64,000 nt of DNA from Lachnospiraceae bacterium (lineage in GTDB: Bacteria; Bacillota; Clostridia; Lachnospirales; Lachnospiraceae). Each line of letters starts with the position of its first letter. Position 1 is the stretch's first letter. This document shows, in pieces, positions 1 to 64,000 of the stretch. The position numbers and the translations under genes are program-made. Below the pieces are notes generated by a model that was given only the letters and a program-made list of their open reading frames with translations, did no database searches and was not told the DNA's origin. The stretch spans positions 51,790 through 115,789 of the forward strand of contig JAZUGQ010000053.1 of assembly GCA_045641285.1 (NCBI GenBank), given 5' to 3'.

Positions 1-52
1 TTACCGTGTTGTCCGCGTTGATGCTGTTAACGGAATACAGAGAGGAACGGGA

Positions 53-1237
53 ATGAAAGAAATTTATCTGGACAATGCCGCAACGACTCCGGTATTGCCT
101 GAGGTTGCGGAACTCATGACAAAGGTTATGCTGACCGATTACGGCAATCCGTCGTCACTTCACCATAAAGGGTTCGAAGCGGAATCGTATATTCGGACGG
201 CAAAGAAAATTATTGCCAAAAGTCTGAAAGCGGAAGAAAAAGAGATTGTATTTACTTCGGGCGGAACGGAATCCAACAATATGGCTCTGTTCTGCGGAGC
301 GGAATCGCGGAAACGGTACGGTCGTCACATCATTTCCACATCGATCGAGCATGCATCGGTATATAATCCGATTATCCGGCTGCAGGATCTCGGTTATGAA
401 ATCACCTTTTTACCGGTGGACGGTTCCGGACGGCTGGCGCCGGAAACGTTACGAAATGCGCTTCGAAAGGATACGATTCTGGTTTCCGTCATGATGGTCA
501 ACAATGAAATCGGAGCAATCGAACCGATTGAGGAACTGGCAAAGACGGTTCATGAACAAAATCCGAATGCACTGTTTCATGTGGATGCGATACAGGCATA
601 CGGGAAGCTGCCCATTTGCCCGAAAAAAATGGGAATTGACCTGCTGTCCGTGAGCGGACACAAGCTTCACGGTCCGAAAGGCAGCGGGTTCCTGTATATT
701 CGTGATAAAATCGCGTTGCAGCCGTTCATTTTCGGAGGCGGACAACAGCGGGACAGACGTTCGGGAACGGAAAATGTTCCGGCCATTGCAGGGCTCGGAG
801 CGGCCGTGGAATGGTATATGAAGGACAATGAATCCAAACGGAATCATATGTGGGAACTGAAGGAACAGCTGATTCGGGACGTGCAGACGATTCCCGGAAC
901 CGTTGTCAACGGACTTCCCAAAGAAGAGAAACCGCTTCATGATCTTGTACGGGAAACGGCACCGCATATTGTCAGTATCAGTTTTGAAGGAATCCGAAGT
1001 GAGGTGCTTCTGCATACACTGGAAGAACGGGGAATTTATGTGTCGTCCGGGTCTGCCTGTTCGTCCAATCATCCGGCAATCAGCGGGACGCTGAAGGCAA
1101 TCGGAGTGAAAGAATCGCTGCTGGATTCCACGATTCGGTTCAGTTTCAGTGATATGACGACCGAAGACGATATTTCGGAAACGGTTTCCGTATTAAGGGA
1201 GCAGATACCGATTTTATCAAAATACAGAAGAAGTTGA
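53..1237 (+). CDS. iscS: cysteine desulfurase (NifS/IscS family)
   Basis: 394-aa ORF. PLP-lysine motif SGHKLHGPKG and catalytic-Cys loop SSGSACSS. Lies directly upstream of thiI, as in Firmicute iscS/nifZ-thiI pairs. Confidence 0.9.
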   Translation: MKEIYLDNAATTPVLPEVAELMTKVMLTDYGNPSSLHHKGFEAESYIRTAKKIIAKSLKAEEKEIVFTSGGTESNNMALFCGAESRKRYGRHIISTSIEHASVYNPIIRLQDLGYEITFLPVDGSGRLAPETLRNALRKDTILVSVMMVNNEIGAIEPIEELAKTVHEQNPNALFHVDAIQAYGKLPICPKKMGIDLLSVSGHKLHGPKGSGFLYIRDKIALQPFIFGGGQQRDRRSGTENVPAIAGLGAAVEWYMKDNESKRNHMWELKEQLIRDVQTIPGTVVNGLPKEEKPLHDLVRETAPHIVSISFEGIRSEVLLHTLEERGIYVSSGSACSSNHPAISGTLKAIGVKESLLDSTIRFSFSDMTTEDDISETVSVLREQIPILSKYRRS

Positions 1238-1247
1238 GGAAAAAGCA

Positions 1248-2429
1248 ATGTATCAGGCATTTTTGATTAAGTATGCGGAAATCGGATTAAAGGGAAACAA
1301 TCGGGCCTATTTCGAGGACTGTCTGGTAAAGCAGCTCCGTCACAATTTGAAGCCGCTCGGAGAGTATCAGGTGCATAAGGAACCGGGAAGGATTTTTGTG
1401 GAATGTCCCGAAGGCTATGATTATGACGATACCGTCGAAGCATTATCCAAAGTATTCGGTGTCGCAGGATACTGTCCCGTGAAAATCGTTCCGTCCACCG
1501 AATGGGAGGATATTTTACAGGGAGTCGGAGAGTATTTTGACGAGCATGTCGGGAACAAGAAGGCAACCTTTAAAGTGTTCTGCAAGCGCGGAGACAAGAA
1601 CTATCCGATGGAATCTCCGGAAATCTGCGCAAAGGTCGGAGAATTCATTTTGCAGCATTGTCCGGACATGACCGTCGATGTTCACAATCCGGAACTGAGT
1701 TTCACCGTGGAAGTGCGCGGGCGCACCTATCTGTACACGGATACCTATGCGGGACCGGGCGGAATGCCGGTCGGCTGCAACGGAAAACTGATGCTTTTAC
1801 TGTCCGGCGGAATTGACAGTCCCGTTGCCGGATATATGATTGCAAAGCGAGGCGTATATATTGACGCAACGTATTTTCATGCGCCGCCGTATACGAGCGA
1901 ACGTGCGCTTCAGAAGGTTGTGGATCTGGCCAAAATCATTTCGGCATATACCGGCCCGATTCATTTGAATATCGTGAATTTCACCGAAATTCAGATGTAT
2001 ATTTACGATACGTGTCCGCATGATGAACTGACGATTCTGATGAGACGGTATATGATGAGAATCGCGGAACGGATTGCCAAGGAAAATGACTGTCTCGGTC
2101 TGGTTACCGGCGAAAGCATCGGTCAGGTGGCAAGTCAGACGCTTCAGAGTCTGAACACGACCAATGCGGTATGTACGCTTCCGGTATATCGTCCGCTGAT
2201 TGCATTTGATAAAGTGGATATTGTCGATATTTCGCAGAAGATCAAAACGTATGAGACAAGTATTCTGCCGTACGAGGACTGCTGCACCATTTATGTTGCC
2301 AAGCATCCCGTAACCAAGCCGATTCTGAAGGCCATTGAGAAGTCGGAAACGCTGCTTGCGGACAAGATTGAGGAAATGACGGAGCTGGCCATCAGCGAGC
2401 GGGAAGTGCTGTATATCAAGCCGGAATAA
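1248..2429 (+). CDS. thiI: tRNA 4-thiouridine synthase ThiI (short form, no rhodanese domain)
   Basis: 393 aa. PP-loop LLLSGGIDSPVA. THUMP-like N-terminal half. Coupled to the upstream desulfurase. Confidence 0.92.
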   Translation: MYQAFLIKYAEIGLKGNNRAYFEDCLVKQLRHNLKPLGEYQVHKEPGRIFVECPEGYDYDDTVEALSKVFGVAGYCPVKIVPSTEWEDILQGVGEYFDEHVGNKKATFKVFCKRGDKNYPMESPEICAKVGEFILQHCPDMTVDVHNPELSFTVEVRGRTYLYTDTYAGPGGMPVGCNGKLMLLLSGGIDSPVAGYMIAKRGVYIDATYFHAPPYTSERALQKVVDLAKIISAYTGPIHLNIVNFTEIQMYIYDTCPHDELTILMRRYMMRIAERIAKENDCLGLVTGESIGQVASQTLQSLNTTNAVCTLPVYRPLIAFDKVDIVDISQKIKTYETSILPYEDCCTIYVAKHPVTKPILKAIEKSETLLADKIEEMTELAISEREVLYIKPE

Positions 2430-2463
2430 GGAGTCTCCGCCGAACATTGTGAAAACATAACAG

Positions 2464-2496
2464 AAAAACGGGGCATTTTCAATGCCCCGTATGTTT
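2464..2496 (-). terminator. hairpin between convergent thiI and HPr-like gene, with best U-tract on the minus strand
   Basis: Stem cggggcatt (2469-2477) pairs with aatgccccg (2481-2489). On the minus strand it is followed by TTTTTCTG; on the plus strand only by TATGTTTC. Confidence 0.55.
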
Positions 2497-2512
2497 CATT
2501 CAATCATTTCAC

Positions 2513-2575
2513 GGAATTACCGAGATTGCCGAAATTGCTTAATGTACCGAAATTGCCGGAATTGCCGGAATCAGC
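2513..2575. repeat. about 7 tandem copies of a degenerate 9-bp unit (GGAATTGCC-like)
   Basis: Read directly: ggaattacc gagattgcc gaaattgct taatgtacc gaaattgcc ggaattgcc ggaatcagc. Abuts and overlaps the stop codon (2571-2573) of the minus-strand HPr-like gene. Confidence 0.75.
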
Positions 2576-2801
2576 AAAGATACGGCTTTAAAGCAATCAA
2601 AATGGCATCCATTTCGTTGTCATTATGGATGTTCAGGGTAATCGGCCGGGACAAATCCAGGCTGAAGATACCCATGATGGATTTTGCGTCAATGACATAA
2701 CGTCCGGAAACAAGATCGAAATCCGAATCGAATTTTGTGATATCATTTACAAAATTCTTGACTTTATCAATGGAATTCAAAGTAATGGTTACAGTTTTCA
2801 T
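2571..2801 (-). CDS. HPr-like small protein lacking the His15 phosphorylation site
   Basis: ATG at 2801 is preceded by AAGGAGG. Contains the HPr Ser46-region motif DAKSIMGI, but the N-terminal GLHARPA-type His motif is absent. The listed 2822 start is GTG without an RBS. Confidence 0.75.
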   Translation of the reverse strand: MKTVTITLNSIDKVKNFVNDITKFDSDFDLVSGRYVIDAKSIMGIFSLDLSRPITLNIHNDNEMDAILIALKPYLC

Positions 2802-2901
2802 GTGTTTACTCCTCCTTTGCACAACTTGATTTTATAGTACAGTTTACCCCTTAAAATGTCAATGCTTTGACGAGAACTTTCACGGAAAAAACGAGGTTTT
2901 T

Positions 2902-4278
2902 ATGGAAAATTATTTGATGAACAAAAAAGTGGCCGTCCATACGCTCGGTTGCAAGGTAAATACCTGCGAATCGGAAGCAATGCGGCAAATGCTGCGGGAC
3001 GCCGGATGCGTTTTTACGGAGTTTGAGTCGGAGGCGGATATTTATCTGATACATACATGCACGGTGACCAATATTGCCGACCGGAAAACAAGGCAAATGC
3101 TGCATCGTGCCAGAAGTCAGGCCCCGAATGCGGTCATTGCGGCGGTCGGATGTTATGTGCAGGAGAGATATGCCGAGCATTTGGAGGACGACAGCGTGGA
3201 TGTGCTGGTCGGAAACCGGCACAAAGGGGAGATTGTCACCCTGTTAAATGAAGCACTGCGGAACCGGGCATTGGGAAACAACAAAACGATTGTGCGGGTG
3301 GACCGGGATGACGGTCTGCTGACCTATGAAACGCTGCGGGAGGTTCATTCCGAAGAACGGGTGCGGGCATTTGTCAAAGTACAGGACGGCTGCAATCAGT
3401 TCTGCAGTTATTGCATCATCCCGTTTGCCAGAGGCCGAATCTGTTCCCGACCCGAGCAGGAGGTTCTGTCCGAAGTCAGGGCCCTGGTGGACAACGGTGT
3501 AAAGGAAGTGGTAATAACCGGAATTCATTTGTCTTCTTACGGATTGGAACGATACAGTGTGCGGGAACAGGCTGCTTTGAAAACCGATTTCGGAGAATTG
3601 CCCCTTCTGACGCTTTTGAAGAAAATCGATGCCGTCCCGGGACTTCGCAGACTGAGGCTCGGCTCTCTGGAACCGAGAATCGTGACGCCGGAATTTGCTA
3701 AGGAACTGGCGGGGCTGAAAACCATTTGCCCGCAGTTTCATCTGTCGCTGCAAAGCGGATGCGACCGGATTCTTGCCAAAATGAACCGGAAGTATACGAC
3801 TGCGGAATATGCCGAATGTGCGGCGGCACTTCGGAACGCATTTGACGATCCGGCACTGACAACGGATATTATTGCCGGATTTCCCGGAGAGACGGAAGAG
3901 GACTTTCAAACCACGTGCGAATATGCAAAACGGATTCGGTTCGCGCAGATTCACATTTTCCCGTATTCGAGACGGAAAGGTACCGTTGCGGACGCCATGA
4001 AGGAGCAGCTCACCGAAGCCGTGAAAAAGGAGCGGGCGGGCCGGCTTGCGAAGATTGAAACGGAACTTCGGCTCGGATATCGGGAGAAACACCTTGAACG
4101 AACCGCCGATGTTCTGTTCGAGGAACAGGTCGAAATCGACGGAACCACATACTATCGTGGTTTCAGCAGAGAGTATATCCCATATATCGTGGAATCGAAA
4201 AACTGCCTGATTAATGAAGAACGGCTTGTACAAGCAGTGAAAATGATGCCGGACGGGACGCTTTTATCAATAATTTAG
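2902..4278 (+). CDS. mtaB: MiaB-like radical-SAM methylthiotransferase (MtaB type)
   Basis: 458 aa. N-terminal UPF0004 Cys triad (HTLGCKVN.., HTCTVT). Radical-SAM CNQFCSYC motif. C-terminal TRAM-like region. Confidence 0.85.
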   Translation: MENYLMNKKVAVHTLGCKVNTCESEAMRQMLRDAGCVFTEFESEADIYLIHTCTVTNIADRKTRQMLHRARSQAPNAVIAAVGCYVQERYAEHLEDDSVDVLVGNRHKGEIVTLLNEALRNRALGNNKTIVRVDRDDGLLTYETLREVHSEERVRAFVKVQDGCNQFCSYCIIPFARGRICSRPEQEVLSEVRALVDNGVKEVVITGIHLSSYGLERYSVREQAALKTDFGELPLLTLLKKIDAVPGLRRLRLGSLEPRIVTPEFAKELAGLKTICPQFHLSLQSGCDRILAKMNRKYTTAEYAECAAALRNAFDDPALTTDIIAGFPGETEEDFQTTCEYAKRIRFAQIHIFPYSRRKGTVADAMKEQLTEAVKKERAGRLAKIETELRLGYREKHLERTADVLFEEQVEIDGTTYYRGFSREYIPYIVESKNCLINEERLVQAVKMMPDGTLLSII

Positions 4279-4415
4279 TTGCTATTTTCGGGAATTTGGA
4301 GTAAAATGTCATTGTATAGTACTGTATACTGTGTTAGGTGTATGCAAATATACGGATTTCTGCGGAAATCCAAAAAGGGAAGAAATAATGTATTACATTT
4401 GAGGAGGAAAGTGCG

Positions 4416-4670
4416 ATGACTAACAATACGGTGAATTTTACATCCCCGGAACATTCAAGCGAAAGAATTCATGAGGTGATGAACCTGGTGTATATGGCAC
4501 TTCGGGAAAAAGGATATAACCCGACAGCTCAGATTGTCGGTTATCTGATGAGTGGGGACCCGACTTATATTACCAGCCACATGAATGCAAGAAGCGCAAT
4601 CGCGAGAGTGGAACGGGATGAGATTATTGAGGAACTGGTAAAGTTGTATCTGACCACTTTGGAGCGATAA
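4416..4670 (+). CDS. ireB: IreB family regulatory phosphoprotein (UPF0297/YrzL)
   Basis: 84 aa. Motif [24 protein letters not shown]. Precedes ruvX as in Bacillus. Confidence 0.85.
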
Positions 4671-4684
4671 CAGGAAGGATGTTC

Positions 4685-5170
4685 ATGGACGAATTGCGAT
4701 TACTGGGATTGGATTACGGCGCCGCAACTGTGGGAGTTGCGGGAAGTGACGGTCTGTTTCTGACCGCACAGCCGTTGGAAGTCATTCGGAGAACTCACGA
4801 GAACAAGCTGCGTCAAACGTACCAGAGAATCGAGGAGATTATTCGGGAACGCGGAATTCACGCACTGGTTGTCGGCTATCCGAAGAAACTGGACAATTCC
4901 GTTGGTGAACGGGCCGAAAAATCCGAAGCGTTTGCGGCGGATCTGAAACGCCGTACCGGTTTGCCGGTCATTTTATGGGATGAACGTCTGACCACGGTGG
5001 AAGCACACCGGATTCTGGATTCGGAAGAACATGATTACCGAAAGCAGGCAATGGTGATCGATAAGCTTGCGGCGGTTATCATTTTACAGTCATATATGGA
5101 TTATCTGACCAACAATCCGTCGGAGAAAGAAGCATTGATGGGACAGATAACAGGTACGGAGGAAGCATGA
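4685..5170 (+). CDS. ruvX: Holliday junction resolvase-like nuclease RuvX (YqgF)
   Basis: YqgF motifs LLGLDYG and [14 protein letters not shown]. The ATG at 4685 is better spaced from GGAAGG than the ATG at 4679. Confidence 0.88.
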
Positions 5171-5427
5171 GCGATACGATTACGGCGGTGGAATTCACGG
5201 ATGATGAAGGAAATGTCATCAAAATGGAAGTTCTCGCACAGACGAAACAGAACGATACGGGATATCTTTTGGTGAAGGATCCCGATGAAGATATTGCATA
5301 TATCATGAAAGAGGTTACGGATGACGAAGACAGCCTGACCTATGTCATGGTAGAGGACGATGCGGAAATGGAAGCCATCGGCGACGTGTTTGAGGAACTG
5401 ATGGAAGATTATGACCTGGAGTCCTAG
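5167..5427 (+). CDS. DUF1292 family protein (YrzB-like)
   Basis: 86 aa and acidic. The pattern [14 protein letters not shown]...YLLV is typical of DUF1292. Conserved position after ruvX. Confidence 0.8.
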
Positions 5428-5437
5428 AAAGGGATTT

Positions 5438-7102
5438 ATGAAGTTTGACAACACTCTCAAGATCGTACCTTTGGGTGGCCTTGAGCAGGTAGGAATGAAC
5501 ATTACGGCGATATGCTACGGAGATGAAATTGCAGTGATTGACTGCGGTTTGGCATTTCCCAGCGATGACATGCTCGGAGTGGATCTGGTAATTCCGGATG
5601 TGACCTTTCTGAAAGAGAACCTGAGTAAAGTGAAGGGCTTTTTCATCACACACGGACACGAGGACCATATCGGAGCGCTTCCGTATGTCCTGAGAGAAAT
5701 TCCGGTACCTGTCTACGGAACCGAGCTGACCGTTGCGATTATCAAGAACAAGCTGGACGATTCGACACAGCAGATCGATGTTCCGCTTCAGGTGGTTGAG
5801 TATGGCGAAACCATTGACTGCGGCGCATTGAAACTCGAATATATCCGAACCAATCACAGTATTGCGGATTCGAGTGCAATCGCAATTCATACGCCGGCCG
5901 GAACCATTATCCATACCGGTGATTTCAAAATTGATTTTACTCCCGTTTACGGAGATACCATTGATTTGCAGCGCTTGGGAGTACTTGGCTCGCAAGGTGT
6001 TTTGGCACTTTTGTGTGACAGTACGAATGCGCTGAAACCGGGTCTTACGATGTCGGAAAAGACCGTCGGAAAAACATTTGACAATATATTCTCGGAGCAT
6101 CTCAACAATCGTATTATTGTTGCAACCTTCGCTTCGAATGTGGACCGTGTACAGCAGATTATCAACAGTGCCGTGAAATACGGACGGAAAGTCGCACTGG
6201 ACGGCCGAAGCATGGTCAGCATTGTCAATACGGCAATTGAACTCGGATATATCAATCTTCCCGACAATGTCCTCATTCCGCTTGAGGAAGTTTCCAATTA
6301 TCCGGACAGTCAGGTCGTTCTGATTATGACGGGAAGCCAGGGAGAACCGATGGCGGCATTATCCCGAATTGCGGCTGCGACTCACAAAAAAGTCAGCATT
6401 ATGCCGGGAGATACGGTTATTATCAGTTCCACCCCGATTCCGGGAAATGAGAAGAGCGTGGCCAAACTGATCAATGATTTAACCGTACTCGGTGCCAATG
6501 TCATTTTCCAGGATACCCATGTTTCGGGTCATGCCAACCAGGATGAAATCAAATTCCTGTACAGTCTGATCCGACCGAAATATGCCATTCCGATTCACGG
6601 TGAATACCGTCATCGGTATGCGCAGAGAAATCTGTGTCTCGAGCTCGGATGGAAGAAAGAGAATATTCTGATTATACGGTCCGGCGATGTTTTGGAAATC
6701 AGTGATTCGGATGCCAACGTAATTGATACGGTACCGGCCAGAGGAGTCATGGTGGACGGACTCGGAATCGGAGACGTCGGCAATATCGTATTGAGAGATC
6801 GTCAGTACATGTCGGAGAACGGTATCTTCATCGTGTCGGTTTGCCGGGATACCGTGTCCAGACAGTTTGTGAGTGAACCCGTTATCGTCACCAAAGGCTT
6901 TGTGTATCTGAAGGATGCCGAGGTGCTGATTACGGAAGCGGAAAATATTGTGAAATCCTGCATGGATGAATTTAATGACAGCGGAAACAACGACATCAAC
7001 AAATTCAAAGCGGATGTCAAGAGTGATTTGGCAGAGTACATTTGGAAAGAGATTCGAAGAAGACCGATGATTTTACCAATCGTTACGGATATGACGTATT
7101 AA
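5438..7102 (+). CDS. rnj: ribonuclease J
   Basis: N-terminus MKFDNTLKIVPLGGLEQVGMN. Metallo-beta-lactamase motif THGHEDHIG. Beta-CASP and C-terminal domains. The start chosen is the internal ATG that matches the family N-terminus. Confidence 0.92.
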   Translation: MKFDNTLKIVPLGGLEQVGMNITAICYGDEIAVIDCGLAFPSDDMLGVDLVIPDVTFLKENLSKVKGFFITHGHEDHIGALPYVLREIPVPVYGTELTVAIIKNKLDDSTQQIDVPLQVVEYGETIDCGALKLEYIRTNHSIADSSAIAIHTPAGTIIHTGDFKIDFTPVYGDTIDLQRLGVLGSQGVLALLCDSTNALKPGLTMSEKTVGKTFDNIFSEHLNNRIIVATFASNVDRVQQIINSAVKYGRKVALDGRSMVSIVNTAIELGYINLPDNVLIPLEEVSNYPDSQVVLIMTGSQGEPMAALSRIAAATHKKVSIMPGDTVIISSTPIPGNEKSVAKLINDLTVLGANVIFQDTHVSGHANQDEIKFLYSLIRPKYAIPIHGEYRHRYAQRNLCLELGWKKENILIIRSGDVLEISDSDANVIDTVPARGVMVDGLGIGDVGNIVLRDRQYMSENGIFIVSVCRDTVSRQFVSEPVIVTKGFVYLKDAEVLITEAENIVKSCMDEFNDSGNNDINKFKADVKSDLAEYIWKEIRRRPMILPIVTDMTY

Positions 7103-7111
7103 GGAGCCAGT

Positions 7112-7570
7112 ATGAAGAAGAAAAAGAAAAAATTGAATACCGGTAAATATGTCAGATCGCTTCTCGGCAGTGTTGTATATATAGGACTGGTTATCGTATT
7201 TTATGTATTGGCAGTTCTGGGAATTATTCTCGGAATAAAGTATGCAAGACCGTTCGGACGATTGATTTTCGGCAATTATGCGGTATCCGATTATGCGAAC
7301 GAGAAGGAAATGAGCGTCGAAATCCGTGTCGGTGACTCGACTCAGGACGTGGCAAAGAGACTGGAATCCGAGAAAATCATTTCCGACTGGATGTCCTTTT
7401 ACACGAAAGTAAAATTGCAGAAAATGAATATCATCCCGGGCGTATATACACTGAAAGACAGCATGTCCTATGATCAGATTCTTGACATTATCGCCGTTGA
7501 TACGGAAGTTCAGCTGAGTGAAGAGGAACTTCGGGAGTTGGAAGAAAAGGAAAAGTTAGGATTGGATTAG
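7112..7570 (+). CDS. membrane protein with a MltG/YceG-like N-terminal domain only (no catalytic domain)
   Basis: 152 aa. Lys-rich N-terminus, one TM segment (VVYIGLVIVFYVLAVLGIILGI), then a LysM-like segment IRVGDSTQDVAKRLESEKII...IPGVYTL. Occupies the yrrL/mltG slot of the conserved block. Confidence 0.55.
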   Translation: MKKKKKKLNTGKYVRSLLGSVVYIGLVIVFYVLAVLGIILGIKYARPFGRLIFGNYAVSDYANEKEMSVEIRVGDSTQDVAKRLESEKIISDWMSFYTKVKLQKMNIIPGVYTLKDSMSYDQILDIIAVDTEVQLSEEELRELEEKEKLGLD

Positions 7571-7572
7571 CC

Positions 7573-8241
7573 ATGATAGATTCATTGTTGGTCAATCCGC
7601 ATATTGCGGACTATGTCGCCTCTCTTGTCGGAGACCTTCCGGAATGGCTGGAAGAGGCGGAACAGAAGGCAAGACGGGAAGAAGTCCCGATTATTCGCAA
7701 AGAGGCACAGGGACTGTTACAGTTCTTTCTGGCGGCAAAGAAACCGACGGAAATACTGGAAATCGGAACTGCGGTCGGATTTTCCGCAAGTCTGATGGCA
7801 TATTACACGAATTTTGAGGTGCCGATTACCACAATCGAAAAGGTACCGGCCAGAATTCGGGAAGCAACGGAACGGTTTCAAAGCCGCAGCGAATTGTCCT
7901 GTATCACGCTGATTCCGGGAGATGCCGAGGCCGTGCTGACAGAACTGGAAGCAGACGGAAACAGATATTCCTTCATTTTTCTGGATGCCGCGAAGGCACA
8001 ATATCCCGCCTATCTAAGTCATTTGAAACATATGATGAAGGACGGAGCCATCCTGATAACCGACAATATTTTGCAGGAAGGCAGTCTTGCGGAATCCAAG
8101 TTTACGATTACCAGACGGGATCGCACCATTCATATGAGAATGCGTGAGTTTGTGGAATCCCTGTTTCATGATGATCATTTTACAAGTACACTGCTGCCGG
8201 TCGGTGACGGCATGACGGTCAGTGTGTATTCAGACCGATAA
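7573..8241 (+). CDS. class I SAM-dependent O-methyltransferase (YrrM/TrmR-like)
   Basis: 222 aa. SAM motif ILEIGTAVGFS and FIFLDAAK. Synteny with the U32 peptidase gene. Confidence 0.82.
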   Translation: MIDSLLVNPHIADYVASLVGDLPEWLEEAEQKARREEVPIIRKEAQGLLQFFLAAKKPTEILEIGTAVGFSASLMAYYTNFEVPITTIEKVPARIREATERFQSRSELSCITLIPGDAEAVLTELEADGNRYSFIFLDAAKAQYPAYLSHLKHMMKDGAILITDNILQEGSLAESKFTITRRDRTIHMRMREFVESLFHDDHFTSTLLPVGDGMTVSVYSDR

Positions 8242-8253
8242 TTGGGAGGAAAT

Positions 8254-9474
8254 ATGCTGGAATTACTGGTACCGGCCGGTTCCCCGGAGGTATTGCGAAC
8301 CGCGATTCGATACGGAGCCGATGCGGTATATATCGGCGGCGAACTGTATGGACTGCGAGCAAAAGCAAAGAATTTTTCCAAAGACGATATTCGCGAGGGA
8401 ATTCGCCTCTGTCATGAAAATGGGAAGAAACTGTATATTACAGCCAACATAACGGCGCACAACGGAGATCTTCCGGGAATTCGGGAATATTTTAACGAGC
8501 TGAAGGAACTGAAACCGGATGCCGTGATTATTTCTGACCCCGGAGTTTTTATGATTGCCAGGGAAATTTTACAGGATGATGTGGATATTCATATCAGCAC
8601 ACAGGCGAACAACGTCAATTACAACACCTTCCTGTTCTGGAATTCGCTCGGAGCGAAGCGGGTTGTCGGCGGACGGGAACTGTCTCTGCAGGAAATTGCG
8701 GAAATCCGTCGTCATATTCCGGATGATATGGAAATCGAATGCTTTGTTCACGGAGCAATGTGCATTTCCTATTCGGGACGGTGCCTGCTGTCCAATTATC
8801 TGACCGGTCGGGATGCGAATCTCGGCGCATGCACGCATCCCTGCAGATGGAAATATTATCTCATGGAGGAAACAAGGCCCGGCGAATATTTTCCCGTTGA
8901 GGAAAATGAGCGGGGGACGTACATTTTCAACTCCAAGGATTTATGCATGATCGAGCATATACCGGATCTGATTGCGGCCGGAATCAACAGTTTCAAGATT
9001 GAGGGACGCATGAAGACGGCGCTGTATGTTGCGGTAGTTGCGAGAACATACCGAAAAGCTATCGATGATTTTCTGGAAGATCCGGAGCTGTATCGAAAGA
9101 ATCTGGATTGGTACCGGAAAGAAATCGCAAGCTGCACCTATCGGGAATATACGACCGGATTCTATTACGGAAAACCCGATTCCGACGCTCAGATTTATGA
9201 TGCCAATACCTATACATGCAATGCGGTATATTTGGGACGCATTCAGTCGGTAAACGGCTATGATGCCGTATTTGAACAGAAAAACAAGTTCCTCGTCGGC
9301 GATGAAATCGAACTGATGAGACCGAACGGAGACAATATCAAAGCCATCGTCCGGGCAATGAAGGATGACGAGGGCAATGACATGGAGTCCTGCCCGCATT
9401 CCAGACAAATCATAACCGTCACACTGTCCGAACTGCCGGAAGAGGGCGATATCATGAGAATGGAAATGAAGTGA
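8254..9474 (+). CDS. peptidase U32 family protein (YrrO/TrhP-like)
   Basis: N-terminus MLELLVPAGS. U32 signature E.FVHGAMCISYSGRCLLS. GGGAGG RBS upstream of the ATG at 8254. Confidence 0.85.
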   Translation: MLELLVPAGSPEVLRTAIRYGADAVYIGGELYGLRAKAKNFSKDDIREGIRLCHENGKKLYITANITAHNGDLPGIREYFNELKELKPDAVIISDPGVFMIAREILQDDVDIHISTQANNVNYNTFLFWNSLGAKRVVGGRELSLQEIAEIRRHIPDDMEIECFVHGAMCISYSGRCLLSNYLTGRDANLGACTHPCRWKYYLMEETRPGEYFPVEENERGTYIFNSKDLCMIEHIPDLIAAGINSFKIEGRMKTALYVAVVARTYRKAIDDFLEDPELYRKNLDWYRKEIASCTYREYTTGFYYGKPDSDAQIYDANTYTCNAVYLGRIQSVNGYDAVFEQKNKFLVGDEIELMRPNGDNIKAIVRAMKDDEGNDMESCPHSRQIITVTLSELPEEGDIMRMEMK

Positions 9475-9491
9475 CTTTCTGAAAGGATCGT

Positions 9492-10820
9492 ATGAACATT
9501 AAGCGTATCTTACAACTGATGAGTCTTTTGACGATGCTTCTTCTGGTTACGGGATGTCAAACGGCACCGGTCGGGACAAACGGATCCGGTACGACGACAC
9601 CCGGCGGCGGAAATACCATATCCATTCCGGTTACCTGCACACCGACGCCGTTGCCGTATCATAAGGCTCAGGAGACGGATCTGAAGGCCAAGGCATTTTC
9701 CTTTGTTCCGACGACGGCCGACCATTTGCAAACAATATGGGAATCGGCGGAAGCGGAGACCATCGAAACGGTCATCAGCGGAGAAAGCGAAATGACGGCG
9801 GAGTTTAAGGCAATCTGGGAAGAAAAATTCCTGAATGTTCTGGTACATGTCATGAATGATGCCACGCCCGATACGGATGCCGATACCTTTTGGAGACGGG
9901 ACGGAATCATTTTATATATCAACGAAGACGGCCGGCGAAACAAAAATCTGTCGGTCGGCGATGCCTATTATCTGATTGACCGGAACGGTAAGGTTGATTA
10001 CGGCTTCGGAGCATCCAAAGACATTCAGACCTCCGCATTTTCGGACGGCACCGAGAGCGGATATTATATTGTTGCGAAGGTTCCGTTAATGCAGAATGTC
10101 GGTCATTTGGATATGCAAATCGGGTTTGATGTCCGCGTCAACAATGCGGAAGAGCAGAAATGCATTCATGCGATTCAATGGAAATCCGACAACAAAAACT
10201 GCGAAAAGGATTTCCGGAAAATCGGTTTGCTGACATTTGACACGATGATACGAAAATCCGAAGATTCCAAAATGGTATATCGCAGGATTCCGATTCGTAT
10301 CGACGGAAAACGCGACGATACCTGGGATATGTGCACCAGCTATACATTATTGAACAGAGTATACGGAAATAAAGGCGTGTCCGGAAGCTTTAAGGCAAGT
10401 TACGATGACCGTCATTTGTATTTATATGTCAAGGTTGAGGACAGAACGCCGTTTACGGACGGAGATCTGAACACCCGAAAGGACGGTGTCGAGATTTTCC
10501 TGAATGAATCCGGAAGCAAGGCGGAAACGTACGGCGACGGGGATCAGCATTATATGTTTTTGAGAAACGGTCAGTGTGTATGCGGAAACGGTGCGGACGA
10601 ATCGTTCGTACAGTACCTTGTCACGGAAACCGAAACCGGCTATGTATTGGAAGCATGCTTTGATTGGGGACTTCAAACGCATGACGGCAGTATCGGTTTT
10701 GATATCCGGATTAACGATTCTCAAAGCAGCGGAACACGTGACAGTATTTTGCAATGGAGCGATACCGGTATGAATACGCATAAATGCCTTACCGGAATCG
10801 GAACCTTATTTTTGGATTAG
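9492..10820 (+). CDS. lipoprotein with two CBM9-like carbohydrate-binding domains
   Basis: Lipobox LLLVTGC. Two repeats of the CBM9-type pattern (FKAIWEEKFLNVLVHVMND...WRRDGIILYINEDG and FKASYDDRHLYLYVKVED...RKDGVEIFLNESG). No catalytic domain recognised. Confidence 0.7.
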   Translation: MNIKRILQLMSLLTMLLLVTGCQTAPVGTNGSGTTTPGGGNTISIPVTCTPTPLPYHKAQETDLKAKAFSFVPTTADHLQTIWESAEAETIETVISGESEMTAEFKAIWEEKFLNVLVHVMNDATPDTDADTFWRRDGIILYINEDGRRNKNLSVGDAYYLIDRNGKVDYGFGASKDIQTSAFSDGTESGYYIVAKVPLMQNVGHLDMQIGFDVRVNNAEEQKCIHAIQWKSDNKNCEKDFRKIGLLTFDTMIRKSEDSKMVYRRIPIRIDGKRDDTWDMCTSYTLLNRVYGNKGVSGSFKASYDDRHLYLYVKVEDRTPFTDGDLNTRKDGVEIFLNESGSKAETYGDGDQHYMFLRNGQCVCGNGADESFVQYLVTETETGYVLEACFDWGLQTHDGSIGFDIRINDSQSSGTRDSILQWSDTGMNTHKCLTGIGTLFLD

Positions 10821-10829
10821 TTTTTTTGT

Positions 10830-10877
10830 CTCCGATAGTATCCGCTGCATGACGCGCGGTGCTGTCGGAGTTTTTTT
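10830..10877 (+). terminator. rho-independent terminator after the lipoprotein gene
   Basis: Stem ctccgatag (10830-10838) pairs with ctgtcggag (10862-10870), including one G-U pair. Followed by T7 (10871-10877). Confidence 0.55.
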
Positions 10878-10892
10878 GAGAAAGGAGACGCC

Positions 10893-12440
10893 ATGATCAG
10901 CTTGTTTTCGCTGTCGGAACCGATGCCGTTTGAGCAGGTAAAGATGCTGCCGGAACCGGAATATTTTCATGATCTGAATCTGGATCAGTATGTCGAAATT
11001 GTGGCACAGTATTTTGACGAGAAGGAACTGCGGCCGTATTTTTATTTTGAATCCAAGGATTATGAAACCGCAAAATACCGTCAGGAAATCGTCAATGATC
11101 TGAAAAATCCGGACATTCTGGAAGCCGTTCAGAATTTTATCGGAGAAATCAGCGAAGCGGTACGCTGCAATATCAATGCCGAAAATGTTTCCATGAACAT
11201 TCAGAAATGCAAATGGAGACTGGATTGCATGACCAATTATTATAAGGCCATGGAAAATCTTTGCATTGCATTTAACACAACGCCTCCGAAATCCCGGGCA
11301 TTTTATAATCTGCATCAGGAACTGTTCCATTTGCTGAATTCCGCGGAAATCAAAAAAATCCGTGCGACGGCGAAGACCATCGCGGAAGAGTTTCAGAATC
11401 TGAAATTCCATCTGACCATCAATAACGAGAAGGCCACCTTCGATTTGCTGTACAACCTGAAAGATTACTGCTTCCCGGTTCGGAATGCGTTTGAACACGG
11501 GGAAGCGGATCCGACACCGCAGATTTTCAGGGAATCTCCGTTTGACAATATCGAATTGTCCGATTTGGAAATTTTCGTACTGAAGCAGCTGGAAAAGCAG
11601 AATCTGACGCTGTTCCGGCAGTTGGAAACATTTGGCGGAACATACAAAAACATCATTTCACAGGATATTCTGGATCTGATTCGCGAGCTTCGGTTCTATA
11701 TGTTCAATATCGAATATATGGATCGTCTGAAAGCGTACGGATATCCGTTTACGCAGCCGTTGATTGTCAAAGACAAGGAATTGTATATGGATGACTGCTT
11801 CGACATTGTTCTGGCAATCAAGAACATGAAGCTGGAGAAGGAAGTCATTTACAATGATATTATGAAAGCCAATTTTGAAAAGGCAATCATTGTTACCGGA
11901 CCGAATCAGGGCGGTAAGACAACTCTGGCAAGAGCGTTCGGTCAGTGTTTTTACTTCGGCATGATGGGACTGAATGTTCCCGGAAGCGTATGCAAACTGC
12001 CGTATATCAGCAATATTTTCACTCATTTTGCCAATGAAGAGGGAACCGAAGGAATTGACGGACGTCTGTATAATGAGCTTGTCCGCCTGAGACAGATGTT
12101 CGGGAAAATCGACAATCGAAGCATCGTCATTTTAAATGAGCTGTTCACGTCGGCACCCGCAATGGATGCCTTGTCGATGAGCCGGGACCTGATGAAGCGG
12201 CTGCTTTTGCAAAATGCGATCTGCTTTTATGTGACACATACTTACGAAATCGCGACGGATCTGGATGATTACGTCAGTCTGGTGGCAACCGTCGTGGAGG
12301 ACGGAAGTTATCGGAGAACCTATCGGATTGTCCGCAAGAGAGCGGACGGAAACGCATTTGCCAATTCGATTGTCACGAAATACAAACTGGATTACAGCCA
12401 CATCAACTATCGGCTGAGCAAGGGACAGAGAAAGAATTAA
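10893..12440 (+). CDS. MutS-related ATPase (MutS domain V only; no mismatch-binding or nuclease domain), paralog A
   Basis: 515 aa. Walker A GPNQGGKTT (11898-11924). MutS-type region SIVILNELFTS, with Asn in place of the Walker B Asp (AAT 12135-12137). TH motif FYVTHTYE. Confidence 0.8.
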   Translation: MISLFSLSEPMPFEQVKMLPEPEYFHDLNLDQYVEIVAQYFDEKELRPYFYFESKDYETAKYRQEIVNDLKNPDILEAVQNFIGEISEAVRCNINAENVSMNIQKCKWRLDCMTNYYKAMENLCIAFNTTPPKSRAFYNLHQELFHLLNSAEIKKIRATAKTIAEEFQNLKFHLTINNEKATFDLLYNLKDYCFPVRNAFEHGEADPTPQIFRESPFDNIELSDLEIFVLKQLEKQNLTLFRQLETFGGTYKNIISQDILDLIRELRFYMFNIEYMDRLKAYGYPFTQPLIVKDKELYMDDCFDIVLAIKNMKLEKEVIYNDIMKANFEKAIIVTGPNQGGKTTLARAFGQCFYFGMMGLNVPGSVCKLPYISNIFTHFANEEGTEGIDGRLYNELVRLRQMFGKIDNRSIVILNELFTSAPAMDALSMSRDLMKRLLLQNAICFYVTHTYEIATDLDDYVSLVATVVEDGSYRRTYRIVRKRADGNAFANSIVTKYKLDYSHINYRLSKGQRKN

Positions 12441-12457
12441 CGACGGGGTTTACGGGT

Positions 12458-13981
12458 ATGAAAATCAACTTACTGAATAAACCGGGATACGTTCCGGGTC
12501 AGACAATTGCACCGTTTGAAAAGGATCTGTTCCAGGATTTGGTGCTTGATAATATTTTGCAGATTATGGCAAAAAACGACAAATACATATATCAGCAGTG
12601 CCGTAACATTTTGCTGACGCCGCTCACCGATTATGATAATATCGCATATCGTCAGAGTTCCATTCGGGATGCCATACGAAACAAAAAAACGATTCTGTCA
12701 TTGTATGCGACGGTTGCCGAAGTCGTTACCGATTTGAGCAATTTGAAAACAAAAATGAGGAAAGACGGAGAGTCGTCGTCCGCGAACGTCAAGCTGATCA
12801 ATTCCATTGAACTGCTGGATTTGCTGTCCACCGGTCTGGAACGCCTGAAAAAGGAAATTGTCGATACGTACGGTCATTTCACGGGAACCATTTTTCGGGA
12901 TTTTTATGATGATTTCTTAAAAGAGTTTGACACCGATTTCATGAAACTCGTGCACGATCGAACGAAAGCATTGCAAATGATGGAAAGCGGCGGAGAAATC
13001 CAAATCAGCGGTGTCATCGGCAAAGGACTGAAAATGGACGGAATGTTTGTAAATTCCATCGCCAAATACAAGGAAACGCGAAAACAGGATATTATAAACT
13101 CCCTGTTTTTGACCCGCGTCAATAAAAATGAAATCCGGATTTCCTATAACGACATCAGTCTGAATGCGGATTGCAAGCAGCTGGAAAGCCATGCGCTTTT
13201 GCATGTTGCATCGTGCTTTGATGAATTTTCGAAAGAAATCGGCAAACTGTTCGATTCTCTTCGAAGCCAGCTCGCATTTTTCTACGGATGCTGCAACCTC
13301 TACAGCCAGATGCACAACCTGCTGTTTCCGGTCAGCTTCCCGGATATTGATAAAAAGAATATCGCGATTCAGGCCGAGGACCTGTATGATTTGAGCTTCG
13401 CGCTGAACAGCAGCAAAATACCGACCACCAACCGGCTGGAGGGCGAGGATACGCTGATTTATCTGATTACCGGAACCAACCACGGCGGAAAAACGACCTT
13501 TATACGAAGCGTTTCGGTTGCCCAGCTGATGGCACAGTGCGGCATGTTTGTCCCCGCATCGAACATGAAAACTCATTTGTTTAACGGATTTTACACGCAT
13601 TTTGTCAGAAAAGAAGATGTGACGCTGAATTCCGGAAAGCTGGAGGAAGAACTGAATCGTCTCAGCAAAATTGTTGATTTCATGAAGCCGGGATCCATCA
13701 TTTTCCTAAATGAATCCTTTGCGACGACTTCGGAACGCGAAGGGGCATTGATTGCGGAAGACGTCATTAAGGCCTTTATGGACAATAATGTAACCTGCTT
13801 CTTTGTCACGCACATTTATACCTATGCGAAGAAAGCGTATGACGAGAAGATGCCGAGGACGCAGTTCCTGCAGGCGGAACGGAATACGGAAGGTGAGCGA
13901 ACCTATCATTTGACAAGCGGAGAACCGGGAATTACCGGATACGGAATGGAACTATATAACGAAATTGTCGGAGGAGAGTAA
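12458..13981 (+). CDS. MutS-related ATPase (MutS domain V only), paralog B
   Basis: 507 aa. Walker A GTNHGGKTT (13472-). SIIFLNESFATTS, again with Asn (13709-13711) in place of the Walker B Asp. FFVTHIY. Starts 17 nt after paralog A. Confidence 0.8.
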   Translation: MKINLLNKPGYVPGQTIAPFEKDLFQDLVLDNILQIMAKNDKYIYQQCRNILLTPLTDYDNIAYRQSSIRDAIRNKKTILSLYATVAEVVTDLSNLKTKMRKDGESSSANVKLINSIELLDLLSTGLERLKKEIVDTYGHFTGTIFRDFYDDFLKEFDTDFMKLVHDRTKALQMMESGGEIQISGVIGKGLKMDGMFVNSIAKYKETRKQDIINSLFLTRVNKNEIRISYNDISLNADCKQLESHALLHVASCFDEFSKEIGKLFDSLRSQLAFFYGCCNLYSQMHNLLFPVSFPDIDKKNIAIQAEDLYDLSFALNSSKIPTTNRLEGEDTLIYLITGTNHGGKTTFIRSVSVAQLMAQCGMFVPASNMKTHLFNGFYTHFVRKEDVTLNSGKLEEELNRLSKIVDFMKPGSIIFLNESFATTSEREGALIAEDVIKAFMDNNVTCFFVTHIYTYAKKAYDEKMPRTQFLQAERNTEGERTYHLTSGEPGITGYGMELYNEIVGGE

Positions 13982-14065
13982 GCCGGCACGGTGATGGGAA
14001 CGAACGGAAGCACGGACACGACGTGAATTTCGTTTCGGGGAATGCTGAAATTCTGAATTTTGGGC

Positions 14066-14094
14066 AAAAAAAACCCCGGGACAAAATCCCGGGG
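14066..14094 (-). terminator. rho-independent terminator downstream of tRNA-Leu
   Basis: ccccggg (14074-14080) pairs with cccgggg (14088-14094), 7-nt loop. On the minus strand it is followed by T8. Confidence 0.72.
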
Positions 14095-14096
14095 AA

Positions 14097-14180
14097 TGCG
14101 GATGGCGGGACTTGAACCCGCACGAGTGATAAGCCCGTCAGATTTTGAGTCTGATGCGTCTGCCATTCCGCCACATCCGC
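14097..14180 (-). tRNA. tRNA-Leu (anticodon CAA), class II with long variable arm
   Basis: Hand-folded. Acceptor GCGGATG/CATCCGC plus discriminator A. Anticodon stem TCAGA/TCTGA with loop CTCAAAA. Long variable arm. T-arm CGGG-TTCAAGT-CCCG. CCA is not encoded. Confidence 0.93.
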
Positions 14181-14191
14181 GAACATTTGGC

Positions 14192-14220
14192 ATTTTACCA
14201 TGAATTTTTTTATTTTGCAA
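14192..14220 (-). promoter_or_regulatory. sigma-A-type promoter for tRNA-Leu
   Basis: Minus strand: TTGCAA (14220-14215), 17-nt spacer, TGgTAAAAT extended -10 (hexamer 14197-14192). About 11 nt upstream of the tRNA 5' end. Confidence 0.5.
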
Positions 14221-14265
14221 GAGGAAAATCAAAGAATTCCAAGAAATCATAAAAGGAGGAGTTGT

Positions 14266-14757
14266 ATGGATTGCAAAGAAGCAAGAATGCATAGCAAAAG
14301 TTATCTTTTGCATGAGCTTCCGGAAGAAATTATGGGACCGTATATCGATCATATTCAGAATTGCACGGAATGCAAAGACGAACTGCTGACGGATTATTCC
14401 ATTACGACGGCTCTGAAACAGCTCTCCGCCAATGAGGATTTTTATGATAATTATTATTTGCAACTGGAAAATAAACTGAAACGGTCAGAAACCTATGTCA
14501 AAAAGAGAAAGCAGAAATTCGTGATGAAAACAATCGGTGCCGCGATTATGTTCTGCATCATCGGCTGCTTTATTACAACCAGGAAAGAACCGGTCTATTA
14601 TCGGTTTTTGCCCGAAAATACGCGGAAAGAATCGCTGGCCATCAATTTCTACGGTGTGCCAAAAGCATCCGATCCGATTCGAAATACCATTTTGGAATAT
14701 AACAGTCAGGTCATTGACAAAATCAGACAGGAAGCTGACGCAAACAAAGGAGAATAG
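14266..14757 (+). CDS. zf-HC2 (anti-sigma-like) single-pass membrane protein
   Basis: AAAGGAGGA RBS. H-x3-C-x2-C motif HIQNCTEC. One TM segment (IGAAIMFCIIGCFITT). No sigma factor gene adjacent. Confidence 0.65.
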   Translation: MDCKEARMHSKSYLLHELPEEIMGPYIDHIQNCTECKDELLTDYSITTALKQLSANEDFYDNYYLQLENKLKRSETYVKKRKQKFVMKTIGAAIMFCIIGCFITTRKEPVYYRFLPENTRKESLAINFYGVPKASDPIRNTILEYNSQVIDKIRQEADANKGE

Positions 14758-14761
14758 CGGA

Positions 14762-17536
14762 ATGAACGATGAGTTACTGCTTATCATAGACGGATCGTCT
14801 TTGCTGTCGACCCAGTTTTACGGAAATCTTCCCCCGGCGGTACTGATGGGCAAAACGCCGGAAGAAAAAGAAGCCGGATTTCCGAAAATCATGCAAACGT
14901 CCACCGGAGTTTACACGAACGGAATTTTCGGCTTTCTGCGGTATTTATTGAAAATGCTGGAACAGCAAAAACCGACGCATCTTGCCGTAACATGGGATTT
15001 GACAAGAGATACTTTCCGGAGAGAGATGTATTCGGAGTATAAAGGGAACCGTTCCGAAACCATGGTTCCGTTAAAAGAACAGTTCCGGCTCTGCCAGGAA
15101 ATTCTCGGCCGAATCGGAATCCGTCAATATATGTCGGAAACCTACGAAGCCGATGATTACAGCGGCTCCCTGACGAGACGCTTTGAACAGGAAATCCCCG
15201 TTGCCATCGTAACGAAAGACCATGATTATCTGCAGCTCGCCGATGACAATACGACAATCTGGCTTCTGCAGACCGCACAGAAAAAAGCTGACGAATTATT
15301 TGACAAATACCATATCAAGAAGAAAGAAACCAATTGCCCGGAGAAAGCATTTCCGATGACTCCGGAACGGATTCGGCAGGAATTCGGTGTGACTCCTGCG
15401 GAAATTGCGGAACTGAAGGGCCTTCAGGGCGATTCGTCCGATAACATCAAAGGAGTTCCGGGAATCGGCCCGCAAACCGCCGTGGCACTGATTGCTTATT
15501 ACAAGACCGTGGATCGTTTGTATGAAGCGATTCATGAGGCCGGACCGGACGGTGAAAAGAATCTGGCACAGTTTATGAAGGACACGCTCGGAATCAAACG
15601 AAACCCGATTCCGACACTGACCAAAACGTCCGATACGGAACTCTGCGGAGAACAGGCGGCCAGACTCAGTGAGAAGCTGGCAACCATAAAGCAGGATATT
15701 CCGATTGAAGAAACGTTGGACAATCTGAAAATCCAAATCGATTACCGGGAATTTGCCAAGGTTCTTCACGAATTGGAAATCACCAGTATTACATTGCCGC
15801 AAACGGAACCGGCTGCCGAGCGTAAGCCGGTCGCTATCTGCTATATTTCGGACCGTACGGACTTGGATCGTAACCGGGCGGAAATATTGTCCTGTCAGGG
15901 TCCTGTGGGACTGGCCAGAAAGACCCGCAAAAATGCTCAGGAAGAATGGCAGATTGCATTCGGACTGTCGGCCGATGAGTCCTTCATTACGCTGGCTTCG
16001 GATTCGACGGTGTACTTCATTTCCGATTCGGATCCCGGCATGCACCGGGATGCCGTAACGCTTTTGACGGACCTGTGCGGACAGACGAGACTCTATGCAT
16101 TTCACGTCAAGGAAGAATGGTGTGATTTGCCTTATACGGAAAATTTATGGGATGTTTCCCTGATGGATTATCTGCTGAGACCGTTGACCACCCATCATGA
16201 ATATGAGGATGTATTTGCGGAATGGATGCCGAATGCCGCAACATCGTCGGAAGACGAAGCGGAAGCCGTGGACGCCAGAGAACTCGGCATTTTGCTGGAT
16301 GAAAAACTGACGGAGAACGGCGGGCACGAGTTGTATCAGACAATCGAACAACCGCTCATGTGGGTTCTTCATGACATGGAAAATGCGGGCATTTTGGTTG
16401 ATCGCAGCATACTTCGGGAATATGCGGACAGTTTGCAAAAGAAGATGGAAGAGGAACAGGCACGGATTTACGAACTGGCGGAGTGCTCGTTCAATATCAA
16501 CTCGCCGAAACAGCTCGGGGAAGTATTATTCGAAAAAATGAATCTGCCGTACCCGAAGAAAACGAAAAAGGGCTACAGTACGTCAGTGGAAATTCTGGAA
16601 ACGCTGACCGAGTACCCGATTGTGGAACACATCCTTCTGTATCGTCAGTATTCCAAACTCCTGTCCACGTATGCGGAGGGATTACAGACCTGCATTTCCG
16701 CGGACGGACGAATTCATACAAACTATCAGCAGATGGTAACGGCAACCGGACGGCTGAGCTCCACCGAGCCGAATCTGCAAAACATTCCGATTCGTTCCGA
16801 ACTCGGACGGGAAATCCGGAAAGCGTTTGTGCCCAAGCCGGGATTCGTTTTTGTCGATGCCGACTATTCCCAGATCGAGCTTCGTCTGATGGCCCATATG
16901 TCCGGCGATACGGAATTGCAAAAAGCTTATAACAGTGCGGCCGATATTCACAGACTGACGGCCAGTCAGGTATTTAACGTACCGTTTGACGATGTTACGC
17001 CGGAACAGAGAAGCGCTGCCAAAGCAGTGAATTTCGGTATTTTGTACGGAATCAGTTCCTTTTCGCTGTCAAAGGATTTGGGAATTACGAAATCCATGGC
17101 GGAACGGTATATACAGGATTATTTTGCAAGATTTCCGAAAATGAAGGAATATTTGGACAAAACCGTGGCGTCCGCAAAGGAACTCGGATATGTGACAACA
17201 ATGTTCGGACGCAGAAGACCGATTCCGGAACTGACGTCCTCGGTGTATACGCAGAGAAGCTTCGGCGAACGTGTTGCCATGAACTCCCCGATTCAGGGAA
17301 CGGCCGCGGATATTATGAAGATTGCCATGATTAAGGTATATCAGGCGTTACAAAAGTCGGGAACAAAAGCAAAAATGCTGATTCAGGTGCATGACGAACT
17401 GTTGCTCGAAGTGCCGCAAGAGGAAGCGGAGTCCGTATCCGAACTGCTTCGTGAGGCGATGGAAACGGCGGTTCTTCTGACGGTACCGTTGGAAGCGGAT
17501 GTGCAAAGCGGAATGACCTGGTATGATGCCAAATAA
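14762..17536 (+). CDS. polA: DNA polymerase I
   Basis: N-terminus MNDELLLIIDGSSLL (5'-nuclease). Pol motifs DYSQIELR, KAVNFGILYG, QVHDEL. The 14537 ORF start is a spurious upstream extension overlapping the previous gene. Confidence 0.95.
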   Translation: MNDELLLIIDGSSLLSTQFYGNLPPAVLMGKTPEEKEAGFPKIMQTSTGVYTNGIFGFLRYLLKMLEQQKPTHLAVTWDLTRDTFRREMYSEYKGNRSETMVPLKEQFRLCQEILGRIGIRQYMSETYEADDYSGSLTRRFEQEIPVAIVTKDHDYLQLADDNTTIWLLQTAQKKADELFDKYHIKKKETNCPEKAFPMTPERIRQEFGVTPAEIAELKGLQGDSSDNIKGVPGIGPQTAVALIAYYKTVDRLYEAIHEAGPDGEKNLAQFMKDTLGIKRNPIPTLTKTSDTELCGEQAARLSEKLATIKQDIPIEETLDNLKIQIDYREFAKVLHELEITSITLPQTEPAAERKPVAICYISDRTDLDRNRAEILSCQGPVGLARKTRKNAQEEWQIAFGLSADESFITLASDSTVYFISDSDPGMHRDAVTLLTDLCGQTRLYAFHVKEEWCDLPYTENLWDVSLMDYLLRPLTTHHEYEDVFAEWMPNAATSSEDEAEAVDARELGILLDEKLTENGGHELYQTIEQPLMWVLHDMENAGILVDRSILREYADSLQKKMEEEQARIYELAECSFNINSPKQLGEVLFEKMNLPYPKKTKKGYSTSVEILETLTEYPIVEHILLYRQYSKLLSTYAEGLQTCISADGRIHTNYQQMVTATGRLSSTEPNLQNIPIRSELGREIRKAFVPKPGFVFVDADYSQIELRLMAHMSGDTELQKAYNSAADIHRLTASQVFNVPFDDVTPEQRSAAKAVNFGILYGISSFSLSKDLGITKSMAERYIQDYFARFPKMKEYLDKTVASAKELGYVTTMFGRRRPIPELTSSVYTQRSFGERVAMNSPIQGTAADIMKIAMIKVYQALQKSGTKAKMLIQVHDELLLEVPQEEAESVSELLREAMETAVLLTVPLEADVQSGMTWYDAK

Positions 17537-17549
17537 GTGAGTGTGAGAT

Positions 17550-18158
17550 ATGAAAGTAATCGGATTGACCGGCTGTGCGGGAAGCGGAAAAAGCTACGTC
17601 AGCGAATGTATTCGAACCCGACTCGGATTTCCCGTAATTGACTCGGATTCGGAATGCAAACAGCTGATGGGCCCCGGAATGGCCGTGACGGAAGAAATTA
17701 TTAAGATATTCGGAAATGAGTATAAACGGGAGGACGGTTCCCTGGACCGTGCGCTTTTGGCAAAGACGGTGTTCGCGAACGAAGACGCATTGGAAACACT
17801 GAATGCCATTACCCACCCGGCAACCATTGAACGGATTTGCAGCATGCTGAAGGCGGAGGAACAGGCCGGAACACCGGTTGTATTTGTGGAATCGGCACTG
17901 GCGGAGCAGGCGGGATATCGAACGTTTTGCGATGAATTATGGCTTGTGTATGCTTCGGAAGAAACGAGACGTCAGCGACTGCGCGATACCCGGGGATATG
18001 ACGAAGAACGGATTCATAATCTGATTCAGAGCCAGACTCCTCAGGGAATTATGATGAATCAGTGCGACCGTGTGATCGTCAATGATGTTGCCGATGCGGA
18101 AGCGGAGATTCTGCGTCAGCTGCGGTTTCATTTGGAGTCAATCGGATTCCGTGATTGA
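17550..18158 (+). CDS. coaE: dephospho-CoA kinase
   Basis: 202 aa. P-loop GLTGCAGSGKS. Conserved position after polA. Confidence 0.9.
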   Translation: MKVIGLTGCAGSGKSYVSECIRTRLGFPVIDSDSECKQLMGPGMAVTEEIIKIFGNEYKREDGSLDRALLAKTVFANEDALETLNAITHPATIERICSMLKAEEQAGTPVVFVESALAEQAGYRTFCDELWLVYASEETRRQRLRDTRGYDEERIHNLIQSQTPQGIMMNQCDRVIVNDVADAEAEILRQLRFHLESIGFRD

Positions 18159-18183
18159 TGTTTGACGGCATTTATGGTATAAT
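18155..18183 (+). promoter_or_regulatory. candidate promoter for the MBL-fold gene
   Basis: TTGATG (18155-18160), 17 nt, TGgTATAAT (hexamer 18178-18183). Confidence 0.4.
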
Positions 18184-18224
18184 ATTTGTTTGGGAATGAG
18201 ACCAATCGGAAGGAATGAAGTTAC

Positions 18225-19019
18225 GTGAAAGTATTCAGTATAGCAAGCGGAAGCAGCGGAAACTGCATATATGTGGAGACGGAACAGATTCGGCTTTTGT
18301 TTGATGCCGGCATTTCCGCAAAACGGATTGTTTGCGGATTGCAGCAAAACGGAATCGAGCCGGATACCGTCAATGCCATCTTTATTACGCATGAGCACAG
18401 CGATCATATCGCAGGACTTTCCGTTTTGCTGAAGAAATACCGAATTCCGATTTACGGAACGGCGGAAACCCTGCAGGCAATCATGATGTCCTCGTACGGA
18501 AAAGACATTGCAGCGGAACTGCTTCATTCGATTCGTCCCGGAACCGTAACCATTCTCGGGGATGCGGAAGTGTCAGCCTGCTATACGTCCCATGATGCGG
18601 CGAAACCGGTCTGTTATTCGGTCGTTTCGGGAAACCGGAAATTTGCGATGGCGACGGATTTGGGATATTACGACGATTCCATTGTCAATCATTTGAAAGA
18701 TGCGGATATTTTGTATCTGGAATCGAATTATGACCGGGACATGCTTTTGGTCGGAACGTATCCGTATCAGTTAAAGCGACGGATTATGGGCCCGAGCGGT
18801 CATTTGTCCAATGAAGACTGTGCGGCACTGATTGTGCAACTGCTTCACAACCGGCTGCAATATGTGATTCTGGCTCATCTCAGCAAAGAAAACAATTATC
18901 CGGAGCTGGCATTTGTCAATGCAAACAATACGCTGAATAAAAACTGGCATTATCGGGAGCCCTGTCCGAAGCTGATTGTAGCGTCGCGGGACGAGCCGAT
19001 TGACAGTATAAGCATATAA
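18225..19019 (+). CDS. MBL-fold metallo-hydrolase (YycJ-like)
   Basis: GTG start. Motifs ASGSSGNC and THEHSDH, plus a C-terminal GHLSN. Confidence 0.85.
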   Translation: MKVFSIASGSSGNCIYVETEQIRLLFDAGISAKRIVCGLQQNGIEPDTVNAIFITHEHSDHIAGLSVLLKKYRIPIYGTAETLQAIMMSSYGKDIAAELLHSIRPGTVTILGDAEVSACYTSHDAAKPVCYSVVSGNRKFAMATDLGYYDDSIVNHLKDADILYLESNYDRDMLLVGTYPYQLKRRIMGPSGHLSNEDCAALIVQLLHNRLQYVILAHLSKENNYPELAFVNANNTLNKNWHYREPCPKLIVASRDEPIDSISI

Positions 19020-19032
19020 AGGAGACGAAACT

Positions 19033-19305
19033 ATGAAAAAAGCGATTATTACCGTAGTCGGAAAGGACTGCGTCGGAATTATTGCAAAGGTGTGTACGTA
19101 TCTGGCATCGGAAAATGTGAATATTCTTGACATTTCCCAGACCATTGTCGGCGGTTATTTTAACATGATGATGGTTGTCGATGTTCAGGCGGCATCCAAG
19201 ACCTTTGACGAGCTCGCTGCGGAACTCGACGAAAACGGCAAGGAAATCGGATGCATTATCCGGATTCAGCTCGAAGACATTTTTGATATGATGCACAGAA
19301 TTTAA
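19033..19305 (+). CDS. ACT domain protein (UPF0237)
   Basis: 90 aa. ITVVGKDCVGIIAKV is an ACT-type N-terminus. Always paired with UPF0210. Confidence 0.85.
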   Translation: MKKAIITVVGKDCVGIIAKVCTYLASENVNILDISQTIVGGYFNMMMVVDVQAASKTFDELAAELDENGKEIGCIIRIQLEDIFDMMHRI

Positions 19306-19317
19306 TCGGAGGACGAT

Positions 19318-20682
19318 ATGATCAGCAGAAGTGAAATCATGGAAACCAACCAGATGATCGAAAAGGAAAATCTGGATGTCCGTACGATTACGATGGGAAT
19401 CAGTTTGCTGGATTGCATTGATTCCGATTTGAAAACCGTATGCGAAAAAATACATAAGAAAATAACGGGACTTGCGAAAAATCTGGTCGAAACCGGAAAT
19501 GAAATCGGAAAAGAATACGGAATCCCCGTTGTCAATAAACGAATCAGTGTAACGCCGATTGCACTTGTCGGTGCGGCCGCATGTCATACACCCGAAGATT
19601 TTGTGACAATTGCGAAAGAACTGGACTCCATCGCCAAGGAAGTCGGAGTCAATTTTATCGGAGGATATTCCGCCATTGTTTCCAAGGGGATGACGTCGGC
19701 CGATGAGCTTCTGATGCGGTCCATTCCTCAGGCTCTTGCGGAAACGGAACGGGTTTGCAGCTCCGTCAACGTCGGCTCCACAAAAACCGGAATCAATATG
19801 GATGCGGTACGTCTGATGGGAACCATTATTTGCGAAACGGCAAACAGGACAAAAGACGAGGATTCCATCGGTTGTGCGAAGCTGGTTGTATTCTGCAATG
19901 CTCCGGATGACAATCCGTTTATGGCAGGTGCATTTCACGGAGTAACGGAAGCGGATGCGATTATCAATGTCGGAGTCAGCGGACCGGGCGTTGTCAAGAA
20001 AGCGTTGGAATCCGCAAGAGGAAAGGATTTCGAAATCCTCTGCGAGACGATTAAAAAGACCGCATTTAAGATTACAAGAGTCGGACAGCTGGTTGCCAAA
20101 CGGGCATCGGAAATGCTTCGGGTACCGTTTGGTATCGTGGATTTGTCATTGGCACCGACGCCGGCTGTCGGAGACAGTGTTGCCGAGATTTTGCAGGAAA
20201 TCGGCGTCGAATATCCCGGAGCACCGGGAACAACGGCGGCCCTTGCGTTGCTGAACGACCAGGTAAAAAAAGGCGGCGTTATGGCTTCCTCCTATGTCGG
20301 AGGCCTGAGCGGTGCGTTCATTCCGGTCAGCGAAGATCAGGGAATGATTGATGCGGTAAATGCGGGATGTCTTACATTGGAGAAACTGGAAGCAATGACC
20401 TGTGTATGTTCGGTCGGACTGGACATGATTGCAATCCCGGGAACAACGAAAGCATCGACGATTTCCGGTATCATTGCGGATGAAATGGCAATTGGCATGA
20501 TCAATCAGAAGACCACCGCGGTTCGTTTGATTCCCGTTATCGGGAAAACCGTCGGAGACAGTGTGGAATTCGGCGGACTTCTCGGGTATGCGCCGATTAT
20601 GCCGGTCAATACGTTCCGATGCGATGAATTTATCGCACGTACCGGTCGGATTCCGGCACCGATTCACAGCTTTAAGAATTAG
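19318..20682 (+). CDS. UPF0210/DUF711 family protein
   Basis: 454 aa. Family-typical N-terminus ([17 protein letters not shown]) and C-terminus ([12 protein letters not shown]). Confidence 0.85.
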
Positions 20683-20687
20683 CATAT

Positions 20688-21758
20688 ATGGACGAAGAAG
20701 TATATGAGGATAGACCGAAAAAGAAGCGAAAACATCGGCTTCTGCGATTCTTTGCGAAGTTACTTCTCTTTCTGACTGCAATAGGAGTCATTATGTATTT
20801 CACGGGTTTGTGGAAACCGTTGGCTGCAAAAATCGGAGCCGATTATATTAAGCGAACGATGAAAACATTTTCGACGGAAGAATTTTCGCTGTCTGCAAAT
20901 CGTACGGTACCGGGCAGCATTCCGTCGGATTCGGTATTCAATCTGTTATTGGTCGGAATCGAAGGAATCGGGTCCGATTCGGAATATGGCGGACGTTCGG
21001 ATTCGATGATTTTGATTTCCTATGATAAAAATGCGGGGACACTTTCCCTGTGTTCCTTCTTACGGGATACGTATACGGAGATTCCGGGACATAATGCCGG
21101 GAAACTGAATGCGGCATATGCTTACGGCAATATGGGTCTGTTGACGGAAACACTGGAACATTTATATGCCGTTCGGATTGATGCGGTTGCCAGAGTCAAT
21201 TTTGAGGAATTTGAATCGGTGATTGATGCGCTCGGCGGAGTCGATGTGGAAATCAGCGAAGAAGAAGCGAAGTATCTCAATACCACCAATTACATTTCCG
21301 ACAAGGAGAATCGGACAATTTCGGCAGGCATAAATCATATGAACGGAAATCAGGCACTCGGATATTGTCGTGTACGAAAGGTAAAAACGCCGAACGGAGA
21401 GGAAACGGAACGGGATGATTACGGTCGGACGCTGCGTCAGAGAAAGGTCCTGTCAGCAATCATTAAGGCCTATCAGTCAGTCGGAAAACGAAAGCTGTTA
21501 AAGCTGTCATCAGAGATTCTGTCCATTATGACAACGAGTCTCACAAAAGAGCAGGTGGAAGCCTGCATCAATTCGTATTTGAAGAAAAAGGTTACAACAC
21601 TGAATTCCTATATGATTCCGGCAAAGGGATATTTTACGGAGGAAAAGAAGAACGGAGCAGCGGTTCTGGTACCCGATGTGGAAGCAAACCGTGCGATTTT
21701 AAATCATTTGCTGTATCATACGGAACTGCCGGAAGGAATTCAATACGGGGAGCAATAA
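20688..21758 (+). CDS. LCP (LytR-CpsA-Psr) family protein
   Basis: N-terminal TM segment. Motifs GRSDSMILISYD, RDTY, LNAAYAYG, GNQALGYCRVR. Confidence 0.86.
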   Translation: MDEEVYEDRPKKKRKHRLLRFFAKLLLFLTAIGVIMYFTGLWKPLAAKIGADYIKRTMKTFSTEEFSLSANRTVPGSIPSDSVFNLLLVGIEGIGSDSEYGGRSDSMILISYDKNAGTLSLCSFLRDTYTEIPGHNAGKLNAAYAYGNMGLLTETLEHLYAVRIDAVARVNFEEFESVIDALGGVDVEISEEEAKYLNTTNYISDKENRTISAGINHMNGNQALGYCRVRKVKTPNGEETERDDYGRTLRQRKVLSAIIKAYQSVGKRKLLKLSSEILSIMTTSLTKEQVEACINSYLKKKVTTLNSYMIPAKGYFTEEKKNGAAVLVPDVEANRAILNHLLYHTELPEGIQYGEQ

Positions 21759-21779
21759 TACGTTACATTCGGAGGAGTT

Positions 21780-22583
21780 ATGGAAATACAGTTATGGAGA
21801 GAAATTCTGGAACCGTATTCACTTGCGGTCGATGAATTGGTTGTAAAATTTACACACATTCAGAAATCATTGAGAAAACAGGATGATTATTGCCCGATTG
21901 AACTGATATCGGGGCGTGTGAAAACAATTGCAAGTATTGTGGAAAAATGCAGCAGGAAGAAGATTCCGCTTGACAAGCTGGAAGAACAAATGACCGATAT
22001 CGCGGGAATTCGTCTGATCTGTCAATTTGTGGAAGACTGCTATGTGGTGGCGGACATGATTCGCCGCAGAACGGATATGGAAGTGATTGAAGAAAGCGAT
22101 TACATTGCCAATCCGAAATCCAGCGGATATCGAAGCTATCATATCAAAATCAAATACACGGTTCAGCTGGCGGACGGACCGAAAACACTGTTTGCGGAAA
22201 TACAAATCCGGACTTTGGGCATGAACAGCTGGTCGGTAATCGAACATTCGCTGCAGTATAAGTACCGAAGCAATATTCCGGAGGAATTGAAGCTTCGCCT
22301 GAAACATGCGGCGGAAGATATGATTGCAACCGACCGGGAACTGTCGGAAATCCGGGATGAGATTAAGGCAGCCAGAGAACTTCGGTTTGAAGAAGAACGG
22401 ATTGTCAATGATATTCTGTTAACCATTCAGAATCTGTACAGATTTGCAAGCCGCCGGGAAGCCGAGCGGATTCAGGAAGAATTTTTCCGCATTTACGAAG
22501 AAAAAGATATTGAAAAATTAAAACATTTTGCGACGGAACTCGACATTATTGCCGAAGGATACCGTGCGCAGACGTTACAGTAA
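21780..22583 (+). CDS. small alarmone synthetase (GTP pyrophosphokinase, RelQ/RelP type)
   Basis: 267 aa. RelA/SpoT synthetase motifs GRVKTIASIVEK, DIAGIRLIC, SGYRSYH, EIQIRT. No hydrolase domain. Confidence 0.88.
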   Translation: MEIQLWREILEPYSLAVDELVVKFTHIQKSLRKQDDYCPIELISGRVKTIASIVEKCSRKKIPLDKLEEQMTDIAGIRLICQFVEDCYVVADMIRRRTDMEVIEESDYIANPKSSGYRSYHIKIKYTVQLADGPKTLFAEIQIRTLGMNSWSVIEHSLQYKYRSNIPEELKLRLKHAAEDMIATDRELSEIRDEIKAARELRFEEERIVNDILLTIQNLYRFASRREAERIQEEFFRIYEEKDIEKLKHFATELDIIAEGYRAQTLQ

Positions 22584-22593
22584 AGGACAGACT

Positions 22594-24006
22594 ATGAAAT
22601 TACCGGAAGCTTTTGAACAACGTATGATCGGCATGCTCGGAGAAGACGAATACAAGCGGTATCTCGAATGCTTTGAGAAAAAGACCAGTGCCGGATTGCG
22701 GGTCAACCGACTGAAATTAAATGCGGACCGTTTTAAGGATCTTTCCGGTTTTCATTTGAAACCGGTGCCCTGGATCGACAACGGGTTTTATTATGAATTT
22801 GACGATGCACCGTCCAAACATCCGTATTATTATGCCGGACTGTATTATCTGCAGGAACCGTCCGCGATGACACCGGCCAATCTGCTTCCGATTCGCGAAG
22901 GAGACTGCGTTCTGGATTTATGTGCCGCTCCGGGCGGAAAGAGTACGGAAATCGCGTCCAAACTGAACGGAACAGGAATTCTGGTCGCCAATGATATTTC
23001 CGCAACGAGAGCCAAGGCGCTTCTGAAGAATCTGGAAGTATTCGGAGCGAGAAACATTCTTGTGACAAGCGAGTCTTCCGAAACATTGGCAAAACGGTTC
23101 CCGACATTTTTCGACAAGATTCTCGTCGATGCTCCGTGCTCCGGCGAGGGAATGTTCCGAAAGCAGCCGGAAATCATGAAAAACTGGGAGCAATACGGAA
23201 CTCAATATTACAATAATCTTCAAAAGGAAATACTGCCGCAGGCAATCGCAATGCTGAAGCCGGGAGGATTTCTGTTATATTCCACCTGTACGTTTGCACC
23301 GCTTGAGGATGAAGAAACGATTCAATATGTGCTCGAACAGTTCCCGGAAATGGAACTGGCATCGGTAATCCCCGAGGACAAAAAAGCCGACTATGAATCG
23401 TACGGATTTATGACCGGGCGACCGGACTGGATGCAGCGGCCGTTACCGGAAGTAACCAAGTGCGCAAGATTATTTCCGCATAAACTGGAAGGAGAAGGTC
23501 ATTTTGTTGCGCTTTTGCGGAAAAAGGATGACGCAATCCGAAATGCGGTGCCGTTATTTACCGCATTTGTCAATCCGGCCAAATTACCGACGGAGCTTCG
23601 GGAGTTTATTGACAGTCTCCGACAGAGCCGCGGCATGAAAATATCCGAAAAACGGATTATGATCAATGAGGAACGGGTGTATGCCATCCCGGAGAATATG
23701 CCGGATATCAAAGGAATCCGGGTTCTTCGTTCCGGCTGGTATCTCGGCGATGCCAAAAAAGGCCGGTTTGAGCCGAGTCAGGCATGTGCGATGGGACTGT
23801 ATGCGGAGGAGTATCCGAAGGTCTATAATCTGGATGTCAACAGCCCGGATGTCATACGGTATCTGAAATGCGAAACGCTGGAAGTACCGGAATCGGTTCC
23901 GGACGGACAGGTTCTGATTTGCGCCGACGGATTTCCGCTCGGATTTGCAAAAATCAAGGGAAGTTCGTTTAAGAATCGTTATTTACCCGGATGGAGAATG
24001 ATGTAA
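22594..24006 (+). CDS. RsmB/RsmF (NOP2/Sun) family rRNA cytosine-C5 methyltransferase
   Basis: SAM motif DLCAAPGGKS. Catalytic motifs PCSGEGMFRK and YSTCT. The ATG at 22594 was chosen; the ORF-track start overlaps the previous gene. Confidence 0.88.
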   Translation: MKLPEAFEQRMIGMLGEDEYKRYLECFEKKTSAGLRVNRLKLNADRFKDLSGFHLKPVPWIDNGFYYEFDDAPSKHPYYYAGLYYLQEPSAMTPANLLPIREGDCVLDLCAAPGGKSTEIASKLNGTGILVANDISATRAKALLKNLEVFGARNILVTSESSETLAKRFPTFFDKILVDAPCSGEGMFRKQPEIMKNWEQYGTQYYNNLQKEILPQAIAMLKPGGFLLYSTCTFAPLEDEETIQYVLEQFPEMELASVIPEDKKADYESYGFMTGRPDWMQRPLPEVTKCARLFPHKLEGEGHFVALLRKKDDAIRNAVPLFTAFVNPAKLPTELREFIDSLRQSRGMKISEKRIMINEERVYAIPENMPDIKGIRVLRSGWYLGDAKKGRFEPSQACAMGLYAEEYPKVYNLDVNSPDVIRYLKCETLEVPESVPDGQVLICADGFPLGFAKIKGSSFKNRYLPGWRMM

Positions 24007-24007
24007 A

Positions 24008-24766
24008 ATGATATTTCGACTGGACCGAATGCTGACCGAATGCAATCCGGCACTCAGCAGAAAAGAAGCCAAAAACATTTTGAAATATGAAGCGGTAACG
24101 GTAAACGGTGTGATTTGTCGGGATCCCGACAGAAAAATCGATACCGAAACCGACGTTGTGGAACGGAACGGGAAACCGGTTCGGTATATTCAAAACCGGT
24201 ATTTCCTGTTACATAAACCGGCCGGCGTGCTGTCTGCTGCCAATGATAAAAAACAGAAAACGGTTGTCGGTCTGATTCCGGACATCGCAGGAGCGGATTA
24301 TTATCCGGTCGGACGGTTGGACAAAGATACCGAAGGGCTTCTTCTGATTACCAATGACGGAGATTTGACGCATAACCTGCTGTCTCCGAAAAAGCATGTG
24401 GAGAAGAGTTATCTGGCCGTCTGCAGCGGTATTATTTCAGACGACGCATGCGAACCGTTACGACACGGAGTGGATCTCGGCGATTTTGTTTCCGCTCCGG
24501 CAAAGGTTTGTGTCGTTCGGCACAATTCCGACACAACCGTTTTGGGAATTACGATAACGGAAGGAAAATTTCATCAGGTCAAACGAATGACGGAAGCAAT
24601 CGGAAGCACCGTGCTACAGCTGAAACGACTGCGAATGGGTGGCCTGTGTCTTCCGAAAGATCTGGCGCCGGGGGAATACCGGGAACTGCAAAAGGACATT
24701 CTGCTGCAGATGCTGAAAGAGGAATTTACGCAAAATGAAGAACAATTTTACGGCAGCTATCTTTGA
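24008..24766 (+). CDS. pseudouridine synthase, RsuA/RluB family (S4 domain plus catalytic domain)
   Basis: S4-like N-terminus. Catalytic motif GRLDKDTEGLLLITNDG. Confidence 0.88.
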   Translation: MIFRLDRMLTECNPALSRKEAKNILKYEAVTVNGVICRDPDRKIDTETDVVERNGKPVRYIQNRYFLLHKPAGVLSAANDKKQKTVVGLIPDIAGADYYPVGRLDKDTEGLLLITNDGDLTHNLLSPKKHVEKSYLAVCSGIISDDACEPLRHGVDLGDFVSAPAKVCVVRHNSDTTVLGITITEGKFHQVKRMTEAIGSTVLQLKRLRMGGLCLPKDLAPGEYRELQKDILLQMLKEEFTQNEEQFYGSYL

Positions 24767-25379
24767 TATGGACGGAACGCTGGTCGATTCCATGTGGATG
24801 TGGAAATCCATCGATATCGAATATCTGGCATCCTTCGGAATTCCGTTTCCCGACGACCTGCAGACAGAAATCGGCGGAATGAGCTTAAAAGAAACGGCAG
24901 TGTATTTTCAAAACCGGTTTCATATCCGGAAAACCGTCGAAGAAATGCAAAATGAGTGGAATGCGATGGCGATGGAATACTATACGACCAAGGTGTTCGC
25001 AAAGCCGGGAGCCATCGAATATCTGAAACAACTGAAAGAAAAAGGAATCAAGACAGGAATCGCGACATCCAATTCGAGAGAACTGCTGGATGCCGCACTG
25101 ACGGCGACCGGAATCGGCCGATATATGGACAGTATTCATACCGCATGCGAAATAACCCGCGGAAAACCGGCACCGGACATTTATCTGCTGGTGGCCGAAG
25201 AACTGGGAGAAGCGCCGGAAAACTGTATTGTATTCGAAGATATTATCCCGGGAATCATGGCCGGGCACAACGCCGGAATGTATGTCTGCTCGGTGGACGA
25301 TGAGAACTCCCGGAACGACCGGGACCGAATCATTGCGGCTTCGGACTGGCACATACATGATTTTACGGAATTGTTGTAA
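24735..25379 (+). CDS. HAD-superfamily hydrolase (beta-phosphoglucomutase-like subfamily IA)
   Basis: DMDGTLVDS motif I. TSN motif II. KPAPDIY and FEDIIPG motifs. Confidence 0.85.
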   Translation: MKNNFTAAIFDMDGTLVDSMWMWKSIDIEYLASFGIPFPDDLQTEIGGMSLKETAVYFQNRFHIRKTVEEMQNEWNAMAMEYYTTKVFAKPGAIEYLKQLKEKGIKTGIATSNSRELLDAALTATGIGRYMDSIHTACEITRGKPAPDIYLLVAEELGEAPENCIVFEDIIPGIMAGHNAGMYVCSVDDENSRNDRDRIIAASDWHIHDFTELL

Positions 25380-25389
25380 AGGGGAACGT

Positions 25390-25944
25390 ATGAAGAAAAA
25401 AATCAAAGGCACAAACGGATATATCCGATATCGGAAAACGATACAGAGTATCTATACGGCAGCCATTTTGCTGCTCTCGGTCGGCTTGTTCCTGGCCGGA
25501 TATCTGACCACCCATACCACGAAGAACATCCTGACGGTAATTTCCGTTTTGGGGGCTTTGCCCGCAGCAAAATCACTGACCAATCTGATTCTGTTTCTTC
25601 CGTACCGGTCCTTTTCGAATACAACATATCAGACGATTTTGGAACATGCCGGGGATTCGATGAGTGTCTATTCCGATTTGGTATTTACATCGACCAAAAC
25701 AGTCATGCATTTGGATGCGCTGGCAGTCAGCGGCAACGAATTGATCGGATACGCGGAAAAGGATGCGAAGACCGAAGACATCGTGCATTATTTTACCGAC
25801 ACCATGAAAAAACAGGGCGTTTCGGTTCATATGCATGTATTTCATTCGGTATCGGAAATGACGGCACGACTTGACGTATTTCATGATAAGGACGAAACAC
25901 CGCTTGCGGAAATCAGCGAATTTATCAACACAATTCTGGTATAG
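25390..25944 (+). CDS. hypothetical membrane protein (two predicted TM segments plus soluble C-terminal domain)
   Basis: ATG preceded by GGGGAA. Hydrophobic segments AAILLLSVGLFLAGYL and ILTVISVLGALPAA. No recognisable family. Confidence 0.55.
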   Translation: MKKKIKGTNGYIRYRKTIQSIYTAAILLLSVGLFLAGYLTTHTTKNILTVISVLGALPAAKSLTNLILFLPYRSFSNTTYQTILEHAGDSMSVYSDLVFTSTKTVMHLDALAVSGNELIGYAEKDAKTEDIVHYFTDTMKKQGVSVHMHVFHSVSEMTARLDVFHDKDETPLAEISEFINTILV

Positions 25945-25953
25945 GACGAGAGT

Positions 25954-27036
25954 ATGAAAGAATTTATCGTAACCAAACAGGATGCCGGACAACGCTGTAC
26001 CAAATACCTGCTTCGACTGATGCCGAACGCCGGTACCGGATTTCTGTACAAAATGCTGCGCAAGAAAAATATCACGCTGAATCATAAACGGGCCGAGGGA
26101 AATGAAATTCTGAAGGCCGATGATATCATCACCGTATTCTTTTCGGACGAAACGTTTCGGACGATGAGCGGACAAACGGAGGCGGCACAGACCGAAGAGG
26201 TTCCCGTTTTTGCCAAACATCCGGTGCCGGAAGAGAATATTGTTTATGAAGACGATAATTTTCTGGTCATTTATAAGCCGTCGGGAATCCTCTCGCAAAC
26301 CGACAGTTCCGGTGATGAAGCATTAAACGAACAGGCGCTGCAATATCTTGCAAACCGTGCGGATGTAACGGCGGAATCCCTTCGCAAATACAAACCGGGA
26401 ATATGCAACCGTCTTGACCGAAACACGGCCGGAATCGTTTTCTTTGCGAAAACGCTGCAGGGGTCCCGTGGAATGGCTCAGGCATTGCGGGAACGACTGT
26501 TTGAGAAGTATTATTTTGCATATGTAATCGGAAAACCGAAGCGAAGTTACGATGTCAAAGTGTATTTAAGCAAAAACGAAGAAACCAATACGGTTACGAT
26601 ATCCAGAGAGGCCGTCGGAACCGATTGCATGCCGGTACATACCGGAATCGAACCGGTTGTTTCCAACGACCGGATTACGCTTGTCCGAATCCGACTGTAT
26701 ACGGGAAAATCCCATCAGATCCGAAGCGTATTGCAGTATATCGGGTTTCCGGTGCTGGGCGATCCGAAATATCATTCGGATGACAGACAGGTAACCGGAT
26801 ATTATCAAAGTCATTATCATATTCACGGTCAGCAGTTGTTTGCCTATGCTTACCGATTCCCGGATCAGGTGCCGGAGGGACTGGAGGAACTGGCCGGAGA
26901 AACCATTACGGGGCTGGTACCGGACTGCTTTTCGGATATTCTGAACAATGAGTTCGAACCGAGCAAAAAAGGAGACTGTTATGGCTACTTGGAAATCCCG
27001 GGGCCTTCGGGGATCCCTTCTGGAGGAAATCATTAA
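25954..27036 (+). CDS. RluA-family pseudouridine synthase (RluD-like, with S4-like N-terminus)
   Basis: Catalytic motif NRLDRNTAGIVFFAK, and GKSHQIR. The 3' end overlaps the recU start by 56 nt. Confidence 0.88.
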   Translation: MKEFIVTKQDAGQRCTKYLLRLMPNAGTGFLYKMLRKKNITLNHKRAEGNEILKADDIITVFFSDETFRTMSGQTEAAQTEEVPVFAKHPVPEENIVYEDDNFLVIYKPSGILSQTDSSGDEALNEQALQYLANRADVTAESLRKYKPGICNRLDRNTAGIVFFAKTLQGSRGMAQALRERLFEKYYFAYVIGKPKRSYDVKVYLSKNEETNTVTISREAVGTDCMPVHTGIEPVVSNDRITLVRIRLYTGKSHQIRSVLQYIGFPVLGDPKYHSDDRQVTGYYQSHYHIHGQQLFAYAYRFPDQVPEGLEELAGETITGLVPDCFSDILNNEFEPSKKGDCYGYLEIPGPSGIPSGGNH

Positions 27037-27526
27037 CCGAACCAACGAACATTATCGGGAAAGCGGAATTGCACTGGTTCAGAAAATTCCGACACCGATT
27101 ACACCGATTGAAATCGACAGCGCAAACCGGCATATTACCCTTGCTTATTTCGATCAGAAAAGTACGGTTGACTATGTCGGGCTGGCACAGGGCGTGCCGC
27201 TTTGTTTTGACTGTAAGGAATGCGCGCAAAGCACATTTGCACTGCAAAACGTTCATGACCATCAGATCCTGTTTATGAGGGATTTTGTCGGAAACGGAGG
27301 AGTTGCGTTCCTTCTGATTTACTACAGCGAGAAAGATTCCGTATATTTTATGCCGTATGAGGAACTGAACGGGTTTTATGAGCGGTCCCAAGACGGTGCC
27401 GGCGCACGGAAAAGCATACGGTATGACGAACTGAATCCGCAGTTTTTGTATCCGATGCCGCAGGAACCGTATCTGAATTATTTGGAATTTGTAAATGATT
27501 ATCTCGATTCGAAAGAAAATGCTTGA
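26981..27526 (+). CDS. recU: Holliday junction resolvase RecU
   Basis: AAGGAG RBS before the ATG at 26981. RGLRGSLLEEIINRTNEHY...VQKIPTPITPI aligns by eye with the B. subtilis RecU core. Confidence 0.88.
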   Translation: MATWKSRGLRGSLLEEIINRTNEHYRESGIALVQKIPTPITPIEIDSANRHITLAYFDQKSTVDYVGLAQGVPLCFDCKECAQSTFALQNVHDHQILFMRDFVGNGGVAFLLIYYSEKDSVYFMPYEELNGFYERSQDGAGARKSIRYDELNPQFLYPMPQEPYLNYLEFVNDYLDSKENA

Positions 27527-27551
27527 CATTTGATGTTGCGGTCTGTATAAT
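27523..27551 (+). promoter_or_regulatory. consensus sigma-A promoter of the his operon
   Basis: TTGACA (27523-27528), exactly 17 nt, TATAAT (27546-27551). Confidence 0.65.
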
Positions 27552-27562
27552 TCGTATCATTA

Positions 27563-27586
27563 TGCTAATATGTTAGCATGTTAGCA
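27563..27586 (+). promoter_or_regulatory. his leader element: one 5' arm (TGCTAA) with two alternative 3' arms, i.e. direct repeat ATGTTAGCA x2
   Basis: tgctaa (27563-27568) can pair with ttagca at 27573-27578 or at 27581-27586. Could be an operator or a small alternative hairpin. Confidence 0.3.
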
Positions 27587-27618
27587 CTTTACCACAATAA
27601 AGCAAATAAGGAGAACCT

Positions 27619-28800
27619 ATGATTCCGTTATTACATACGCCGGAAGGTGTCAGAGACATCTACGGAAACGAAAAAATTGAAATGAACATGATTACGGAGC
27701 AGATCGTATCCTGTATGAAGACCTACGGATATGAAGAAATTCAGACTCCGTCGTTTGAATATTTTGATGTCTTTTCCAGCGAACGGGGAACCGTACCGTC
27801 GAAGGATATTTATAAATTCATTGACCGGGACGGCAACACACTGGTCCTTCGGCCGGATATGACACCGTCCATTGCACGGTGTGCGGCAACGTATTTCAAG
27901 CAGAACGCGGCACCGGTTCGTTTGTGCTATCAGGGCAACACCTTTATTAACAATTCCGGATATCAGCTTCGTCTCAAGGAAACCACACAGGCCGGAGCCG
28001 AACTGTTCGGAGATGATTCGGTATTGGCAGATGCCGATATGATTGCAATGACGGTCGAATGCCTGAAAAAAGCCGGATTACGGGAGTTTCAGGTAGAGGT
28101 CGGAGACGCCGGCATTTTCCGTGCTATTGCAAATGAATGCAAACTGACGGAAGAGGAAGAAGAGGAACTCCGCATTCGGATCAAGAACAAAAACCTGTTC
28201 GGCATTTCCGATATGCTCAAAAACAAAGAGATTGATGAAAATGCGCGGGAACTGCTGCTGACATTGCCGGAACTGTTCGGCAGTGAAGAGGTGTTGGATC
28301 GTGCCAAGTCCCTGACGGACAACGAAAAGGCATGTGTGGCAATTGACCGTTTAAAGAAAATGTATTGCTATCTGAAGGAATTCGGAGTCGAGAAATATGT
28401 TTCCTTCGACCTCGGAATGCTTAGCAAATATCGTTATTATACGGGAATCATTTTCCGTGCCATTACATACGGAACCGGCGAAGCCATTGCTTCGGGCGGC
28501 CGGTATGATACGCTGGTGGAACAGTTCGGCGAACATATGGCTGCAATCGGAATGTCCGTCATTATCGATAATCTGATGTTGGCACTGGAACGTCAGAATC
28601 TGCTTCCGCATCATGAACAGAGCAAAATGCTCGTCGTGTATAAGGAGGAAGCTGCCGACAACGCAATCGCATTTGCCAAACAGAAACGTGCGGAAGGCAA
28701 TGCCGTATCGCTGATGGCGATGCCGGATGACTGGAGTAAAGAAGACGAAATCAAATTGTCGGAACAGGAAGAGGTAATCATATGGAATATATTACAGTAG
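27619..28800 (+). CDS. hisZ: ATP phosphoribosyltransferase regulatory subunit HisZ
   Basis: 393 aa, HisRS-like without an anticodon-binding domain. Precedes a short-form hisG. Confidence 0.9.
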   Translation: MIPLLHTPEGVRDIYGNEKIEMNMITEQIVSCMKTYGYEEIQTPSFEYFDVFSSERGTVPSKDIYKFIDRDGNTLVLRPDMTPSIARCAATYFKQNAAPVRLCYQGNTFINNSGYQLRLKETTQAGAELFGDDSVLADADMIAMTVECLKKAGLREFQVEVGDAGIFRAIANECKLTEEEEEELRIRIKNKNLFGISDMLKNKEIDENARELLLTLPELFGSEEVLDRAKSLTDNEKACVAIDRLKKMYCYLKEFGVEKYVSFDLGMLSKYRYYTGIIFRAITYGTGEAIASGGRYDTLVEQFGEHMAAIGMSVIIDNLMLALERQNLLPHHEQSKMLVVYKEEAADNAIAFAKQKRAEGNAVSLMAMPDDWSKEDEIKLSEQEEVIIWNILQ

Positions 28801-29420
28801 CATTGGCAAAGGGTCGTCTTGCCAAAAAAGCAATGGAGATACTCGGCAAAGCGGGAATTCATTGCGGGGAAATGAACGACCCCGACACGAGAAAACTGAT
28901 TTTTACAAATGAAGAACTGAAGATGAAATTTTTCCTTGCTAAAGCCGGTGATGTTCCGACCTATGTCGAATACGGTGCAGCCGATATCGGAATTGTCGGA
29001 AAAGACACCATTTTGGAGGAAAACAAGAAACTGTACGAAGTCATTGATTTCGGTATCGGAAAATGCCGTATGTGCGTTGCGGGGCCGGCCGGAGCAAGAG
29101 AATTGCTCGGCAGCGGAAGACGAATCCGGGTTGCAACGAAATATCCGAATATTGCAAAGGATTATTTTACAAACGTAAAGCATCAGACCGTGGAAATCAT
29201 TAAGCTGAGCGGTTCCATTGAACTTGCTCCGATTGTCGGATTGAGTGAAGTCATCGTTGATATCGTGGAAACCGGTTCGACACTTCGCGAAAACGGGTTG
29301 GAAGTACTCGAAGAAGTGGTTCCGTTGTCTGCAAGAATGGTTGTCAATCAGGTCAGCATGAAGATGGAGCAGGAACGGATTCAGAAAATCATCAGTGATT
29401 TACGGAATATCATTGAGTAA
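28782..29420 (+). CDS. hisG: ATP phosphoribosyltransferase, short form
   Basis: 212 aa. Motifs LAKGRL, DVPTYVEYGAADIGIVGKD, DIVETGSTLRENGL. Confidence 0.92.
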   Translation: MEYITVALAKGRLAKKAMEILGKAGIHCGEMNDPDTRKLIFTNEELKMKFFLAKAGDVPTYVEYGAADIGIVGKDTILEENKKLYEVIDFGIGKCRMCVAGPAGARELLGSGRRIRVATKYPNIAKDYFTNVKHQTVEIIKLSGSIELAPIVGLSEVIVDIVETGSTLRENGLEVLEEVVPLSARMVVNQVSMKMEQERIQKIISDLRNIIE

Positions 29421-29434
29421 CGGAGGAATACGAA

Positions 29435-47509: not shown

Positions 47510-48205
47510 ATGTCAAAAAACAAAGAACAGGCAGTTTCCATGAAGGAAAACAAACAGGCAAATCACGGAGCCGTGGACGATGCAAAGGCATTTCCGAATT
47601 CCGGTAACGGGACAAAGACACTCATAAGTTCCGACGCAGAAACCAAGGAAAAGAAGCGCGGCGGAAGCGTTATCATGCTGTGCCTCCTGGCCATGTTTAC
47701 CGCATTGCAGTATGTTACCGAGTATGTTCTGATGATTCAGGTTACGAACAGCAACCGGATTTCATTTACTTCCATACTGCGTGCCGTGACCGGATATACA
47801 TTCGGACCTCTCGGTGCTGTTGTGTCGGGTGCTGCGGATGTCCTGGGTTCCTTTCTTGTGTTCGGCGGCAACATTATTATCGGCGTTACCGTTACCAGAA
47901 TGATTCAGGGACTGACAAACGGTCTGCTGCTTTGGAAGAAATTCACCGCCAAACGGATTATCCTGACGGCGATTTTGGATAATATCATTTTGGGCTGTTT
48001 TGTCAATCAGTTCTTTGTGCTTCGGTTCTACGGAAGTCCTTATAAACTGGCTGCAATTGCCCCGAAAATCGTTGTTTCCTGCATCACCTGCGTAATCGAA
48101 ATCGTGGTTTTGCTGGCGATTCGAAAGGTGCTTCGGTCCATTATCAACAAAACCATGTACAATCAGGGAGTCTGGTCGCCGAATCAAAAGTCCGACAACG
48201 AATAA
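47510..48205 (+). CDS. folT: ECF transporter S component, folate family (FolT-like)
   Basis: 231 aa, polytopic membrane protein. Context is a THF riboswitch upstream and folC genes downstream. About 45-aa hydrophilic N-terminal extension. Confidence 0.75.
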   Translation: MSKNKEQAVSMKENKQANHGAVDDAKAFPNSGNGTKTLISSDAETKEKKRGGSVIMLCLLAMFTALQYVTEYVLMIQVTNSNRISFTSILRAVTGYTFGPLGAVVSGAADVLGSFLVFGGNIIIGVTVTRMIQGLTNGLLLWKKFTAKRIILTAILDNIILGCFVNQFFVLRFYGSPYKLAAIAPKIVVSCITCVIEIVVLLAIRKVLRSIINKTMYNQGVWSPNQKSDNE

Positions 48206-48226
48206 TCTGTTTATATGCAAATAATC

Positions 48227-48265
48227 TGCCGAAACGACACCGATTCCGCCGTTTCGGCATTTTTT
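48227..48265 (+). terminator. rho-independent terminator of folT
   Basis: tgccgaaacg (48227-48236) pairs with cgtttcggca (48250-48259), followed by T6. Confidence 0.8.
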
Positions 48266-48332
48266 GGCTTCATAAATTCCGGTATAATGACATGGGAATC
48301 GGGACGAAGAAGGACAAGAACAGCGGAAAGTA

Positions 48333-48361
48333 TTGCTTTTTGAACAAAAATATTCTACAAT
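48333..48361 (+). promoter_or_regulatory. candidate promoter for the folC pair
   Basis: TTGCTT (48333-48338), 17 nt, TACAAT (48356-48361). Confidence 0.45.
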
Positions 48362-48441
48362 ATGGAGTTGTTACGGACTTCGGCAGAACATTTCCGCGAT
48401 AATTTGGCCGAAGTAAAATATTGATAAAGAGAGAGTGAACT

Positions 48442-49704
48442 ATGAGATATTCCGATGCATTGGAATTTATTCGAAATGAACATACCAATGTTTCCAAACC
48501 GGGGCTGGACCGAATCAGCGAATGCCTTGGCCTATTAAAGCACCCGGAGACGACACAGAACATTATTCATGTCGTGGGAACCAACGGAAAAGGGTCTACG
48601 GCGATGATGCTGACCAATACGCTGGTTGCCGCAGGATATCATGTCGGAACCATGATTTCTCCTGCATTATATGATGTCAAGGATTATTATCGTATCGACG
48701 GAAAGCCGATTACCGAACAGCAGTTTATCGGTGCGGTGGAAACACTGAAATCATCGTTCCGGATTTATGACCCGGATCCGACCGAATTTGAACGTGCGGT
48801 TGCCGTGGCATTGATTATGTTTAAGCTGGAAGGCTGTGATTTCACTATTCTGGAAGCCGGAATGGGCGGTGCCAACGATGCCACAAATATCGGCGAGGGA
48901 TGCCTTACCGTTGTGACCAAAATCGCGTTGGACCATACGAATTTTCTGGGTAATACACTGGAAGAAATAACGACGGAGAAACTGGGAATAGCCAACGAAG
49001 GGGAGCCGATTGTCATGGCAGTCAATTCTCCGATTGTAACGGAAACCGCAAAAGAATGGTGCGAAACCCATGACAACCAATTGTATTTTGCCAATATTTT
49101 CGATGAAAGCTTTTTCCCGGAAGACCGTGCAATGACGGCGGAATACCAGAAAATCAACATCGCCACCGTGATGAAGGCCGTGGATATCATAAAGACCATG
49201 AATATTAACGGAAATCCCGTGCTGATTGATGATTTTGCGATTGAGGCGGGAATCCGTGCAACCAAGCTTCCGTACCGGTTTGATTTCATTTCCAGAAAGC
49301 CGGATATCATTTTCGACGGAGGACATAATCCGGACTGTGTCGATGCACTGTGCCGTTCGCTGCAGCATCATTCCGGAAATCAGAAATATTATATTGTGAC
49401 GGGTGTGCTGGCGGATAAGGATTATTTTGCCATGTATGAAATGCTGCAGCGGTATGCGAAGGCATTTATCTGCATTACGCCGCCGAACAAGCGGGCACTT
49501 CCCGCGGAGGAACTGAAAGCGTTTCTGAGTGAATTCGAGAAACCGGTTGAGGTCGCGGATTCCATGGATGCTCTGGCGGCCCGAATGATGGAGCTGCACA
49601 AAGCGGGAGAACCGATTCTGGTGACCGGATCGTTGTATATTATGTCGGATATCGAATCGGCATGGACGGCAATCAATGCGTTGCGGCAGGACACCACAAA
49701 ATAA
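48442..49704 (+). CDS. folC: folylpolyglutamate synthase/dihydrofolate synthase family protein, copy 1
   Basis: 420 aa. Mur-ligase P-loop VVGTNGKGST. Motifs LEAGMGG and DGGHNP. Confidence 0.9.
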   Translation: MRYSDALEFIRNEHTNVSKPGLDRISECLGLLKHPETTQNIIHVVGTNGKGSTAMMLTNTLVAAGYHVGTMISPALYDVKDYYRIDGKPITEQQFIGAVETLKSSFRIYDPDPTEFERAVAVALIMFKLEGCDFTILEAGMGGANDATNIGEGCLTVVTKIALDHTNFLGNTLEEITTEKLGIANEGEPIVMAVNSPIVTETAKEWCETHDNQLYFANIFDESFFPEDRAMTAEYQKINIATVMKAVDIIKTMNINGNPVLIDDFAIEAGIRATKLPYRFDFISRKPDIIFDGGHNPDCVDALCRSLQHHSGNQKYYIVTGVLADKDYFAMYEMLQRYAKAFICITPPNKRALPAEELKAFLSEFEKPVEVADSMDALAARMMELHKAGEPILVTGSLYIMSDIESAWTAINALRQDTTK

Positions 49705-49717
49705 TCCGGAGGCAGCT

Positions 49718-51010
49718 ATGACTTACGAAGAAGTATATGAGCGTCTGACCAACACCAACTTTTTTTCCAAATCAGCCGGGTTGTACCGCATGAAAACAAT
49801 GCTTCGGTACTTTGATAATCCGCAGGATTCGGTTCCCTGCATTCATGTTGCGGGAACGAACGGAAAAGGTTCGGTATGCGCCATTCTGGCTTCCGTGCTG
49901 CGTCAGGCGGGGTACCATGTCGGGCTGTTTACGTCACCGTATCTGATCAATTTTCGGGAACGTATCCAATATGACGGAGCGATGATTTCCGAAGAAGACT
50001 GTGCGAAATACGGGACGATTGTCTGCGAATATTCGGACAAACTGTACGAACCCGCAAATCAGTTCGAATTGCTGACGGCGCTTGCAATGCTGTATTTCCG
50101 CGATAAGAAATGCGATATCGTCATTTTGGAAACCGGACTCGGAGGAACGTTTGACCCTACCAATACCGTGTCCAAACCTCTGTGCAGCGTAATCATGAAT
50201 ATCGGACTCGATCATTGTGCGATTCTGGGAAATACGATTGAACAGATTGCCGCTGCGAAGTCCGGAATCATTAAGCCGGACTGCGATGTCTGCGTGTATC
50301 CGGTGACACCGGATGCGTACAAGGTCATTTCCGAATATGCATGGAAGGCAAATGCGGCACTGCATTCCGTTGATGCGGACGATGTGACGGAGCTGGAGCC
50401 GATTGCCGGGTTGGAACATTTTGCATACAAAGACCATGAATATACACTGTCGCTTCTCGGAAAGCATCAGCAATACAATGCGGCAACCGCACTGGAAGTT
50501 CTGACGGTACTGAATCGCCATGGATTTTACGTGAGTGACGAAGAAATTCAGAACGGGTTCCGAACGGTCAACTGGCCGGCAAGACTGGAAATTCTGAGCA
50601 AGAGACCGCTTGTATATCTGGACGGAGGCCATAATCCACAGTGTGTTGCGGCGATAACCAAATGGTTTCGGACCGAAGCGTTTCATGGTAAGAACATCAC
50701 CGTTGTAACGGGCATGGTGAACGATAAAGATTATCGGACCATGTTGGAAATGCTGCGAACGATTTCGGATACGATTTATTTTTACCGGTTTGACAACAAG
50801 CGGGCGATTCCTTCCGAGGAAGTGGACCGGCTGTGCATGGAATTTTCCATGAAACGGATTGACTCCCTGCAGGAAACCGTAAACGAAATTCTGAAAAATG
50901 CCAAGAAAAATGACGTCTTCCTGTTTATCGGATCGTTATATATGGTTCAGGATGTCAAGGAAGCAATGAAACGGTATCGGATTGAGAAAAAGGGAAACAA
51001 ACATGAGTAA
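49718..51010 (+). CDS. folylpolyglutamate synthase/dihydrofolate synthase family protein, copy 2
   Basis: 430 aa from the ATG at 49718 (CCGGAGG RBS). Motifs VAGTNGKGSV, LETGLGG, DGGHNP. Confidence 0.88.
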   Translation: MTYEEVYERLTNTNFFSKSAGLYRMKTMLRYFDNPQDSVPCIHVAGTNGKGSVCAILASVLRQAGYHVGLFTSPYLINFRERIQYDGAMISEEDCAKYGTIVCEYSDKLYEPANQFELLTALAMLYFRDKKCDIVILETGLGGTFDPTNTVSKPLCSVIMNIGLDHCAILGNTIEQIAAAKSGIIKPDCDVCVYPVTPDAYKVISEYAWKANAALHSVDADDVTELEPIAGLEHFAYKDHEYTLSLLGKHQQYNAATALEVLTVLNRHGFYVSDEEIQNGFRTVNWPARLEILSKRPLVYLDGGHNPQCVAAITKWFRTEAFHGKNITVVTGMVNDKDYRTMLEMLRTISDTIYFYRFDNKRAIPSEEVDRLCMEFSMKRIDSLQETVNEILKNAKKNDVFLFIGSLYMVQDVKEAMKRYRIEKKGNKHE

Positions 51011-52775
51011 AGGAACAAACAATTCGGACAAAGCGAAAAAGACAATGCGTATCGTATATGCGGCATGGGCGGCGTTGATTGTCATTGCCGCAATTGCAGC
51101 TATCGTATTGTTATATGAGAAAGATCATAATTCCGGGAAGCAGGGCGGAACGAAAACCACGGCAAGTTCACCGACGGCGGCACCGGATACCACGAAAGCA
51201 CCGGACGCGACTCCGTCATCGGCTCCCGATACGACTCCTGCCACATCGCCGGAACCGACCAAAGCACCGGAACCCGGAAACACTCCGGTTCCGACCGTAC
51301 CGGTAAATCCGGAGCCGACCAAGACACCGACAGATATTCCGGCAGAACCTACTAAGGAACCGACCAAGGAGCCGGCAAAGGAGCCGACCAAGGAGCCGAC
51401 CAAAGCACCGACTCCGACTCCGAAACCGGTCAAGGAAACCGGAACGCCGTTTGCCAATCACGGGAAACTCACGGTTTCCGGAACGCAGATTGTGGACAAG
51501 AACGGAAAACCGTATCAGTTAAAGGGTGTCAGCACGCACGGTTTGCAATGGTTCCCGCAGTTTGTCAACAAAGAAACATTTCAATGTCTTCGGGACGATT
51601 GGGGCGTCAACGCCATTCGTCTTGCCATGTACACGGATGAAAACGGATACTGCGCCGGAGCCGATAAAAAAGCCTTGAAGAAGCTGGTCAAAGACGGTGT
51701 AAACCTTGCCACCGATCTGGGACTGTATGTCATTATCGACTGGCACATTCTGCATGATTACGATCCCAATATCAATAAAGCGGATGCCATCGCATTCTTT
51801 GATGAGATGTCCAAAGAGTTTGCCGGAAACAGCAATGTCTTCTACGAAATCTGCAACGAGCCGAACGGCGGAATTTCCTGGAGCAGCGTAAAATCCTATG
51901 CGGAAGAAGTCATTCCCGTCATCCGCAAAAACTCCAAAGACGGAATTATCATAGTCGGAACGCCGACCTGGTCGCAGGATGTCGACATTGCGGCGAAAGA
52001 TCCGATTAAGGGATATTCCAATATTATGTATGCACTTCATTTTTATGCCGGAACACACAAAGACAATATCCGGAGCAAAATGAAGACCGCAATCGAGTCG
52101 GGACTTCCCGTTTTCGTCTCGGAATACGGAATCTGCGATGCATCCGGAAACGGACTTTGCGATGAGGCGGAAGCCAACCGCTGGGTTGCGTTTATGGACA
52201 GCTACGGCGTCAGCTATATGATTTGGAATCTGGCCAACAAAAACGAATCGTCGTCGCTGATCAAAGAAAGCTGCAAAAAATTATCCGGCTTTACCGAAAA
52301 TGACCTGAATCAGGAAGCATTGTGGTTTATCAATATGCTTCACGGCAAACTTCCCGAAGTATCGCCCGAAGATATCGAGAAAATCAAGGACAATGCCGGA
52401 GGAAGCGGCGGAGGGGAGGTTGCCAACCCCGACTCCGTATTTAAGAAACAGACCTTCGGCAATGTGGATGTCAATTTCGCATCCACCAATACCTGGAATG
52501 AACAGAAGAGTAAATGTTACCAGTTCGGTGTGGGGATTTCCAATCGAAGTGCGTCGCCCGTTCGAAACTGGAAGCTTGTGATTACGTTCAATACCGAAGT
52601 GAAGAGCGATAATTTCTGGTGCTGCAAAGCGTCGTTTAATGGCAAAACCCTGACGCTGACACCGGAAAGCTTTAACGGTACCATTGGCGCCAATGCCTCC
52701 ACATCGGATATCGGAATCATTTTGCAAAGCAAGTCCCTGCTGAAAATCGAATCGATGGAATTTTACTGCGAATAA
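51003..52775 (+). CDS. membrane-anchored GH5 endoglucanase with Pro/Thr-rich linker and C-terminal CBM2-like module
   Basis: N-terminal TM anchor. Linker of EPTK/TPxP repeats (about 51170-51440). GH5 motifs YEICNEPNG (acid/base) and VFVSEYG (nucleophile). C-terminal ~115-aa beta-module with a conserved Trp/Asn pattern. Confidence 0.88.
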   Translation: MSKGTNNSDKAKKTMRIVYAAWAALIVIAAIAAIVLLYEKDHNSGKQGGTKTTASSPTAAPDTTKAPDATPSSAPDTTPATSPEPTKAPEPGNTPVPTVPVNPEPTKTPTDIPAEPTKEPTKEPAKEPTKEPTKAPTPTPKPVKETGTPFANHGKLTVSGTQIVDKNGKPYQLKGVSTHGLQWFPQFVNKETFQCLRDDWGVNAIRLAMYTDENGYCAGADKKALKKLVKDGVNLATDLGLYVIIDWHILHDYDPNINKADAIAFFDEMSKEFAGNSNVFYEICNEPNGGISWSSVKSYAEEVIPVIRKNSKDGIIIVGTPTWSQDVDIAAKDPIKGYSNIMYALHFYAGTHKDNIRSKMKTAIESGLPVFVSEYGICDASGNGLCDEAEANRWVAFMDSYGVSYMIWNLANKNESSSLIKESCKKLSGFTENDLNQEALWFINMLHGKLPEVSPEDIEKIKDNAGGSGGGEVANPDSVFKKQTFGNVDVNFASTNTWNEQKSKCYQFGVGISNRSASPVRNWKLVITFNTEVKSDNFWCCKASFNGKTLTLTPESFNGTIGANASTSDIGIILQSKSLLKIESMEFYCE

Positions 52776-52798
52776 CAGGCTGAAATACAACTAACAGG

Positions 52799-52856
52799 AT
52801 ACCGGTCACCCGAAATCGAAGAGGAATTCTCCGACGAACGGCGGCCGGTATTTTTA
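52799..52856 (+). terminator. probable terminator after the GH5 gene (long-loop hairpin plus T5)
   Basis: ataccggtcacc (52799-52810) pairs with ggcggccggtat (52840-52851), with one wobble and one mismatch. Followed by TTTTT. Confidence 0.5.
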
Positions 52857-52902
52857 TGTCGAAAATAATTTTCGTTTTTCCTTGAAGTTCTTACGTTTTT
52901 CG

Positions 52903-52931
52903 TTGATATTTGAATATCGTTGTGTTATAAT
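52903..52931 (+). promoter_or_regulatory. promoter of pnp with a ~175-nt leader
   Basis: TTGATA (52903-52908), 17 nt, TGtTATAAT (hexamer 52926-52931). Confidence 0.55.
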
Positions 52932-53112
52932 GTAACGCGGTATAAAGTGTATTTAGGTAACTGTGAAGCCGAAACACATCCCCGTGACTTCTGAAAAACA
53001 AAGGACCGACGTCATTTGCTTTTCAGTTGTTACGGAGGTTTCGTGCTCACAAAGCCTCATTTGGACGCGCGCTGATACGTCCCAACCGAAAACAGCGCAG
53101 AAAGAGGTTTAT

Positions 53113-55197
53113 ATGTATAAGAGTTTTTCTATGGAACTTGCCGGAAGAACCCTCACGGTTGATGTCGATCGTGTGGCGAAGCAGGCAAACGGTGCAGCTT
53201 TGATGCACTACGGTGATACCACCGTTCTTTCCACCGCCACGGCCAGTGAAAAGCCGAGAGACGGTATCGATTTCTTCCCTTTGAGCGTAGAGTACGAAGA
53301 GAAGATGTATGCAGTCGGAAAGATCCCGGGAGGATTTAACAAGCGTGAAGGAAAAGCATCCGAGAATGCCATCCTGACATCCCGTGTTATCGACCGTCCG
53401 ATGCGTCCTTTGTTCCCGAAGGATTACAGAAATGATGTTACCATCAACAACCTGGTTCTGTCCGTTGACCCGTCATGTACACCGGAGCTTACGGCAATGC
53501 TCGGTTCCGCAATCGCGGTTGCAATTTCCGACATTCCGTTTGACGGTCCGTGCGCAACGACTCAGGTCGGAATGATTGACGGCGAATTCATTTTGAATCC
53601 GACGCAGGAACAGACCCAAAATGGCGATCTGAAGCTGACTGTAGCATCCACAAGAGACAAGGTTATTATGATTGAAGCCGGTGCCAACGAGCTTCCGGAA
53701 GCAAAAATGATTGAAGCCATTTATCTTGCCGATGCAACCAATAAGGAAATCATTAAGTTCATCGATCAGATTGTTGCGGAATGCGGCAAGCCGAAGCATG
53801 AATACACAAGCTGCGCAATTCCGGAAGAGTTGTTTGCTGCAATTAAGGAAATCGTTCCGCCGGCCGATATGGAAGTTCTGATGTTCTCTCCGGAGAAGCA
53901 GGTTCGTGAAGAGCGGATCAGCAACATGAAGGATACCCTTGTCGAGAAGTTTGCAGACAAGGAAGAATGGCTTCCGTTAATTGATGAAGCTGTTTATCAG
54001 TATGAGAAGAAGACTGTTCGTAAGATGATTCTGAAGGATCATAAGAGACCTGACGGACGTGAGATTACTCAGATTCGTCCTCTTGCAGCAGAAGTTGATA
54101 TTATCCCGAGAGTTCATGGTTCTTCCATGTTCACCAGAGGTCAGACTCAGATTTGCGACGTTGTTACCCTGGCTCCTCTGTCGGAAGCACAGAAGGTTGA
54201 CGGATTGGATGACAATGTTGTCAGCAAGAGATATATCCATCATTACAATTTCCCGGCTTACTCAGTTGGTGAGACGAAAGTTTCCAGAGGACCGGGACGT
54301 CGTGAAATCGGTCACGGTGCATTGGCTGAACGGGCTCTGATTCCGGTACTTCCGAGTGAGGAAGAGTTCCCGTATGCAATTCGTGCCGTATCCGAGACAT
54401 TCGAATCCAACGGTTCCACATCCATGGCATCCACCTGTGCATCCTGCATGTCTCTGATGGCTGCCGGTGTTCCGATTAAGAGAATGGTTGCCGGTATCAG
54501 CTGCGGTCTCGTAACCGGTGAAACCGATGATGATTATATCCTTTTGACCGATATTCAGGGTGTTGAGGACTTCTTCGGCGATATGGACTTCAAGGTAACC
54601 GGTACTACCGAAGGTATTACCGCAATTCAGATGGATATCAAGATTCACGGTCTGACCCGTCCTATTGTGGAAGGTGCGATTGCAAGATGCCGTGAAGCAA
54701 GACTGTTCATCATGGATACCTGTATGAAGCCGGCGATTGCCGAACCGAGAAAAGAAGTCAGCAAGTACGCTCCGAAGATCATTCAGATTCAGATCGATCC
54801 TCAGAAGATCGGTGATGTTGTCGGCCAGAGAGGCAAGACCATCAATGCGATTATCGAGCAGACCGGTGTTAAGATTGATATTACCGATGACGGTGCGGTA
54901 TCCGTATGCGGAACCGATATTGACGGAATGAACAAGGCTATCAAGCTGATTCAGACCATCGTTACCGATTTCGAAGAAGGCATGGTTCTGGAAGGCAAAG
55001 TTGTCAGCATCAAGGACTTCGGTGCATTCCTTGAATTCGCTCCCGGCAAAGAGGGAATGGTTCATATTTCCAAGATTGCAAAGGAACGTATCAATCGTGT
55101 CGAAGATGTTCTGACACTTGGAGATGTTGTTAAGTGCATATGCCTTGGCAAGGACAAGATGGGACGTCTCAGCTTCTCGATTAAAGATGTGAAGTAA
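53113..55197 (+). CDS. pnp: polyribonucleotide nucleotidyltransferase (PNPase)
   Basis: Family N-terminus MYKSFSMELAGRTLTV. Two RNase PH domains, plus KH and S1 (GKVVSIKDFGAFLEF). The ORF-track GTG at 52963 is a leader artefact. Confidence 0.96.
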   Translation: MYKSFSMELAGRTLTVDVDRVAKQANGAALMHYGDTTVLSTATASEKPRDGIDFFPLSVEYEEKMYAVGKIPGGFNKREGKASENAILTSRVIDRPMRPLFPKDYRNDVTINNLVLSVDPSCTPELTAMLGSAIAVAISDIPFDGPCATTQVGMIDGEFILNPTQEQTQNGDLKLTVASTRDKVIMIEAGANELPEAKMIEAIYLADATNKEIIKFIDQIVAECGKPKHEYTSCAIPEELFAAIKEIVPPADMEVLMFSPEKQVREERISNMKDTLVEKFADKEEWLPLIDEAVYQYEKKTVRKMILKDHKRPDGREITQIRPLAAEVDIIPRVHGSSMFTRGQTQICDVVTLAPLSEAQKVDGLDDNVVSKRYIHHYNFPAYSVGETKVSRGPGRREIGHGALAERALIPVLPSEEEFPYAIRAVSETFESNGSTSMASTCASCMSLMAAGVPIKRMVAGISCGLVTGETDDDYILLTDIQGVEDFFGDMDFKVTGTTEGITAIQMDIKIHGLTRPIVEGAIARCREARLFIMDTCMKPAIAEPRKEVSKYAPKIIQIQIDPQKIGDVVGQRGKTINAIIEQTGVKIDITDDGAVSVCGTDIDGMNKAIKLIQTIVTDFEEGMVLEGKVVSIKDFGAFLEFAPGKEGMVHISKIAKERINRVEDVLTLGDVVKCICLGKDKMGRLSFSIKDVK

Positions 55198-55256
55198 GTG
55201 ATCGTTATTCATGCGAGTTGTCGCATTTGGCGGCGCCTCAACGTGAGATAATACAC

Positions 55257-55290
55257 AAGGGTGCCATAGTTTGGCACCCTTGTTTCAGTT
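55257..55290 (+). terminator. rho-independent terminator of pnp
   Basis: aagggtgcca pairs with tggcaccctt (10 bp), loop tagtt, then a T-rich tail. Confidence 0.7.
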
Positions 55291-55349
55291 TATTTGCATA
55301 TTTATTTACAACAAATGGGGACAGAATTTCTTTAGCAAAATACAAATAA

Positions 55350-58352
<3,003 letters not shown>

Positions 58353-58361
58353 GGAGTTTCT

Positions 58362-60584
58362 ATGAGTACGATTTTTTATAACAAATGGGCCGGTTACGAC
58401 TGGAATTTCGGAATTCCGATCGGAAACGGCAAATTGGGTGCAATGATACTCGGAGATGCTCATACAACCAGACTTCAGGTGAACGAAGACAGTCTGTGGT
58501 ACGGCGGTCCGATTGACCGTCTGAACCAGGATGCGCATGATAATCTTCCGAAAGTGCGGGAGCTGTTGTTTGCGGGCAAAATTCCGGAAGCGGAAGACCT
58601 GATGACCAAGTCGTTCTCCGGTGTGCCGACCAGCTGCCGAACCTATTCCTCTCTCGGAAATCTTGCGTTTTATCTTGAACAAATGAAGGATTGTACGGAC
58701 TTTCGGAGAGAACTGGATCTGAATACCGCCGTATATACCTGCCGAAAGACAGGAGACGATGTTACCTATCTGGAAACATCATTTGCGGATACGGAAAATA
58801 ATGTCATTGTTTACAAGGTCACAACCGAACAGCACGTACCGTTTGATATTACGGCGGAATTTGACCGTGCACCGTTTTATGACAGCGGATTCCATGACGA
58901 TAAAATCGTTTATTCCATGGGCAATTTGGTCGGTGACAATTATCGTTTCTGTACCGGTTTTACGGCATTTTCCAACGGTGGAACACAGACCGTAACGGGA
59001 CGCTATATCAGCTGCAAACAGGTAACCGAAGTCTGTTTCCTGTTTACCGCAACAACGACGTTTTATGAGTCCGACCCGCTTGCGTATGTCCGTGCAACGC
59101 TGAATTTTTCCGAAAATCCGTATGATAAACTGCTGAAGATTCATACCGAGAATTATCAGAAGCTGTTTCACAATACGAAGCTGACGCTGGCGGCGGACGA
59201 ATCCAAAAACGAGATTCCGACGGACGAACGGTTGGACGCGTTTGACGAAGAGCATCCGGACAACGGCCTGCTTCAGACATATTTTGACTTCGGACGGTAC
59301 CTGTTGATTTCAAGTTCCCGTCCCGGTTCCCAACCGGCAAACTTGCAGGGCGTATGGAATTCACATATGGACCCGCCGTGGGGAAGCAAATACACCATTA
59401 ATATCAATGCGGAAATGAACTACTGGCCGGCCGAAACCCTCGGACTTTCGGAATGTTCACTGCCGTTGTTCGATCTGATGAAACGAATGTGCGAAAACGG
59501 AAAACGAACCGCACGGCAAATGTACGGATGCCGGGGAACCGTTGCGCATCATAATACCGACATTTGGGGTGATACCGCACCGCAGGACACCTGGATTCCG
59601 GGAACGTACTGGGTTATGGGAATGGCATGGCTTTGCACGCATGTATGGACCCATTACTGTTATACGAAAAATCTCGAATTCCTGAAAGAGATGTATCCGG
59701 TTGTCAAGGAAAGCGTTCTCTTTTTCCATGATTTTCTTGTGGAAAAGGACGGAACGGCTTACATTTGTCCTTCCGTTTCACCGGAGAACACATACATCCT
59801 TCCGAACGGAACAAGAGGATGTGCCTGCATTAATTCCACAATGGACGTAGAGATTCTTCGGGATCTGTTTACTCAATATATTGCAATGAGCGAACTGGTC
59901 AACGAAGAGGATACGGAATTTGTGGCATTTACAAAGAAACTGCTGCAGGAACTTCCGCCGATTTCCGTCGGACGCCACGGACAGATCATGGAATGGATGG
60001 AAGATTACGAGGAGGCGGAACCTGGGCATCGTCACATTTCTCATTTGTACGGACTGTTTCCGTCCGGGCAGATTACCATGGACGAGACCAACGATCTTGC
60101 CAAAGCCGCTTCCGTCACGCTGACAAGACGCCTTGAAAACGGCGGCGGTCATACCGGCTGGAGCAGAGCATGGATTATGAACATGTATGCTCATTTGTGG
60201 GACGGAGAAAAATGCTATGACAATATCGTGGCATTGATGAAACATTCCACACTCAGAAATCTTTTGGACAATCATCCGCCGTTCCAGATTGACGGAAACT
60301 TCGGAGCCGTTGCGGCTTTCGGAGAAATGCTTCTGCAAAGCAATGAAAACCGTGTCATTTTGCTTCCGGCACTTCCCGAAGCATGGCATACCGGTAAAGT
60401 GGACGGATTATATGCCTACGGCGGCGCTCGATTTAAAATGAGATGGAGAAACAATCTGCTGTTGGCATTTTCCGTGGAATGCATGACGGAAGAGTACCAT
60501 TCCATTATTTACTATTGCGAAAAACGATTTAAGGTGGATATGGCAAAAGGTGAGATTGCCAGATTCGAAATATACGGTAACTGA
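58362..60584 (+). CDS. GH95-family glycoside hydrolase (alpha-L-fucosidase type)
   Basis: 740 aa. Motifs NEDSLWYGGP, NLQGVWN, NINAEMNYWPAE, HRHISHLYGLFPS. Confidence 0.86.
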   Translation: MSTIFYNKWAGYDWNFGIPIGNGKLGAMILGDAHTTRLQVNEDSLWYGGPIDRLNQDAHDNLPKVRELLFAGKIPEAEDLMTKSFSGVPTSCRTYSSLGNLAFYLEQMKDCTDFRRELDLNTAVYTCRKTGDDVTYLETSFADTENNVIVYKVTTEQHVPFDITAEFDRAPFYDSGFHDDKIVYSMGNLVGDNYRFCTGFTAFSNGGTQTVTGRYISCKQVTEVCFLFTATTTFYESDPLAYVRATLNFSENPYDKLLKIHTENYQKLFHNTKLTLAADESKNEIPTDERLDAFDEEHPDNGLLQTYFDFGRYLLISSSRPGSQPANLQGVWNSHMDPPWGSKYTININAEMNYWPAETLGLSECSLPLFDLMKRMCENGKRTARQMYGCRGTVAHHNTDIWGDTAPQDTWIPGTYWVMGMAWLCTHVWTHYCYTKNLEFLKEMYPVVKESVLFFHDFLVEKDGTAYICPSVSPENTYILPNGTRGCACINSTMDVEILRDLFTQYIAMSELVNEEDTEFVAFTKKLLQELPPISVGRHGQIMEWMEDYEEAEPGHRHISHLYGLFPSGQITMDETNDLAKAASVTLTRRLENGGGHTGWSRAWIMNMYAHLWDGEKCYDNIVALMKHSTLRNLLDNHPPFQIDGNFGAVAAFGEMLLQSNENRVILLPALPEAWHTGKVDGLYAYGGARFKMRWRNNLLLAFSVECMTEEYHSIIYYCEKRFKVDMAKGEIARFEIYGN

Positions 60585-60604
60585 TATCGAAAGGAGACGG
60601 ACCG

Positions 60605-64000: not shown

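Follow-up and report, generated by a model that had tools for sequence, protein, structure and literature searches.

A MutS4A/MutS4B gene pair from Lachnospiraceae with asparagine in Walker B, and the link of its family to the fluoride riboswitch

The gene pair and its genomic neighborhood

The analyzed window, a stretch of 64 kb from a Lachnospiraceae bacterium, carries two adjacent forward-strand genes which code for MutS-related proteins of 515 and 507 aa and are separated by a gap of 17 nt (Table 1). These values agree with the ORF list and with a previous interpretation made from the sequence without database searches (the sequence-only reading). No further MutS-like ORF is present within the 64-kb window. 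Genes for RNase J, YceG, an O-methyltransferase, a U32 peptidase, and a CBM9 lipoprotein are located upstream of the pair; PolA, CoaE, an MBL hydrolase, a DUF711 protein, and a RelA/SpoT-like gene are encoded downstream. As had been claimed, the pair adjoins a tRNA-Leu, which proved to be tRNA-Leu(CAA), and it is not part of a repair operon, with no mutL among its neighbors. The locus is fully syntenic with two related loci (L001 and L002), which have the tRNA-Leu(CAA) at the same place, and the housekeeping block is syntenic across Lachnospiraceae genera.

The leader of MutS4A contains a stable hairpin (−29.8 kcal/mol, z = −3.95, with 0 of 200 shuffled sequences folding equally well). It has no Rfam match even at E ≤ 10 and corresponds to no known riboswitch, and its sequence is unconserved in the syntenic loci L001 and L002. 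The upstream CBM9 lipoprotein gene probably has its intrinsic terminator in this hairpin.

Table 1. Coordinates of the MutS4A/MutS4B pair, its sequence motifs, and adjacent features in the window
Feature	Position	Strand	Description
Hairpin and U7 tract	10830..10877	+	in the 72-nt leader, just 5' of the MutS4A ribosome-binding site
MutS4A	10893..12440	+	515 aa; ORF call; RBS AGGAG 7 nt 5' of ATG
MutS4A Walker A, GPNQGGKTT	11898..11924	+	aa 336-344
MutS4A Walker B region, IVILNELFTSA	12123..12155	+	aa 411-421; Asn415 for the Mg2+-coordinating Asp, catalytic Glu416 kept
MutS4A H-loop, VTHTYE	12231..12248	+	aa 447-452; His retained
Spacer between MutS4A stop and MutS4B start	12441..12457	+	17 nt, TAA-cgacggggtttacgggt-ATG
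MutS4B	12458..13981	+	507 aa; ORF call
MutS4B Walker A, GTNHGGKTT	13472..13498	+	aa 339-347
MutS4B Walker B region, IIFLNESFATT	13697..13729	+	aa 414-424; Asn418 for Asp, Glu419 kept
MutS4B H-loop, VTHIYT	13805..13822	+	aa 450-455
tRNA-Leu(CAA)	14097..14180	-	ARAGORN, Rfam; neighboring landmark, outside the MutS4 system

Assignment to MutS4A and MutS4B

Hundreds of full-length homologs were found for both ORFs, with E-values down to 0, so neither is a chance ORF. The two genes are a MutS4A/MutS4B pair and thus belong to a named but biochemically uncharacterized branch of the MutS superfamily; its 2007 description already presented A and B as tandem neighbors to which no function could be assigned (Lin, Nei & Ma 2007, NAR 35:7591; PMC2190696). 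Founding MutS4 organisms or close relatives (Thermoplasma volcanium, Thermoanaerobacterium) are represented among the homologs. MutS4B matches T. volcanium P0208 (2e-67) over 95% of its length, and proteins from the founding lineages fall into the A or the B type and have the Asn-Glu motif. The profile scores are clear-cut: MutS4A from the window reaches 671 bits with the A profile versus 157 bits with the B profile, and MutS4B reaches 650 bits with the B profile versus 143 bits with the A profile.

The pair is therefore a member of a known family and not a new system, and its view as an unrecognized novelty has to be given up. The sequence-only reading had named membership in an already characterized family with a known role as evidence against its proposal. 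The family does have a name, but its role is still uncharacterized.

The pair shares with MutS4A/MutS4B the restriction to domain V (MutSac) plus lever and clamp, the order with A immediately 5' of B on one strand, the protein lengths, the Walker A motifs (GPNQGGKTT in A, GxNxGGK[ST]T in B), and the Asn-Glu Walker B. It differs by having a spacer instead of the "signature" stop/start overlap and by belonging to a divergent Lachnospiraceae clade, which is only ~30-35% identical to the main clade. This clade also differs in having no fluoride riboswitch and in having kept the H-loop His in subunit A.

Assignments to other MutS-type families were rejected, the NCBIfam equivalogs for MutS1, MutS2, and KamC scoring 37-71 bits versus cut-offs of 300-642. 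[quoted passage not shown] MutS2 would not fit the missing Smr domain and scores of 37 and 60 bits for TIGR01069 (cut-off 400). KamC (NF052383), the lysine 5,6-aminomutase reactivase ATPase, is similar in being a MutS-domain-V ATPase of comparable size (~508 aa) with an annotated role outside DNA repair. Among the NCBIfam matches, it ranks first for MutS4A (53 bits) and second for MutS4B (65 bits), but its cut-off is 300 bits and no kam (aminomutase) genes are found within ±10 kb of the pair.

Domain architecture and predicted fold

MutS_V is the sole Pfam match in both proteins (2.2e-14 for MutS4A, 1e-20 for MutS4B), supplemented in MutS4B by a sub-threshold match to MutS_III. Neither protein has a Pfam match to MutS_I, MutS_II, Smr, or a nuclease or effector domain, which agrees with the architecture proposed in the sequence-only reading. 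AlphaFold models of MutS4A and MutS4B (pLDDT 86.5 and 87.4) superpose on MutS, MSH2, MSH3, and MutS2 over ~500-580 columns (E ~1e-17 to 1e-19). Because of this superposition, the helical N-terminal half, already suspected to be core/clamp-like, is assigned to the MutS lever and clamp. According to the models, both proteins consist of MutS domains III (lever), IV (clamp), and V (ABC-type ATPase) and of nothing else; both end shortly after domain V. The MutS4A model additionally matches MutS2 in the collided-disome complex 7qv3. Both models fit DNA-bound MutS and MSH just as well, and we infer only from this predicted fold that MutS4A/B may bind DNA. Conservation is poor at the clamp tip, where pLDDT is also low in both models. 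The high divergence that had been noted between the two proteins was confirmed: MutS4A and MutS4B from the window show 28% sequence identity, and only across 180 aa of the ATPase domain.

The Walker B asparagine

In a profile alignment to solved structures, for which the MutS4B profile was used, the Asn falls exactly at the position of the Walker B Asp, with LiLlNEsFaaT opposite LVLLDEVGRGT from Taq MutS and LVLIDELGSGT from MutS2. The previously claimed Asp-to-Asn substitution is thus real, and so is the claimed loss of the GRGT loop (LNELFTSA in MutS4A, LNESFATT in MutS4B), whose place is taken in MutS4 homologs by a conserved x-F-[STA]-[ST]-T segment. With respect to a canonical ABC-type site, the Walker A Lys, the Glu, and the His are present in both proteins from the window, and the Walker B Asp is Asn.

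The substitution extends to the homologs. Asn and Glu are each found in 121/121 MutS4A-type homologs; for the MutS4B type, the numbers are 114/115 (Asn) and 115/115 (Glu). The Asn-Glu motif, whose conservation across genomes had been proposed as a check, occurs in both subunits of all 66 complete pairs, and Asn is also found in ~136 of the 150 best representative clusters. As judged from these alignments, the Walker B Asn characterizes MutS4 as a family and is no local feature. In Walker A of MutS4A, the residues G, P, N, Q, G, G, K, and the final T are conserved in 121/121 homologs and the first T in 120/121; G, N, G, G, and K are invariant among the 115 homologs of MutS4B. The H-loop His is present in MutS4B from 66/66 complete pairs. 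In MutS4A, this position is His in 12/12 members of the Lachnospiraceae clade and Phe in 52/54 members of the fluoride-linked clade, which is the large, multi-phylum main clade.

Pairing of the two subunits

The related loci considered are the best-scoring 80 of at least 569, which is a non-random sample. MutS4A is located directly upstream of MutS4B in 77 of 81 related cases. Stop and start codons overlap by 4 nt (ATGA, GTGA, or TTGA) in 59 of these 77 pairs; the overlap is absent from the other 18, including the close relative L002. It is thus a frequent but not a universal MutS4 feature, and translation of the two genes is usually coupled. Distances among A subunits co-vary with those among B subunits (mirror-tree analysis, r = 0.97 overall and 0.92 within the main clade). 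The main-clade subunits are asymmetric, with mostly Phe in the H-loop of MutS4A and His in that of MutS4B. Apparent A-B fusion proteins look like frameshift artefacts.

Gene order, strict co-occurrence, overlaps, co-variation, and the asymmetric H-loops fit the idea of an obligate heterodimer that had been raised in the sequence-only reading, and the pairing across genomes, a further check proposed there, was found. Orthologs that usually occur singly and have an intact Asp-Glu Walker B would have contradicted it; no such ortholog was seen, and the observation therefore stands. These comparative data suggest that MutS4A and MutS4B form an obligate MutS-like heterodimer; homodimers would also be possible.

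Association with the fluoride riboswitch

A gene annotated as "mutS" had already been listed downstream of crcB-motif RNAs (Weinberg 2010; PMC2864571). With a purpose-built covariance model, we obtained 119 fluoride riboswitch matches in the best 80 of at least 569 loci. In ~32-36 of these 80 loci the aptamer is located immediately 5' of MutS4A (4 of the 36 adjacent calls are unconfirmed at the Rfam gathering threshold), and in 10 more it is found further upstream on the same strand. Loci with an RF01734 match at the gathering threshold immediately 5' of MutS4A include L044, L068, L059, L023, L012, L046, L047, and L075. Riboswitch control applies to ~60% or more of the main-clade loci. MutS4A is the commonest gene directly 3' of these riboswitches (36 cases versus 8 for the next class).

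Recurrent neighbors of MutS4 are enolase, a Na+/H+ exchanger, Proton_antipo_M, CBS+DUF190, Usp, and CrcB; the main-clade clusters also hold hydrogenlyase-like membrane subunits. The main-clade MutS4A/B operons are thus situated as expected for the fluoride riboswitch regulon (crcB motif, RF01734), directly downstream of the aptamer and in islands with CrcB, antiporters, and enolase. Because the riboswitch precedes MutS4A and because CrcB, Na+/H+ antiporters, and enolase are found in the loci, the family is placed in the fluoride-stress regulon. The riboswitch-linked "mutS" is the MutS4A/B pair. In the searchable literature, no paper was found that connects the fluoride riboswitch-associated "mutS" with MutS4A/B or that explains its function.

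The MutS4A/B family has been known since 2007 and MutS-like genes under a fluoride riboswitch since 2010. What is added here is the identity of the two, the near-universal Asn in both subunits at the Mg2+-coordinating position, and a riboswitch-free MutS4 clade in gut and rumen Lachnospiraceae. These results make the label "function unknown" experimentally addressable. Two of these points, the riboswitch link and the family-wide occurrence of the Asn, were not part of the sequence-only reading.

The Lachnospiraceae clade

In a neighbor-joining tree (midpoint-rooted, without support values), the window groups with 11 Lachnospiraceae loci. None of these 11 loci has a fluoride riboswitch according to our covariance model, and an Rfam recheck of L001, L002, L003, L005, L007, L008, and L032 revealed none either. 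The window itself has no RF01734 match at the gathering threshold or at E ≤ 10 and no match to our covariance model, and no CrcB is encoded within its 64 kb. In lacking RF01734, the window's pair and its Lachnospiraceae relatives differ from the fluoride riboswitch regulon. Members of the clade have the H-loop His in both subunits, an unchanged Asn-Glu motif, and a conserved housekeeping neighborhood.

Since both the riboswitch and CrcB are missing from the window, a fluoride-related role of its copy is an extrapolation from the main clade. Expression of this pair probably does not depend on fluoride, and its function may have changed.

Proposed function and alternative interpretations

The best overall explanation, to which we assign a probability of about 0.6, is that MutS4A/B is a heterodimeric clamp with a slow, Mg-sensitive ATP switch which acts primarily against fluoride toxicity. 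MutS4A and MutS4B would pair obligatorily, and their heterodimer would contain two composite ATP sites. Experimentally, the effect of the Asn is modeled only by the E. coli MutS mutant D693N (PDB 3k0s), with an Asp-to-Asn exchange at the homologous Walker B position. The Mg2+ pocket of this mutant is empty, it binds ATP ~15-fold more weakly, DNA does not stimulate its turnover, and its ATPase becomes faster with increasing Mg2+ concentration (Lebbink et al. 2010, PMC2857095). By analogy with this distant paralog, the natural Asn would lead to weak holding of Mg2+ at both MutS4 sites, so that the dimer would work not as a motor but as an ATP switch or clamp that is slow and sensitive to Mg. The analogy has to be read with the differences in mind: D693N was engineered into a homodimeric MutS of mismatch repair, a protein with domains I and II and the GRGT loop, and it impairs function, whereas the Asn of MutS4 is natural and invariant and the subsequent loop is remodeled. 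The dimer would encircle DNA or another nucleic acid-protein substrate, with neither mismatch recognition nor cutting, and the primary role of the family would be the mitigation of fluoride toxicity.

MutS-family clamps devoid of the mismatch-binding domain I are known from MutS2 and MSH4-MSH5. The latter is an obligate heterodimer of diverged paralogs, as is proposed for MutS4AB, and MutS2 illustrates that the scaffold can act on non-mismatch substrates (recombination intermediates, collided ribosomes). Unlike MutS4, MutS2 is a homodimer, carries a C-terminal Smr nuclease, and has kept Asp-Glu; MSH4/5 is expected to retain an Asp-Glu Walker B as well. Neither has the link to fluoride that is seen for main-clade MutS4.

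The Asn itself could be an adaptation to fluoride, although we consider this unlikely. Not holding Mg2+ tightly, the enzyme would escape trapping as an ADP-Mg-fluoride complex, or the trapped state would serve as a signal; MutS4AB might then keep working on DNA or stalled nucleoprotein while ordinary P-loop NTPases are poisoned. The riboswitch control of MutS4 in most lineages, the invariance of Asn in both subunits, the loss of Mg2+ retention caused by Asn in E. coli MutS, and the conserved segment replacing the GRGT loop are all consistent with such an adaptation. However, other NTPases encoded directly downstream of the riboswitch keep the Asp (DTPG in dynamin-like GTPases, LDEP in an ABC ATPase), and the riboswitch-free Lachnospiraceae clade has the same Asn-Glu. 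If true, MutS4AB would be the first NTPase with an active site built to resist or exploit Mg-fluoride transition-state trapping, it could sustain a vital process under fluoride, and the Lachnospiraceae clade, including the window, would represent a fluoride-proof clamp co-opted for a constitutive housekeeping role. Little probability is likewise given to a function in recombination on DNA. Like MSH4-MSH5 or MutS2, MutS4AB would then act on homologous recombination, either promoting or editing it, and its fluoride regulation would be incidental. The match of the fold to MutS-family clamps and the absence of domain I, as in MSH4/5 and MutS2, would suit this, and the MutS4 operon from M. yongonense was reported to make the integration of rpoB fragments in M. 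smegmatis more frequent (Kim et al. 2017, PMC5742357). That is one heterologous overexpression experiment, however; recombination genes do not recur beside the MutS4 pair, and the frequent riboswitch control in the main clade would be left unexplained.

An even more doubtful option is that MutS4AB acts on a substrate other than DNA, ribosomes or an enzyme, for example by releasing fluoride-stalled factors. Fluoride inhibits phosphoryl-transfer enzymes, and there are precedents in MutS2, which acts on collided ribosomes, and in KamC with its annotated reactivase function. The rank of KamC among the NCBIfam matches and the similarity of the MutS4A model to MutS2 in 7qv3 point in the same direction, but the KamC scores are far below the cut-off, neither kamDE nor ribosome-rescue genes are found nearby, and the models fit DNA-bound MutS and MSH equally well. 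Hardly credible is a module for anti-phage or anti-plasmid defense, which had been among the candidates in the sequence-only reading, or a decaying, catalytically dead remnant. Some defense systems do use ABC/SMC-like ATPases, and PADLOC gave weak matches to LmuB and NsnB (E 3e-4). These are, however, confined to the P-loop and near noise (E ≥ 3e-4), and no PADLOC system and no defense island was detected; the pair lacks nuclease and effector domains and resides in a housekeeping block with stable synteny across Lachnospiraceae genera. As to decay, a large number of residues, including those of Walker A, the catalytic Glu, and the Asn, do not vary across many phyla, which indicates that the pair is under purifying selection.

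Identity and architecture of the gene pair

The two adjacent genes encode MutS4A (A) and MutS4B (B). Because the MutS4 family was named in 2007, we count the pair as a member of a known family and not as a new system. MutS4A and MutS4B were described as products of adjacent genes with overlapping stop and start codons, and no function was given (Lin, Nei & Ma, 2007; PMC2190696). For A and B alike, full-length homologues number in the hundreds and are spread over Firmicutes, Actinobacteria, Chloroflexi, Proteobacteria, Verrucomicrobia, and archaea. Among them are proteins from Thermoplasma volcanium and Thermoanaerobacterium, the founding organisms of MutS4 or close relatives, which are cleanly sorted by the A and B profiles and carry motifs identical to the window type. 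The equivalog models of NCBIfam for MutS1, MutS2, and KamC reach 37-71 bits, where the cut-offs are 300-642. MutS4 is common rather than rare: searching 1.84 billion cluster representatives with a profile yielded ~2,550 clusters at E ≤ 1e-30, and at least 569 loci came from a scan that took one genome for each GTDB species.

The tandem arrangement, protein lengths, intergenic gap, and adjoining tRNA-Leu described in a sequence-only reading were all reproduced by ORF calls and sequence (see the table), and the ATPase motifs quoted there are present in both proteins. MutS_V is the sole Pfam domain of A (2.2e-14) and of B (1e-20), with a sub-threshold MutS_III match in B; Pfam matches to MutS_I, MutS_II, or Smr were found in neither, in agreement with the reported lack of a mismatch-recognition and an Smr domain. 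AlphaFold models from family alignments were confident (pLDDT 86.5 for A, 87.4 for B) and superpose on E. coli and Taq MutS, human MSH2 and MSH3, and MutS2 over ~500-580 columns (E ~1e-17 to 1e-19). These superpositions identify the helical N-terminal half, which includes a small beta element, as the lever/clamp of MutS (domains III and IV), as the core/clamp-like region had been read. The strong divergence of the two proteins was also confirmed, identity being 28% and limited to 180 aa of the ATPase domain. No other MutS-like ORF occurs within the 64-kb window, and mutL is absent from the surroundings examined, as had been noted.

Features of the window
Feature	Position (nt)	Strand	Remark
Hairpin and U7 tract	10830-10877	+	-29.8 kcal/mol, z = -3.95; in 72-nt leader
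MutS4A	10893..12440	+	ORF, 515 aa
A H-loop His	12237-12239	+	A aa 449; family alignments
A/B spacer		+	17 nt between ORFs; sequence
MutS4B	12458..13981	+	ORF, 507 aa
tRNA-Leu(CAA)	14097-14180	-	3' of pair
Low-GC stretch	~32800-38000		GC 0.35-0.38 vs. about 0.47 elsewhere
ORF without Pfam match	32845-33846		in low-GC stretch
ORF without Pfam match	33860-34456		in low-GC stretch
ORF without Pfam match	34556-35152		in low-GC stretch
Fused ABC-ATPase/FtsX-permease gene	35284-37971		in low-GC stretch
AT-skew spike	40001-42000		0.32
infB (IF-2) gene	40372-43515
THF riboswitch aptamer (RF01831)	47355-47454	+	99.8 bits vs. gathering score 36

Pairing and phylogeny

Pairing was assessed in the 80 best of the at least 569 loci, selected by MutS4B similarity (L001-L080), and is kept across genomes. 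A lies directly upstream of B on the same strand for 77 of 81 B genes; of the remaining four B genes, two are truncated by the end of the contig, the third lies 4.5 kb downstream of its A gene, and for the fourth no A ORF could be detected. Because 59 of these 77 pairs overlap by 4 nt (ATGA/GTGA/TTGA), the 17-nt spacer of the window is a minority variant, which is common to its close relative L002.

A midpoint-rooted neighbor-joining tree of concatenated A and B splits MutS4 in two: a large multi-phylum clade in which the fluoride riboswitch (RF01734, crcB motif) is near-universal (main clade), and a Lachnospiraceae-only clade in which it is absent (the window, L001, L002, L003, L005, L007, L008, L032, L041, L058, L077, and L080). 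The pairwise distances among A proteins track those among B proteins, with r = 0.97 overall and 0.92 within the main clade. ABC ATPases require a dimer. Pairing, co-variation, and this requirement together support the view that A and B would form an obligate heterodimer. Two apparent A-B fusions of double length (P0241, P0260) were rejected as Rosetta-stone evidence, as they are likely frameshift artefacts in which an out-of-frame tail takes the place of the A C-terminus.

The only locus with A and B separated is L021 (A, with riboswitch, at 3875-5413; B at 9962-11512), where the ~4.5 kb gap may stem from an insertion. Two MutS4A/B pairs occur in L045 (7473-11449 and 11298-16246) and in L034 (6-2041 and 9176-12179); those of L045 are in tandem, with a riboswitch 5' of the first pair only.

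The Walker B asparagine and the ATP sites

Profile alignment to solved structures places the family motif 'LiLlNEsFaaTnerEG' against 'LVLLDEVGRGTSSLDG' of Taq MutS and 'LVLIDELGSGTDPEEG' of MutS2. The Asn falls exactly on the Walker B Asp, so that the Asp-to-Asn substitution claimed for both proteins stands. The A-type homologues carry the Asn in 121/121 cases and the B-type in 114/115; both subunits of all 66 complete genome pairs, from both clades, have it, and so do about 136 of the 150 best representative clusters. The next Glu, the Walker A Lys, and the Phe two residues past the Glu are equally conserved, and x-F-[STA]-[ST]-T takes the place of the MutS 'GRGT' loop. The Asn-Glu Walker B is thus a hallmark of the family.

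The H-loop residue of B is His in 66/66 complete pairs, whereas that of A is Phe in 52 of 54 main-clade pairs and His in all 12 Lachnospiraceae-clade pairs. The Phe in A as opposed to the His in B suggests that the main clade probably has one degenerate ATP site; the clade of the window may have two competent ones.

The sole experimental guide to a Walker B Asn in MutS4 is an engineered mutant, E. coli MutS D693N (Lebbink, 2010; PMC2857095). In this protein the Mg2+ pocket is empty, the Kd for ATP changes from 0.034 to 0.505 uM, turnover is no longer stimulated by mismatched DNA, kcat rises steeply at high Mg2+, and in vivo mismatch repair is impaired. By analogy, both MutS4 sites would bind Mg2+ weakly and act as slow, Mg-sensitive switches.

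Association with fluoride riboswitches

Clustering of neighbors in the 80 loci returned dynamin-like GTPases with DUF6062 (22 loci), enolase (19), Proton_antipo_M (19), MFS (18), CBS+DUF190 (13), Usp (9), and Na+/H+ exchangers (9), with CrcB in 15. No neighbor is constant in position or orientation throughout the 80 loci, and no partner is common to the Lachnospiraceae clade beyond close relatives. Because this gene set suggested a fluoride riboswitch regulon, we searched for RF01734. Matches at the gathering threshold lie immediately 5' of MutS4A in L044 (8174-8238, A start at 8250) and L068 (8231-8294, A at 8316), with a like arrangement in L059, L023, L012, L046, L047, and L075.

With a custom covariance model built from 20 validated matches, the 80 loci yielded 119 aptamers and the window yielded none. 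An aptamer is immediately 5' of A in 36 of the 80 loci (32 without four weak ones unconfirmed at the Rfam gathering threshold) and further upstream on the same strand in 10 more. MutS4A (36) is the commonest gene directly 3' of an aptamer, followed by dynamin-like GTPases (8), HycD/NuoH-like subunits (7), Na+/H+ exchangers (6), MFS (5), CrcB (3), and enolase (2); because the loci were selected by MutS4B similarity, these proportions describe MutS4 neighborhoods and not the whole fluoride regulon. Fluoride islands with 5-10 aptamers per ~22 kb were seen in L018 (10), L015 (7), L044 (6), L023 (5), and L012 (5). They surround the MutS4 pair, and every aptamer precedes a different gene or operon.

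The 2012 Science paper by Baker et al. on the fluoride riboswitch reportedly lists MutS-like genes. By 2010, 'mutS' had been named among the genes downstream of crcB-motif RNAs (Weinberg et al., 2010; PMC2864571). This fluoride-regulon 'mutS' is MutS4A/B. In the literature searched, no paper ties the riboswitch-linked 'mutS' to MutS4, its pairing, or its Asn, and searches pairing the fluoride riboswitch with mismatch repair or MutS brought up no relevant work.

The dynamin-like GTPases (Dynamin_N + DUF6062) occur no more than 6 kb from a MutS4 pair in 22/80 loci (e.g., L030 4863-7523, L042 4083-5909, L015 16813-18801), eight of them directly 3' of a riboswitch. These GTPases keep the canonical DxxG. 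As a class they are not known to have been reported as fluoride-regulated.

The riboswitch-free clade

The custom covariance model found no aptamer in any Lachnospiraceae-clade locus, and Rfam revealed no RNA element 5' of A in the seven of these loci that were rechecked. Upstream of the window pair, neither a fluoride riboswitch nor another RNA element was found by Rfam at the gathering threshold, at E ≤ 10, or with the custom model. A profile from the CrcB ORFs of the loci detected no CrcB in the 64-kb window. The pair is flanked by a CBM9 lipoprotein gene and tRNA-Leu/PolA, within a housekeeping block (RuvX, RNase J, YceG, U32 peptidase, CoaE) that shows full synteny with two further Lachnospiraceae genera, where the MutS4 proteins share 66-68% identity with those of the window. 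Synteny, the riboswitch-free clade, and the lack of CrcB in 64 kb indicate that in this lineage the pair represents vertically inherited core genes, uncoupled from the fluoride riboswitch.

The very stable hairpin is the only element of the leader. It ends ~15 nt before the A start codon, and its sequence is not conserved in the syntenic L001 and L002. The simplest reading is that it terminates the preceding gene. Between it and the A start there is no obvious promoter; transcription of the pair may rely on read-through, or the promoter may overlap the hairpin.

Proposed function and alternatives

We favor, with a probability of roughly 60% for its core, the reading that MutS4A and MutS4B join as a heterodimeric clamp whose two ATP sites would bind Mg2+ weakly. 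The complex would work as an ATP switch on DNA or a nucleoprotein substrate and would neither recognize mismatches nor act as a nuclease. The primary role of the family would be in the fluoride stress response, the window copy being a putative derivative without the riboswitch. An alternative, in which the Walker B Asn is a specific anti-fluoride adaptation, is unlikely. The idea of a 'fluoride-hardened site' is weakened because loss of the Mg-coordinating Asp was ruled out for other NTPases of the regulon (DTPG in the dynamin-like GTPases, LDEP in an ABC ATPase), and the riboswitch-free clade retains the Asn.

A role as recombination modulator draws on the sole functional study found, in which a MutS4 operon of mycobacterial origin reportedly made recombination more frequent in M. 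smegmatis (Kim, 2017; PMC5742357); we consider it improbable as an account of the pair. Even less probable is a substrate other than DNA, as for MutS2 on ribosomes or KamC as annotated. Defence, a candidate role in the sequence-only reading, was not borne out, PADLOC matches being limited to P-loop noise, and we regard a defence module or a decaying remnant as very improbable. Our analysis contributes the family-wide Asn-Glu hallmark, the identity of the fluoride-regulon 'mutS' as MutS4A/B, and the riboswitch-free Lachnospiraceae clade; jointly, these three additions make the old, small question of MutS4 function testable.

Other features of the window

The low-GC stretch is bounded by hisIE-like and rimP-nusA-infB genes and resembles an insertion gained by horizontal transfer. 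The AT-skew spike coincides with the 5' part of infB and is assumed to result from a low-complexity N-terminal region in IF-2. The tetrahydrofolate (THF) riboswitch aptamer is unrelated to MutS4.
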